Assembly (NCBI GenBank): GCA_021413805.1
Contig: JAIOPR010000096.1
Coordinates: forward strand, 1-56,604
Length of the DNA stretch: 56,604 bases
DNA from: Planctomycetota bacterium
GTDB taxonomy: Bacteria > Planctomycetota > MHYJ01 > WSZJ01
Direction of reading: 5' to 3'
Shown one piece after another: positions 1 to 56,604 of this stretch (its first letter is position 1; every line of letters begins with the position of its first letter). A program made the position numbers and the translations under genes. The notes under the pieces are model-generated. The model did not search any database. It worked only from the letters and a program-made list of their open reading frames with translations, and was not told the origin of the DNA.

Positions 1-91
1 CCACGGGCCGCTGGCGGGCGCGGTGCCACCACCAGAGCAGCGGAAGCGCGGCGAGCCCGGCGAAAGACCACGGGTGCGCGGCGCTCAGCAT
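1..91 (-). CDS. 5' end of a BatA-type (N-terminal double-transmembrane) protein of a MoxR/DUF58/vWA locus; continues off the left edge
   Basis: Not in ORF track (open at window edge). Minus-strand ATG at 91 overlaps the DUF58 stop (ATGCTGA). Translation MLSAAHPWSFAGLAALPLLWWWHRARQRPV resembles the hydrophobic-LPLLWW-HRxR start of BatA-like proteins that usually follow DUF58 genes. Confidence 0.4.
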   Translation of the reverse strand, partial: MLSAAHPWSFAGLAALPLLWWWHRARQRPV

Positions 92-936
92 ATCCCCTCC
101 GCCCACTCGGCCAACGGCGCGCCGGCGTGGAGCCGGACGTACGACATGCCGTGCCCGGCGCACAGGGACCGCCACCCCGCCGCGAATTCCTCGAGCGCCC
201 GCGCGTACGACGCGGCCGTCGCCTCGTCGACCAGCACCTCCCGCACTTCCCCGCTTTCCGCATCGCGAAGCCGCAGAAGCCCCGCCGGCGGCCGCGACTC
301 CTCCGCGGCCACCACATGCGCCACGGTCACCGAATGGCCGCGTTCGCGAAGCGCCACGAGCGCGGGGCCGGCGCTTTCTTCCTCGAGGAGGTCGCTGACG
401 TAAAGGAAGCGCCCGCGCCGGGTGCTGAGGAAGGACTTGGCGGCGGCGAGGCCATTGGACGGGCCTGCGGCTTCGAGCGCTTCGAGATGCCGGTCAACCT
501 CGGGAATGTCCTTCGCGCTCCCGAATCCGCGAGGCTCCAGCGGCCGGCCTTTCGCGAACGGCGCGACCTTGGCCTGGTCGCCCTGCAGAAGAGCCACGAC
601 GACGGCAGCGGCGGCGGCGCGGCGCGCGGCGAGGTGCTTGCCCCAGGGGGCCATCGAGGCCGAGACGTCCAGCAGGACCGCCAGGGTGCCCTCGACCTCC
701 TCCCGGTACTCGCGGATGTAAAGCCCTTCCGTCCGCGCGTACGCCGACCAGTCGATCAGCCGCAGATCGTCGCCCTGGGAGTACGGGCGGTGCCCCTCAA
801 ACTGGCTTCCCGCCCCTTTTTTCGCCCCCGGACGCGATCCCCCGGCCGCGCCGGGCGCGGAAGCGCGGCGGGCCGCGGCGAGCGCGGCGAGGCGGGCGAG
901 ATCGTTGGGTGAAAGCAGCATTCGAGGGTTCCCCAT
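85..936 (-). CDS. DUF58 domain protein (MoxR-associated, vWA-like)
   Basis: ORF 85..936. GDDLRLIDWSAYART motif followed by LLDVSASM, typical of DUF58. Confidence 0.8.
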   Translation of the reverse strand: MGNPRMLLSPNDLARLAALAAARRASAPGAAGGSRPGAKKGAGSQFEGHRPYSQGDDLRLIDWSAYARTEGLYIREYREEVEGTLAVLLDVSASMAPWGKHLAARRAAAAAVVVALLQGDQAKVAPFAKGRPLEPRGFGSAKDIPEVDRHLEALEAAGPSNGLAAAKSFLSTRRGRFLYVSDLLEEESAGPALVALRERGHSVTVAHVVAAEESRPPAGLLRLRDAESGEVREVLVDEATAASYARALEEFAAGWRSLCAGHGMSYVRLHAGAPLAEWAEGIC

Positions 937-995
937 TTCATCTAACGTCGTCCTCCGGCCGCAGCCCGCTTCAGCTCCATTTCAGTCCCAATTTG

Positions 996-1024
996 TTGAC
1001 GCTCCCCTACCCCCCCCATAGAAT
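996..1024 (+). promoter_or_regulatory. sigma70-type promoter candidate for the nuo block
   Basis: TTGACG (996-1001), 17-nt spacer containing a C8 run, TAGAAT (1019-1024); 42 nt upstream of the nuoA ATG. Confidence 0.5.
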
Positions 1025-1066
1025 CCCGACCCGATCCGCGTCCGGTCACTCGTCGGAAACCAAAGC

Positions 1067-1516
1067 ATGCGCTACGATTACGTCGGCGTCCTCGTCTTCC
1101 TGGTGCTGGCTGTCGGCTTCGTATTCATCGGCATGCTCGCCCAGAGGATTGTCTCAGGATTCCTGCATACCAACCGCCCGAACGCAGCCAAGCTCTCGCC
1201 CTACGAGTGCGGCGAAGAGCCCGTCGGCGGCACGTTCATCCGCTTCAACATCCGCTTCTACGTCATGGCCCTCGTTTTCATCGTGTTCGACGTGGAAGTC
1301 GTGCTGCTGTTCCCCTGGGCGCGTGTTTACCAGGAGCTCTACGCGTTTTACCGCACCGCGCTTTTCTGGGACATGCTCGTCTTCGTGGGCATCCTGGCGC
1401 TCGGCCTCGCCTACATCTGGGGCAAGGGCGACCTGGAGTGGGTGAAGACGTTCGAGAAGCACCTGTCGCCGGCGGAGAAGGTGGCGCGGCCGCACACGAA
1501 GAAGGAGGCGGCCTAG
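1067..1516 (+). CDS. nuoA: NADH-quinone oxidoreductase subunit A
   Basis: 149 aa, three TM helices, [12 protein letters not shown] motif. Confidence 0.9.
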
Positions 1517-2755
1517 GTGCAGTTGATCCAATTCGCGCACGGACTACTGCCCTTCCTCGCGAAGTGGCCCGACTGGGTTGTCTACCTGGCCGTGGTCTTC
1601 CTGTTCGCGTTTGCGATCCTGAACACGCTGGTGGCGCCGCTGACGGGCATTTCGACGTACATCGAGCGGCGCCTCGCGGGCCGGGCGCAGTACCGGTGGG
1701 GACCGAACCGCGTCGGCATCCGGAGCCTGCTCGCGGCGATGCCGATCACGCGCCCGATCTCGAAACTCGCCGACGTGCAGCCGTTCAAGTTCATCGGCTC
1801 GAAAATCCCCGGCGGGCTTCTCCAGTTCGCGGCCGACGGTCTTAAACTCTTCACCAAGGAAGACATCATCCCCGCGCAGGCCGACAAGATGCTGTTCCGC
1901 CTGTCGCCCTACGTCGTGATGGCGGGATCGTTCGCGGCGTTCGCGGTGTTCCCCGTGTCGTTCTGGTGCAGCGCGATCAACCTGAACATCGGCATCTTCT
2001 ACGTCCTCGGCATGAGCTCGGTCGTCGTCCCGGGGATCCTGATGGCGGGATGGGGAAGCGCAAACAAGTGGGCGCTGTTCGGCGGCATGCGCAGCGCTTC
2101 GCAGATCGTCTCCTACGAAATCCCGGTGGCGATCGCGCTGATGACGGTGGTGATGCTGGCCGGGACGATGAACATGAACGAGATCGTGGCCACGCAGCGA
2201 AGCGGGTACGGGATCGAGAAGGCCGGGTTCCTCGGCTGGTACCTTTTCCGCTACGGCGGGCTGATGATCGTCCCGTTCGTCATTTATTTCATCGGCGGGT
2301 GCGCGGAAGTCAACCGCACGCCGTTCGACCTGCCCGAAGGCGAATCCGAACTCGTGTCCGGCTACCACACCGAGTACTCGGGGTTCCGCTGGTCGTTCTT
2401 CTTCATGGCCGAGTACTCGAACATGTTCGCCGTCGGCGCCATCGCCACGACGATGTTCCTCGGCGGGCCGCTTCCCCCGTACCCCGTGCAGTTCACGGAA
2501 AGCCTGCCGATGCTGATCCGGTTCGGGGAGGGGTTCTTCTGGTTCTTTGCGAAGAGCTATTTCTTCGTGCTGGTGATGATCCACATGCGCTGGACGCTTC
2601 CCCGCTACCGCATTGACCAGCTGATGCAGCTGTGCTGGAAGGTGCTGATGCCGATCGCGCTCGTGTGGTTCGTGCTGATGTGCGGCATCAAGATGGCGCG
2701 GATGGAGATGGCGGCGCCGGCGGAAGCGCCGGTGGTGGCGGAGGTGCACAAGTGA
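1517..2755 (+). CDS. nuoH: NADH-quinone oxidoreductase subunit H
   Basis: GTG at 1517 directly follows the nuoA stop. PFDLPEGESELVSGYHTEYSGFRWSFFFMAEY signature. About 30-aa insertion after GPNRVG. Confidence 0.93.
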   Translation: MQLIQFAHGLLPFLAKWPDWVVYLAVVFLFAFAILNTLVAPLTGISTYIERRLAGRAQYRWGPNRVGIRSLLAAMPITRPISKLADVQPFKFIGSKIPGGLLQFAADGLKLFTKEDIIPAQADKMLFRLSPYVVMAGSFAAFAVFPVSFWCSAINLNIGIFYVLGMSSVVVPGILMAGWGSANKWALFGGMRSASQIVSYEIPVAIALMTVVMLAGTMNMNEIVATQRSGYGIEKAGFLGWYLFRYGGLMIVPFVIYFIGGCAEVNRTPFDLPEGESELVSGYHTEYSGFRWSFFFMAEYSNMFAVGAIATTMFLGGPLPPYPVQFTESLPMLIRFGEGFFWFFAKSYFFVLVMIHMRWTLPRYRIDQLMQLCWKVLMPIALVWFVLMCGIKMARMEMAAPAEAPVVAEVHK

Positions 2756-3288
2756 TGATGGCAGCGCTTGGAATCTCGCTTCGGGACCCGGCGGCGTGGG
2801 TCTTTCTCGCGTTTGCCGCGATGACGGTGGCGAGCGCGTTGCTCGTGGCGGTGTCGCGCAACATCATCTACAGCGCGTACTCGCTGTTGCTGACGTTTTT
2901 CGGCGTGGCGGGGCTGTACGCGTTCCTGGATGCGGACTTCCTGGCCGCGGCGCAGCTGCTGGTTTACGTCGGGGGCATCCTCGTGCTGATCCTGTTCGGC
3001 GTGATGCTCACGCACAAGATCCGGGACATCAACCTGTCGAACGAGACGACGAACCCGATTGTGGGCGCCGTCATTGCCGGGCTGCTGTTCCTCGTGCTGG
3101 CTTACGTTTCGATGCGGACGGACTGGCAGGTCGTGGACCGCGGGCCGGCGACGCCGACCACGCAGGAAATCGGCCGCGCGTTCGTCGGGAAGTACCTGCT
3201 GCCGTTCGAGGCCAGCTCCATCCTTCTCCTGGGCGCGCTGATCGGCGCCGCTTATCTCTCGCGTCACGAGAGAAAGAAGGAGGCGTGA
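2755..3288 (+). CDS. nuoJ: NADH-quinone oxidoreductase subunit J
   Basis: In-frame ATG at 2755 overlaps the nuoH TGA (TGATG); the upstream part of ORF 2632..3288 lies inside nuoH. AAAQLLVYVGGILVLILFGVML motif. Confidence 0.85.
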   Translation: MMAALGISLRDPAAWVFLAFAAMTVASALLVAVSRNIIYSAYSLLLTFFGVAGLYAFLDADFLAAAQLLVYVGGILVLILFGVMLTHKIRDINLSNETTNPIVGAVIAGLLFLVLAYVSMRTDWQVVDRGPATPTTQEIGRAFVGKYLLPFEASSILLLGALIGAAYLSRHERKKEA

Positions 3289-3698
3289 TGCCGCTCGCCG
3301 TCGCCGCCAACAACATGCCCGTCGCTTCCCTCGAGTGGTTCCTGCTCGTCGGCGCGTTCCTCTTCGCGTGCGGCATCTTCACGATCCTCACCCGCAAGAA
3401 CGCGGTCTCGGTCCTGATGGGCGTGGAGCTCGTCCTGAACGCCGCGAACGTCAACCTGGTCGCGTTTTCGCGGTTTGTGAAAGCCCCGGCGACGCTCGGC
3501 CCGGCGGGAATCGAGCTGCCCAAGGGCGTCGATCCCCACTTGGTTTACGGCGCGCCGTGGATCGGCGGCAACGTCTTCGCGGCCTTCGTCATCATCCTCG
3601 CCGCCGCGGAAGCCGCGGTGGCGCTCGGCATCATCCTGGGGATCTACCGAAACCTGGGCGACGTGGACGTTGACCAGGTGACGGGAATGAAAGGCTAA
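3288..3698 (+). CDS. nuoK: NADH-quinone oxidoreductase subunit K (elongated, 136 aa)
   Basis: ATG at 3288 overlaps the nuoJ TGA. LMGVELVLNAANVNLVAF and AAAEAAVALGI motifs. Extra loop between TM2 and TM3. Confidence 0.85.
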   Translation: MPLAVAANNMPVASLEWFLLVGAFLFACGIFTILTRKNAVSVLMGVELVLNAANVNLVAFSRFVKAPATLGPAGIELPKGVDPHLVYGAPWIGGNVFAAFVIILAAAEAAVALGIILGIYRNLGDVDVDQVTGMKG

Positions 3699-6212
3699 AT
3701 GGCGCACGGACACGACGATCACGGGCATGGAAGCGGCCACGACGCCGGGCACGGCAGCGCCGCGCCCGGGGGTCATGACGACCATGGCCATGGCGGCGGT
3801 CACGACGACCACGCGCACGGGGCGGCTGCGGCCGGCGGCCATGGCGGCGGTCACGAAACGCATTTCCAGCCCGCCGGGATGTCCCGCGGGCTCGCCGTGC
3901 TGGTCCTCGCGCTGGGCGTCGCCGGGGGGTTCTTCAGCCTCGGCGTGACGGGCCATTTCGATTTCGGCGGACGGGTCATCGACCTGAACGACCTGTTCGA
4001 CACGCCGTGGCCGGCGCTGACGGTCCTCTGCCTGCCGCTCGTCGCGGCGTTCGTGCAGATCTTCGTGGGGCGCAAGCTGCCTCGGCGGGGAGACTGGGTT
4101 TCGACGGGCGCCGTGATGGTCGGCCTCGCGATCTCGCTCATGATGTTCGGGCGGATGATCGGGATCTACGACTGGCAGTTCCAGCGCATCCACGAGATCG
4201 AGTGGATCGGCCTGTTCACGCGATCTGCGCCGGGGCAGCCCGACGTGACGAGCTTCCGGATCCCCATGGGAATCCTGATCGACAACATCACCGTGATCAT
4301 GCTCGTCGTGGTCACGCTCATCTCGACGCTCGTGCACATCTTCTCGATGGGGTACATGGTGGACGAACCGCGCTACTCGCGGTTCTACGCCTTCCTGTCG
4401 ATCTTCACGTTTTCGATGCTCGGCCTGATCCTCTGCCACAACGTGTTCGCGCTCTACATGTTCTGGGAGCTGGTCGGCCTCTCCAGCTACCTCCTGATCG
4501 GGTTCTGGTTCGAGAAGAAGTCCGCCGCGGACGCGCAGAAGAAGGCATTCCTCGCGAACCGCGTCGGCGACATCGGCATGTTCCTCGGGATCGTCACGTT
4601 CTTCTACTTCACGGGCCAGATCACCTACGCCGGCATCTTCAAGGGCGTCGCGGAAGGCGCCTTCAGCAATCACATGGGCCTGCTCACCATCGCCGGGTGC
4701 CTCCTGTTCTGCGGCGCCATCGGCAAGTCCGCGCAATTCCCGCTTCACGTCTGGCTCCCCGACGCCATGGAAGGCCCGACGCCCGTGTCAGCCCTGATCC
4801 ACGCGGCCACGATGGTCGCGGCCGGCGTCTACCTCGTGACGCGCATGTTCCCGGTCTTCACCCCGGACGCCCTGATCGTCGTCGCCTGGTTCGGCGGCAT
4901 CACCGCGATCTTCGCCGCCACCATCGCCCTCTGCGCCAACGACATCAAGAAGGTCCTCGCCTACTCCACCGTGTCCCAGCTCGGCTACATGATCATGGGC
5001 CTCGGCGCCTCGGCCTACACCAACGGGTTCTTCCACCTCTGGACCCACGCGTTCTTCAAGGCGTGCCTGTTCCTTGGCTCGGGAAGCGTCATCCACGCGG
5101 TCCACACGCAGGACATGCGGGAGATGGGCGGGCTCTGGAAGAAGATGCCGATTACGTTCGGGGCGATGCTCCTCTCGACGTTCGCGATCGCCGGCGTCCC
5201 CGGGACGAGCGGATTCACTTCCAAGGACGGCATCCTCGGCGACCTGCTCTTCGCCGCTCACCACCACGCCGCGCTCTGGCCGATCGTCGTCTTCGCCTTC
5301 GTGGGCGCCGGGCTGACGGCGTTCTACATGTTCCGCCTCATCTTCATGACCTTCACCGGCAAGCCGAAGGTGCAGGAGAAGTTTGACCACGCGCACGAGT
5401 CGCCGTGGGTGATGGCTGCCCCGCTGGTCATCCTCGGGGCGCTCGCGATCCTCTCCGACAAGGGCGGTTGGTTCCAGGAGCTTGTCGGCCCGCCGCCGTC
5501 CGCGGCGAGCGCGGCGATCCGGATGGACCTGATCGCCCACGGGCAACCGGTGGTCGAAGAAGCGAAGGAATCGGCGCACGAGGGCGGAGAGCACGAATCC
5601 GCGGAAGCGCATCCCTCGAACGAGGCCGCTTCAGCGGAAACGTCCACCAGCGCCCGGCGCCACCCCTACGAGGACCCGCTCGAGCACGAGAAACACCCCG
5701 CGCACACCACCGCGATGATCATCTCCATCTTCGTGGCGGGCTCCGGGATCTTTCTCTCGTGGCTCACCTACCAGAAGAAGGTCATCTCGGCGCCGAAGAT
5801 CGCCGCCGCCCTTCCCGGCGTCCACAACCTCCTCCTCAACAAGTACTACGTGGACGAGTTCATCACGTACTTCCTCGTGCAGCCGTTCCTGGCGCTCGCC
5901 TACGGCTGTGCCCGCTTCGATCTCAAGGTCATCGATTTCACCGTCAACGCGTGGGGATATTTCACGGTGCTCTGTTCGCGCGTCGCGGGGCTCTTCGACC
6001 AGAAAGTCGTCGACGGCACCGTGAACGGCACCGCCGACGTCGTGCAGTCCGCCGGCACCGCGCTGTCGCGGTTCCAGACCGGCCGCATCAAGACCTACCT
6101 AGCCTGGTCCGTCGCCGGCGCGCTGTTGCTCGTCGGTGGTTTCCACCTCGTCACGAACTGGAAACATGTCTTTGTCCGCCGCCCTGCCGCTGTCGTCGAA
6201 CCCGCGAAATAA
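3699..6212 (+). CDS. nuoL: NADH-quinone oxidoreductase subunit L with His-rich N-terminal extension (837 aa)
   Basis: ATG immediately follows the nuoK TAA. WLPDAMEGPTPVSALIHAATMVAAGVYL antiporter-like signature. The start is uncertain; an alternative ATG lies at 3879. Confidence 0.88.
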   Translation: MAHGHDDHGHGSGHDAGHGSAAPGGHDDHGHGGGHDDHAHGAAAAGGHGGGHETHFQPAGMSRGLAVLVLALGVAGGFFSLGVTGHFDFGGRVIDLNDLFDTPWPALTVLCLPLVAAFVQIFVGRKLPRRGDWVSTGAVMVGLAISLMMFGRMIGIYDWQFQRIHEIEWIGLFTRSAPGQPDVTSFRIPMGILIDNITVIMLVVVTLISTLVHIFSMGYMVDEPRYSRFYAFLSIFTFSMLGLILCHNVFALYMFWELVGLSSYLLIGFWFEKKSAADAQKKAFLANRVGDIGMFLGIVTFFYFTGQITYAGIFKGVAEGAFSNHMGLLTIAGCLLFCGAIGKSAQFPLHVWLPDAMEGPTPVSALIHAATMVAAGVYLVTRMFPVFTPDALIVVAWFGGITAIFAATIALCANDIKKVLAYSTVSQLGYMIMGLGASAYTNGFFHLWTHAFFKACLFLGSGSVIHAVHTQDMREMGGLWKKMPITFGAMLLSTFAIAGVPGTSGFTSKDGILGDLLFAAHHHAALWPIVVFAFVGAGLTAFYMFRLIFMTFTGKPKVQEKFDHAHESPWVMAAPLVILGALAILSDKGGWFQELVGPPPSAASAAIRMDLIAHGQPVVEEAKESAHEGGEHESAEAHPSNEAASAETSTSARRHPYEDPLEHEKHPAHTTAMIISIFVAGSGIFLSWLTYQKKVISAPKIAAALPGVHNLLLNKYYVDEFITYFLVQPFLALAYGCARFDLKVIDFTVNAWGYFTVLCSRVAGLFDQKVVDGTVNGTADVVQSAGTALSRFQTGRIKTYLAWSVAGALLLVGGFHLVTNWKHVFVRRPAAVVEPAK

Positions 6213-6227
6213 CAGGAGACCGGAAGC

Positions 6228-7757
6228 GTGAGCCACATTCTCTCGCTCATGACCTTCGTGCCGCTGGTAGGGGCGTTCATCATCCTCTGCCTGCCCAACG
6301 CGAAGCAGGAGCTTGCCAAGTGCGTCGCCGCCTGCGCGGCGGGCGTGCCGCTTTTCCTCGCCTTCTTCTTGTGGCGGGGATTCAAGACCGGCACGGCGGC
6401 GATGCAGTTCGTCGAGAAGGTGGACTGGATCCCGATGTTCAACATCCAGTACCACATGGCGATCGACGGGATCTCGGTGATCATGGTGCTGCTCACCGCG
6501 CTGATCTCGTTCATCTGCATCTTCGCGAGCTGGGAAATCAACAAGGGCGTGAAGGGCTACTTCGCGCTGTTCCTGCTGCTTGAGACGGGAATGATGGGCG
6601 TGTTCTGCGCGATGGACTTCTTCCTGTTCTACGTGTTCTGGGAAGTCATGCTCCTGCCGATGTACTTCCTGATCGGCATCTGGGGCGGCCCGCGCAAGGA
6701 GTACGCCGCGATCAAGTTCTTCATGTACACGCTGGTGGGAAGCGTGCTGATGCTGGTGGTGATGCTGGTGTTCTACTTCAACGTCACCGACCCGGCGACG
6801 GGCAAGCACACGTTCGACCTTCTCATCCTCAGGAACCAGGAAGCCCGGCACGGCGCACTGATGCTGGAGGGCGTCCGGTTCATCAGTTTCATCGCGCTCT
6901 TCATCGGGTTTGCGATCAAGGTGCCTGTCTTCCCGTTCCATACGTGGTTGCCCGACGCGCACGTCGAGGCGCCGACGGCGATCTCGGTGATCCTGGCCGG
7001 CATCCTGCTGAAGATGGGGACGTACGGGCTGATGCGGATCGCGTTCCCCTTGCTGCCCGACATGGCGAACCAGTGCGCGGTGTTCATCGGCGTGCTGGGG
7101 GTGATCAACATCGTGTACGGGGCGCTCTGCGCGATGGCGCAGGACGACCTGAAGAAGATGGTCGCGTACTCGTCGGTCAGCCACATGGGCTACTGCCTGC
7201 TGGGGCTGGGCGCCATGACGACCGCCGGGTTCAACGGGTGCATGATGCAGATGTTCGCGCACGGGTTGATCACGGCGATGCTCTTCCTTTGCGTCGGCGT
7301 CATCTACGAGCGCGTCCACCACCGCTGGATCAGCCGGTTCGGCGGGCTCGCCGGCATGGTGCCCGTCTACACCGGGTTCGTGATCTTCGCGTTTTTCGCG
7401 TCGCTCGGCCTGCCCGGGATGAGCGGGTTCATCGCCGAGGCCATGTGCTTCATCGGCGCCTGGCAGAACGGGACGCCCATCTACCAGAAGCTCACGGTGT
7501 TCGCGACGCTCGGGATTCTCCTCGGCGCCGCGTTCCACCTGTGGGCGCTTCAGCGGATGTTCCTGGGCGAGAAGAACAAGATCTACACCGAGCAGTACCA
7601 CCACGTGACCGAGATCAACGGGCGCGAGATCTTCTGCCTGGTCCCGCTCGCGATCGCGGTTGTCGTGTTCGGGGTATTCCCGAAGCCGATCCTGGACCTC
7701 ATGAATTCCTCGATATCCGAGCTCCAGGCGTTCGTCCACCACTACCCACACCCGTAA
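6228..7757 (+). CDS. nuoM: NADH-quinone oxidoreductase subunit M
   Basis: GTG start. HTWLPDAHVEAPTAISVILAGILLKMGTYG signature. Confidence 0.9.
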   Translation: MSHILSLMTFVPLVGAFIILCLPNAKQELAKCVAACAAGVPLFLAFFLWRGFKTGTAAMQFVEKVDWIPMFNIQYHMAIDGISVIMVLLTALISFICIFASWEINKGVKGYFALFLLLETGMMGVFCAMDFFLFYVFWEVMLLPMYFLIGIWGGPRKEYAAIKFFMYTLVGSVLMLVVMLVFYFNVTDPATGKHTFDLLILRNQEARHGALMLEGVRFISFIALFIGFAIKVPVFPFHTWLPDAHVEAPTAISVILAGILLKMGTYGLMRIAFPLLPDMANQCAVFIGVLGVINIVYGALCAMAQDDLKKMVAYSSVSHMGYCLLGLGAMTTAGFNGCMMQMFAHGLITAMLFLCVGVIYERVHHRWISRFGGLAGMVPVYTGFVIFAFFASLGLPGMSGFIAEAMCFIGAWQNGTPIYQKLTVFATLGILLGAAFHLWALQRMFLGEKNKIYTEQYHHVTEINGREIFCLVPLAIAVVVFGVFPKPILDLMNSSISELQAFVHHYPHP

Positions 7758-7772
7758 CAACCAGGGCCCCGC

Positions 7773-9323
7773 GTGCAACTCGGAGTTCTCGAAAACCTGT
7801 CGTTCATGACCCCTGAGGTCCTCCTCACGGTCACCCAGGGCGCCGTCGTGGCGCTGGAGGTTTGGGGGCCGAAGTACAAAAAGGGGCTCGTCGCGCGGCT
7901 GGCCGCGACGGGGCTCGGCGCTACCCTGCTCATGGTGATTTTGACGTACTTCGAGCTCGAAGCAAAGCAGCGGACGCGGGTGTTCCTGTTCGCGGACTCG
8001 TTCGTGGTGGATCCGTTCTCGATGTTCTTCAAGCTCGTTGCGGCGGTTTCGGCGTTCCTCGTCGCGATGTTCGCTTCGAAGGTGCGCAAGATCGAGGCGC
8101 AGGGGGAAGGCGAGTTCTATTCGCTTCTCCTTGTGACGACGCTCGGCGTTTTCCTGATGTCGGGGGTCACGGACCTCGTGGGCCTGGTGGTCGCGATCGA
8201 GACGCTCTCGATCCCGAGTTACGTGTTGTCCGGGTTCTACAAGCGCGACCGCGGTTCCAGCGAAGCTTCGCTGAAATACGTCCTCTTCGGCGCGACGGCG
8301 TCCGGGTCGATGGTGCTCGGCATGTCGTACCTCTACGGCCTGGCCGGCACGACGTCGTTCCAGGGAATCTCGGAAGCGATGGCCAGCGGGCGCGCGGACG
8401 TGCTGTCCACCAGCCTGATGCTCGGCCTCGTGATGATCGGTTTCGGGTTCAAGATCTCGGCGGCGCCTTTCCACATGTGGACGCCGGATGTGTACGAAGG
8501 TTCGCCGACCGCTGTCACCGCCTACCTGTCCACCGCTTCCAAGGCCGGCGGTTTCGCCGTCCTGATCCGGTTCTTCTATTCGATCCTCGCCCGCCCCGAG
8601 TCGGCCGCGAACCCGATGGGCCCGTGGCTGCCGGTCGGCGACCCGTCGTGGACGTCCCTCGTGGCCGTGATCGCCGTCATTACCATGACGATCGGGAACC
8701 TCGCGGCGTACCGGCAGACGAACGTCAAGCGCCTCCTCGCCTACTCATCGATCGCCCACGCCGGTTACATCCTCCTCGGGTTCGTCACCCTGAGCGGCCT
8801 CGGCATCATGTCCATGCTCTTCTACATCGCCGTCTACGTGTTCATGAACCTCGGCGCCTTCCTTTCCGTCATCGCCGTCACCGAGGCGGGCGGGGGCGAA
8901 GAGCTTTCCGACTTCCGCGGGCTGGGCTGGCGTTCGCCGTTCCTGGGCATGGCGATGGCCGCGTTCCTGTTCTCGCTCACGGGCCTGCCGCCGCTCGCCG
9001 GGTTCATCGGCAAGTTCTACCTGTTCGCCGCGCTCGTGAACCAGGGGTGGATCTGGCTCGCCGTGATCGCCGCGCTGAACAGCGCCGTGTCCCTCTACTA
9101 CTACGTCAAGGTCGTCAAGACGATGTACCTCGAGGGAATCCCGCGCCACCAGGGCGACGTCGTTCCCCTGCGCATCGGCACCCATTTCTCAATCCTGCTT
9201 TTCATCTGCCTCGTCCCCACGATCGTGTTCGGCATCTACTGGCAGCCGCTTCAGCGGCTCGCCGAGTGGAGTGTCGGGGTGAGCGCGCCCGTGGAGGCGC
9301 CCAAGGCGACGGCCGGGAAGTAG
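7773..9323 (+). CDS. nuoN: NADH-quinone oxidoreductase subunit N
   Basis: FHMWTPDVYEGSPTAVTAYLSTASKAGGF signature; about 14 TM helices. Confidence 0.88.
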   Translation: MQLGVLENLSFMTPEVLLTVTQGAVVALEVWGPKYKKGLVARLAATGLGATLLMVILTYFELEAKQRTRVFLFADSFVVDPFSMFFKLVAAVSAFLVAMFASKVRKIEAQGEGEFYSLLLVTTLGVFLMSGVTDLVGLVVAIETLSIPSYVLSGFYKRDRGSSEASLKYVLFGATASGSMVLGMSYLYGLAGTTSFQGISEAMASGRADVLSTSLMLGLVMIGFGFKISAAPFHMWTPDVYEGSPTAVTAYLSTASKAGGFAVLIRFFYSILARPESAANPMGPWLPVGDPSWTSLVAVIAVITMTIGNLAAYRQTNVKRLLAYSSIAHAGYILLGFVTLSGLGIMSMLFYIAVYVFMNLGAFLSVIAVTEAGGGEELSDFRGLGWRSPFLGMAMAAFLFSLTGLPPLAGFIGKFYLFAALVNQGWIWLAVIAALNSAVSLYYYVKVVKTMYLEGIPRHQGDVVPLRIGTHFSILLFICLVPTIVFGIYWQPLQRLAEWSVGVSAPVEAPKATAGK

Positions 9324-9357
9324 CGAAAAGTCGGCCGGCGTCTGGGGGCGAAAAGGC

Positions 9358-10251
9358 ATGAAGATCCGCATCATCGGAATCCCGATGGACCTCGGCGGCG
9401 ACCGCCGCGGCGTTGACATGGGGCCGAGTGCGATCCGGTACGCGGACCTGGAAGAGCGCCTTGAAAAAATCGGGCACAAGGTGGATGACCAGGGGGACAT
9501 CATGGTCCCGATCCCCGAGAGTCGGATCATCAAGGACCCGACGGCCAAATACCTGCCGGAGATCGTGAAGGCGAACAAGGTGCTGGCGGACTCGGTGGCG
9601 AAGGCGCTGAAGGAGGGATATTTCCCGCTGGTGCTCGGCGGCGACCATTCGATCGCGATCGGGTCGCTCTGGGGTGTGACGCGCATGAGGAAGAACGTGG
9701 GCATCCTCTGGATGGACGCGCACGCCGACTTCAACACTCCCGAGACGTCGCCCAGCGGCAACATCCACGGGATGCCGATGGCCGCGGCGCTGGGCCGGGG
9801 GCGCGATGCGCTGGTGAAGAACGACGACCCCGCGAGCCGCATCAACCCGTTGCACGTCGTGCAGATCGGGATCCGCGATGTGGACCCGCTTGAAAAACGC
9901 GCCATCCGCTCCAGCGGGATGCACGTATTCACCATGCACGAGGTGGACCGCTACGGGATGCCGGCCGTGATCGAGAAAGCCATGGCGCACTTCGCCGGCT
10001 GCGACCACATCCACCTGTCGTTCGACATGGACGTGATCGATCCTGACGAAGCGCCTGGAGTCGGGACGCCCGTGCCGGGGGGAATCACGGCGCGCGAAGC
10101 GCACCTCGCGCTGGAAATGGTCGCGGAGACGCACCGGATCAGCTCGATGGACCTCGTCGAGGTGAACCCGATCCTGGACGAGCGGAACCGCACGGCGGTT
10201 CTCGCGACGGAGCTCATCGAGTCCGCGCTGGGCCGGCGCATCCTGGAATAA
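9358..10251 (+). CDS. rocF: arginase (ureohydrolase family)
   Basis: GGDHSIAIGS, DAHADFNTPETSPSGNIHGMP and SFDMDVIDP...GGIT metal-ligand motifs, close to Bacillus-type arginase. Confidence 0.85.
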   Translation: MKIRIIGIPMDLGGDRRGVDMGPSAIRYADLEERLEKIGHKVDDQGDIMVPIPESRIIKDPTAKYLPEIVKANKVLADSVAKALKEGYFPLVLGGDHSIAIGSLWGVTRMRKNVGILWMDAHADFNTPETSPSGNIHGMPMAAALGRGRDALVKNDDPASRINPLHVVQIGIRDVDPLEKRAIRSSGMHVFTMHEVDRYGMPAVIEKAMAHFAGCDHIHLSFDMDVIDPDEAPGVGTPVPGGITAREAHLALEMVAETHRISSMDLVEVNPILDERNRTAVLATELIESALGRRILE

Positions 10252-10342
10252 CGGCCGGGGCGAAGGGCCGGGGCTGACGGTCGGGGCCTGCTGCCGGGGC
10301 AAGTCTGCAACCCCGGATCTGGCGCTTCGCGACAGCCTTCAC

Positions 10343-10909
10343 TTGCGGGGCGGAATGAGCGACAATCCCCGCATGGCCGCTCCCGATCCGGAACGCGAAT
10401 TCGCCGCCCTTGAGGCCGTCGCCCACGCCGCCCTCGACCACCCGGAGGCCCTGGCCCCGGTGCTGCGCGTGAAACCGCTTCTCACCCTGTGGTCCGCGCC
10501 CGCATTCGGCCCTCACCGGTCGTGGGTCCTCCTCGACACTCCCGGCGCGGATTTTCAGGTGCGTGAAGCACTCTGGGAGCGAGTCCCCGACCTGGCGGCG
10601 TTCGCCGAGCAATTCCCCGGCCACCAGATCCCGCGTCCCTCGGCGCCGACGCTGGTCGTGCAGGACGCTCGCATCGCGCGCACGGCGCTCGCTTCCCTCC
10701 TCGCCGAAGCCGAAGCCCTCCCGCTCCCGACCGCCCCGGCGCACTTCACGACCGCCGCCGTCGAGTGCAGCGCCGTCCGCTTCGACTCCCGCCCCGGCGC
10801 CCCGCGTTTCGACTGGGGATGGGAGATCCCGGCGGGGGGAGAAGCGCTGGCCGCCTGGTTCCTGGGGATGCGGGAAGTGATCGAGAAGGCGCTTCTGCAA
10901 GGCCTGTAG
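10343..10909 (+). CDS. hypothetical protein
   Basis: ORF with GC3-rich codon usage and no recognisable motif. The start is uncertain (internal ATGs nearby). Confidence 0.45.
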   Translation: MRGGMSDNPRMAAPDPEREFAALEAVAHAALDHPEALAPVLRVKPLLTLWSAPAFGPHRSWVLLDTPGADFQVREALWERVPDLAAFAEQFPGHQIPRPSAPTLVVQDARIARTALASLLAEAEALPLPTAPAHFTTAAVECSAVRFDSRPGAPRFDWGWEIPAGGEALAAWFLGMREVIEKALLQGL

Positions 10910-10916
10910 GCGGAGG

Positions 10917-12155
10917 CTACTCCGAGGTCTCGTTCGCGAGCACCTGCTCGAACGTCTGGCGTTTGCGCACGAGGCGCAGGGTGCCGTCGGGGTCGTGCAT
11001 GACCTCGGGGGCCTGCGGGTACGAGTTGTAGTTGATCGTGGACATCGCGGCGCAGTAGGCGCCGGCGCCGCCGAGGACGACGAGGTCGCCGATGTGCGGG
11101 CGGGGGACGTCGCGGGGGGCGAGGGCCTCGGGGTCGCCGGGAGCGGGGGTCAGGATGTCGCCCGACTCGCAGCAGGGGCCGACGAAGACGACTTTCGCGG
11201 AGCCGCGTTCGTCCGTCGCGAGGACGTCGATCGGGTGCTGCGCGCCGTAGAGCGAAGGGCGGGTGACCTCGTTCATGCCGGTGTCGAGCTTGGCGAAGAG
11301 GTAGCCGTCTTTCCCGGTGTCCACGACGTCGATCACGCTCGCGACGATGCAGCCGGCGTTCGCGACGAGGGCGGTGCCGGGCTCGATCTCGAGGTGGAGG
11401 GCGCGGCCGGTGCGCTGCTTGAAATCGGTGAATTCCTGGCGGACGTGTTCGCCGACGTCGAGCAGGTCGGTGGCCTTGTCGGCGGGAACGCGGGCGATCT
11501 TGAATCCGCCGCCGAGGTTCAGGACGCGCACGTCGGGAAGCTGCCCCGCGATGCCGAGGCTCATCCGCGCGACGCGCTTCCACACCACCGGGTCCGTGCC
11601 GCTTCCGATGTGCGAATGCATCCGCGTGACCTTGACGCCGTGGCGCGCCGCCAGGGCCCGGACGTTCTCGAGATGCTCGTGCCAGATGCCGAAGCTCGAC
11701 CCGGGGCCGCCGACGTTCGTGCGGTTCGTGGAGCCGCTTCCCAGCCCGGGATTGATGCGGACGGAAAGTTCGCGGCCGGGGAAGAGCTTGCCGAAGTTCT
11801 CGAGCTGGGTCAGCGAGCAGGCGTTGTAGAGCACGCCGCGCTCGATGTGCGCCTTGAGGTTTTTCGAAGGCGCCTGGCTGGTCAGCTGGATTTTCCCGGG
11901 TTCGAAGCCGGCTCGAAGCGCCCGCTCGACTTCGTGGTCGCTGGACGCGTCGATGTGCAGGCCGAGCGCGTGGAACAGCTTGAGGATCGCGTGGTTCGGG
12001 TTCGCTTTCATCGCGTACCGCAGCGTGAAACCGAATGCGTTCGGGAAAGCGAGGGCCTGGCGCGCGGCGGCCTCGAGCGAAGCCCGGTCGTAGACGTAGC
12101 ACGGGGTGCCGAAGCGCTCGCGGACGGCGGCGGCGAGAGGTTGGGTGAGGAACAT
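10917..12155 (-). CDS. fold-type III PLP-dependent decarboxylase (Orn/DAP/Arg decarboxylase family; diaminopimelate decarboxylase-like)
   Basis: YAMKANP (PLP lysine), HSHIGSG, LGGGF, EPGTALV and CCESGD motifs. Substrate cannot be assigned by eye. Confidence 0.8.
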   Translation of the reverse strand: MFLTQPLAAAVRERFGTPCYVYDRASLEAAARQALAFPNAFGFTLRYAMKANPNHAILKLFHALGLHIDASSDHEVERALRAGFEPGKIQLTSQAPSKNLKAHIERGVLYNACSLTQLENFGKLFPGRELSVRINPGLGSGSTNRTNVGGPGSSFGIWHEHLENVRALAARHGVKVTRMHSHIGSGTDPVVWKRVARMSLGIAGQLPDVRVLNLGGGFKIARVPADKATDLLDVGEHVRQEFTDFKQRTGRALHLEIEPGTALVANAGCIVASVIDVVDTGKDGYLFAKLDTGMNEVTRPSLYGAQHPIDVLATDERGSAKVVFVGPCCESGDILTPAPGDPEALAPRDVPRPHIGDLVVLGGAGAYCAAMSTINYNSYPQAPEVMHDPDGTLRLVRKRQTFEQVLANETSE

Positions 12156-12219
12156 GGGGGGCGGATTGTAGGGCGGCGCGCGGGAGGCCGAAAGCTAGAA
12201 ATGCACGGAAACCCGGGTG

Positions 12220-15200
12220 TTACCGTTCGACGCCGCGCTTCTCGAGAAGCGCCTTGTAGCGCGGCTCTCCCTTGAGCCCGGCAAAAGCGGGGTCCACGGC
12301 AATGTCCTGGGCGGCCTCGGGAGAAAGCCTGACGGCCTTCTCGAGGGCGTCGAGGGCGAAGCGGACGTCGGCGGAGCGGTCGGCGCCGTCGGGGGCCCGG
12401 GCGGCGGCGCGCGTCGCAAAACCAGCGGCGAGGGAGATCCACGGCTCGGGGTGCCACGAGTAGAGTTCCGCGCCACGCTGGTAGGCGTCGATCGCGCCGT
12501 CGAGGTCGCCCTGCCGGCGGCGTTCGTTCGCGGCCAGGATGAGCTGCATCCCCGAGGGATGGATCACGCTCCAGCGTGCGCCCTCGGATTTCCGTTCCTC
12601 TGGCGTCCCGACTTCGCACCGCGCCCGTTCCAGCGGCGTCAGTTCGCGCGGCACGGCCGCCTTCGCCGCGGCGAGCGCATCCACGGAAATTCTCCTCAGA
12701 ACGCCCCCCGGCTGCTGCACGATCAGCGCTTCCCCGCCCGGCACGAACCACCCGGCCTCGATTCCGCGACCGGTGTCGATGTACGCAATTTCCTGGAGGG
12801 AATCGGCGGCGACGAAGCGGATTTCGCCGGGCTGGGCGAAGAGGGCTAGGATGCGGCCGTCGGGGGAGAGGCGAACCCAGAATTCCTGGATGCGGGGCCA
12901 GCGGAACATCCCGGTCTGGCGGCCCGTGGCGGGGTCCCAGGAGCGGAGCGAGGCATCGGCGGCGGAGGTGTACAGGCGGAGGCCGTTGGGGGAGAAGAGG
13001 GCGTGGAGGGTCCAGCCGGTGTGTCCTTCGATGCGACGGACGGGCTGGCCGGAGGCGACGCTGGAGAGGACGACGTCGAAGGAGCGGCCGTTGGCGACGG
13101 CGAGGCGGTCGCCGGGGGTGTCGAGGGAGGCGTCGACGTAGTGTTCGAAGAGGGGGACGGCGCCGCGGGAGGTGCCGGAAACGCTGAAGACGCGGGCCTC
13201 GCGTGAGGCGATGTAGAGCGCGTCGCCGGGGAGGTTCCACGCGAGGCCACGGACGGGGAGGCCGTCTCCGGCGAGGCGGGCGGTGACGACGCCGGTCGAG
13301 GCGTCGCGGACGGTCGCTTCACCGGTGCGGGCATCGGCGACGAGGATGTGTGTACCGGTGGGGTCGGCGAGAGCCGTGGCCTCGAGGGGGAGGTCATCCG
13401 GCCATTCGGCGAGGGGAATTCCGTCGGCGGTGTCGAAGACCGACCACCGTGCGCCGGAAACCCGGCGGGCGACCGCCCGTTTCCCGTCGGGAAGGACCGC
13501 GAGGACTTCGAGGCCCTTGAGGCCGGAGAGCACCGACCCCTCCGGTCCCGCTTCGACACTCCAGAGGATGGCGAGCCGGTCGGATCCAGCGGAGACGAGA
13601 AATGCGCCATCGGGGCTGAAATCGACGGCGGCGGGCTCGTATTCGTGGCCGCGGAGGACGGCGATTTCGTGGCCGTCCTGCGTGTCGAGGAGGCGGATGT
13701 CCGCTCCGACGCGGTCGGCCGCCATGCGCCAGTCGGGTGAAAGCGTCGGCGCCGGCATTTTCGAGACGCCGCAGCGGCCGACCGGGCGCTTTCCTTCCGC
13801 GTCCCAAAGGCGCAGATCTCCTTCTTCCGTCACGACGGCGATGCGGCCATCGGCGTGGACTTTCAAGTCGATCAGCGCCAGGCCGTCGGCGGCGACGAAT
13901 TCGCGCCCGGGCTCGCCGGTGGCGGTGTCCCAGCGCCGGACGCGGCCGTCGGTGTGGGCCGAGAGGATTTCGCCGCGGCTGAACGCGAGGCCGACAACCG
14001 GGGAGGAGGTCTCGAGACGCCGGGATTCCGATCCGGCCGAGGCGTCCCAGATCCGCACCGCGCCGTCTTCCCCGCCCGTCGCGACGCGGGCGCCGTCCGG
14101 CGACCAGGCCGCCGCGGCGAGCCCTTTTCCCGGCGCGCCCAGCGCGGTCGGCGCTCCACTCAGCAGGTCCCAGGCCCGCGCAACGCCGTCGTCGCTCCAC
14201 GTCAGCACCCGCGACCCCGTCGCGTCGAACACGGCCCCGCGCACCGCGGCGGGGTGCTTCAGCTCGCCCAGCTCCGCCCCGTTCCGCACCACCCAGACCC
14301 GCACCATCCGGTCCTCGCCCACCGACAGCAGCTTCGACCCGTCCGCGCTGAACTCCACCGCCTTCACCGCCCCCCGGTGCGCCGTCCCGCGCCACAATTC
14401 CCGCCCGGTCGAAACTTCCCATAGCCGCACGCTCCAGTCCTCCCCCGCCGTCGCGACCGTCTTCCCGTCCGGCGACCACCGCACCGCATCCACGTACGAC
14501 TCGTGCCCGATGAACCGGCGGCGTTCGCGAAGCGCGAACAGCGCCCCGTAGAGCGCCGTGTTGGCCGCCGGTCCAGGGACCCGCTCCGCAGCCTCGAGCG
14601 CGACCAGCAGCGCCACCCCGGGATTCGACGGCACCAGTGTCGCCGACAGCGCCGCCAGCCGCAGCCCCTCCGCCCTCGCCAGCGCCACCTGCGTCGACTC
14701 CCTCGCCGAACGCTCCTCCCGCGCATTCTCCCTCGCCCGGTCCCGCTCCGACGCCGCAAGCCGCTCCGCGAGTCGCGCCATGGAAGACTCGTTGGAAGCG
14801 CGCTCGGCAAAGACGAGAGAGACGATCGTCCCGACAACCAGCGCAAACACGGCCGCCACCACCGATGCCGAGAGCCCCCGGTTTCGATGGACGAAGCGCC
14901 GGACCTGCTCGCCCAGCGTGTACCGGTAGACGCTCAAGGCCCTGCCGTCGCGGAAGGCCTTCACGTCCTCGGCCATTTTCTTCGCCGAATCCAGCCGCTT
15001 GTCCTTGTCCCGTGCCATGGCGCGCTCGACCAGCGCGGCCAGTTCAGGGGGCGCCTCGGGCTCCACCGCGAGCACGCGTTCCGGTTCGTTTTCGATGACG
15101 GCCCGGATGACATCCGCGGAGTGCGCGCCATCGTAGGGCGGCCGGCCGGTGACGATTTCATAGAGGATCGCGCCGAGCGCGTAGACGTCGCTCGCTTCAT

Positions 15201-16422
15201 CCACCTCGTTGAGCTCTCCCCTCGCCTGCTCGGGGGACATGTACGCCGGCGTGCCGATGATCTCACCCTGGAGCGTCAGCGGCGCTTCTCCTTCGCGGAC
15301 GGCCCCCTTGACTTCCCCGGGAGTCACCGCCGGCGTCTCGGAAGGTCGCGAGGCCGCTTCGGCCCACCCCGGCGGCACCCCCGGCAGCCGCGACGCCACC
15401 CCGGGAACTTCGCGCGTCTCCGGATGCCCCCGCACGCGCGCGATCCCCCAGTCGAGCACCAGCGTCTCCCCAAAATCCCCCAGCATCACGTTTGCCGGCT
15501 TCAGGTCCCGGTTCACGACGCCCCTCGAGTGCGCGAACGCCACCGCGTTGCACATGTCCACGAAGGCGTCCAGAAGCGACAACCGCATCGCGAGCAACTC
15601 CGCGCGCGGCTTCAACTCGATCGCGATCGTCTTGAGCCGCGCCGCCATCGTCTCGCCCTTCACGAACCTCATCGTGTAATACGCGCCGCCGTCGTCGCGC
15701 CAGCCGATCTCGTAAACCGGCACGATGTTCGGGTGCTCCAGCTGCGCCGTGATCCGCGCTTCGCGGAGGAATCGCCCCAGATCGCGGGCCGAAGTGCGCC
15801 GGGCGCCCGTCGTGCTGGCGCTGGCCGGCTTCGGGCCTTTGGCACCCCGCGGGGGGAGGATTTCCTTGAGCGCGACGTCGCGGCCCATCCAGGTATCCGA
15901 AGCGACGAGCACGCGGCCCATCCCGCCGCGCGCCGCTTCGGCCACCACCGTGTACCGCTCCTTGGGCATCGTCATGCCCTCGGCCGCGGGGGTGTCGAGC
16001 GAAGGAGGCCGGACGGTGGCGCTGGCGCCGTCGGGCGGTTTCAGGGCGACGGGGACGGCCCAGCGGATGCCGCGCCAGAGGGCCCTCCACAGGAGGGGGT
16101 CGAGAGGGCTGGCCCGGAGGACGGCGCGGACTTTCTCGGGGGAATTTTCGAGGGAAGCGACTTCGCGGTCGAGGGATTCGGCATCGACGAGGCGGAGCTG
16201 CGCGCGGAGGACGGGTGAGAGGCGATCTTCGGCCGTCCCGGTCGAGGGAGTGCGGGTGCCGACGAGCGTCACGGTATCCGCGGCGGCGCCGCGGAAGGTG
16301 CCGGGGATTTCGCGGGGATCACCCCAGAGCGACGCCAGGAGATCCTGCGTCAACGCGGCAGGCACGAGGCCACGCTTGGTCGCGATGGCGATCGCCACGA
16401 GCCGGCGTTGGGTGGGCGTCAC
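12220..16422 (-). CDS. Ser/Thr protein kinase with TM segment, multi-blade WD40 region and C-terminal TPR (1400 aa)
   Basis: VALKEI, RDLKPANVML, DWGIA and GTPAYMSPEQ kinase motifs. Hydrophobic helix LSASVVAAVFALVVGTIVSLVFA. Many WSPDG/FSPDG...W(D/E) repeats. TPR-like tail. Confidence 0.9.
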   Translation of the reverse strand: MTPTQRRLVAIAIATKRGLVPAALTQDLLASLWGDPREIPGTFRGAAADTVTLVGTRTPSTGTAEDRLSPVLRAQLRLVDAESLDREVASLENSPEKVRAVLRASPLDPLLWRALWRGIRWAVPVALKPPDGASATVRPPSLDTPAAEGMTMPKERYTVVAEAARGGMGRVLVASDTWMGRDVALKEILPPRGAKGPKPASASTTGARRTSARDLGRFLREARITAQLEHPNIVPVYEIGWRDDGGAYYTMRFVKGETMAARLKTIAIELKPRAELLAMRLSLLDAFVDMCNAVAFAHSRGVVNRDLKPANVMLGDFGETLVLDWGIARVRGHPETREVPGVASRLPGVPPGWAEAASRPSETPAVTPGEVKGAVREGEAPLTLQGEIIGTPAYMSPEQARGELNEVDEASDVYALGAILYEIVTGRPPYDGAHSADVIRAVIENEPERVLAVEPEAPPELAALVERAMARDKDKRLDSAKKMAEDVKAFRDGRALSVYRYTLGEQVRRFVHRNRGLSASVVAAVFALVVGTIVSLVFAERASNESSMARLAERLAASERDRARENAREERSARESTQVALARAEGLRLAALSATLVPSNPGVALLVALEAAERVPGPAANTALYGALFALRERRRFIGHESYVDAVRWSPDGKTVATAGEDWSVRLWEVSTGRELWRGTAHRGAVKAVEFSADGSKLLSVGEDRMVRVWVVRNGAELGELKHPAAVRGAVFDATGSRVLTWSDDGVARAWDLLSGAPTALGAPGKGLAAAAWSPDGARVATGGEDGAVRIWDASAGSESRRLETSSPVVGLAFSRGEILSAHTDGRVRRWDTATGEPGREFVAADGLALIDLKVHADGRIAVVTEEGDLRLWDAEGKRPVGRCGVSKMPAPTLSPDWRMAADRVGADIRLLDTQDGHEIAVLRGHEYEPAAVDFSPDGAFLVSAGSDRLAILWSVEAGPEGSVLSGLKGLEVLAVLPDGKRAVARRVSGARWSVFDTADGIPLAEWPDDLPLEATALADPTGTHILVADARTGEATVRDASTGVVTARLAGDGLPVRGLAWNLPGDALYIASREARVFSVSGTSRGAVPLFEHYVDASLDTPGDRLAVANGRSFDVVLSSVASGQPVRRIEGHTGWTLHALFSPNGLRLYTSAADASLRSWDPATGRQTGMFRWPRIQEFWVRLSPDGRILALFAQPGEIRFVAADSLQEIAYIDTGRGIEAGWFVPGGEALIVQQPGGVLRRISVDALAAAKAAVPRELTPLERARCEVGTPEERKSEGARWSVIHPSGMQLILAANERRRQGDLDGAIDAYQRGAELYSWHPEPWISLAAGFATRAAARAPDGADRSADVRFALDALEKAVRLSPEAAQDIAVDPAFAGLKGEPRYKALLEKRGVER

Positions 16423-16479
16423 ACACGAGAGCTTACACCGGGAAGGCGCCCCGGCGACAGGACCGCGGAGCCCTCGTGA

Positions 16480-16947
16480 CTAGGCCTGCTTTTTCGGCGG
16501 CTCGAGCAGCGCCTTGAAGCGCGAGTTGGCGGCCAGCGGGGCGAAATCCGCGTCCTCGGCGGCGGTCTCGCGGTACTCCGCGTTCGCTTCGATCGCGGTC
16601 CCGAGATCCCGGATTCCTTCCTCGGCCTTCCCGGAGCGCAGGCACGCAATGGCGCGGTTGTACCGGATGTACTTCGCGTTCGCGTCGGTCTTCAGGGCCT
16701 TGTCGCAGGTCGCCAGCGCGTCTTCGTTCCGGCCCGCGATCAACTGGAACGCGGCCAGCATGTCCATTGCCTTCACGTCTTTCGGCTGCTGGTAGATGTG
16801 CTTCTCGAGCATCTGGATCGCCTGGCTCGCGTTCCCCTGCATCCCGACGGCGTGCGCCTGGCGGCGTGAAGCGTTGACGTCGTCCGCCTTCTTCGCCAGC
16901 GCCGCGTTCGCCTGCTTCTCGATGACCTTCCAGTCCCAGACGCCCAT
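16480..16947 (-). CDS. TPR repeat protein
   Basis: 155 aa of 34-residue helical repeats (A..A...Y..A pattern). Confidence 0.7.
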   Translation of the reverse strand: MGVWDWKVIEKQANAALAKKADDVNASRRQAHAVGMQGNASQAIQMLEKHIYQQPKDVKAMDMLAAFQLIAGRNEDALATCDKALKTDANAKYIRYNRAIACLRSGKAEEGIRDLGTAIEANAEYRETAAEDADFAPLAANSRFKALLEPPKKQA

Positions 16948-16974
16948 CGTCCCCTCCCTGGTTCCCGAGCCTGC

Positions 16975-18390
16975 CTAAACCCAGCTCACAAACTGCTTCA
17001 CCATCTTGCCGAACACTTTGATGTCCTTCAAGGAAGTGAGACGGCTGAGGTGGTTGCCGATCATCGAGGGGCGCAGGTAAAAGCGCTTGTAGGCGCGGGA
17101 ACGCTCGGCCTCGATCTGTTCGCTCGTGAAGCCGGGGATGTCCATCGCGCTCTGGTTCTGCTCGTACTTGCGGTAGTCGTCAGAGGCGATCCAGCCTTCT
17201 TCCTTCGCCCAGTCGTACAGGTCGCAGCCGGGGAACGGGACGGCGCAGTAGAACTGCGCGAAGTCGAGCTTGAGCGACCGCACGAAATCCACGGTGCGCT
17301 GGATCGTCTGCCGCGTCTCGCCCGGAAAACCGAGCATGCAGTGCGCGGCCGTCTGGAGCTTCGCCGCCTTCGCCCAGTCGATCGCCTGCCGGATCTGCTC
17401 GACGGTCGTGCCTTTCTTCATCGCGTCCAGCATCTCCTGCACGCCGCTCTCGACGCCGAAACCGATGATCGTGCAGCCGGCCTGCTTGAAGAGCCCGAGC
17501 AGCTCGGGATCGACGTCGTCCACGCGCGAGTTGCAGACCCACTCGATGTCGAGCTTGCGCGCGATGATTTCCTTCGCGACGGCTTTCGCGCGCGGCGGCG
17601 ACAGCGTGAATCCCTCGGACCAGAAGAGGAACTCGCGGATCCCGTGCTTCTTGCCCCAGTACTCGAGTTCGTCCACGAGGTTCTTCGCGGAGCGCAGCCG
17701 CAGCTTTTTCCCGTAGTACGTGTGGTCCGCGCAGAAAACGCACGGATGCGGGCAGCCGCGGCCCGTGGCGACGAGCAGAAAGCGCCCGTCGGTGTACGGC
17801 ATCCGGTACAGGTCGGTGTTGATCAGGTCGTACGCCGGGAACGGCAGGTCGTCGAGGTTCTCGACCGGCACCCGGTCCGCGTTCGTCTTCAGCTCGCCGC
17901 CGCGCATCACTGCCAGCCCGGCGATTTCGTCCACCGGTTTCCCGGCCGCCAGCGCCACCAGCAGCTCCCGCACCGTCAGTTCCGGCTCCCCGCGGATCAC
18001 CGCATCCAGCCTCGGCGCCCGCGAAAACGCGTCCTGGGGAAGTGCGCTCGTGTGGATCCCGATGACGGCGACAAACGCCCCCGGCCACCCGCGCTTCACC
18101 GCTTCCACCGTCGTCATGTCGCTGTCGATCGAGGGCGTGACGGCGTTCATGACGACGAGGTCCGGCTTGAGCTCCGCCGCACGGCGTGCGACGTCCACGA
18201 AGTCGAGCTCTTCGACGATGCAGTCGTTCAGGTGCGCTTCGTGCCCGTCCTCCCGCGCCACGGCGGCGCAGTACGCCAGCGAGAGCGGCGTCCAGATCGT
18301 GGTCCACGCGCCGCCCCGCTGCATGCAGCGGCCCTCGCGGACCTGCTTCACGCCATGGTCAGCCGGAGGATTAAGTGCCCAGACGCGCAT
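16975..18390 (-). CDS. B12-binding domain radical SAM protein (class B)
   Basis: N-terminal cobalamin-binding-like Rossmann segment, then the CPHPCVFC (CxxxCxxC) cluster and TIM-barrel motifs. Confidence 0.9.
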   Translation of the reverse strand: MRVWALNPPADHGVKQVREGRCMQRGGAWTTIWTPLSLAYCAAVAREDGHEAHLNDCIVEELDFVDVARRAAELKPDLVVMNAVTPSIDSDMTTVEAVKRGWPGAFVAVIGIHTSALPQDAFSRAPRLDAVIRGEPELTVRELLVALAAGKPVDEIAGLAVMRGGELKTNADRVPVENLDDLPFPAYDLINTDLYRMPYTDGRFLLVATGRGCPHPCVFCADHTYYGKKLRLRSAKNLVDELEYWGKKHGIREFLFWSEGFTLSPPRAKAVAKEIIARKLDIEWVCNSRVDDVDPELLGLFKQAGCTIIGFGVESGVQEMLDAMKKGTTVEQIRQAIDWAKAAKLQTAAHCMLGFPGETRQTIQRTVDFVRSLKLDFAQFYCAVPFPGCDLYDWAKEEGWIASDDYRKYEQNQSAMDIPGFTSEQIEAERSRAYKRFYLRPSMIGNHLSRLTSLKDIKVFGKMVKQFVSWV

Positions 18391-18435
18391 CGGTGGTCTC
18401 CCGGAAAGGTTCCCCCCTTTCGGGTTGGGAGGCCG

Positions 18436-18464
18436 ATATTAGCAGGGAGGGGGGACCGGGTCCA
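18436..18464 (-). promoter_or_regulatory. promoter candidate for the radical SAM gene
   Basis: On the minus strand: TGGACC (18464-18459), 17-nt spacer, TAATAT (18441-18436). A GGGAGA Shine-Dalgarno-like box lies 7 nt before the ATG at 18390. Confidence 0.35.
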
Positions 18465-18623
18465 CCGACAAGAACGGACTTTCTCAAGCCATTGCTTTCG
18501 CTACCCCGGGGCTATGCCGGGCCGGGAAAAGGCCCGGACATGCCCGTCCCGAACTTGGCCCGGCTTACCCGCCGAAGCTCCGGACGCGAAGCGCCGGAGC
18601 GAAGGAGGGCGGTCCCTCCCTAC

Positions 18624-19355
18624 TCACGTGCGATCAGGCAAGTGGGTCCCGAACCAATCCCGCGCCAGCCGCGCCACGGCTTCCATAACCCCTTCCTCCT
18701 CGAAGGGATGCGTCGCATTCGGCACGACCTCCATCTGCGTCGCGACCTTCATGCGGTTGACCGCGTCATCGTTCATGTCGATGTTCGCCCAGTCATGGCC
18801 GCCGATGATGAAGAGCGTGGGCGCCCTGACCGCGTCGATCGCGTCCCCCGCGAATTCCGGCCGCCCGCCACGCGAGACGATCGCTTTCAGCGGGCTCCCC
18901 GGCTCCGCCGCCGCGACCAGTGCCGCTGACGTCCCCGTCCCCGCGCTGAAAATCCCGATCGGCAGGCCGCGCAACTCCGATCGCCCCCCGGCCCAGCGGA
19001 TCATTTCGCCCAGCCGCTTCGCCGGCGCCCCAACACTGAACTTGTAGATCGGCACAGCCGATTCCGCTTCCGTCAGCAGCCCGAAATCCAGCGTCGCCAG
19101 CCCCGCCTTCTCGAGCTCCTCCGACACAATCGCATTCCGCGGGTTCGGCGCGTCTTCGCCGCTTCCCCAGGCGAACACCACGACGCCGACCGCCCGGTCG
19201 GGCACATGGAGCGTGGCCTCGATCGAAAGCCCTTCGACAGGAATGCGGACCGTTTTTTCGGTGGCGGAAGCGGGCATCGTGGCGGCTCCGGAAAAGGTTT
19301 GGAGAGGCTCCGATGCAACGGGAGTGCCCGGTGAGTCCAAGGGGAAAGGGCGCAA
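18624..19355 (-). CDS. alpha/beta hydrolase (dienelactone hydrolase-like)
   Basis: Nucleophile-elbow-like IFSAG and C-terminal NATHPFEE. The start may be the internal MPASATEK. Confidence 0.7.
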   Translation of the reverse strand: MRPFPLDSPGTPVASEPLQTFSGAATMPASATEKTVRIPVEGLSIEATLHVPDRAVGVVVFAWGSGEDAPNPRNAIVSEELEKAGLATLDFGLLTEAESAVPIYKFSVGAPAKRLGEMIRWAGGRSELRGLPIGIFSAGTGTSAALVAAAEPGSPLKAIVSRGGRPEFAGDAIDAVRAPTLFIIGGHDWANIDMNDDAVNRMKVATQMEVVPNATHPFEEEGVMEAVARLARDWFGTHLPDRT

Positions 19356-19479
19356 TGGCGCGGAGAAGTCCCTAGGCGCGGCGGAAATTTCCGCGGTGAC
19401 TACTTCGTGGGGGCGTACGTCACGGTCAGGTTCGCAGAGCGGAGCCAGGTGTGGTCACCGATGGAGCAGCGACGAATTT

Positions 19480-19830
19480 TTATGCGCCGCCGACCTGTTT
19501 CAAGGCAGCACGCGCCGAGTCGAGGTAGCGCGGGACATCGTCGGCGAGGACCTGCCAAACGACCTTGTCGTCCACCTTGAAATACCCGTGGATCAAGATA
19601 TTCCGAAAGGCAACGACCGACCTGACGTCCCCCAGCAATCCCGCGACCGCGGCGTCCTTCGCCTTCAGTTGAACCGTGGCCTCGCCAATGATCGTCAGTT
19701 GGCGCTCGACCGCGGAACGAAGCAGCAGCGAGGCTTGGTAATGGCGGAAATTCTGGCCCTTGATGAATTCAAGCACCGCCTCGCAGGCCTTTACGATATC
19801 GCTGAGGTAGCTACCTGCGGGATTCTTCAT
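19480..19830 (-). CDS. hepT: HepT-like (DUF86) toxin
   Basis: RNILIHGYFKVD (Rx4HxY) motif. Overlaps the upstream MNT gene by 20 nt. Local GC dip. Confidence 0.85.
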   Translation of the reverse strand: MKNPAGSYLSDIVKACEAVLEFIKGQNFRHYQASLLLRSAVERQLTIIGEATVQLKAKDAAVAGLLGDVRSVVAFRNILIHGYFKVDDKVVWQVLADDVPRYLDSARAALKQVGGA

Positions 19831-20128
19831 AGACGACGCTACGGTCCGATTCGATTTCCTTGAGGAAATACGGGTTGGTGATTGACGGAAGCGTCAGCAG
19901 TTCCACCCGGCGCCCGAGCAGATCTTCCAGCCCGAAGAGAAGATTGAAGTAACACCGGCCGTATTCCACGGGAGGCAGGTCTTCCATTTCCACGATGAAG
20001 TCGAAGTCGCTGGTCGGTTTGTCCTGCCCACGGGCTGCCGAGCCGAACAGTTCCAGCCGGCACACATGATTGCGTGTGCACAGTTCGCGGATTTCCTTGG
20101 AGTGAGCGATGAGTGCGGGATGCTCCAT
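19811..20128 (-). CDS. mntA: MNT-type nucleotidyltransferase antitoxin
   Basis: LFGSAARGQ...DFDF nucleotidyltransferase motif. Confidence 0.85.
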   Translation of the reverse strand: MEHPALIAHSKEIRELCTRNHVCRLELFGSAARGQDKPTSDFDFIVEMEDLPPVEYGRCYFNLLFGLEDLLGRRVELLTLPSITNPYFLKEIESDRSVVYEESRR

Positions 20129-20208
20129 GGGAGGTGATTGTAGCTCTTCGGGAGGCTTTCACAACGTGGGGACAAGAGCGCTGAAACTTTCTACCTGCGA
20201 CACCTCGG

Positions 20209-20886
20209 TCAGACGATATCCCGCGCCAACCTCAGCAGAAATCTCCAGCTGCTGGACGTCGCGAGCTTCGACTTTCCCCACGCCCGTTCGTACTCGTGGC
20301 TCGGGACCTCGACCACGCGAAGGCCCTTCTTCAGCGCCTTCATGACCATTTCGGTTTCGATGTCGAAATGGGTCGAATTCAGGTGGAGCGACAGCAGCTT
20401 TTCGCGGTAGCCGGCGCGGAAGCCGTTGAGGATGTCGGTCAGCCGGGCGCGCCACCTCACGTTCACCATCCACGTCGCGAAGGCGCTTCCCCACTGCCGG
20501 AAGGCGTGCTCGACGTCCATCTGGAACTCGTCGGAGCCGCCGGCGGCGCGGCTGGCGATGACGAGGTCGGCGTGACCGAGGGAGAGGGGGGCGAGGACGT
20601 TGGGGATGTCGCGGGGCTCGTGGGAGCCGTCGGCGTCGAAGAAGAGGACGACTTCGGAGGTGGCTTCGCGGAGGGCGGTGCGGATGCCGTCGCCTTTGCC
20701 GCGGCCGCCGTCGAGGACGACGCGGGCGCCGGCGGCGGCGAGGGCGCGGGTGTCGTCGGTCGAGTGGCCGTCCACGACGAGGATTTCGTCGGCGTACGGG
20801 CGGACCTGCTCGATGACCTTGACGACGCCGCCACCCTCGTTGCGGGTGGGGAGGACGATCGTGACTTTGTGGCCGGGGGCGATCAC
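20209..20886 (-). CDS. family 2 glycosyltransferase (polyprenol-phosphate sugar synthase-like)
   Basis: IVLPTRNE ... VVDGHSTDDT ... FFDADGSH motifs. Confidence 0.85.
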   Translation of the reverse strand: MIAPGHKVTIVLPTRNEGGGVVKVIEQVRPYADEILVVDGHSTDDTRALAAAGARVVLDGGRGKGDGIRTALREATSEVVLFFDADGSHEPRDIPNVLAPLSLGHADLVIASRAAGGSDEFQMDVEHAFRQWGSAFATWMVNVRWRARLTDILNGFRAGYREKLLSLHLNSTHFDIETEMVMKALKKGLRVVEVPSHEYERAWGKSKLATSSSWRFLLRLARDIV

Positions 20887-20959
20887 GCGGGACTCCGTTG
20901 GGAAGCGAACGGTCCCCCCCGCGGGAAGGAGGGCATTGAAGCGTTTGTAGCGGCGCGGA

Positions 20960-21634
20960 TCAAGCGGGCTTCCGCGTGGCGGTGAGGGAAATCTTGGCCC
21001 AGGTGTCGGGGTTCGAGGTTTTCTGGAGGGCGGCGATGACGCGGTCCATGGTGAGGGCGAAGAGCCGCGACTTGCCGAGCGAAGGGAGCCCGAACTTGTG
21101 GTGGAGGAGCGCGCGGTAGACGAGCGTCGGCTCGCGCACCGAGAGGATCACCGGATCGACCGGCAGCCCTTCGAACAACGCCGCCACGTTCTCCGGCGTC
21201 TGCTTCGCGATCTTCCGCTCGCACGGGTCGATCGCCGCAAACAACCGCAGAATTCCGTTCCTCCCGTTGTCGTCCAGCACGCACACCTTCCCCCCCGGCC
21301 GGCACACCCTCACCATCTCCGCCACCACCGGCCGCGCTTCGTCCACATGGTGCAGGATGTCCCGCGCGAAAACCCGGTCGAACGCCCCGTCCCGGAACGG
21401 CAGCCGGGCGGCGTCGGCCTGGGCGAAGCGCCCGTCGGTCCGCGTCGCGGCGCAGCGGAGCGACGCCCGGTCGATGTCGATCCCCACGGCGCCGCGCACC
21501 CCGCGCACCACGAGGTTGTTCCCCTGCCCGCACCCCACCTCCAGCACGCTCCCGCCATCCAGGTCGAGCGCTTCCAGGATCGACGCTTCGCGCGACCTCA
21601 TGTACGGGTTTTCGGTGAGCCAGTCGAAACGCAT
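20960..21634 (-). CDS. class I SAM-dependent methyltransferase
   Basis: VLEVGCGQGNN motif I. Start set at MRFDW (21634); the ORF-track start at 21703 adds a Pro-rich tail encoded by a C12 run and the 22-nt motif. Confidence 0.8.
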   Translation of the reverse strand: MRFDWLTENPYMRSREASILEALDLDGGSVLEVGCGQGNNLVVRGVRGAVGIDIDRASLRCAATRTDGRFAQADAARLPFRDGAFDRVFARDILHHVDEARPVVAEMVRVCRPGGKVCVLDDNGRNGILRLFAAIDPCERKIAKQTPENVAALFEGLPVDPVILSVREPTLVYRALLHHKFGLPSLGKSRLFALTMDRVIAALQKTSNPDTWAKISLTATRKPA

Positions 21635-21687
21635 GGGGGGGGGGGGCCAGTATAGCGGGGGAAGGGGGCTCGACGGCGGCGTGAGAC

Positions 21688-21709
21688 GGATAAACTGGGG
21701 CATGCGCAG
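21688..21709 (+). repeat. 22-nt motif GGATAAACTGGGGCATGCGCAG, copy 1
   Basis: Identical to the copy at 26197-26218; 18/22 identical to the copy at 27026-27047. Confidence 0.9.
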
Positions 21710-21718
21710 GAGGCGAGA

Positions 21719-21884
21719 TGGATCAGGGCATCAGGGAGGCTTAGAATGGTGGTCTGTGAGGCGTTCACACCGCGCGGGTCCTGCCCGCCGGCCCGGGTCG
21801 CCCCCCGGACGGGCGATCCGGGCCGGCCGCAGGCGCAAACCGGGGCTCCCGTGGCGCCGCGGGCGGTTTCGAATTTCCGATTGC
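21719..21884 (+). repeat. promoter-plus-leader repeat, copy D
   Basis: TGGATC-N17-TAGAAT, then blocks GTGAGGCGTTCACAC, CCCGCCGGCCCGG and GCGGGCGGTTTCGAATTTCCGATTG. Ends 43 nt before the ATG at 21928. Confidence 0.85.
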
Positions 21885-21927
21885 GTCTCCCGGATTTCCC
21901 GCGTCGCGGTTTAGACGAGGCGATGAC

Positions 21928-24332
21928 ATGAGGCGACTTCTCACGATCGCATTCGCCGTGGCCGCGGCCGTCGCCGTCCGTGCAGACGACCCGGACCTTG
22001 CCGCCCGCCTCAACCGCGAGTTCGCCCGCCTCGCCTCCGACGACGCCTCCGAGCGGGACGCGGGGGTCGAGGCGATTGCGAAGGAGGGGCGCGCAGCGGA
22101 GCCCGCTGTCAGGACTCGGATGCAGACGGAGAAGGATCCCGAAGTGAAGGGCCGACTCGCCCGTGTCCTGCAACGCATTGAGATTTTGGGCCTTGCGAGA
22201 CGGACGTGGACGCGCCTTTGGAGCTGTCGTCCTGTAGCCGCTGATCCCCTTGCTGCCGCGATCTCCCCCGACGGACGATGGGCCTCATCCCTTGGAGAGG
22301 ACGGCGGACTCGTGGTCTGGGACGCCGCGACCGGCAAGCCTCTCCGCGAGCTTCAGCTCGACGAGATCCCGAGAGTTTGTTTCCTCTGCTTCAACGCGGA
22401 CGGGAGCTTCCTTGCGGCTGCGCTGGGAGAGCCGGAGGAACACCGTACTTCCGGGTGCCACAAAGGGAGGAAGAAGCGGGCTTGCTCTGGGTCGTCGACG
22501 CCGGTGGTGCCGTCGTGCTTGGGCACGACCAGCATTTCGAGGCGATTTCACCGGACGGCCTCCGGATTGCCCTGGCCGACGTCACGCCGGACTCGAAGTT
22601 CAAGGACGTCGCGACGACGGTGTTGCTGGAAGCGTCGTCGGGGAAAGAGATTCGAAAGGTCGAATTCGGCCACGCGGCGGATCCCGACTTTCCCGTGTCG
22701 ATCGCGCCCGACGCATCCGCCGTCGCTTCGATTGAAGGCGGGCGGATCCGCTACCGTTCGCTTGAAACCGACCAGGCCGAGCTCGAGTTCGGCACGGGGG
22801 CGAAATGGCTCGCCTGGCACGGGAAGGCACTTGTCACGGCACATGCGGACGGCTCGGTTCGCTGGTGGTCGGGCGGCAAAGTCGTACGCGTGGTGGAAAA
22901 GGCCATCGAGAATCTTGAGCGCGTCGACGTCAAGTCCGGCTGCGTTCTTGCGAATGGGTCGGAGAGACCCGAGCCGCGCCGGTTTCGGGATCTCGCCTGC
23001 GTTCTGAACGCCGACAGCGGGGCCGTCCTCGACCGGTTCGAGATGAAGGGGAATCCCTTCGCGTGGGGCGGCCTCGTGTTCGATTTCTTCGGCGAGTGCG
23101 ACACGCGGGTCTTCTGCTCGGGAAAGCTTGCCCTCCGCCTTCCTGCGAGCGAGTCGGGCGACTCGTTGTGGTCTGGGCGCACCTGGTTCGGCGGAGATCG
23201 CGCCCTCGTCGTGGGGCATAAGCGGATGACGCTTCACGATCTCGCTCACGGCGACGCGACGACGGCGCTCCCGCAGCACGTTTCGCGCGTTCATGAGCTG
23301 GAGTGGTTCGAGGAGGGCCTCCACGTCGCGGGCTCCGATTCATCCGTTCTGATCGGCAACGACCAACTGCACTCCACCGCCATGCTGCATTACCAGGCCG
23401 CCATCACCTGCGGCCGCCATACGCTTGACCTTGGGCCGCTGGGTCTTGACGAAGTCGGCAAGGGCGCGATTTCCGCGGATGGCCGCTGGCTGGCGGTCCG
23501 TATGCGGAATCACGTGCTCTTCCGTCCGACGGACCCGGCAGGCGAAGCGCGCGTTCTCGGGGAAGACTGCCCAAAGGACTGGCAAGGTGCATTCCCCTCG
23601 CACCCCATTGCCATCGCCGCCGACGGCTCGCTTGTCGCCGCAGTTTCCGCGAATCTGCATTCCGTCGATGTCTGGGAGTCCTCGACGGGCCGCCGACTCG
23701 CCACCATCGCAAAGGAGGGAAGCTCGATCGAGGACCTCGAAGTCGTCCCGGGAAGTTGCAACATCGTCGTCATGGGCCCGTGCGATGACAAAACCGGACT
23801 GATCCGCGTTTTCAAACCAACCGGCGAACTCGTTTCTTCGAACAAGTGGCCGTTGTATTGGACCGGAAGCTCGCACTTTGTTCACGGTCGCTGGGAGATT
23901 GCCTCGAAGGACATTGACGATTTGCCCTCCGAGATCTGGATCCTCGATGTGACGCAAGCCGCACCTCCCGTGCGATTGGTACTTCCTTCCGGCGGCAACT
24001 TCACCATGCCCTGCGTTCATGAGAGCGGCGACGGCGACCACGTAATCGTTGAGAATCTCCAGGATCGGCGCGTCTACCTGCTCTCCTGCCGGGACAGCTC
24101 CGTCCTGCCGCTCGGCGACTGGGACCTCGGCGCGATCGGCGTCGCTGGCTTCCTGGACCGAGTTCACCCCGTCCGCATCGGCCCAGGCGGCCTGGCGCTG
24201 TATTACGGCCCGACCGTCGAGAAAGTCTCCTGCGACCCGGCCATCCGCGGTCAGGCGCTCGCGGTCTCGCCGGACGGGAAGCGCGTCGCAGTTGCCGACG
24301 GCGGCACCGTCACGGTCTACGAGCTCCGGTGA
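21928..24332 (+). pseudogene. secreted HEAT-like + WD40-like beta-propeller protein with broken reading frame (or sequencing error)
   Basis: Signal peptide MRRLLTIAFAVAAAVAVRA. Frame of ORF 21928.. is credible to about 22440 (..FNADGSFLAAALGEPEE). Credible coding continues in the frame of ORF 22278..24332 from about 22470 (LLWVVDAGGAVV..). Confidence 0.6.
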
Positions 24333-24643
24333 CCGGGTGGGCCGATCTCGCCGAGCGCCGGACGCCCGGACGAAGACCCCGTCCGCTGGTCAGATGCAGG
24401 GGGCGGGTCGAAGGGCTGCACTCCGGCCTCGGAGCAGGCGCGCCGAAGTTCGCAAGCCTCGCGCTCCAATTCTCCCGTGTCTCCTGTTTCGCCAAGAATC
24501 GTCGCACCCAGATGCCAGATCTCGCGCGCTTCATCGGGACGGCCCGCGCGAGGACACAGTTGCGCCTTGCCTCGAAGGGTCGGTTGCCGACTTTCCGGTC
24601 GATGAGAACCGCCTGCTCGATGCGCCGAAGCGCTTGTTCGCGC

Positions 24644-24770
24644 TGGATTTGCGGCCGCCACGAGGCGTAGAGTGGCCGTTCGTGGAGCCATTGCACCCCG
24701 AATATCCCGCCGACCTGGCGAAGACCCCGCGCCCGGCGGCGCGGAGGGCGGTTTCGAAGTTCCTATTGGT
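24644..24770 (+). repeat. promoter-plus-leader repeat, copy A
   Basis: TGGATT-N18-TAGAGT, then GTGGAGCCATTGCAC, CCCGCCGACCTGG and GGCGGCGCGGAGGGCGGTTTCGAAGTTCCTATTGG. Ends 45 nt before the ATG at 24816. Confidence 0.85.
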
Positions 24771-24815
24771 AATTGTCGGCGGACGGTCGTTCGAGCGGCG
24801 GTTTCTGAGGGACCG

Positions 24816-25202
24816 ATGATGGATTCCCAGTTGGTGCGAGCGGTCGCGCGTATGGCGCTCGATTTCCAATCACGCAGCGACGTCTCGATGAAGACGCTGC
24901 TTGAGGCATCCGGCTATCTGGCGGCGCCTGACGCGGCCTCCGTGGAGCGGTTGGAGATGGAGTTCAAGCGCCATCCGGACCTCGTCGAGTCTTGGCTGCG
25001 CAATTCGGACGACACTCGTTCCAGTCCGGCTTGGTACGTCCGATCGCTCGGCGACTCATGGGAAGTCGGTCGCTGCCCCGGAGGCCCACAAGAAGAGTTC
25101 CGCGATTTGACGGTCGCGTGCGCGACGTACGTTAAGCGCCACGTGGAGCAGATGCGCGGCTATTACGGGAAGGAGTGGTCGCCCCTCAAGCCTTCGACAT
25201 AG
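24816..25202 (+). CDS. hypothetical protein (128 aa)
   Basis: ATG ATG at 24816 inside ORF 24672..25202, downstream of repeat copy A. No recognisable domain. Confidence 0.5.
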   Translation: MMDSQLVRAVARMALDFQSRSDVSMKTLLEASGYLAAPDAASVERLEMEFKRHPDLVESWLRNSDDTRSSPAWYVRSLGDSWEVGRCPGGPQEEFRDLTVACATYVKRHVEQMRGYYGKEWSPLKPST

Positions 25203-25440
25203 CCCCCGCCGGCAACCCGGCCTTTCCGGTGACCCAGCACGCCGCGAAGTGTCCGGGCCGATGCTCCACGAGGGGCGGGTCCTCCGTCCAACACCGATCG
25301 ATCCGCGCCGGGCAGCGGTCCGCGAATCGGCAGCCCTCGAACTTCTTCGTCGTCGTCGGGATCTCGCCCTGGAGCGCGATCCGCTTGCGGCCGCGTTGCA
25401 CGGTCAGATCGGGAACGGGGATCGCCGAAGAGGACGCCAT
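25186..25440 (-). pseudogene. orphan 3' fragment of an oligopeptide/dipeptide ABC transporter ATPase (OppF/DppF C-terminal domain)
   Basis: SAIPVPD...LQGEIP...GCRFADRCPARIDRCWTEDPPLVEHRPGHFAACW matches the conserved C-terminal tail of OppD/F. No Walker or ABC-signature region lies upstream. Confidence 0.7.
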
Positions 25441-25583
25441 CTACAAAATCCTCAAGCATCTCGGACTTTCCGCCGCCCCCGAGGAATCACGCGCCCCTCC
25501 CGCCGCCGCGTCGTTGCCCGCTTCCGCTATCCTGGGCGAGCGAAGAGCGCGACCTGGCAAGGACCATGTATAATCCGGTCATC

Positions 25584-25856
25584 ATGTCCAAGGAACATCC
25601 TGTCGAGCGGGCGGCGCCGGGAATCTCCGCGGAAGGGCTCTTCGCGCAAGCCGTGCATCTCAAACCGCGCGATCGGGCCGCACTCGCGGGCAGGCTTCTG
25701 GCCAGTGTCAATCGGGACGCGGGGCGCGATCAAAAGGCAGCCTTCCACGCCACCGTCCTTCAACGCTTCGCCGAGCTTGAGTCTGGAACTGAAAAGGGTC
25801 ACACCGTCGAGCAGTCTCTCGCGGCCATGCGCCGCCGGCCTCGCCGGAAATCGTGA
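25584..25856 (+). CDS. putative addiction-module antitoxin component
   Basis: L.PRDRAALAGRLLASV ... RFAELESG pattern. Its stop overlaps the toxin start (GTGA). TATAAT at 25569-25574 precedes the ATG at 25584; an alternative ATG lies at 25566. Confidence 0.65.
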   Translation: MSKEHPVERAAPGISAEGLFAQAVHLKPRDRAALAGRLLASVNRDAGRDQKAAFHATVLQRFAELESGTEKGHTVEQSLAAMRRRPRRKS

Positions 25857-26149
25857 TTCGGATTCACAAGGCGGCCACCGTCGAAGCGACGGCGGCGTTC
25901 TGGTGGTATGAGAAACGCAGCGCAGCGACAGCGACGCGATTCTGGACCCGAGTAAAGGCGGCCTACCAGGAGATCCTGGCGGCGCCGTTGAAATGGGCCG
26001 CAGATGAAGAGGGCATTCGCTCATTTCGCATCAAGGGCTTTCCGTACGCGATCATCTACAAGGTCGTCGCGTCTGAAATCCTTGTCGCGTCCGTCGCTCA
26101 CGGAAAGCGGCGCCCCCGCTACTGGCGCACGCGCTGGCGCGACTTTTAG
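25853..26149 (+). CDS. parE: ParE/RelE-family toxin
   Basis: ..FPYAIIYKV...ILVASVAHGKRRPRYW typical of plasmid-stabilisation ParE toxins. Confidence 0.8.
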   Translation: MIRIHKAATVEATAAFWWYEKRSAATATRFWTRVKAAYQEILAAPLKWAADEEGIRSFRIKGFPYAIIYKVVASEILVASVAHGKRRPRYWRTRWRDF

Positions 26150-26196
26150 CACGCCATCAGCTGCGCACTCGCGGCGCCTGCCAAGCGTGGTGCGCC

Positions 26197-26218
26197 GGAT
26201 AAACTGGGGCATGCGCAG
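26197..26218 (+). repeat. 22-nt motif, copy 2 (contains the lipoprotein start codon)
   Basis: GGATAAACTGGGGCATGCGCAG; its ATG is at 26211. Confidence 0.9.
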
Positions 26219-27017
26219 AATCGCCCTTCTCTCGCTCGTGATCGTCGTCGGCTGCTATCCGCGGCTCGCCCCGTTTAACCACTCGAAGTGGATGGACGAC
26301 GCGGGAGCGCCGGCCGGGAGTTCGGAGTCCCGGCTTGCAGAATTCAGCGGCACCTATGGCTACGGCCTGGGTTTCGGCGGGTCAGAGCTTCGGGTGGAGC
26401 CGAACGGCCGCTGGCTTTATCGTTCGTACGGTTGCATGGGGCTGGACATCGAATGCTCAGGCACCGCGCGCGTCTCGGGGGAAGTCCTGGTGCTGGAGAA
26501 GCAGGATGCCTTCGGTTTCCCGACAGGAGAATTCGTCTCATGCCGGGCGGTTCCCTGGGAGGACCGGATTTACCTGTTGGACGACCTGGACATGGAGGAA
26601 TTCTGCGAACGGGTCAACGCGGGCTGGGAACCCGACGAGGAGGGGCGGAGCCCCTTCTTTCACATCGGCGAACTGGATTCGTTCCATCCTTCCGCTCCGC
26701 CTGACCTGCCTGCGGAGTGGCGCGGGCGGCTCCTGAAGAACCCGGTGAGCGGCACCATCCTTGAACGGTGTGAGGACGGTACGTTTCGCGCAGACGTCGG
26801 AAGTTCTGGTGGCGTCTACGTGGGGCTTGAGCTCCTGGTCGACCGGCGAGCGGATTGGCCGGGTCTGACTATGGTGGTCACGGCATGCTCGGAAGGGGAG
26901 TGCGTGCTGAAGCTGAGTCCAGGATTCGACAAGTGGGCACCGAAGCCTGGAAGTGCAGTTCGCAGCTACGCCTGGGGAGAGAGGAGCCGGCGTTGGAAAC
27001 CGGGCAATTCAAGGTGA
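26211..27017 (+). CDS. lipoprotein, paralog 1 (268 aa)
   Basis: MRRIALLSLVIVVGC lipobox. Homologous along its full length to the next gene. Confidence 0.7.
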   Translation: MRRIALLSLVIVVGCYPRLAPFNHSKWMDDAGAPAGSSESRLAEFSGTYGYGLGFGGSELRVEPNGRWLYRSYGCMGLDIECSGTARVSGEVLVLEKQDAFGFPTGEFVSCRAVPWEDRIYLLDDLDMEEFCERVNAGWEPDEEGRSPFFHIGELDSFHPSAPPDLPAEWRGRLLKNPVSGTILERCEDGTFRADVGSSGGVYVGLELLVDRRADWPGLTMVVTACSEGECVLKLSPGFDKWAPKPGSAVRSYAWGERSRRWKPGNSR

Positions 27018-27025
27018 CTCCAGCG

Positions 27026-27047
27026 CGATAGACTGGGGCATGCGTCG
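27026..27047 (+). repeat. 22-nt motif, copy 3 (contains the lipoprotein start codon)
   Basis: CGATAGACTGGGGCATGCGTCG; its ATG is at 27040. Confidence 0.85.
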
Positions 27048-27846
27048 CTTCAATCTCCTGCTCCTTGTGGCCTCCCTCGGCTGCAGCGTGCGTCCCGCCC
27101 CGGTTGAAGACGGACGCTGGAACGTCAGCGGCGTGGCGCCGAATGATCCTCCGGCGTTCTCGATGCGAAGCGTCGCCGGAAACTACGACACGCACTCCCC
27201 CGGCGGTGGCGCGGAACTGCGGATCGGGACGGACGGCCGGTGGACCTATCACGACTTCAGCTTCTTCGGCACCTCGAACGACATGAGCAGCGGGACGTTT
27301 CGGGTTTCCGGCGACAGCATCGTGCTCGAGGAGAATGACGCGATCGGCTTCCCGAGCGGTGAGTACGTGGTGCTGACCCTGGTTCGCTGGTGCGAACGCC
27401 GGTACCTCCTCGCCCCCGACGACTTCGCCAGGTTCTGCAACCACCTCAACTGGGGTTCTGAACCGGAGAGGTCGATGTGGGGCCGGTTTCTGCTGAAGGA
27501 CGAAGGCGCCGAACGTTTCAACATCGTCCACCCGGTGGAGGGCCCGCCCGGCTTGCCGGCGGAGTGGTTGAAGCACATCCTCCGGGAGCCGATCGCCGGG
27601 GTCGTGCGAGAAGTACTTCCCGAGGGTCGACTCCGCGTGGATCTTGGAAGCGCGGAAGGCATCTTCCCCGAGATGGACCTCCGGGCCGTGGATGAACGGG
27701 GCGTGAACCTGACCTTCCTCCGGGCGGTGAGTTGCACCGAACATGAATGTGTCCTGGAGCCGCGAGGAAAGCCGGAGGGACAGACGCCCCAGGTCGGCTG
27801 GAAGGTGACGTGCGACGCGAAGGGCGCCGAGTTCGCGCCGAAATAG
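27040..27846 (+). CDS. lipoprotein, paralog 2 (268 aa)
   Basis: MRRFNLLLLVASLGC lipobox. Shared blocks with paralog 1: GG.ELR...(N/D)GRW.Y, SGT.RVSG...VLE..DA.GFP.GE(F/Y)V, PPGLPAEW/PPDLPAEW, EGECVL/EHECVL. Confidence 0.7.
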   Translation: MRRFNLLLLVASLGCSVRPAPVEDGRWNVSGVAPNDPPAFSMRSVAGNYDTHSPGGGAELRIGTDGRWTYHDFSFFGTSNDMSSGTFRVSGDSIVLEENDAIGFPSGEYVVLTLVRWCERRYLLAPDDFARFCNHLNWGSEPERSMWGRFLLKDEGAERFNIVHPVEGPPGLPAEWLKHILREPIAGVVREVLPEGRLRVDLGSAEGIFPEMDLRAVDERGVNLTFLRAVSCTEHECVLEPRGKPEGQTPQVGWKVTCDAKGAEFAPK

Positions 27847-27971
27847 TCGAGCTCAATCCAGGGGACCCATCGGTCAATATTCGCAGGGGCCGCGCGTCGC
27901 GCGACAGGAGCGACTCGCCAACCCAGTCCGCTTCTCACGACCTCTTCTTCCCTCCTGAGCGAGCCCCGCCG

Positions 27972-28043
27972 TTCGACTCGCCCGGCGTGAGCGAGCGCCA
28001 GCGAGTCGAACGGCTGGCGTTCGCTCACGTCGGGCGAGTCGAA
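27972..28043. other. long interrupted hairpin (13 + 9 bp stem)
   Basis: TTCGACTCGCCCG (27972-27984) pairs with CGGGCGAGTCGAA (28031-28043). CGTGAGCGA (27986-27994) pairs with TCGCTCACG (28021-28029). The loop contains GAGTCGAAC, which could pair alternatively with the 5' arm. Confidence 0.7.
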
Positions 28044-28066
28044 GGATCCGCCGCCACGCTTCGCGC

Positions 28067-28192
28067 TGGAATTGCGACCGCCACGAGGCGTCGGGTGGCC
28101 GTCCGTGAAGCGTTTGCATCCGGAATGCCCCGCCGACCTGGGCGCAAACAGGGCGGACGGCGGCACGGAGGCGGGTTCGAAGTTCCCATGGG
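28067..28192 (+). repeat. promoter-plus-leader repeat, copy B (orphan, degenerate)
   Basis: TGGAAT-N18-TCGGGT at the promoter positions; the remainder aligns with copy A. No plus-strand gene follows. Confidence 0.8.
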
Positions 28193-28196
28193 TCCG

Positions 28197-30209
28197 CTAC
28201 CTGGGCGCAAACACCACGTTGTATTCGTCCGCCACCGACTCGGTCAGGTTGATCGTCAGCGTCCCGTCGTCCTTCCGCAGCAGGAGGTCGTTCTCCGCGA
28301 AATCGAGCATCCAGCCGTCGAGGATCCAGTCGGCGAACCACGTGGCCGTGATCTCGCGCGTCCTGCCGTCCTCGATCACGAGGCAGTGGTCGCCGCGGCT
28401 GTTCGAAGAGAAGGCGAGGAGGCGACCGTCGGGGCGGAAGCGGCAGTTGCCCTGCATGGAGACTGCGAAGCCCCCGGGGTCGGGGAGGGTTGTGGACGTG
28501 CCTTTGCCGACGTCGTAGATCTCGATCGTGTTGACCTTCTCCCCCTTGCCGATCCACGCGAAGGCGATCCGGGATCCGTCGGGCGACCACGCGGGCTTGT
28601 AGACCGACGTGTGGGCCTCGCCGGCGGGGGTCACCTCCCCGGTCGCCAGGTCCAGCACGTGGATCCGGCCCTTTCCCGGGAACGCGATCGCGCCGCCGTC
28701 GGGACTCCACGCGAACAGGTTGAGGAACACCGTCTCCACCTTGAGCGTCCGCACGCCGCCTTCCGCCATCCAGACGCAGAACGCGCCGCCCGTGCTCCAC
28801 GCGATGCGGCGGCCGTCCGGCGACCAGGCGAGCGAGCCCGTGGCGCCGTCGGCGATTTTCTCGGAAGCGCCGGTCTCGAGGTCGAGGAGGAAGAGCCGGC
28901 CGTCGTCGTGGCGCACGGCCACCCGTTTCCCGTCGGGGGCCGGCCGCGCGCTGCCGCCGCCGTCGGACAGCTTTTTCGGCGCGGCCGCCCCGGTGAGGTC
29001 GAAACGGTAGAGGCCCGTGGAGCCGTCCGGCGCCGTCCCGCACCCGATCGCCACTTTGCCGCCTGGGACCGGCATCGCGCTCCAGACGTCCCGGAGCTCG
29101 CCGCTCGCCTTGCGCACGTCGCTTCCGTCGAGATTCATCGACCAGAGCGCGCGCGTCCCGTCGCGGTCCGACCCGAACACGAGGCGCCCCTTGTCGCGCA
29201 GGAGGAGCCGCTCCCGGAATGCGGCGATCGCGGGAGCCTCGCCTTTCACCCCCGGGATCAGTGCCGCCGGGAGGTCGCGCAGCACCCGCCGCGCCACCCG
29301 CGCCCGGCGGCCGTCCGCCGAAGCGAGTGACGCCAGCCAGCCGGGAAGTTCCCCCGCCTCGAGCTTGCTCCCGTCCGGCGTCTTCTCGAAGCCGAGGTCC
29401 ATGAGGGCGAAGCGGTCGCCCTTCGCGCCCGCCCACCACTCGCGCCACCAGTTCAGCGACTCCTCCGGCAGTTCGATCCGCACTTTCGGCGGATCGTCGC
29501 TCATCCGCCAGACGACGCCGGCGCTGGCACAGATAAAGCGGAGTTCGTCGAGCGTGGAGTGGGACTTGTCGGAGGCGCGGGGCGGCAGGGCGCAGGCGGC
29601 GAGGCGCGAGGCCGCCTCGTCGGTCGCTTCGTAGTCTCCTTTGAGGAACATATCGAGCTGCTGGCGCGCGGGGAAGGGCTCGCTCGAGGCCATGGAGCAG
29701 CCGAGGCTTTCGACGCGCGCCGTCTTCCTCGGCGCCAGGAGCCACGACAGGAGTTCTCCAGCCGCGTCGCCGGCGGTGCCCGTCGGATCGGCCTCGAGCA
29801 GTTCCAGCGCGGAATCGACGAGCGTCGTGCCGCGGGCCGCTGCGGCCCACGCCTTGATCGCAGTGCGCCGCGCCGCCACGTCCTCCCCCGAGATCGCTGC
29901 CCAGCGCGACTGCAGTTCCGCGTTTTCAGGCCGCTTCACGATCTCCTTCACATGGAAGCGCCTGAGGATCGCCCCGGCGCGACCCCTGGCCTCCGGAGAC
30001 CCGGACGCGACGACGTCCCGAAGGACCGCCGCCGCGGATTCTCCGGCGGCCTCGAGCGCGGCCGACGCCGTGTCCCGCACCTGCGGATCGTCGTCGTCCA
30101 GCTGCCGGGCGAGGTCCTTGAGGCCGTCGCCGTCGCCTGCGAAGGCGGCGAGGGCCATCGCGGCAGCCAGGCTGAACGCAGCGGCAAGACGTCGGATTTG
30201 CGAGCTCAC
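28197..30209 (-). CDS. secreted HEAT-like + TolB/PD40-type beta-propeller protein
   Basis: GTG at 30209 gives the signal peptide VSSQIRRLAAAFSLAAAMALAAFA. PD40-like repeats (LVFGSDRDGTRALWSMNLDGS, WSPDGRRIAW, WSPDGSRIAF). The ORF-track N-terminus (to 30470) is a translation of repeat copy C. Confidence 0.8.
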   Translation of the reverse strand: MSSQIRRLAAAFSLAAAMALAAFAGDGDGLKDLARQLDDDDPQVRDTASAALEAAGESAAAVLRDVVASGSPEARGRAGAILRRFHVKEIVKRPENAELQSRWAAISGEDVAARRTAIKAWAAAARGTTLVDSALELLEADPTGTAGDAAGELLSWLLAPRKTARVESLGCSMASSEPFPARQQLDMFLKGDYEATDEAASRLAACALPPRASDKSHSTLDELRFICASAGVVWRMSDDPPKVRIELPEESLNWWREWWAGAKGDRFALMDLGFEKTPDGSKLEAGELPGWLASLASADGRRARVARRVLRDLPAALIPGVKGEAPAIAAFRERLLLRDKGRLVFGSDRDGTRALWSMNLDGSDVRKASGELRDVWSAMPVPGGKVAIGCGTAPDGSTGLYRFDLTGAAAPKKLSDGGGSARPAPDGKRVAVRHDDGRLFLLDLETGASEKIADGATGSLAWSPDGRRIAWSTGGAFCVWMAEGGVRTLKVETVFLNLFAWSPDGGAIAFPGKGRIHVLDLATGEVTPAGEAHTSVYKPAWSPDGSRIAFAWIGKGEKVNTIEIYDVGKGTSTTLPDPGGFAVSMQGNCRFRPDGRLLAFSSNSRGDHCLVIEDGRTREITATWFADWILDGWMLDFAENDLLLRKDDGTLTINLTESVADEYNVVFAPR

Positions 30210-30376
30210 ACCGATAGAAAATTCGAAACCGCCCTTCGCGCCGCCGGCCGCGGGAGATTCGTCCTGAATCTGCCCCCGGCGCCCCCCGGGGGGCGTCGGG
30301 GGCAGGTTGGCCGGGCCGGCGCGGTGCGAACGCTTCACAGCGGGCCACTCTAGACCTGCCGGCGAGTGCAAATCAA
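30210..30376 (-). repeat. promoter-plus-leader repeat, copy C
   Basis: On the minus strand: TTGATT (30376-30371), 18-nt spacer, TAGAGT (30352-30347), then GTGAAGCGTTCGCAC ... GGCGGCGCGAAGGGCGGTTTCGAATTTTCTATCGG, abutting the GTG at 30209. Carries a ~40 nt GC-rich insertion relative to copy A. Confidence 0.85.
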
Positions 30377-30430
30377 GCGCAGCGGCGCGCGGAATTCGCG
30401 GCGCGGCGCTGGCGGGCAAGACGTTCAGTG

Positions 30431-30460
30431 CGTTTCCGCGGACGTTTCCGTGCGTTTCCG
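30431..30460. repeat. three direct CGTTTCCG repeats
   Basis: CGTTTCCG at 30431, 30443 and 30453 (spacing 12 and 10 nt), 55-85 nt beyond the predicted -35 of copy C. Confidence 0.8.
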
Positions 30461-30502
30461 CGTCAGGCACTTTCTTGTCAACTCAACTTCGTCCCTATTG
30501 GT

Positions 30503-31807
30503 TCACGTGCGCGGCCGCGGCGCCTGCGAAGCCCGGATGATCGTCGTCACGCGCTCGACGGTCTTCGCCTGGTCCTTCCGGATCGTGAACACCCCGAGGA
30601 TGCACGCCGCGGCGCTGACGAGGAGGCCGACGGGCATCCAGAGGTAGGCGTGCAGGAGGCCGCCGGCCTTGATGACCTTGCCGAAGATCGGGGGCGAAAT
30701 CGTGTCGCCGAACGCGTGCATGCAGAAAATCACGGTGGCGTAGGCCATGGCGCGGGCGTTCGGGGCGCTGATGTTGGCGATCGTCGTGTTGAGCGTTGGC
30801 GTGCAGCTCATGAAAAACATCACGCCGAAGAAAAGCGACGGGAGGTAAACCCACGTCGAGTGCGCGAGGATCGCGGTCCAGAGGCAGGCGACGCCGCCGA
30901 GCAGGCCGATCGACGCCACGATCAGGTACCCGCCCGGGACCCCGCGCTTCGAAATCCGGTCCCCCGCCCAGCCGCCGAGAAGTGTCCCGATAATCCCGGG
31001 AAGGATCAGCGTCCCGCCGATCATGATGTTCGCGCGCTTCACCGACAGCCCTTTCACGCCCTCGAAAAACTTGGGCATCCAGTGAAGAAGCGGCACCGTC
31101 GCGAACGCGATGCCGGTGAGGGCGATGGTGACGAGGAGGAACGTGCGGTTGCGGAAGAGCGCGAGCTGCTCCCAGAGGTTGGCTTTGGCGGGAAGCGGCG
31201 CGTGCATATCGAGTTCGAGGTCCATCGCGCCGCGCGCCGGCTCGGCGACGATCCAGCAGAGGAGAGCGGCGGCGATGCCGGGGATCGCGACGGCCCCGAA
31301 CGTCCCGCGCCAGCCGAGTTCCCAGCCCGCGAGGCGCATCGTCGGGAGCAATCCCCCCAGCACGAAACCGGCGGCGCTTCCGATCGGCACCCCTGTGTAG
31401 AAAACGCTCAGCGCCTTGCCGCGCGATTCTTTCGAGAATAAGTCCGCGATCAGCGGCGGGCCGACGGTCAGGAATCCCGCTTCGCCGACCCCGATGAAAA
31501 CGCGGGCGAGGAGCAGAGTCTTGTAGCCAATGGCGAGGCCTGACGCGGCGGTCGCGAGGGACCAGACGAGGCAGCAGACGGCGATGATGCGCGGACGAGT
31601 CCAGCGGTCGGCCAGCGAGCCGATGATCGGCGAGCTGACCATGTAGCCGAGCGTGAAGACCGTGGCAAGCCAGCCTTCCTGGTCCGCCTTGAGGACGAGC
31701 TCGTGCGAGACCTTCGACAGGACCGCCGAGAGGATGTAGCGGTCCGCGTAGTTAAGGAAATTGATGAAGAACAGGATGGCGAGGGCGGCGGAGGCGCGGC
31801 GGATCAT
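30503..31807 (-). CDS. MFS transporter (Spinster-like)
   Basis: 12 TM helices. FLNYADRY and GSLADRWTRPRI (MFS motif A-like). Confidence 0.88.
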   Translation of the reverse strand: MIRRASAALAILFFINFLNYADRYILSAVLSKVSHELVLKADQEGWLATVFTLGYMVSSPIIGSLADRWTRPRIIAVCCLVWSLATAASGLAIGYKTLLLARVFIGVGEAGFLTVGPPLIADLFSKESRGKALSVFYTGVPIGSAAGFVLGGLLPTMRLAGWELGWRGTFGAVAIPGIAAALLCWIVAEPARGAMDLELDMHAPLPAKANLWEQLALFRNRTFLLVTIALTGIAFATVPLLHWMPKFFEGVKGLSVKRANIMIGGTLILPGIIGTLLGGWAGDRISKRGVPGGYLIVASIGLLGGVACLWTAILAHSTWVYLPSLFFGVMFFMSCTPTLNTTIANISAPNARAMAYATVIFCMHAFGDTISPPIFGKVIKAGGLLHAYLWMPVGLLVSAAACILGVFTIRKDQAKTVERVTTIIRASQAPRPRT

Positions 31808-31871
31808 GGGTGGGCCGAGACTCTACAACATCGCTCGGTTTGAAAGGTGATTCAGCCGATACAATGAAGCG

Positions 31872-32300
31872 ATGCGCCCCACTTCGACCCTCGTCGTCGC
31901 CCTGGCCGTGATGGCCGCGATGGGCACCCTTGCCGCCCTCGTGGCGCGCGCCGGGTTCGCGCACGACCCGGCCGACGACGAGATGCTCGACATCCCGCTC
32001 GACCGCGTCGAGAACACGATCACGCTTCCCCCCGACCACAACGCCCGCGCCACCTACGGCATCGATCCCGTGCTGCACATCCGCCGCCGGAACGAGGCCG
32101 AAACGCGCCGCCGACTCGAGTTCTACCGCCCTGCCATCCAGGACGCGCTTCAGGCCGCGGTTGCCCGCTTCCATTACACGAGCCTGCAGCGAAGCGAATC
32201 GCGCGGGATACTGGCGGGGGAAGTCCGGGATGCGGTTAACGGGATCCTGGGCGGCCCGTTTGTGGAAGGTGTCACCGTGGTCCGCGGCGGAGCGCCGTAG
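31872..32300 (+). CDS. single-pass membrane protein, weakly FliL-like
   Basis: N-terminal TM helix, then a pattern reminiscent of FliL (..RLEFYRPAIQDALQAAVARFHYTSL...GILAGEVRDAVNGIL). TACAAT lies 6 nt upstream of the ATG. The functional call is weak. Confidence 0.45.
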   Translation: MRPTSTLVVALAVMAAMGTLAALVARAGFAHDPADDEMLDIPLDRVENTITLPPDHNARATYGIDPVLHIRRRNEAETRRRLEFYRPAIQDALQAAVARFHYTSLQRSESRGILAGEVRDAVNGILGGPFVEGVTVVRGGAP

Positions 32301-32369
32301 GCCACAAATTCTCGCGGCGCCTGACGTTATGTCATTGACTCCGGCGCCGCGAACCGTTAAGAGGAACGT

Positions 32370-34286
32370 ATGCGTCTTGAGAAACTCCCCACGGGCATTC
32401 GCATTACAGCGGAGGACGAGGTTTTCCTCGACCTTACGACGCTGCAGTACGAGGACATCTACTACGCCCTGCCCCTCGACTGCAACGCCCTGTACATGCT
32501 CATGAACGGGACGGTTCTCACGGAGCCGGACGACCGCGCGATCCTGCAGTTCATCGTCGAGGCGAACGGCGGCGTTGACGAAGCGATGCAGAAGCTGCAG
32601 GACCTGGTGCAGGCCACGCCGCCGCTTTCCGCGAGCGTGACGATCGAGCAGAAGGCCCCTGAGCCGGCGCCCGCGCCCGCGCCGCCCCCCAAGCCGGTCG
32701 CACCCCCGAAACCTGTCGCGCCCGCCGAGGACGAACCCTTCGAGATCTCTGTCGAGACGAACCGCCCCGCGATCGACCCCTTCGCCGACCTGATGGCGAA
32801 TGCAAAGAACGAGGACAAGCCGTTCGAGGCAATTGTCACGCTGCCGCCGGAGCCCAAGGCGCCGCCGAAACCCGTCGTTACGGCCGCACAGCGCCCCGGC
32901 ACGCAGGTTTTCGAGCAGAAAAAGCAGCTCCCGATCCAGATCCAGGTGCAGCCCGACGGGAAGCGCGTCCGGATCACGGTGGGCTCGAAAGCACTGGACC
33001 TGGGAGTCGTGCGCTATGAGGACCTCTACTACGCGGTCCCGGGCGACAACGCGAGCCTCTTCCGCCTGATCAACGACACGATCCTCAATCGCGCCGAAGA
33101 GCGCGATGCGCTGAAAGACATCCTCGGCCTCCTCGGCGGCATCGATACCGGCATGACCGCGCTTCAGGGCGCCGTCCAGAAATGCGAGCCGCCGCCGAAG
33201 AAGGCGAAGTCTTCTCCGCCGTCCGTGGGTGGCGCGAAGCCGGCCTCAACGGTCCAGGTGACCGGGCCGAAGACGGGCGCGTTCCGGCCGCAGTCCAGCG
33301 TGAACCCCGGCGGACAGCCGCAGCCGAAGACGGGCGCGTTCCCTTCGCCGGTCAAGCCCGCCGTCCCGACCGTGCAGCCCGTCGGCGGTGCTCCCAAGCC
33401 CGCGACCGCGCCGGCTGTGGCACCGAAGGCCCCGCCCGTCACGCCCGTCGCTCCGTCCGTCGCGGCGAAAGCCCCGACCCTGACACCGGTTGCGCCGGCG
33501 GCGAAGAGCCCCGCGTCGCCGTCGGTCGGTGGCAAGATCCCCGCGCCGCCCTCTCTGTCCGGCGGCAAGCCGGCCGTCGCCGTGCCGCCCGCCGCCGCAG
33601 CCAAGGCGCCCAGCGCTCCGCCCAAGTCGGTCGCGCCGCCCCCCGTCGCCCCCAAGCCCGGTCCGCCTTCGCTCGTGAAACCCGGCGGTATTCGCCCCTT
33701 CACCGTGGACGTCCCGGACGAAGTCGACGATGTCGAGCTCGTGGACGACGTCGAAGAATTGCCCGTCGCGCCGATCGCCGGCCGCGCCGGTGCGCCGCTC
33801 CCCGCTTCCAAAGTCTCCGCTGTCCCGCCCGCCGCCGCGAAATCCCCCGCTTCGATGGCCAAGCCCGCCGGCCCCGTCACCAAGGCCGGCGCACCCGCAA
33901 CGCTTCCCGCCGCTTCCCCGCAGTCCCTCGCCAAGAAGAAGGGCAAGGAGATCGACCGCCCCTCCGGCGTCAGCCAGATCAAGATGTCCAAGGAAGACAT
34001 GGAGCGGACGGGCGTGAAAGTCAAGCCGGTGGCCGGCGTCGGGTACCAGATCATCTGCAAGGAGTACTACATCCAGCTTTCGAAAGGCCAGTACCAGGAG
34101 CTGCACTACGCGCTTCCGATGCCGGTCATGAACATGTTCAAGCTGGTGCATAACGACCTGCTGAAGGATCCGGGTTCGCGGGGCGTGCTGATGAAGATGA
34201 TCAACCTGGCGGGCGGGCCGAAGGAATTCATGTCGGCGCTGTCGATCCAGGTGCAGGCGATCAAGCCCACGGAGGACTGGCAGTAA
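32370..34286 (+). CDS. Pro/Ala-rich protein with three copies of a ~75-aa domain of unknown function
   Basis: AAGAGGAA Shine-Dalgarno box 5 nt upstream. Domain copies at about 32370-32618, 32950-33185 and 34010-34283 share (I/V)..(L/I)....(Y/Q)(E/Q)(D/E)(I/L)(Y/H)YA(L/V)P. Confidence 0.75.
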   Translation: MRLEKLPTGIRITAEDEVFLDLTTLQYEDIYYALPLDCNALYMLMNGTVLTEPDDRAILQFIVEANGGVDEAMQKLQDLVQATPPLSASVTIEQKAPEPAPAPAPPPKPVAPPKPVAPAEDEPFEISVETNRPAIDPFADLMANAKNEDKPFEAIVTLPPEPKAPPKPVVTAAQRPGTQVFEQKKQLPIQIQVQPDGKRVRITVGSKALDLGVVRYEDLYYAVPGDNASLFRLINDTILNRAEERDALKDILGLLGGIDTGMTALQGAVQKCEPPPKKAKSSPPSVGGAKPASTVQVTGPKTGAFRPQSSVNPGGQPQPKTGAFPSPVKPAVPTVQPVGGAPKPATAPAVAPKAPPVTPVAPSVAAKAPTLTPVAPAAKSPASPSVGGKIPAPPSLSGGKPAVAVPPAAAAKAPSAPPKSVAPPPVAPKPGPPSLVKPGGIRPFTVDVPDEVDDVELVDDVEELPVAPIAGRAGAPLPASKVSAVPPAAAKSPASMAKPAGPVTKAGAPATLPAASPQSLAKKKGKEIDRPSGVSQIKMSKEDMERTGVKVKPVAGVGYQIICKEYYIQLSKGQYQELHYALPMPVMNMFKLVHNDLLKDPGSRGVLMKMINLAGGPKEFMSALSIQVQAIKPTEDWQ

Positions 34287-34936
34287 TGGACTCCCCGATC
34301 GCACCGTCCGCGATGCGCCGCGCCGAAGACGGGCCGGCGTACGACCTGGTGTCGCTCGGGCTGGTCGTCCTGACGATCCTGCTCGTCGGCGTCTGGACGA
34401 CGCATTATTTCCGCGAGCCGGCCAGCGATGACATGGATTACAAGAAGGTCGTTGCCGGCCTGCCTCACATCGAAAACATTCCGGACCCGGTCCCGGAAGA
34501 CCTCTCCAAAGTCCTGACGTCCGGCGGGAATCTCAAAGCGGCGCAGTGGGCCGATTTCAACCTTCGCTCCCCCGGCGGCAACGAGATCTCGTCGCAGTTC
34601 CGGGACCACCTCAAGCGTTCCCTCGAGCAGGAAGAACAGGAGCGCTCGTTCCTCATCTGGCGGAAGACGCACGGCGATGAGCAGTCCCGCATTGAGGCGA
34701 GCGCCATCCTGGCGGAGCAGGACGAGGAAGGCGGCACGCCGGCCCGCGTTTACGCCCGGAAATGGTACGAGATCCGCTCCGCCTGGCTCGACTCCCGCGA
34801 CGCGGAAAAGGTGGACGTCGGCGCGCACCTCGACTTCGCTCAGCTCCTGAAGGACCTCGGCATGAAGTACGAAGCCGCCGCCGAAATCGAAAAGGTCCGC
34901 CGCGCGCGCCCCGACTGGCCCGGCTCGCTGAAGTAG
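34286..34936 (+). CDS. membrane-anchored hypothetical protein
   Basis: ATG overlaps the preceding TAA (TAATG). One TM helix (LVSLGLVVLTILLVGVW). Confidence 0.6.
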   Translation: MDSPIAPSAMRRAEDGPAYDLVSLGLVVLTILLVGVWTTHYFREPASDDMDYKKVVAGLPHIENIPDPVPEDLSKVLTSGGNLKAAQWADFNLRSPGGNEISSQFRDHLKRSLEQEEQERSFLIWRKTHGDEQSRIEASAILAEQDEEGGTPARVYARKWYEIRSAWLDSRDAEKVDVGAHLDFAQLLKDLGMKYEAAAEIEKVRRARPDWPGSLK

Positions 34937-34950
34937 CGCGACGCCGCCCC

Positions 34951-35412
34951 TCAGGCGTCAAACGAGCGGATCAACGTCTGGATCGCTTCGTCCGCCAGCC
35001 GCAACCGCGCCGCCGTCTTCTTCAGCAGCCCCCTCAAAATCCGCACGGCCAGCGGCGCATCCGACGCCAGCAGCACATCCAGCTCGCGTTTCTCGATGAT
35101 CTTCACCCGCGAGTCGCGCGACGCCGCCGCGCTCGACGACCGCGGCCGGTCCTCGAACATCGACAGCTCGCCGAAAATCTCCCCGTGCTCGAGGATCGCA
35201 ATCCGCGTCGGCACCCCGTTGCCGTTCGTCTTCGAGATCTCGATCGCGCCGGATTCGATGATGAAGAGCTTGTCCCCGGGCTCGCGCTCGGAGTAAACGG
35301 CGTCGCCCTTCGAGAACGCCCGGTCGCGGCAGATCGCTGCCACGCGCTCGAGCTCCGAATCGGTGAGCGCGCTGAACGTATCGACTTCGCGGAGGAATTT
35401 CTTGAGTTCCAT
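34951..35412 (-). CDS. cyclic nucleotide-binding domain protein (no HTH)
   Basis: cNMP-binding fold: GD.LFIIESG...FGELS...PRSSSAAA. Confidence 0.8.
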   Translation of the reverse strand: MELKKFLREVDTFSALTDSELERVAAICRDRAFSKGDAVYSEREPGDKLFIIESGAIEISKTNGNGVPTRIAILEHGEIFGELSMFEDRPRSSSAAASRDSRVKIIEKRELDVLLASDAPLAVRILRGLLKKTAARLRLADEAIQTLIRSFDA

Positions 35413-35493
35413 GGGCGCGGCATTCTACGCCTCGCCGGGAATCCACCTCGCGAAATATTGCCCCGTCGCGCCGTCTCGCGCGTTCAATCGGGA

Positions 35494-35913
35494 ATGCCCA
35501 TGGGATACACCTTCTTCGACCACACCGGTGACATCGCCGTCGAACTCTCGGCGCCGACCGCCGAAGGTCTGTTCGCGACGGCGGCGCTGGCGTTCGCCGA
35601 AGCGGTTTCGGACACGAAGAATGTGGAGCCGCGGGTGACGCGGGAAATCCGCGCGACCGGCGACGATTTCCCGGACACGCTGAACCGCTTCATCACGGAA
35701 CTACTCGTGATCTTCGACGAAGACCGGCTGCTGCTGCCCTACGTGGCGATCCACGAACTCGGCGAGCACAGCGTCGTGGCGACGGCGAGCGGGGAAAAAT
35801 ACGACCCCGAGCGCCACGAAGGCCGCACGGAGCTGAAGGCCGTCACCTACCACGGCCTGAAGGCGGAGCGTTCCCCGGAAGGCTGGCGCGCGACCGTCGT
35901 TTTCGACGTTTGA
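35494..35913 (+). CDS. archease
   Basis: MPMGYTFFDHTGDIAVE...ELKAVTYHGL; internal ATG of ORF 34762..35913. Sits immediately upstream of rtcB. Confidence 0.88.
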   Translation: MPMGYTFFDHTGDIAVELSAPTAEGLFATAALAFAEAVSDTKNVEPRVTREIRATGDDFPDTLNRFITELLVIFDEDRLLLPYVAIHELGEHSVVATASGEKYDPERHEGRTELKAVTYHGLKAERSPEGWRATVVFDV

Positions 35914-35992
35914 CCCAACCCTCAACCCATCAACCCACCAACCGCCTTCACCACTTCCGAACCATTTCTCCTGCCAATCGATCAAGAGCGCC

Positions 35993-37420
35993 ATGGAACT
36001 CAAACGGATCAGCGACTGCGTGTGGGAAATCCCGAAAACCGGCGCCATGCGCGTCCCGGGACGGATCTACGCCGACAAGCGCCTCCTCGACCTCGCCAAG
36101 GGCGACAAGGCCCTCGACCAGGTCGTCAACGTCGCGACACTTCCCGGGATCGTCAAATGGTCCCTCGCGATGCCCGACATCCACTGGGGCTACGGCTTCC
36201 CGATCGGGGGCGTGGCGGCATTCAGCCTCGATGAAGGGGTGATTTCGCCGGGTGGCGTCGGCTACGACATCAACTGCGGAGTCCGCGTCTGCAAAACCGG
36301 CCTGACCTTCAAGGAACTCGAAGGCAAGCACAAGAAGCTCGTCAACGCGCTCTTCAATGCCGTCCCGACCGGCGTCGGCGGCGACTCCGCGATCGGCCGT
36401 CTGTCGAAGGCGGACGGGACGGGGATCGTGACGACGGGGGCGAAGTGGGCCGTCGAGCACGGCTTCGGCAAGCCGTCGGACCTCGACTACACGGAGGACG
36501 GCGGGACGATGGCGGGGGCGGACCCGGCGGCGGCGAGCGACACGGCGTTCAAGCGCGGGCTGGGGCAGGTGGGGACGCTGGGAAGCGGAAACCATTTCCT
36601 CGAGCTGGACCGCGTGGACGAGACGTACACGCCGGAAGCGCTGAGCGTGTTCGGGCTTAGCGTGGGCGACGTGGTGCTCCTGATCCACTGCGGCTCGCGC
36701 GGCTTCGGGTACCAGATCTGCGACGAGAACGTCCACGACTTCGTGAAGATCGCGGGGCGGTACCACATCGACCTGGCCGACAGGCAGCTGGCGTGCGCGC
36801 CGGCGTCGAGCTGGGAGGGGAAGAAGTACCTCTCGGCGATGGCGTGCGCCGCGAACTACGCGTGGGTGAACCGCCAGGTCATCATGATCCTCGCCGGCCG
36901 CGCACTCTCCGACTGCCTCGGCAAGTCCGTCGAGCCCGAGCTGATCTACGACGTCTGCCACAACATCGCGAAGATCGAGGACCACGAGGTGGACGGCAAG
37001 ATGATGAAGGTCATCGTCCACCGGAAGGGCGCGACTCGCGCTTTCCCGGCCGGCCACCCGCTGACCCCGGCCAAGTACAAGGACGTCGGCCAGCCCGTCC
37101 TCGTCCCCGGCGACATGGGGCGCTGCTCCTTCCTCCTCACCGGCCTCCCCGGCGCGATGAAGGAAACTTTCGGCTCCACCTGTCACGGCGCCGGCCGCAC
37201 CGCCAGCCGCGGCGAAATGAACCGCCGCATGCAGGGCGTCGATCTCGACGCCGAACTCCGCTCGATGGGCGTCACCGTCCGCGGCAAGACCCGCGCCAGC
37301 CTCGCGGAGGAGATGCCGTCGGCTTACAAGGACGCAGACGTCGTGACGGAGGTCATGGAGCGCGCCGGGATCTCGAAGCGGATCGCGAAGTTCGTGCCGT
37401 TTGCGGTGATTAAAGGGTGA
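35993..37420 (+). CDS. rtcB: RNA-splicing ligase RtcB
   Basis: PDIHWGYGFPIGGV, GYDINCGVR, GSGNHF, HCGSRG and GSTCHGAGR motifs. Confidence 0.95.
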   Translation: MELKRISDCVWEIPKTGAMRVPGRIYADKRLLDLAKGDKALDQVVNVATLPGIVKWSLAMPDIHWGYGFPIGGVAAFSLDEGVISPGGVGYDINCGVRVCKTGLTFKELEGKHKKLVNALFNAVPTGVGGDSAIGRLSKADGTGIVTTGAKWAVEHGFGKPSDLDYTEDGGTMAGADPAAASDTAFKRGLGQVGTLGSGNHFLELDRVDETYTPEALSVFGLSVGDVVLLIHCGSRGFGYQICDENVHDFVKIAGRYHIDLADRQLACAPASSWEGKKYLSAMACAANYAWVNRQVIMILAGRALSDCLGKSVEPELIYDVCHNIAKIEDHEVDGKMMKVIVHRKGATRAFPAGHPLTPAKYKDVGQPVLVPGDMGRCSFLLTGLPGAMKETFGSTCHGAGRTASRGEMNRRMQGVDLDAELRSMGVTVRGKTRASLAEEMPSAYKDADVVTEVMERAGISKRIAKFVPFAVIKG

Positions 37421-37506
37421 TCTGGCGCGACTTCGGAAGCGCGGGGTCATTCAGAAATCAGGTGAGGATCCCGCTGGTCTCTCCCAAACCCGGTCAAAGC
37501 TCCTCG

Positions 37507-37848
37507 TCACTTCGCAGGCCGATTCACCCGAACCAGCTGCCCGGTCAGTGAGGCAAGCCCCCTCACGGCGTCGTCGATTCGCCGGGCCTGCCCTGCGAAA
37601 TCGGCGTCCACCGTGCATACCAGAATCCCTTCGTGGGCCGGTCGGATGGCGTGGAGCCGGATGAAGTGCTTTCGATTCAATGGCAACACCGCCCTCTTTG
37701 CCTGGGATGCGTATTCGAGCACTTCCTCATCGGGAACCGCGCGTCCGGCGTTGCCAGCTTCGAGGCTCGTAAGGACGTCATGTCCGAAGACGCGGAGCGC
37801 CGCGATGACCGGCAGCGGGAAATTCTCGTTCCCGTAGAACGCCGCCAA
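37507..37848 (-). CDS. DUF5615-type PIN-like toxin candidate
   Basis: TTG at 37848, 1 nt after the DUF433 stop, gives (M)AAFYGNENFPLPVIAALRVFGHDV, the typical start of this family. The longer ORF-track start overlaps the DUF433 gene. Confidence 0.65.
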   Translation of the reverse strand: MAAFYGNENFPLPVIAALRVFGHDVLTSLEAGNAGRAVPDEEVLEYASQAKRAVLPLNRKHFIRLHAIRPAHEGILVCTVDADFAGQARRIDDAVRGLASLTGQLVRVNRPAK

Positions 37849-37849
37849 G

Positions 37850-38179
37850 CTACGCCACCTCGTTTTCGGCGATCTGCTTCTCGATGTCCGCGGCGTGCGT
37901 CCGGACGAACGCCCACGCCTGCGCAAGATCCGCGGCACGCAGCGTCGGGTAGCTCTTCAGGAGGTCGGCCTCCGACACGCCCTGTCGGCGCGCTGCTTCG
38001 AGAACCCAGACTGGAATCCGGGTGCGGACGATGCACGGCTCCCCGCCGCAGACTCCTGGGTTGGACTCGACGCCGGGGAAGGAATCGCCCATCTCGCGCA
38101 CAAGCGTCCCGAGAAGAAGAGCCTTCTCAGCGCGGCTGAGTGATTCGAGCTGGCGTTCGATGTCCTGGAGGTGATTCAT
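37850..38179 (-). CDS. DUF433 domain protein (antitoxin-like partner)
   Basis: CGGEPCIVRTRIPVWVLEAARRQGVSEADLLKSYPTL. TATACT lies 13 nt upstream of the ATG. Confidence 0.8.
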   Translation of the reverse strand: MNHLQDIERQLESLSRAEKALLLGTLVREMGDSFPGVESNPGVCGGEPCIVRTRIPVWVLEAARRQGVSEADLLKSYPTLRAADLAQAWAFVRTHAADIEKQIAENEVA

Positions 38180-38240
38180 GGATGTGGGGTCCAGTATATC
38201 CGCTCAACCTCTGCTTCCCACTCTGCTCCCGGTCCTTCCG

Positions 38241-38451
38241 GGCGAAATGGGCCGCCGCATGCAAGGCGTGGACCTCGATGCAGAGTTCCGCGCCATGGGG
38301 GGTTCCCGTCCGCGAGAAGACCCGCGCGAGCCTCGCCGAGGAAAGACCGTCCGCTTACAAGGACGCCGGCGTTGTCATTGAGGTCATGGAGCGCGCGGGG
38401 ATCTCGAAGCGGATCGCGAAGTTCGTGCCGTTTGCGGTGATCAAGGGGTGA
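38241..38451 (+). pseudogene. duplicated, frameshifted 3' fragment of rtcB
   Basis: Aligns to 37211-37420. The last ~72 nt differ at 3 positions, the 5' part is more diverged, and there is one extra nt near 38298. Translations GEMGRRMQGVDLDAEFRAMG and KTRASLAEE.PSAYKDA.VV.EVMERAGISKRIAKFVPFAVIKG fall in two frames. Confidence 0.85.
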
Positions 38452-38530
38452 CCTTCCCGCTCCTCAGAAGTACTGTAGGTGACGACTTTCGCGGCTGGCT
38501 CTCTCTGTAGGCTCTTCTTCGGAGAAGTCG

Positions 38531-39241
38531 ATGACAATTGGCCTGAAGCTGCGCGAAGCGCTCCGCGAACCAAATCCGCGCGACGCGTTTGGGGGCGCCG
38601 TCGTCATGCTGATCAAGTCTGGACAACCAGCGGAAGCAATCCTCCTCGAGATCCAGATGATTCACCTCGAACTGCAAAAGTCGGGGCAGGATGCGCTGGA
38701 CGCGATCGTCACGGGGGTCGCGAAATACGTTCCCGACATTTCGCCGACGCTGCCTCTTGCTCCTGCGAAGGAACCGCCGAAGAGCGTCAAGGAGAAGAGA
38801 CGTCGCAAGTCCAATTACGTGTTCGACAAAGCCAAATACCATGTGCAAGGTAATTACCCCGTGGATTTGCCTCCCGTGAACGCGTGCACGCACACAGCCT
38901 TTTTTCTAGGCTGGTTGATTGACAATGACCTGGTCAGCAAGTTGTTCTTGAACGAGTCCGGCGAGCACATCCAGAAATTCCGCGAACGAAGGCTCACGCC
39001 GACGGAAGTGTATTCGTTCTGGGACGAAGTCCTCGTCAGCTCAATGCTCAATGCAGCAGGAAACTGCTTTGCGGCGGACTACTTCGAACTTTCGTCCGGG
39101 CGTTACCTGCGCGACTACGAAGAGATTCTCGGCGCCGGACTGCCGTCCCTTTATCACGTACCCCCGTCATGGGATAACTACGAGCGAATCTCCGCGCGAA
39201 TCACCGAGCGCTACAAGGAGTTCAACGGGTCGAAACCATAG
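38531..39241 (+). CDS. hypothetical protein in low-GC islet
   Basis: ORF with clearly lower GC than its surroundings. The C-terminal ~135 aa (YHVQGNYPVDLP...HTAFFLGWLI.N.L) resemble a widespread uncharacterised domain that I cannot name with confidence. Confidence 0.55.
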   Translation: MTIGLKLREALREPNPRDAFGGAVVMLIKSGQPAEAILLEIQMIHLELQKSGQDALDAIVTGVAKYVPDISPTLPLAPAKEPPKSVKEKRRRKSNYVFDKAKYHVQGNYPVDLPPVNACTHTAFFLGWLIDNDLVSKLFLNESGEHIQKFRERRLTPTEVYSFWDEVLVSSMLNAAGNCFAADYFELSSGRYLRDYEEILGAGLPSLYHVPPSWDNYERISARITERYKEFNGSKP

Positions 39242-39275
39242 GGGTGCGGGGACTTCCCTCGGAGACCGCTTGCCG

Positions 39276-39600
39276 TTAGGAGATCTCGCTCGACGCAACG
39301 TCAGCCGGAATCCGGCCGACTGATGATCCTGGATGATCTGTTTCGCGCGGGAGAGATTTTGATCCGCGCCATTCAGAGGTGCGACCCAAATGCCGGTGTC
39401 GAGGTAGACCGGCGTCACTCGCCCAGCGGGTAGGCAGACGCTGGGCACGCCGGCGATTTTCGACTTCCGCTCCTCCGTTGGTGTCGAGTCTCGGAGTGAT
39501 GGCGACATCTACGTCGTCACCAACCTGGGCCGGAGTGCCGTCCGGCACCGGCAGGTGGCCATCCGGAAGAATGCGGGCGTGGTAGCGGTACTCGGAAATG
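39276..39600 (-). pseudogene. degraded VapBC-like toxin-antitoxin remnant
   Basis: Antitoxin-like ARILPDGHLPVPDGTPAQVGDDVDVAITP. In another frame, a PIN-like start (V)TPVYLDTGIWVAPLNGADQNLSRAKQII (GTG at 39418) is truncated after about 45 aa. Confidence 0.3.
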
Positions 39601-40082
39601 CGCCCGAGGTTACTCGCGTGCCGTCGGTTGCTCAACGCGCGCCTGGGTCGAGGCAAACAATGAACTGCACAAGAAAGCAGAATTTTGTGCAGTCCACTGC
39701 ATAACGCAGGCAGCTCTCCGGATCACGGCTGCGCGGGGGGCGGTTCGAAGTGCCACGGATGTCGCCATTCGCCGACTTCCCGCGGAGTCATCGATCGGCG
39801 ACTTCGCGAGGACGTCGCGGGCGCCGTCCCGTTCGCGGCTCAAGAGCGCGCGACGGCGCTCTTTACAATTCCGAATGACTACTTCGTTTTTGTATGAAAT
39901 AAACGAATCATGTATGCGCGGTGGCTCAAGCGCCCGGAACCTCCGACGCCGGGGCGTCAACCTGCTTGCCGGTCGCGAGCGTGCTGCGGGACCTGGATGC
40001 TCACCTTTAGTCGGGCGCCTTGGGGAATACGCAAGCAGACGCCCGCGTTCTATAGACTGCTCCCTTCGCTGACAACTCACCC

Positions 40083-40982
40083 ATGAACAGAACCAACGAA
40101 ACCGACATGACCCGCCGTGAAGCGCTCAAGCGCCTCGTCGTCGCCGGCGCTTCCCTGCCGATCCTGGCCGGCTGCGAGCGGACGGCCGAGAAAGGCGCTT
40201 CTGAAATGCCGCCGAAACCGAACCGCATGCCGTCGATCTTCCTCGCGCACGGGTCGCCGTTCCTGCTCGACGACACGAAATGGGTCGGGGAGCTGAACGC
40301 GTGGGCGAAGGCGATGCCGCGGCCGAAGGCGGTTCTGATGGTATCGGCGCACTGGGAAGAGAAGCCGGTGACGCTGGGGGCGACGACAACGGTGCCGCTG
40401 GTGTACGACTTCTACGGATTTCCGCAGAAGTACTACGAGGTGACGTACGCCGCGCCCGGGGCGCCGCAGCTGGCGACGCGGGTGAAGGAGTTGCTCAAGA
40501 AGACGCGGCAGGTGCAGGAAGAGCCGGATCGCGGGCTGGATCACGGCGCGTACGTGCCGATGGTGGCGATGTACCCGGGCGCGGATGTTCCCGTCCTGCA
40601 GCTTTCGCTCCCGACGATGCAGGCCGAGCCGCTGTTCGAGATGGGCCGCGCGCTGGCGCCGCTTCGGGACGAGGGCGTGCTGATCATCGGAAGCGGATTC
40701 CTGACGCACAACCTGAGGGCGCCCCGCACGGGGACGACGCCGTCGTGGGCGGCGAAGTTTGACGAATGGGCGGCGGACGCGCTGGAGCACCGGAAGGTGG
40801 ACGAGCTACTCAATTTCACGGAGCGCGCGCCGGGGCTGCAGGAAGCGCTTCCCACATTCGAGCATTTTGTCCCCGTCCTGGTTGCGGCCGGGGCGGACGA
40901 GGACGCGAGGAGCGCCGTGAAGTTCCCGATTACGGGGTTCATGGGGGGGTCGTTCACGCGCCGTTCGGTGCAGTACGGCTAG
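40083..40982 (+). CDS. class III extradiol dioxygenase (LigB/YgiD 4,5-DOPA dioxygenase family) with Tat/lipoprotein-type signal
   Basis: MTRREALKRLVVAGASLPILAGC. SIFLAHGSP, VSAHWE, YDFYGFP, LDHGAYVP and GSGFLTHNL motifs. Confidence 0.85.
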   Translation: MNRTNETDMTRREALKRLVVAGASLPILAGCERTAEKGASEMPPKPNRMPSIFLAHGSPFLLDDTKWVGELNAWAKAMPRPKAVLMVSAHWEEKPVTLGATTTVPLVYDFYGFPQKYYEVTYAAPGAPQLATRVKELLKKTRQVQEEPDRGLDHGAYVPMVAMYPGADVPVLQLSLPTMQAEPLFEMGRALAPLRDEGVLIIGSGFLTHNLRAPRTGTTPSWAAKFDEWAADALEHRKVDELLNFTERAPGLQEALPTFEHFVPVLVAAGADEDARSAVKFPITGFMGGSFTRRSVQYG

Positions 40983-40985
40983 GCG

Positions 40986-41438
40986 ATGCCGGAACCCTGG
41001 TACCACGCCGGCCTGAAGTTCCGCTGCCTCGGCGCCGAGTGCGGCGACTGCTGCTCCGGCAAGAACGGCTCCGGCGCGGTGTGGGTGAACGCCCCGGAGA
41101 TGCTCGATCTCGCAAAGCACCTCGGGCTTCCGTTCGACGAATTCACCAGGAAATACGTCCGCCAGATCGGCGAGCGCTACTCCCTCGTCGAGAAACCGAA
41201 TTTCGACTGCGTGTTTTACGAGGCCGGGAAGGGCTGCACGGTGTACGAGGCGCGGCCGACGCAGTGCCGGACGTACCCGTTCTGGAACAAGGTGATGGCG
41301 GCGAAGGAGTACTGGAAGCTGGAAGCGAAGGCCTGCCCGGGAATCGGCGCGGACGAAACGGTCGTCACCGGCGAAGAGATCGCGCGGAATGTGGTGGAGG
41401 ACCGACGGAGGTTCCCCGAGGGGCGGCAGGGGATTTGA
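40986..41438 (+). CDS. YkgJ-family cysteine-cluster protein
   Basis: CGDCCSG ... CVFY...GCTVYEARPTQCRTYPFW. Confidence 0.8.
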   Translation: MPEPWYHAGLKFRCLGAECGDCCSGKNGSGAVWVNAPEMLDLAKHLGLPFDEFTRKYVRQIGERYSLVEKPNFDCVFYEAGKGCTVYEARPTQCRTYPFWNKVMAAKEYWKLEAKACPGIGADETVVTGEEIARNVVEDRRRFPEGRQGI

Positions 41439-41451
41439 GCCCGGCCCGTCG

Positions 41452-41622
41452 TTACGCCGCCGCGTCGCCGCCGCTATTCGCCCGCGTGCCGACAAAGAAC
41501 CACTTCCGGAACGCTTCCCAGCACTTGGAACAGACGTACTGCACCTTCTCGTCGAACTTCACGAACTGGTGCGTCGGGATGTACTCCTGGCAACGGCACC
41601 GCTGGCACGTGTGCTTTTCCAT
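41452..41622 (-). CDS. small zinc-ribbon protein (56 aa), not in ORF track
   Basis: Hand translation MEKHTCQRCRCQEYIPTHQFVKFDEKVQYVCSKCWEAFRKWFFVGTRANSGGDAAA. CxxC-x21-CxxC, GC3-rich codons, GAGAGGGGA box upstream. Confidence 0.6.
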   Translation of the reverse strand: MEKHTCQRCRCQEYIPTHQFVKFDEKVQYVCSKCWEAFRKWFFVGTRANSGGDAAA

Positions 41623-41738
41623 GACACGAGTCCCCTCTCAATTCCCCCCCGTCGTGTGGGGCGGCCCGCCGGGGTCTCCGAGGCCCTGGCGGACAGTTCG
41701 GGGTCGCCCCCTCTCGATTCACTGATTCGGCTGGGGGG

Positions 41739-41858
41739 CGAAACGGACTTGAGGGAAATTCCGTGTTTCGTCCCTATCCGCGGCGGTGTCCGCGAAATCC
41801 GCCGTCATCTGCGTCCGAAGTTTTGTTTGTTTCACAAGAAAGAAAGTCGGACGCAGAT
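41739..41858. other. cluster of three hairpins in a divergent intergenic region (possible structured RNA)
   Basis: CGAAACGGA/TCCGTGTTTCG (41739-41770). CGGCGG/CCGCCG (41781-41804). Perfect 12-bp stem ATCTGCGTCCGA (41807-41818)/TCGGACGCAGAT (41847-41858) with a 28-nt AT-rich loop. Confidence 0.6.
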
Positions 41859-42056
41859 AACGGCAAGATCGCGCTGAAACAGCCGCGGATAGTCGTCAAC
41901 CGGCCCCGAAGCTAACGCCGTCCTCCGTGCCCTCCCTTCCCTCCGCGCCCTCTGCGGCAAACGCCGTGAAGCCCCCCGCCCGCTCCCCCCCGACAATCAT
42001 GTCCGCCCCCCCTCGCCACGTATAGAATGCGGGGCCGCCCTTACCAAGGAAGCTCC

Positions 42057-42902
42057 ATGCTGTCGCAGGCCATCAAAGCCGGCTTCAAACGATCCTTCAT
42101 GACCGGGATCGCGGCCCTCCTGCCGACCACGCTCACCCTCCTCATCCTCATCGCCGGCTTCGGCGTCCTCAACGACTACGTCGGGAAACCGATGGGCGCC
42201 GCCGTCCTCTGGGGCCTCGAGCGCTGGGCGGGCCCCGGCTTCGGCGACTTCATCATCTCCTACACGGGCCGCTCCCTCGCCGACCTCCGCGCCACCGACC
42301 ACTGGCTCAAGTCCGCCATCGGCTTCCCCGTCGCCGCCGTCCTCATCTTCATCCTCGGGTTCCTCTTCGCATCTTTCCTCGGCCGCCGCCTCATGGGCAT
42401 GTTCGACGGCCTGGTCGCGCGCTTCCCCATCATCGGCAGCATTTACGGCTACGGGAAACAGGTGTCGGAATTCCTGTTGAAGAGCAACAAGCAGGTGGAG
42501 TTCAAGAGCGTGGTGCTGGTGAAGTACCCGTACGAGGGGATCTGGTCGATCGGGTTCGTGACGAACGACGGGATCAACGTGCTCAACCAGATGACGGGGA
42601 AGGAAATGGTGACGGTCTGCGTGCCAAACGCGCCGACACTGATCACCGGCTGGGTCCTGCTTCTCCCCAAAGCCGACGTGATCCCCCTGCCGATGTCTGT
42701 CGATGAGGCCATCCCGTTCATCGTCTCGGCGGGCGTCCTCCTCCCGGAGCGGCTTCCCTCTATTACCCGAACGGCGCCGCCATGCTCGCCGCCGGCGCCA
42801 CTCTCACTCCGGCCGCGATCCAGCGGCTGGCGCAGGCGGGGTACCGGGATATTTACGTGTTCGAAGAAGCGGCGGCGGGAGTGGACGGGCGGGACCTGGT
42901 AA
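42057..42902 (+). CDS. DUF502 family membrane protein
   Basis: MLSQAIKAGFKRSFMTGIAALLPTTLT... and PNAPTLITGW...SVDEAIPFIVSAGV. AAGGAAG box before the ATG at 42057 (alternative ATG at 42027). The last ~50 codons look like out-of-frame translation of the next gene. Confidence 0.7.
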   Translation: MLSQAIKAGFKRSFMTGIAALLPTTLTLLILIAGFGVLNDYVGKPMGAAVLWGLERWAGPGFGDFIISYTGRSLADLRATDHWLKSAIGFPVAAVLIFILGFLFASFLGRRLMGMFDGLVARFPIIGSIYGYGKQVSEFLLKSNKQVEFKSVVLVKYPYEGIWSIGFVTNDGINVLNQMTGKEMVTVCVPNAPTLITGWVLLLPKADVIPLPMSVDEAIPFIVSAGVLLPERLPSITRTAPPCSPPAPLSLRPRSSGWRRRGTGIFTCSKKRRREWTGGTW

Positions 42903-43885
42903 TCGAGGCGGCGCGTTCGCCGATGGCGCGCAAGCTGGGAGCGTTTTTCAAGTCCGTGCACGACACGATCGGGCGGGCGGCGCAGATCGGTTCGGGAGAC
43001 GATGCGGCCACGGTGACGGACAAACTGGGGCACCCGGACGTGCGGAAGGCCGTCAAGGCGCTGCGGTTCGCCGAGGTCATGGCGGGCCCCGAGCTGGACG
43101 CGTTCTACGACGGGATCGCCCTCGAGAAAGACGCGCCGATGGTCACGGGAATGCCCCGCACCGACGCGAGCCACCACGTCGATCACGCCCTGAACGTCGC
43201 CGCCCGCAGCGTCATGATCGCCCGCCGCCTCGGCTGGGCGCCGCGCGAGTGCCGCGAACTCTGCATCGGCGCGCTTCTCCACGACGTCGGGTACCAGGTG
43301 TTGCCGGATGAAGCGGTGAAAGCCGCGCCGGGGCAGCAGCTTCACCCGAGCGCCGGGTACCACCTCCTTCGCGCCGACACCGGCATCTCGCTGCTTTGCG
43401 CCCACTGCGCCTTCCAGCACCACGAGCGATTCGACGGCCGCGGCTTCCCTCGCCGTCTCGTCGGCATGAATACGCTCTCGGCGCGCGATTCCACCGGCCC
43501 CGGGTCGATGCACCGCTACGCCAGCGTCGTCGCGATCGCCGATGTCTTCGACCTCCTGACCTCCGGCTTCCCCGACGGCTGGGCGATGCGCGACGACGAA
43601 GCGATCAAGCTGATGCGCAACGAGTCGGGAAAGGCGCTTCATCCGGACGCGCTCAAGGCCTTTCTCGCCCTGACGCCGCCTTACCCGGTCGGCCTCGAGG
43701 TGGAGGTCCTGGACGGCGAGTGGATCGGCTGCACGGGGATCGTGGCCTCAGTCACGGCGGGATCGATGGACCGGCCGGCGATCAAGGTTCTCCGGAGCGG
43801 CGGCGCACCGCTGCCCAAGGCGGTGGACATCGATCTCGCGAAGACCGAGATCAACTTCCGGCCGCGCGGCGCCGGCGAGCGGTAG
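42782..43885 (+). CDS. HD-GYP domain protein (c-di-GMP phosphodiesterase family)
   Basis: HHVDHALNVA, LLHDVGY and HHERFDGRGFP motifs. Confidence 0.85.
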   Translation: MLAAGATLTPAAIQRLAQAGYRDIYVFEEAAAGVDGRDLVIEAARSPMARKLGAFFKSVHDTIGRAAQIGSGDDAATVTDKLGHPDVRKAVKALRFAEVMAGPELDAFYDGIALEKDAPMVTGMPRTDASHHVDHALNVAARSVMIARRLGWAPRECRELCIGALLHDVGYQVLPDEAVKAAPGQQLHPSAGYHLLRADTGISLLCAHCAFQHHERFDGRGFPRRLVGMNTLSARDSTGPGSMHRYASVVAIADVFDLLTSGFPDGWAMRDDEAIKLMRNESGKALHPDALKAFLALTPPYPVGLEVEVLDGEWIGCTGIVASVTAGSMDRPAIKVLRSGGAPLPKAVDIDLAKTEINFRPRGAGER

Positions 43886-43890
43886 TTACT

Positions 43891-44946
43891 TCACGCCCAT
43901 CGCGCCCCCGTCGGGCCGGAAACGCCTGGCCACGTGCCGTCGCGCTGCTGGTTGACAATCAGCGCCTGCTTAAGCGCTTCGCTCCAGGCTTTCCAGTTTT
44001 CCCCGGTGCCACCGTCGCGCGGCGGCCCCTCGATCTGGTAGAGGGCGAGGGTGCCGAAATACCAGCCGGAGAAATCAGGGTGTTCCCAATCGGGGAGTGA
44101 AGCGGCGATGGCGGTGGCGGCGTGCGCGAGGCCGGCATGGTTCGGGTCCCGGGAGAGGAAGATCCAGCCAGTCGCCGAAGTGGCGCCCGGTGAAGAGTCG
44201 AGCTGGTCGCTGAGACGCGCGCGGGCGCGGTCGGCGCTCTCGGCGTCGTACTCGAGTTCGCCCATCCGGGCCGCGGAGACGGCGGTGGCGGCCCACGCTT
44301 CCGCCGCGGGGTCGTTGCGAGTCGAATCGTAGCGCTGCCAGTCGGCGAGGCGATCGACGCTGTCCTGCGCGGCCTGCTTGAGGAGCGGGCTCATTGTGAG
44401 CGCGTAGGATTCGGAGAGCGCGAGGGCAACAAGGGAGGACTCGTAGGCGTCCGCCGGCTGGCAGGCCATGAGCCATTTCAGGGCGCCCTTGACCGCGGTG
44501 CCGAAACACAGGCCGTCCGAGGTCTTCTGTAAGTTCAGGTGCGTGTATCCGGCCGAGAGCAGGGTGAGGAGGGTCAGGGACGTTGCCGTCACCTGGGTGT
44601 GGATGTGCCCGTCGAACATCTCCGCTTCTCCCCCCCATGACCCGTCGGGATTCTGCGCGCGGAGCATGGCTTTCAGCCCGACAGAGGTCGTGGATTCGCA
44701 CGGTGCGGCGCCACAGCCCTCATGGCGGGCAACGGGGCGCGCACGACGGGTCCCCGCGTAGGGGACGTGCTCGGCCGGCGGTTCGTCCGGGACGGGGGCG
44801 GTCACGCCGGCCGGGAGCGGGGACTCCGGCAACAGCGCCGCGGGCGCCTCGTCCTGGCGGATGGCCGCCCGCGCGCCGGCAAAGGCCAGGGCAAGGAGGA
44901 GAAGAACGAAATATGAGGTCAGCGCGCGGGATTGCATGGAGGTCAT
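43891..44946 (-). CDS. secreted prenyltransferase/squalene-oxidase-repeat protein
   Basis: ATG at 44946 gives the signal peptide MTSMQSRALTSYFVLLLLALAFAGARA. QW-type motifs (QNPDGSWGG, QQRDGTWPG). The rest of ORF 43891..46254 is a shadow. Confidence 0.8.
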   Translation of the reverse strand: MTSMQSRALTSYFVLLLLALAFAGARAAIRQDEAPAALLPESPLPAGVTAPVPDEPPAEHVPYAGTRRARPVARHEGCGAAPCESTTSVGLKAMLRAQNPDGSWGGEAEMFDGHIHTQVTATSLTLLTLLSAGYTHLNLQKTSDGLCFGTAVKGALKWLMACQPADAYESSLVALALSESYALTMSPLLKQAAQDSVDRLADWQRYDSTRNDPAAEAWAATAVSAARMGELEYDAESADRARARLSDQLDSSPGATSATGWIFLSRDPNHAGLAHAATAIAASLPDWEHPDFSGWYFGTLALYQIEGPPRDGGTGENWKAWSEALKQALIVNQQRDGTWPGVSGPTGARWA

Positions 44947-44978
44947 AACGGGGGAGAGGGAGAAAGGTTCTGGTAAAC

Positions 44979-45157
44979 GGGAAAGCGAACGGCAAAGGGC
45001 AAGCGGAAAAGTGAAAACGCAAAACGGAAAGGAAAAGAGAAAAACGAAAAAGGACAACTGCGAGGCGGGGCCGCGGCCGTCCTCTTTTCCTTTTTCGTTT
45101 TTCCTTTTTCCTTTTTGTTTTCCCTTTTCCGTTTGCCCTTTGCCGTTTGTCGTTCCC
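44979..45157. repeat. long imperfect inverted repeat with purine-rich left arm and pyrimidine-rich right arm
   Basis: Left arm 44979-45055, GC-rich centre 45056-45078, right arm 45079-45157. The 31-nt segment AACGGCAAAGGGCAAGCGGAAAAGTGAAAAC pairs with 2 mismatches. The 16-nt segment GAAAAACGAAAAAGGA (45039-45054) pairs perfectly with 45088-45103. Confidence 0.9.
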
Positions 45158-45213
45158 TCCCCCCCCTTTCCGGGTTGCGCATTCCTCCCCCTTCCGGCTA
45201 ACTCTCCCTCCCC

Positions 45214-46383
45214 ATGCTCCGCTTCGCTCTCCTGAACATCCTCACCCGCCCGCTCCGCTCGTTCCTGGCGCTGGTCGGCGTCGCGATCGCCATCGCGGGA
45301 GTGGTCGGGCTCATCAGCGTCTCGAGCGGCCTCAAGAGCACCATGACCGACACGCTCGGGAAAGTGCACGGCCTCGTCCTGATCGAGCAGAACTCCGTTG
45401 ACCCGCTCTTCTCGAGACTCCCGCTCTCCTACGCCGCGCGGGTCGAGTCCATCCCGGGCGTGGCGGCCTGCGTGCCGGAGCTGTGGATGGTGGCGCCGAA
45501 CGTGGAAGGGCAGAAGACCGTGCTCGGGCTGTTCACGGGAATCGGGATCCTCGGGCTGGACCCGGAGCGGCACACGCATCTTCCCGCGGGGCACGTCTAT
45601 TCGCGCTCCATGAAACGCGGCCGGAATATCGAGGCCGGCGATGCAGGCACGCGGCGCGCGGTGATCTCGGAGCGGATTGCGGAGCGCTACCACAAGGACA
45701 TCGGCTCGACGATCCGCGTCGGGGAGCTCGAGTTCGAAATCGTCGGGGTGTACTCGACCGGCTCCGTCTTCCTCGACGGGACGATCGTCATGCACCTCGA
45801 GCAGGCGTGGAACATCGCCGGCGCGAAGAAGGAAAGGGACATGGTGTCGAGTTTCTACGTCGAGCCGAAGGCGACGACGCCGGAAGAGCTGTCCCGCATC
45901 GAAAAGGCGATCGAAAAGGAGTTCGCGAACGACTCGCGGAAGGTCGACGCGCTCTCGACGCAGGAATGGCAGTCGGAGTTCGGCAACATCATCGGGAACC
46001 TCGACGTCTTCCTCATCGTCGTGAGCTCGATCGCCGTCTTCGTCGGCGCGATCGGGATCCTCAACACGATGTTCATGAGCGTCACCGAGCGCGTCCCCGA
46101 ATTCGGCATCCTCAAGGCCAATGGCTGGTCCCGCGGCGACATCACCCGCCTCGTCCTCGTCGAAAGCGCCTACCTCGGCATCGCCGGCGGCCTCTTCGGC
46201 TGCGGCGTCGGCGTCGCTGGCGTCCAGATCGCCGCGCGCTTCATGCCTTTCCACCCCACCACCCCGCTCCCGCTCGTCGCCACCGCGTTCGGCGTCGGCG
46301 CGCTCCTCGGGATCCTGGGCGGGGTTTTCCCGGCGCGAAGAGCTGCCGGCCTCTCCCCCGTGGAAGCCATCCGCGCCGCCTGA
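45214..46383 (+). CDS. ABC transporter permease (FtsX/MacB-LolE family)
   Basis: N-terminal TM helix, periplasmic domain, C-terminal FtsX-like 3-TM bundle. Confidence 0.85.
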   Translation: MLRFALLNILTRPLRSFLALVGVAIAIAGVVGLISVSSGLKSTMTDTLGKVHGLVLIEQNSVDPLFSRLPLSYAARVESIPGVAACVPELWMVAPNVEGQKTVLGLFTGIGILGLDPERHTHLPAGHVYSRSMKRGRNIEAGDAGTRRAVISERIAERYHKDIGSTIRVGELEFEIVGVYSTGSVFLDGTIVMHLEQAWNIAGAKKERDMVSSFYVEPKATTPEELSRIEKAIEKEFANDSRKVDALSTQEWQSEFGNIIGNLDVFLIVVSSIAVFVGAIGILNTMFMSVTERVPEFGILKANGWSRGDITRLVLVESAYLGIAGGLFGCGVGVAGVQIAARFMPFHPTTPLPLVATAFGVGALLGILGGVFPARRAAGLSPVEAIRAA

Positions 46384-47066
46384 TGACGATATCCGCCCGC
46401 GACCTGAAGAAGACCTACACCCTCGGCGGCCGTCCCGTCGAGGCCCTTCGCGGCATCACCCTCGACCTCCCCGACCGGTCGTTCACGTTCGTGGTGGGAC
46501 CGAGCGGAAGCGGCAAATCGACGTTCATGCACCTGGCGGGGGCGCTGGACCGGCCGACCTCGGGGACGATCACGGTCGCCGGGCGCGAGCTGACCACGAT
46601 GAGCGACAACGCGCTCTCCGATTTCCGCCGCGAGAAACTCGGGTTCGTGTTCCAGGCGTTCAACCTGATCGGGAACCTGAACGCGGTCGAGAACGTGCTC
46701 GTGCCTTTCTACGCGCGCGGCCTCGCCGAAGGGATGCGGGAGAAGGCGAAGGACATCCTGAAAACCGTCGGGCTCGGCGACCGCCTCGGCCACAAACCGA
46801 AACAGCTCTCCGGCGGCGAACAGCAGCGCGTCGCCGTCGCACGGGCCCTCCTCAAGGACCCCGTCCTCCTCCTCGCCGACGAGCCGACCGGCGAGCTCGA
46901 TTCCAAAACCGGTGCGGAGATCTTCGGCCTGCTGCGTTCGCTTCACCGCGAGAAGGGCGCTTCCGTCGTCGTCGTCACCCACGACACGCGGTACATCGAG
47001 CCCGGCGACCGCGTAATCCGGATCGAGGACGGGCGGATAGTCGAGGAAACCGCGCCGCGCGGTTAG
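46383..47066 (+). CDS. ABC transporter ATP-binding protein (MacB/LolD-like)
   Basis: ATG overlaps the permease [27 protein letters not shown] and LLLADEPTG motifs. Confidence 0.92.
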
Positions 47067-47094
47067 CATTCCGCCTTCAATCAAGGAGACACCG

Positions 47095-48420
47095 ATGCTT
47101 TTCAGCGCGCAGAAAGCGTTCGACCACATCCGCGTCATGGCGAAGGACATCGGCATCCGCGCCGGCGGGTCGCCCGAGGAAAAGCAGGCGGCCGCGTACG
47201 TCGAGCGGCACTTTAAAGCGTGCGGCCTCGAGACCTCCATCGAGCCGTTCGACGTCGAGATCCCCGGCAAGGCGGAAGCGGCGGTCCACGTGGACGGCCT
47301 CGGCGAGCTGCAGGCGCGCCCGGTCTGCGCCACGGCCAGCACGCCGCCGCGCGGCATCGAGGGCGACCTCGTTTTCGTCGAGAGCGGCGAAGAGGTCTTC
47401 CTGCCGAGATCAAAGCCAGGACAGATTTTTCTCCTCTACGGCGAGCTCGGCGCCCCCGACAAGTACGAGCCCCTCATGCGCTCCGAACCCGCCGCCATCA
47501 TCCTCGTCGAGAACTCGCGCTTCATCGAGCCCCGCCTCACCAAACTCTCGAACGAAAAGCGCGACGCTTTCGGCGCCGTGCCGACCGTCCGCATCCGCTT
47601 CGAGGACGGCGACAAGCTGATGCGGAAGGGCTGCAAGCGGGCCCGGGTCGTCGCGAAGGTCAGCCACGAGTGGAAGAAATCACAGAACGTCTGGGGCGTC
47701 CTCCGCGGCACCGAGAAGCCGTGGGAAGAAATCGTGGTCGGCGGCCACTACGACTCCGTCTGGGGCGGCTACGGCGCCCAGGACAACGCGGCCGGCGCCG
47801 CGTGCGCCATGGAACTCGCCCGCGTCTTCAGCCAGCGCGGGTCGAAGCGCACGATCCGCTTCTGCACGTTCGGGTGCGAAGAGCTCGGCCTGCGCGGCAG
47901 CACGGCGCACGTCGAGAATCTGCGTAAGGCGCACGCGAAGCACGTCGCGAAGAAGCGCGGCAAGGCGTGGAAGATGGACTGGTCGCCGCTCGAGCGCACC
48001 CGTCTCATGCTCAACGTCGACCTCCAGGGGCTGCTCTTCGGCGACAACTACTGCCCCGTCGGCGGCCCCGCCGAGCTCATGTCCGCCTGCAAGCTCCTCG
48101 CGAGCGAAATGGGCCCCGCAATGAGATTCGACGACGAGTGCTACTCGTCCGACAACACGCCCTTCGCCCACGCCGGCGTCCCCACCGCTGCGTTCGGCCG
48201 CATCGGCGTCGAGCTGATGTGGGCGCACACGCCGGCCGACACTTTCGACCGCTGCTGGAAGGACTCGCTCGCGCCGATCGGGCATTACCTCGAGACTTTT
48301 ATTTCGCGCTGGGTCGCCGACCCGAAGTCGTTCCCGTTCAAGCGCGAGATCCCTGAGGTACACGCGAAGAAGGTGAAGGAGTATTTCAAGGGAAGGGTGT
48401 TCGGGTATGTCGAGGGGTAG
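47095..48420 (+). CDS. M28 family metallopeptidase
   Basis: GGHYDSVWGGYGAQDNAAGAA and GCEELGLRGS metal-ligand motifs. Confidence 0.85.
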   Translation: MLFSAQKAFDHIRVMAKDIGIRAGGSPEEKQAAAYVERHFKACGLETSIEPFDVEIPGKAEAAVHVDGLGELQARPVCATASTPPRGIEGDLVFVESGEEVFLPRSKPGQIFLLYGELGAPDKYEPLMRSEPAAIILVENSRFIEPRLTKLSNEKRDAFGAVPTVRIRFEDGDKLMRKGCKRARVVAKVSHEWKKSQNVWGVLRGTEKPWEEIVVGGHYDSVWGGYGAQDNAAGAACAMELARVFSQRGSKRTIRFCTFGCEELGLRGSTAHVENLRKAHAKHVAKKRGKAWKMDWSPLERTRLMLNVDLQGLLFGDNYCPVGGPAELMSACKLLASEMGPAMRFDDECYSSDNTPFAHAGVPTAAFGRIGVELMWAHTPADTFDRCWKDSLAPIGHYLETFISRWVADPKSFPFKREIPEVHAKKVKEYFKGRVFGYVEG

Positions 48421-48429
48421 GCCCGCCCC

Positions 48430-48914
48430 CTAGCCGGCCCGCTTCTTCACGATGGCAGACGCGATCAGCGACACGACGATCCCGGTCACGATGGTGCCGA
48501 TCGCCCCGAATGTTGCCTGGAGATACGGATTCTCCATCGAGGCTGCGAGCTTCAGCGTCTCCACAATCTGCGCTTCGGGAATCCCTTTCGAACGCAGGAT
48601 CGATTCCTGCGCCGCGCGGATTTCGTCGAAGTAATTCGGGAAGACGACTTGGGTGAAGAGGAGAGAATTCAGGAAGACGAGGGGTGCGGCGACGATGGAG
48701 GTCCCGGCGCCGCGGACGAATTTCCCGAAGAATCCAGCGCATCTTTCGATGCGCCGCGGATGACAAAGGTGAGGACGACGACCTGGATCAGGACGACGAA
48801 CCAGAACATGAATTGAAGTTTGGGGTCTTTGTACCAGCCTGTGAACCCGATGACGTACATCCAGGAGGCGAGGAGCACGGCGAGGAGGATGCCGGGTACG
48901 ATGGATTTCTTCAT
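48430..48914 (-). pseudogene. DUF4199-like small membrane protein with a frameshift (or sequencing error)
   Basis: MKKSIVPGILLAVLLASWMYVIGFTGWYKD...VIRGASKD, then a shift near 48740 into AGFFGKFVRGAGTSIVAAPLVFLNSLLFTQVVFPNYFDEIRAAQ...GIVVSLIASAIVKKRAG. The span is 485 nt, which is not a multiple of 3. Confidence 0.55.
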
Positions 48915-49092
48915 GGCCGGAAGCCTAGACCCACGCGGGGGATCGGGCAAGCCTGAACCGCCTGGCGGGCGGCTGGACGGCTCAAAAACGGGAGTTCCGG
49001 CCAGTTGCCCCCGGAGGGGTGATTTCGGCCTTGTCCAGCCCAAAAAACGCCACGGTCGGCCGTCCTGATCCTGGCCTTCAGGTTCCTATTGG

Positions 49093-50748
49093 ATGGTACG
49101 CCAGCCCGGTTATGATCACCCCCCCATTCCAACGGTACCGAGTCGCCGGCGACGGGGTGGAGAACCTGACAAGCGAGGGGGCAGTATCGTGAGCGCTCGT
49201 GTCGGATCATCGAGGGAGGCAGAGCCCCGTGCTGAATTGCACGGCGGTGGCTCCGTCGCCGACGCGTTGCGCCAGGTCTCGCGCGTCTTCGACCCGCACG
49301 GGGATCGCTCGCCGTTCGTTCCGGCCGTGCCCATGGACTGCCTCGGGGATGCCCAGTTTCGTGCGGACTTCGGGCTGAAATACGCCTACGTCGCCGGGGC
49401 GATGGCGAACGGGATTGCGTCGGTCGAACTGGTGGAAGCGGTCAGCCGCGCGGGGATGCTCGCGTTTTTCGGTTCGGCGGGGCTTGACCCGGCACGGGTG
49501 GAATCGGCCATCGACCGCCTGCAGCGGGACCTGGGGAAGCGGCCGTGGGGCGTGAACCTCATCCACAGCCCGAACGAGCCGGAGCTGGAAAACGCGATCG
49601 TGGACCTGCTGATCAGGCGCAACGTCCATCTCGTGGAAGCCTCGGCCTACATGGAACTTACGCTGCCGGTCGTGCGTTATCGCGTGCACGGCATCCGGCG
49701 TTCGCCCGACGGCACGATCGTGACCCCCAACCGCATCCTGGCGAAGGTCTCCCGGGTGGAGGTCGCTTCGAAGTTCTTTTCGCCGCCGCCGGAGAAGTTC
49801 CTGCGCACTCTCGTCGACACAGGCGTCATAACTGCTGAACAATTCGAAATTGCCGAACAGATCCCGATGGCGCAGGACCTGACGGCGGAAGCCGATTCGG
49901 CCGGGCATACTGACAACCGGCCCGCGCTGGCCCTCCTCCCGACGCTTTTTGCGCTTCGCGACCGGCAGCAGAAGCAACTCGGCTTCGCCCAGCGGCTGCG
50001 CGTCGGTGCCGGCGGCGGGATCGCGACGCCGGCGGCCGCGGTGGCGGCGTTCAGCATGGGCGCGGCGTACATCATGACCGGGTCGATCAACCAGGCCTGC
50101 GTGGAATCGGGGTCTTCGGACCTGGTGCGGAAGATGCTGGCCGAAGCTCAGCAGGCCGACTGCGCGATGGCGCCGGCGGCGGACATGTTCGAGATGGGGG
50201 TCCGCGTGCAGGTGCTCAAGCGCGGGACGATGTTCCCGATGCGCGCGGCGAAACTGTTCGAGCTCTACCGGCAGTACCCGAGCCTCGAAGCGATTCCCGA
50301 AAGCGAGCGGGCGGCGCTGGAAAAGAACACTTTTCGCGCGACGCTGAACGAAGTCTGGCTCCAGACGGAAAGCTACTTCCGGACGCGTGACGCGGCCCAG
50401 ATTCAGCGGGCCGAACGCGATCCCAAGCACAAGATGGCGCTGGTGTTCCGTTCGTACCTCGGGCAGTCGTCGCGCTGGGCCAACGCCGGCGAACCGTCGC
50501 GGCAGATGGACTACCAGGTCTGGTGCGGTCCCGCGATGGGCGCCTTCAACGAATGGACCAAAGGCAGCTTCCTCGAACGAGTCGAAAATCGCCGCGTCGC
50601 CGATGTCGCCTTGAACATCCTTTACGGGGCGGCGGTGCTGACACGGGCGCATATCCTGCGGCTGCAGAACGTGGAAATTCCGGCGGAATTGCTGGCGTGC
50701 GCCCCGCTGGCGGTGGCGGAAATTGAAAGGTTGAGCACACCAGTGTAA
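49093..50748 (+). CDS. pfaD: PfaD-family enoyl reductase (2-nitropropane dioxygenase-like) of a PUFA/polyketide synthase
   Basis: YAYVAGAMANGIASVELVEAVSRAGMLAFFGSAGL and downstream PfaD-type blocks. The start is uncertain (ATG 49093 or GTG 49189). Confidence 0.88.
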   Translation: MVRQPGYDHPPIPTVPSRRRRGGEPDKRGGSIVSARVGSSREAEPRAELHGGGSVADALRQVSRVFDPHGDRSPFVPAVPMDCLGDAQFRADFGLKYAYVAGAMANGIASVELVEAVSRAGMLAFFGSAGLDPARVESAIDRLQRDLGKRPWGVNLIHSPNEPELENAIVDLLIRRNVHLVEASAYMELTLPVVRYRVHGIRRSPDGTIVTPNRILAKVSRVEVASKFFSPPPEKFLRTLVDTGVITAEQFEIAEQIPMAQDLTAEADSAGHTDNRPALALLPTLFALRDRQQKQLGFAQRLRVGAGGGIATPAAAVAAFSMGAAYIMTGSINQACVESGSSDLVRKMLAEAQQADCAMAPAADMFEMGVRVQVLKRGTMFPMRAAKLFELYRQYPSLEAIPESERAALEKNTFRATLNEVWLQTESYFRTRDAAQIQRAERDPKHKMALVFRSYLGQSSRWANAGEPSRQMDYQVWCGPAMGAFNEWTKGSFLERVENRRVADVALNILYGAAVLTRAHILRLQNVEIPAELLACAPLAVAEIERLSTPV

Positions 50749-50817
50749 GAAAGCCGTGACGGTCACACCTTCAGGTTCCGGAACGGGCGACCAGGCCTGT
50801 CCCAACGAAACGCGAGG

Positions 50818-53800
50818 ATGAACGATTTGAACGCCGACGAATCAAACCCCTACGTACCGCTCGCCATCGTGGGCATGGGTTGCCTCTTCCCCAGGTCCGC
50901 GGGGCCCGGTGCCTATTGGGGCACGATCCGCAACTCGGTCGATGCCATCTCGGACATTCCCTCGACGCACTGGCGGCCGGAAGACTATTTCAGCGCCGAC
51001 CAGAAGAAGGCCGATCACACCTACGCGCGGCGCGGCGGCTTCATCTCGCCCGTCCACTTCAACCCCCTCGAATTTGGAATTACCCCGAACAACCTCGAAG
51101 CGACCGATACTTCGCAACTGCTGGGCATGTGGGCGGCAGGGCAGGCGCTCAAGGACGCGGGGTTCGACCCGAAGAAGCACAACAAGGACCGCGTCAGCGT
51201 GATCGTGGGGGTGACGGGCACGCTGGAGCTCGTGATTCCGCTCGGCGCCCGCCTCGGCCATCCGCTCTGGCGCAAGGCGCTGAAAGACTCGGGCGTGCCG
51301 GACGCGCAGGCGGAAGACGCCGTGCAGCGCATCGCCGACGGCTACGTGAACTGGCAGGAAAATTCCTTCCCCGGGCTCCTGGGCAACGTGGTCGCCGGGC
51401 GCATCGCCAACCGCTTCGACCTCGGCGGAACCAACTGCGTCGTCGACGCAGCCTGCGCGAGCTCGCTCAGCGCGATCCACCTGGCGGGACTGGAACTCGC
51501 CGAACGGCGCTCGGACATGGTCGTGACCGGCGGCGTGGACACGTTTAACAGCATCTTCATGTACATGTGCTTCAGCAAGACGCCCGCGCTTTCGCCCAGC
51601 GGCAACGCGCGGCCCTTCGACCGCGACGGCGACGGCACGATCCTGGGCGAAGGACTGGGCCTGATGGTGCTGAAGCGCCTCGACGACGCCAAACGCGACG
51701 GCGACCGCATCTACGCCGTCATCAAGTCGATCGGGTCGTCGAGCGACGGCAAGGGCAACGCGATTTACGCGCCCCGGCGCGAAGGACAGGTCCGGGCGCT
51801 GAAGAACGCCTACAAGCTGGCGAACGTCGCGCCGGAAAGCATCGAGCTGATCGAAGCGCACGGGACGGGCACGAAAGTCGGCGACGCGACGGAACTGTCT
51901 GCGCTGACGGATGTGTTCCGCGAAGCGCGCCCGGAGGGGACGTGGTGCGCGCTAGGGTCGGTGAAGTCGCAGATCGGGCACACGAAAGCGGCGGCGGGCG
52001 TGGCGGGGCTCATGAAGGCGGTGCTGGCGCTGCACTTCAAGACGCTTCCGCCGACGATGAAGATCGAACAGCCGCTGGACGGTCTCGCGCCCGGCAAATC
52101 GCCGTTCTATGCCTGCACTCAGAAGCGGCCGTGGCTGCCGCGCGCGGAACATCCGCGGCGGGCGGGCCTGAGTGCCTTCGGCTTCGGCGGAAGCAACTTC
52201 CATTGCGTGCTGGAAGAAGCGGAAGCGGCGAAGAACTCGGTGGACTGGGACGGCGACGTGCAGCTCGCGGCGTTCTCGGCGCCGGATGCAGCGGTCCTGC
52301 TGAAGCAGCTGGACGCATTCCCCGTTGCGGGAACCTGGGACAGCATTCGCGTGGCGGCGCAGGCGTCGCGAGCGGCGTTCAGGTCGAAGGACGTGTTGCG
52401 ACTGCTTGTGGTGTTGCAGCAGAACGCGGACGCGAAGATGGCGATCGAGCAGGCGAGGCGCAAACTCGGCGACAACGCCACTGCGGCCTGGACCCTGCCG
52501 GATGGGACTGCGTTCGGTGCCGGCGCGGCGAAGGGCCAGCTGGGCGTTCTGTTCCCGGGGCAGGGTTCGCAGTACGTCGGGATGTTGCGCGACCTGGCGT
52601 GCCAGTTCCCGGAGATGCTCGGCGCGCTGACCGAGGCGGACGCGGCGTACGCGGAAGGACTTTCGCTGCAGGCGGGAGAGCGGCTGAGCGACCGGATCTA
52701 CCCGTACCCGGCGTTCGATGACGAGAGCCGCGAACGGCAGGAGGAGCGTCTGCGTGCGACCGACACTGCACAACCGGCGCTGGGCGCGGTGAGCATCGGC
52801 GCGTGGCGCGTGCTGGAACGCTTCGGGGTCCGGGCCGACGCCACTGCGGGACACAGTTACGGCGAGTTGACGGCGCTCTGCGGGGCGGGTGTCATCACGC
52901 CGCGGGCGCTTCACGCACTTTCCCGTGTGCGGGGCGATGTGATGGCCGCGGCGGGCCGCCATGGCGACGCGGGCACGATGCTGGCGGTGCAGGCGCCGCT
53001 GGCGACGGTCGAAGCGCTGATTCGCGACGAGAAACTGGATGTCGTCCTGGCCAACCGCAATGCCCCGAACCAGGCGGTTCTGTCGGGGGCCAGTGCGGCG
53101 ATCGAGAAAGCGCAGGCCGTTCTCAAGGCGCGCGGCGTGACGTGCAAGAAATTGAATGTCGCGGCGGCGTTCCACAGCGCGCTGGTTGCGGACGCGCAGA
53201 AGCCACTGGCGGCGGCCCTCGCGGGCGTCACTTTCGCCGCACCGCGCGTGCCTGTGTTCAGCAACACGACGGGCCAGGCTTACCCGTCTTCACCGGAAGA
53301 GAGCCGCCGTCAACTGGCGAAGCAACTCGCGTCGCCGGTGCAGTTTGTCAGCGAAATCGAAAACCTGCACGCGGCGGGCGTGACAACGTTCCTGGAAGTC
53401 GGTCCCGGGGCAAAGCTGGGCGGGCTGGTTCGGGCGATCCTGGGCGAACGGCCGCACACGGTGATCGCGCTGGACTCGTCGTCCGGCCAGCGCGCCGGCA
53501 TTGCGGACCTGGCGCGTACGCTCGCTCAACTGGCCGCACTGGGGCACACGGTGACACTTGCGCCATGGGACGAGGCGTTCGATCCCGCGAGCCTGTCCGC
53601 GAACACCGAAATACCGGGATTGACGGTGCCGCTGAACGGCGCCAATTATGTGCGGCCGAAGACAGCGCGGCCGCCAACCCCGGTGGCCAGGCCTGCCGCA
53701 GTACCCTCAAGTCCCTCCTCTGCGCCGGCAGTCAAGTCGATGTCGAATCCCATTCCCACTTCGCCACCTTCCATGGCCACACCGAGAGCGACACCCATGA

Positions 53801-56604
53801 ACAGTTCACTTTCCTCGCCCCTGCCCGTTTCCGCGGCGAGCGCGGGTGCGGTTGCACAGGCGTGGCAGGCGACCCAGGCGAACCTGGCCGCGTTGCAGGC
53901 GATCCAGGAACAGACCGCGCAGCTTCACCGGCAGTTCCTCGAGGGCCAGGCACAGGCCGTGCGCGTCTACCAGGCTCTGCTCGAACAGCAGATGGGTGCA
54001 CTTCTGGGCCGCGCGCCGGTGACGGCGCTTCCGGCCATCCCGGCGATGCCCGTCGTGGCGGCGCCCGTTGCCATGCCGATGCCGGCGCCGAAGCCGGTTG
54101 CAGTGCCCGAGCCTGCGCCGGCCCAGGCGGTGGTGCAGGCCGCTTCGCCGTCGCGTGAAACAGAAACGGTACTGCTGGCGGTTGTCTCCGAAACGACCGG
54201 ATACCCGGCGGAGATGCTCAACCTGGACATGGAGCTCGACGCGGATCTCGGCATCGATTCGATCAAGCGCGTGGAAATTCTCTCGATCCTCCAGGAGCGC
54301 ATCCCGGGTGCGCCGGCGGTGCTGTCGGACCAGATGGGTTCGCTTCGGACACTGCGGCAGGTGTGCGAATACCTGTCGGGCGGGGCGAGCGGGCCGGCGC
54401 AGGGAACCGTGCCGGCCGTCGCGCCCGCGACGGACAACATTGAAAAGGTGTTGCTCGCGGTGATTTCGGAAAGCACCGGTTACCCGGCGGAGATGCTCAA
54501 CGTCGACATGGAACTCGACGCGGACCTCGGGATTGATTCCATCAAGCGCGTCGAGATCTTCTCGGAGCTGAGCCAGAGATTCCCTCACCTGCCTGAAGTG
54601 AAGCTGGAAGAGCTTGGCGGGTTGAGGACGCTTCGCCAGGTGGTCGAGCATCTGGGTGGAGCGACGCGGACGGCGAAACCGGTGCCTGCTCCTGAGGCCA
54701 GGCCGGTCCCGGTCGAAGCGGGCGTTTCCAGGGCGGCGAAAACCGGCGTTCGTGCGCCGCTGGAACGGCTGGTGCTGGAGATGGAGCATCTCAACGGCGG
54801 GCGCGCGGCGGTGAGCGTCGCTGGCGGTGAGATCTGGATCACGAACGACGGTTCGCCCCTGGCCGAGCGGCTGGCAGCACGGCTGGCGAAGAGGCAGAAA
54901 ACGCGCGTGATCGCGCTCGATGCCATACCGGAATTGAACGGCGTAAACCTGAGCGGCCTGGTGATCCTGGCGCCGCAACGCGGGGCCGACGACGTGTTCC
55001 TCCAGCGTGCGTTTGCGTTGCTTCAGCGCGCGGGCGCCGCATTGCGCCAGGCGGGGCAGAAGGGCGGCGCTGTGCTGGCCACACTCGCGCGGATCGACGG
55101 CGCGTTCGGCATGGCCGGAATCGGCGTGAACGACGCCATTTCGGGCGGCCTGTCGGGATTGGCGAAGACCGCGGCGCACGAATGGCCCGGCGTCCAGGTC
55201 AAGGCACTCGACCTGGCCACCGACTTCCGCGACCTGGAAGCGGCTGCGGCGGTGATCGCGGAGGAAATTTTCACTGCCGGGCCGGTCGAGGTCGGTGTCT
55301 CGGCACACGCGCGTTACGGGTTGAAGCTGGTTGCGGCGCCGTTCGGCAGGGAAAGTTCCGCGGATCTTCCGTTTGCACCGGGCGACGCGATCGTGGTGTC
55401 AGGTGGCGCGCGGGGCGTGACCGCCGCGTCGTGCCTGGCGCTGGCGAAAGCTTTCAAGCCGACGCTGATTCTGCTGGGCCGCAGCGCCCCGCCCCAGCCG
55501 GAACCTGACTGGCTGGCGGGGATGGAGAGCGAAAAGAGCATCAAGCAGGAGCTTCTTGCCCGCGCCGGTGGCCCCGCAAACCCGAAAAAGATCGAAGAAG
55601 AACTGCGCAACGTCCTGTCGAACCGCGAACTGCTGCACAACCTGGCCGCGATCGAGGCGGCGGGCGCGCGTGTGATCTATCGCAGCGTGGATGTGCGGGA
55701 CGGCGCAGCACTCAGCGCGCTTTTCGCAAAACTGCGCGCGACGACCGGGCCGATCAAGGGCCTGGTGCACGGCGCGGGCGTCCTTGCAGACCGGCTGATC
55801 GAAGACAAGACACTGGAACAGTTCGAACGTGTGTACAGCACGAAGGTGGCCGGGTTGCGGGCGCTGCTGGAAGCGCTTCGCGGTGATCCGCTCAAGGCCA
55901 TCGTGGTGTTCTCGTCTTCAACGGGACGTTACGGCCGTCGCGGGCAGGCAGATTACGCGGTCGCGAACGAGGTGTTGAACAAGCTGGCGCAGCAGCAGTC
56001 GCGGCGGCGGCCGGAATGCCGCGTGGTGGCCGTAAACTGGGGACCGTGGGACGGCGGGATGGTGACGCCGGCACTGCGGAAAGTTTTCGAGAAGGAGGAG
56101 GTCGGCCTGATCGGGCTCGAGGCCGGCGGCGAGCATCTCGTGCGCGAGATCTGTTCGCAGGGGCTGCAGCCTGTGGAGGTCGTGGTGCTGGGTGCGGGTT
56201 CCCGTGAGCCTTCCCCGCAGGCGGTCGCTCCGGCAAATGGCCCGGCGCCGATTCCGCCCACCATGCAGGTCGCGTTCGAACGTGACGTGGATATCGCGCG
56301 CTATCCTTTCCTGGCATCGCACGTCATCGATGGGAGCGCTGTGCTCCCGATGGCGATGATGGCGGAATTCCTGGCGCAGGGGGCGTTGCACACGCAGCCG
56401 GGCTTTGCGTTTCACGGCGTGGATGACCTGCGCGTGCTGAAGGGCGTGGTCTTCAACGGCGTTCCGGTGCGGCTGCGCGTGCTGGCGGGCAAGGCTGAGA
56501 AGCGCGGCGAATTCCATGTTGTGCCGACGGAACTTCGCAGCGAAGCGCACGGTGTGGAATCTCTCAACGCGCGCGCTTCGATCGTCCTGGCCAGCCGGTT
56601 GCCC
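50818..56604 (+). CDS. pfaA: PfaA-like multidomain synthase, KS-AT-ACP-ACP-KR-DH; 3' end beyond the window
   Basis: Absent from the ORF track because no stop lies inside the window; read by hand in frame from the ATG at 50818. KS: DAACASS about 51443, HGTGT, GHTKAAAG. AT: GHSYGE about 52848. Two ACPs: LGIDSIKRVEI at about 54250 and 54527. KR: VVSGGARGVTAA about 55391. DH: LASHVIDGSAVLP about 56311. Confidence 0.93.
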   Translation, partial: MNDLNADESNPYVPLAIVGMGCLFPRSAGPGAYWGTIRNSVDAISDIPSTHWRPEDYFSADQKKADHTYARRGGFISPVHFNPLEFGITPNNLEATDTSQLLGMWAAGQALKDAGFDPKKHNKDRVSVIVGVTGTLELVIPLGARLGHPLWRKALKDSGVPDAQAEDAVQRIADGYVNWQENSFPGLLGNVVAGRIANRFDLGGTNCVVDAACASSLSAIHLAGLELAERRSDMVVTGGVDTFNSIFMYMCFSKTPALSPSGNARPFDRDGDGTILGEGLGLMVLKRLDDAKRDGDRIYAVIKSIGSSSDGKGNAIYAPRREGQVRALKNAYKLANVAPESIELIEAHGTGTKVGDATELSALTDVFREARPEGTWCALGSVKSQIGHTKAAAGVAGLMKAVLALHFKTLPPTMKIEQPLDGLAPGKSPFYACTQKRPWLPRAEHPRRAGLSAFGFGGSNFHCVLEEAEAAKNSVDWDGDVQLAAFSAPDAAVLLKQLDAFPVAGTWDSIRVAAQASRAAFRSKDVLRLLVVLQQNADAKMAIEQARRKLGDNATAAWTLPDGTAFGAGAAKGQLGVLFPGQGSQYVGMLRDLACQFPEMLGALTEADAAYAEGLSLQAGERLSDRIYPYPAFDDESRERQEERLRATDTAQPALGAVSIGAWRVLERFGVRADATAGHSYGELTALCGAGVITPRALHALSRVRGDVMAAAGRHGDAGTMLAVQAPLATVEALIRDEKLDVVLANRNAPNQAVLSGASAAIEKAQAVLKARGVTCKKLNVAAAFHSALVADAQKPLAAALAGVTFAAPRVPVFSNTTGQAYPSSPEESRRQLAKQLASPVQFVSEIENLHAAGVTTFLEVGPGAKLGGLVRAILGERPHTVIALDSSSGQRAGIADLARTLAQLAALGHTVTLAPWDEAFDPASLSANTEIPGLTVPLNGANYVRPKTARPPTPVARPAAVPSSPSSAPAVKSMSNPIPTSPPSMATPRATPMNSSLSSPLPVSAASAGAVAQAWQATQANLAALQAIQEQTAQLHRQFLEGQAQAVRVYQALLEQQMGALLGRAPVTALPAIPAMPVVAAPVAMPMPAPKPVAVPEPAPAQAVVQAASPSRETETVLLAVVSETTGYPAEMLNLDMELDADLGIDSIKRVEILSILQERIPGAPAVLSDQMGSLRTLRQVCEYLSGGASGPAQGTVPAVAPATDNIEKVLLAVISESTGYPAEMLNVDMELDADLGIDSIKRVEIFSELSQRFPHLPEVKLEELGGLRTLRQVVEHLGGATRTAKPVPAPEARPVPVEAGVSRAAKTGVRAPLERLVLEMEHLNGGRAAVSVAGGEIWITNDGSPLAERLAARLAKRQKTRVIALDAIPELNGVNLSGLVILAPQRGADDVFLQRAFALLQRAGAALRQAGQKGGAVLATLARIDGAFGMAGIGVNDAISGGLSGLAKTAAHEWPGVQVKALDLATDFRDLEAAAAVIAEEIFTAGPVEVGVSAHARYGLKLVAAPFGRESSADLPFAPGDAIVVSGGARGVTAASCLALAKAFKPTLILLGRSAPPQPEPDWLAGMESEKSIKQELLARAGGPANPKKIEEELRNVLSNRELLHNLAAIEAAGARVIYRSVDVRDGAALSALFAKLRATTGPIKGLVHGAGVLADRLIEDKTLEQFERVYSTKVAGLRALLEALRGDPLKAIVVFSSSTGRYGRRGQADYAVANEVLNKLAQQQSRRRPECRVVAVNWGPWDGGMVTPALRKVFEKEEVGLIGLEAGGEHLVREICSQGLQPVEVVVLGAGSREPSPQAVAPANGPAPIPPTMQVAFERDVDIARYPFLASHVIDGSAVLPMAMMAEFLAQGALHTQPGFAFHGVDDLRVLKGVVFNGVPVRLRVLAGKAEKRGEFHVVPTELRSEAHGVESLNARASIVLASRLP

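Follow-up and report, generated by a model that had tools for sequence, protein, structure and literature searches.

What does a piece of non-coding DNA do that recurs beside genes with little in common? This question is raised by the 56.6 kb window analyzed here (the whole stretch of 56,604 nucleotides, from a Planctomycetia metagenome-assembled genome, or MAG), in which four copies of one repeat, D, A, B and C, align end to end (Table 1). An earlier note on this DNA had proposed a riboswitch-, attenuator- or operator-like element co-regulating secreted beta-propeller proteins, and had named a promoter-carrying miniature mobile element as the alternative.

Table 1. Repeat copies in the window, and the island and genes around them.
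Feature	Position	Strand	Basis	Details
Copy D, long form	21719..21884	+	covariance model, 95.7 bits	-35-like TGGATC 21719-21724; -10-like TAGAAT 21742-21747; top hairpin ~21787-21827; 3' block GGCGGTTTCGAATTTCCGATTG
Copy A, short form without top hairpin	24637..24770	+	alignment and covariance model	TGGATT 24644-24649; TAGAGT 24668-24673; 3' end ..GTTCCTATTGGT
Copy B, short form	28060..28193	+	alignment and covariance model	
Copy C, long form	30210..30382	-	covariance model, 135 bits	TTGATT 30376-30371; TAGAGT 30352-30347; top hairpin ~30305-30270
E, probable solo 3' terminal block (tentative)	30483..30502	+	1 mismatch to GTTCCTATTGG	TCAACTTCGTCCCTATTGGT; like L041b variant TCGTTTCCAACTTCCTATTG
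PD40 beta-propeller gene K8T20_05890	28197..30209	-	NCBI annotation	start GTG 30209, 670 aa
Unstab_antitox/ParE toxin-antitoxin pair	25566-26149			
Two paralogous lipoprotein genes	26211-27017, 27040-27846			
Inserted accessory island holding all copies	21660..30502 (~8.8 kb)		synteny with relatives	lipoprotein-start remnant, D, WD40 pseudogene, A, 128-aa ORF, toxin-antitoxin pair, two lipoproteins, hairpin, B, PD40 gene, C, E

A profile search of the window recovered D (21720-21898, +), A (24644-24783, +), B (28067-28207, +) and C (30376-30196, -) and no other full copy, in agreement with the number, placement and full-length alignment of the copies given in the note. The repeat is ~134-175 nt long, with pairwise identities of 78-85% among the four, and a 20-nt motif in its 3' part, GGCGGKTTCGAAKTTYCNAT, occurs four times versus 0.03 expected. 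Its right end is sharp (..GGCGGTTTCGAAGTTCCTATTGG(T)), with a conserved 3' tip, ..TTCGAAGTTCCTATTGG(T) (also written ..TTCCTATTGGT), that forms an abrupt junction with whatever DNA adjoins. On the left, the sequence common to A, B and a copy from another genome (L041a, see below) begins 7 nt further out, at TTCGCGCTGG (24637 and 28060). Beyond TTCGCGCTGG on the left and ..CTATTGG(T) on the right, the flanks are unrelated among copies, and a likeness of D and A just before the ATG, considered as longer homology past the ends, was not significant. E, at the outermost edge of the island and adjoining the MFS stop codon (30503-30505), is probably a degenerate solo copy of the 3' terminal block, an assignment that is tentative because chance would give about one match of this quality over the window. 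The possibility that C and E together form a 293-bp unit with inverted tips was ruled out, as no inverted tip lies upstream of the other copies.

The description of the copies as heading unrelated genes holds for D, A and C, at exactly the start-codon distances previously reported. D ends 43 nt short of ATG 21928, the start of a frameshifted gene for a secreted WD40 protein (the 5' end of D adjoins the truncated start of a lipoprotein gene), A ends 45 nt before ATG 24816 of K8T20_05860 (128 aa), and the 3' end of C directly adjoins (0 nt) the GTG at 30209 where NCBI starts the PD40 beta-propeller protein. B, however, precedes no gene: a gap of 3 nt separates its 3' end from the stop codon (28197-28199) of the C gene, which runs towards it, and the PD40 gene lies between B and C with the 3' ends of both facing inward.

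Copies beyond the window, which the earlier note had suggested looking for, do exist. Five (L041a, L041b, L025, L032 and L010) were found beside unrelated genes in three other Planctomycetia MAGs, for a total of nine copies in four genomes (the K8T20_ MAG, JADLHC01/GCA_020849035.1, CAVPNQ01 and CAZPWT01), several of the nine being cut by contig or locus ends. A is 87-89% identical to L041a, above its identity to its own window neighbors (78-85%); the window copies are therefore not recent local duplicates. Six of the nine point at a following coding region, those in other genomes preceding toxin-antitoxin modules and unrelated genes, whereas ahead of B, L041b and L025 lie convergent genes with their 3' ends towards the copy; L025 is 5'-truncated and has no promoter. 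The tip of L032 adjoins a coding frame without a start codon (third-position GC 0.94), which suggests a truncated gene; a PDB search with it gave no match naming a product. L010 appears as a perfect palindrome at a contig end, most likely an assembly fold-back.

Further searches did not extend this set. Covariance model R1, run over the window and 16 chosen loci with a combined length of 196 kb, detected no further convincing copy, ~100 kb of DNA from relatives contained none, and the plasmid, phage and viral-contig collections gave no match; a metagenome pattern scan returned chance matches only, with no real copies, and a six-frame pseudo-protein search for mis-called ORFs carrying more copies found nothing.

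The head of the repeat resembles a weak sigma70 promoter, TKGATT-N17/18-TAGAGT, whose hexamers, spaced 17-18 nt apart, agree with the E. coli consensus in 7-8 of 12 positions; a promoter scan at a 9-of-12 threshold reported none for the head. The hexamer pairs first noted in D (TGGATC-N17-TAGAAT), A (TGGATT-N18-TAGAGT) and C (TTGATT-N18-TAGAGT) are as described, but the extension of such a pair to every copy fails in B, where the -10 is degraded to TCGGGT (28091-28096). The nuoA promoter to which the head had been likened, TTGACG-N17-TAGAAT, was found at 996-1024, and native promoters of the lineage have similar TAnnnT -10 boxes (TACAAT, TATACT, TGTATAAT). With the small numbers of nine known copies, several of them cut, the -10 is intact (TAGAGT or TAGAAT) in D, A, C and L041a, the four copies in which the 5' part is known and a co-oriented gene comes next, and is degraded or missing in B and L025, the two copies without a following gene. 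Judging from its sequence, the head may be active as a promoter.

Downstream of the head lies a folded body, built on pairing between GAAGCGUUC and GGCGGUUUC and between CCGCC and GGCGG, with an optional GC hairpin of 17-20 bp on top. This hairpin is the ~40 nt of extra GC-rich sequence that had been ascribed to C; it is indeed present there, but also in D, and is lost from A and B, which lack the largest structural domain and are otherwise unchanged. Helices 1 and 2 are conserved, and helix 3 (the top hairpin) occurs in five copies and is absent from two. Although the note had allowed that its 5'/3' GC-rich pairing could be due to chance, the pairing is real: among the nine copies, several of them cut and few for covariation statistics, 90% of cells are paired, compared with 35-52% when the partners are slid, and compensatory changes occur at 5 of the 16 pairs in the top hairpin. 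On the sense strand, 58 of 62 cells of the closing helix are paired, against 35 of 62 on the antisense strand, a comparison biased by the helix having been predicted from the sense strand; this restriction of the pairing to the sense strand suggests an RNA of that strand, and the helix's need for G.U pairs favors RNA over single-stranded DNA. The repeat would then act at the RNA level.

Indels (1 nt in L041a; 40 versus 41 nt in B and A) break the reading frame, ruling out that the repeat is coding. One frame, ..GGFE(V/F)PIG.., is open in D, A and C and in phase with the downstream start; the other frames contain stops, and L010 and L032 meet their genes in different frames, so that the element is shared among copies without any conserved ORF. 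Comparison with Rfam, also raised in the note, yielded no match at the gathering score anywhere in the window. With the limit relaxed to E up to 5 over 21500-30700, nothing but generic hairpin matches at 27971-28045 appeared, and riboswitch, leader, IS605/IscB guide-RNA, group II intron and retron families gave no match; a tRNA/tmRNA search found no genes.

A structured leader with a promoter could belong to a dedicated cis-regulatory RNA (a riboswitch, attenuator or sRNA/protein-binding leader) or surround a TTCGAA operator, placing the downstream genes under one signal. The sense-strand-specific structure with its compensatory changes, the six of nine copies aimed at a following coding region and a 3' block strongly conserved across genomes are all consistent with such a role. 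The co-regulation of secreted beta-propellers nonetheless did not stand up to comparison. Orthologues of the PD40 gene in two relatives (81% and 87% identity) lie at a different locus where the repeat is wholly absent; upstream, the orthologues have in common a native sequence that includes a GGGAG ribosome-binding site. The D and C genes, which had been called related, are barely so (27% identity over 59 aa, pairwise E 8e-4; no tblastn match), and the genes downstream of the copies have unrelated functions, including beta-propellers, toxin-antitoxin modules, a lipoprotein-like secreted protein and the 128-aa protein. Three copies (B, L041b and L025) head no gene and face convergent 3' ends, the largest structural domain is dispensable, as A and B lack it, the hairpin is followed by no U-tract, and there is no Rfam match even at E up to 5. 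We therefore regard a dedicated cis-regulatory leader as decidedly unlikely.

The same head-and-structure arrangement could also mark a family of small trans-acting RNA genes with their own promoters and the 3' block as functional or seed region, in which case B, L041b and L025 could be stand-alone genes and sense-strand-specific pairing would be expected. This appears very improbable: none of the copies has a terminator beyond its conserved 3' end, in C this end continues straight into a start codon, L025 has lost its promoter together with its 5' part, and Rfam holds no match.

The genomic setting of the copies suggests a different kind of element. In relatives L072-L075 the MFS and methyltransferase genes flanking the island are 24 nt apart, with synteny kept on both sides and the island absent. 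The same site holds three ABC-transporter genes between MFS and methyltransferase in L070, and in L077 a lipoprotein and a toxin-antitoxin pair precede MFS, with the repeat absent. Inside the island of the window, direct repeats of 22 nt at 21688 and 26197 enclose a 4.5 kb block. Homology between the window and the PD40 orthologues starts exactly at the GTG start and stops at the stop codon, leaving the ORF alone in common; the beta-propeller gene is a case of a gene cut from its native locus exactly at the ORF ends. In our best reading, the repeat behaves as portable DNA moving with or between cassettes, and not as a fixed regulator of one gene family.

The miniature mobile element that the note had offered as its second choice fits this evidence better than its first, and the repeat shares with MITEs its small size, non-coding nature and variable presence at orthologous sites. 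It nevertheless falls outside the classical MITEs, having neither terminal inverted repeats (the 5' 35 nt against the reverse complement of the 3' 35 nt did no better than shuffles in five copies, p 0.14-0.99) nor target-site duplications (longest junction repeat 0-3 nt, offsets allowed). A sharp 3' terminus and internal hairpins without either feature are found in the HUH or DEDD-type IS families, so that the repeat could be the decayed end or miniature derivative of an IS or transposon with an outward promoter, moved in trans by a transposase that full-length copies elsewhere in the genome would encode, for which IS200/IS605-, IS110- and IS91-like elements would be candidates. The empty orthologous sites, the copy adjoining a truncated gene and the probable solo tip E at the island edge would fit such an origin. 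We consider it rather unlikely, given that no transposase lies near any of the nine copies, the plasmid, phage and viral collections and the IS605/IscB guide-RNA families gave no match, the copies are clustered and not dispersed, and the lack of real copies in the metagenome scan argues against an active, abundant transposon.

The arrangement of copies and cargo also recalls integrons. Here the folded element would be the substrate of a recombinase encoded elsewhere, with crossover at ..CTATTGG|T and cassettes accumulating between copies. Like attC sites and CALIN arrays, the repeat folds as an imperfect palindrome, its paired flanks conserved and its center variable in length (the present-or-absent top hairpin resembling the variable terminal structure of attC), and is arrayed with sharp junctions between packed accessory cassettes. 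The copies cluster (4-5 in 8.8 kb in the window, two within 2.2 kb in L041), their cargo is typically accessory and includes ParE, AbiE and PIN toxin-antitoxin pairs, their junctions are tight to ORF ends (0 nt at the C start, 3 nt at the C stop, 0 nt at the MFS stop, 7 nt at the AbiEii stop), and the MFS/methyltransferase site carries different cargo in three lineages. Unlike attC, the repeat has no R''/R' core motifs, the RYYYAAC/GTTRRRY core sites being absent from either end on either strand upon inspection of the alignments, and Pfam scans of the ORFs in the 56.6 kb window found no integrase, transposase or other recombinase. Orientation is mixed, with C inverted relative to D, A and B, and the A-to-B interval holds five or six genes, far above a typical cassette. 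Each copy faces the 5' side of genes with a promoter-like head of its own, which is as conserved as the rest and superfluous for a pure recombination site, and the G.U-dependent closing helix again favors RNA over single-stranded DNA. An integron-like recombination site is, on balance, unlikely.

In a bolder form, which we hold to be quite improbable, the repeat would be the joining site of an undescribed Planctomycetia cassette-capture system: a folded site of 110-130 nt, cut or exchanged at ..CTATTGG|T by a recombinase encoded elsewhere, with promoter-less ORFs arrayed at a fixed chromosomal hot spot, here between the MFS and methyltransferase genes. If this were true, the PD40 gene would have been trimmed exactly to its start and stop codons, and each site would bring its own promoter and leader, such that captured cassettes would be self-expressed, unlike those at attC.

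Among described interspersed repeats, REP, REPIN and ERIC elements are likewise extragenic, hairpin-forming and non-coding, with co-varying arms. REP-type elements, however, are short palindromes, with tens to hundreds of copies and a link to a RAYT transposase, whereas the repeat is polar, 135-175 nt long, with unlike halves. The 56.6 kb contain four full copies of the repeat, all in one island. Correia repeat-enclosed elements (CREE) of Neisseria are interspersed non-coding elements of 100-160 nt with long and short forms, variably present at orthologous sites (PMC2649163); they can provide adjacent genes with promoters and form hairpin leaders within mRNAs (PMC2649163; Siddique et al. 2011, as cited in PMC3575422). 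The repeat shares the small size, the non-coding nature, the two forms and the variable presence and, putatively, the promoter and leader roles, but CREE are dispersed in hundreds of copies that carry 26-bp terminal inverted repeats and a TA target duplication, in contrast to the few clustered copies of the repeat, which have neither.

The closest likeness is to putative mobile promoters (PMPs), a class reportedly described by Matus-Garcia, Nijveen and van Passel in 2012. PMPs are defined as stretches of 50 nt or more that share 80% identity or more and lie ahead of genes with non-homologous coding sequences (PMC3575422), and the repeat falls within this operational definition (85% between A and C, 87-89% between A and L041a), its downstream genes being unrelated or barely related. 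Both consist of similar non-coding sequences upstream of non-homologous genes, within and between genomes, with no Rfam match. PMPs are nevertheless a catch-all class delimited by similarity alone, while the repeat has in addition a folded body with compensatory changes, a sharp, conserved 3' tip, gene-less copies and a confinement to an inserted island.

Taken together, we give a probability of roughly one half to the reading that the repeat is a horizontally spreading, non-coding promoter-plus-leader module of accessory-gene cassettes, of the putative mobile promoter kind, in a Planctomycetia clade. Such a module would be joined to the 5' side of accessory genes, or land beside ORF ends, by recombination or transposition at its 3' tip, using machinery encoded elsewhere. 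It would provide genes that arrive promoter-less with transcription and with a 5' leader of stable structure, and its head would decay where no gene follows.

Planctomycetia are genetically little studied, and the searches made here turned up no interspersed promoter-bearing repeat described for them. If the head of the putative module is active, it would show how acquired or relocated genes obtain expression signals, and genetic tools for the phylum would gain a compact, native part that combines promoter and leader; should recombination cross over at the tip, a new cassette-assembly system would be defined. Were the repeat neither promoter nor crossover, it would still be a clear marker of accessory islands in the clade.

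The clustering of the copies (four in 8.7 kb, and the pair in L041) could instead reflect homologous exchange of entire cassettes with, by coincidence, a common upstream region.

The repeat family is real, and apparently undescribed before. MAFFT alignment and a profile search recovered the four copies (D, A, B and C) proposed in the earlier note, with pairwise identities of 78-85% and no fifth full copy anywhere in the contig, a single complete contig of 56,604 nt and 66.5% GC from a MAG named 'Planctomycetes bacterium' at NCBI (locus tags K8T20_). A conserved 20-mer, GGCGGKTTCGAAKTTYCNAT, occurs 4 times in the window, compared with 0.03 occurrences expected. The hexamers, spacers and start-codon distances originally reported were right, and the GTG at 30209 is the NCBI start of the protein following C as well. 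Other details required correction: the common sequence extends 7 nt more to the left, beginning at TTCGCGCTGG; the -10 of B, counted among the sigma70-like pairs, is degraded (TCGGGT); the ~40 nt extra segment ascribed to C is present there, but also in D, and is a hairpin; and the D and C genes, described as related, encode only marginally similar proteins (27% over 59 aa, no tblastn match).

We drew the plan of the element from the window copies together with those of other genomes. Its left end is TTCGCGCTGGATT (-35-like), then N18 and TAGAGT, followed by GTGAAGCGTTCGCAC, CCCGCCGACCTG and, in some copies only, a perfect hairpin of 17-20 bp; GGCGAAAACC.., CGGCGGCGCGGAGGGCGGTTTCGAAGTTCCTATTGG(T) make up the right part. 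Past the sharp right end the DNA differs from copy to copy without any relationship, and the DNA left of TTCGCGCTGG is likewise unrelated. The consensus fold consists of three main helices, nested, in which standard pairs fill 90% of cells across seven copies versus 35-52% when partners are slid by 1-3 columns, and two-sided changes occur in 5 of 16 top-hairpin pairs (e.g. GGATCG/CGATCC, CTGACG/CGTCAG, CCGACG/CGCCGG). The closing helix, GAAGCGUUC with GGCGGUUUC (37% G.U), pairs in 58/62 cells on the sense strand versus 35/62 on the antisense strand, a bias that modestly favours a sense-strand RNA, the helix itself being predicted on the sense strand. Rfam held no match for the element, and no tRNA genes were found. 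A coding element was also considered and rejected, as a conserved ORF is ruled out by stops and by frame-breaking indels (1 nt; 40 vs 41 nt) that differ among copies.

Copies of the element and what adjoins them (window copies located by MAFFT alignment and profile search; L-numbers are loci of other genomes)
Copy	Position	Strand	MAG	Adjoining feature
D	21720-21898	+		downstream: secreted WD40 gene, frameshifted
A	24644-24783	+		downstream: 128-aa orphan
B	28067-28207	+		3 nt from stop codon of convergent PD40 gene
C	30376-30196	-		downstream: secreted PD40 propeller
L041a			CAVPNQ01	downstream: 338-aa secreted protein
L041b			CAVPNQ01	7 nt from stop of convergent AbiEii gene
L032			JADLHC01	tip adjoins open frame, third-position GC 0.94, no start codon
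L010			CAZPWT01	downstream: toxin-antitoxin pair, HTH_66-DUF433/PIN_10
L025			CAZPWT01	5'-truncated; begins directly after M3 peptidase stop; faces convergent gene

When 185,579 species-representative genomes were scanned for the pattern, 54 loci came back, close to the chance expectation; profile and covariance-model searches left no more than five genuine copies, each of them in a Planctomycetia MAG. The element was absent from a metagenome scan and from the viral contigs, plasmids and phages searched. Copy A shares 89% identity with L041a, more than with any copy on its own contig. Positions 2955-3111 of L010 form a perfect palindrome of ~150 nt that has the top hairpin at its centre and reaches the contig end; this most likely reflects a de Bruijn fold-back in the assembly rather than biology. 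The 3' blocks of A (24756-24767), L041a, L010, L025 and L032 contain GAAGTTCCTATT, which would match 12 of the 13 nt in the arm that Flp binds at the yeast FRT site, a likeness that is probably coincidence but of interest should a tyrosine recombinase be involved.

The site was compared across relatives through orthologues of the flanking methyltransferase. The gap between the MFS and methyltransferase genes is 24 nt in the nearest relatives (L072-L075), with synteny conserved on both sides, while L070 carries three ABC-transporter genes at this site and L077 a lipoprotein, an antitoxin and ParE, then MFS. Because relatives have the two genes 24 nt apart or other genes there, ~21660-30502, which holds all four copies, is by these gene orders an inserted, lineage-variable island. 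Approximately 100 kb of the relatives' DNA contained no element. Where the island meets the MFS stop codon, the sequence reads ..TCAACTTCGTCCCTATTGGT, a probable degenerate solo tip (E). Third-position GC is lower in most island genes (0.72-0.78) than in the flanking core genes (0.84-0.92).

An exception is PD40, the secreted beta-propeller gene between B and C, whose third-position GC of 0.88 fits an origin within the same lineage. Its orthologues at L062 (MAG SJ466; 81% identity) and L066-L069 (87%) are without the element and have a native upstream sequence in common, ..TCGTCCGGTCGGGGGG..GTCAC..GGGAG... Homology to the window extends from the GTG start to the stop codon, and no other gene of these loci was found in the window, so B and C, whose tips face inward, enclose just the PD40 ORF. 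The last codons of this ORF differ from those of the orthologues (FVGR* vs FAPR*), in such a way that a 15-nt direct repeat, ACCTGGGCGCAAACA, is present both inside B (28136-28150) and in these codons (28199-28213); it has the look of a patch left at the junction by template switching or conversion.

The riboswitch or co-regulation reading of the earlier note is unsupported: the element is not a leader bound to particular genes, because it is absent from orthologues, present without a downstream gene and able to lose its largest structural domain. A co-oriented gene lies downstream in D, A, C, L041a and L010, and the -10 is intact in 4/4 copies with a known head and a downstream gene, and degraded or absent in the 2 without one. 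The WD40 gene after D (21928-24332) shifts frame at ~22440-22460, with neither ORF in the protein collection, and is probably a pseudogene or assembly error; the frame at the L032 tip is apparently a truncated gene.

Judged from sequence, the element behaves as a portable unit confined to accessory islands, whose conserved 3' tip marks its junctions with DNA that is foreign or rearranged. One possible mechanism is a cassette system for which the element would be an attC-like recombination site; arrays, toxin-antitoxin cargo, ORF-tight junctions and a variable top hairpin are suggestive of this, but it has no core motifs and no integrase, and its orientation is mixed. Another is an IS family without terminal repeats, of which the element could be one end or a miniature derivative; neither terminal inverted repeats nor target duplications were found at the copies, nor a recombinase or transposase among the window ORFs scanned. 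Most likely, the element would provide genes arriving without their own signals with a promoter and a structured leader, because its polarity, its TAnnnT -10, the sense-only pairing and a head that decays in copies lacking a downstream gene all agree; the -10 boxes of native promoters here read TACAAT, TATACT and TGTATAAT. Promoter activity and mobility are both inferred. The element fits the class defined operationally as putative mobile promoters (PMC3575422), and is functionally similar to Correia elements (PMC2649163), yet lacks the defining marks of a MITE.

Further sequence features lie within the island and beside it. The 22-nt sequence GGATAAACTGGGGCATGCGCAG recurs perfectly, in direct orientation, at 21688-21709 and 26197-26218, with a weaker third copy at 27026-27047. 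The two perfect copies bracket a 4.5 kb block from D to ParE, and the sequence constitutes the -10-like box and ATG of two tandem paralogous lipoprotein genes (ATG 26211, 27040), which look leaderless; at 21688 it is a gene start cut by copy D 8 nt after the ATG. Directly upstream of B, after the lipoprotein gene, 27972-28043 folds into a stem of 31 bp (94% complementary) closed by a loop of 10 nt; in Rfam it matches nothing beyond generic hairpin (miRNA) models, and it was not seen elsewhere. Three GGAAACG repeats (- strand) and a perfect TTGACA lie at 30430-30470, between the MFS stop and C, beside E. The methyltransferase ATG is immediately preceded by a 12-C run (21635-21646, - strand; 6 C in relatives), for which a slipped-strand tract at a start that is nearly leaderless is a possible reading.

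Outside the island, the exact 11-mer GTTCCTATTGG at 49082-49092 (~0.03 expected) adjoins ATG 49093 of the ORF upstream of a giant PKS-like ORF and is spanned by a weak covariance-model match (48963-49093, E 0.37); it could be a very decayed element copy or chance. An intergenic, purine/pyrimidine-rich imperfect palindrome of ~185 nt (44979-45163) has 79-nt arms, 78% complementary, with GAAAAG-type units. Finally, the RtcB gene, which in the relative L070 carries an intein, has a 157-nt direct repeat (37267-37423 and 38298-38454; spacing 1031 nt, 87% identity) at its 3' end and beyond.
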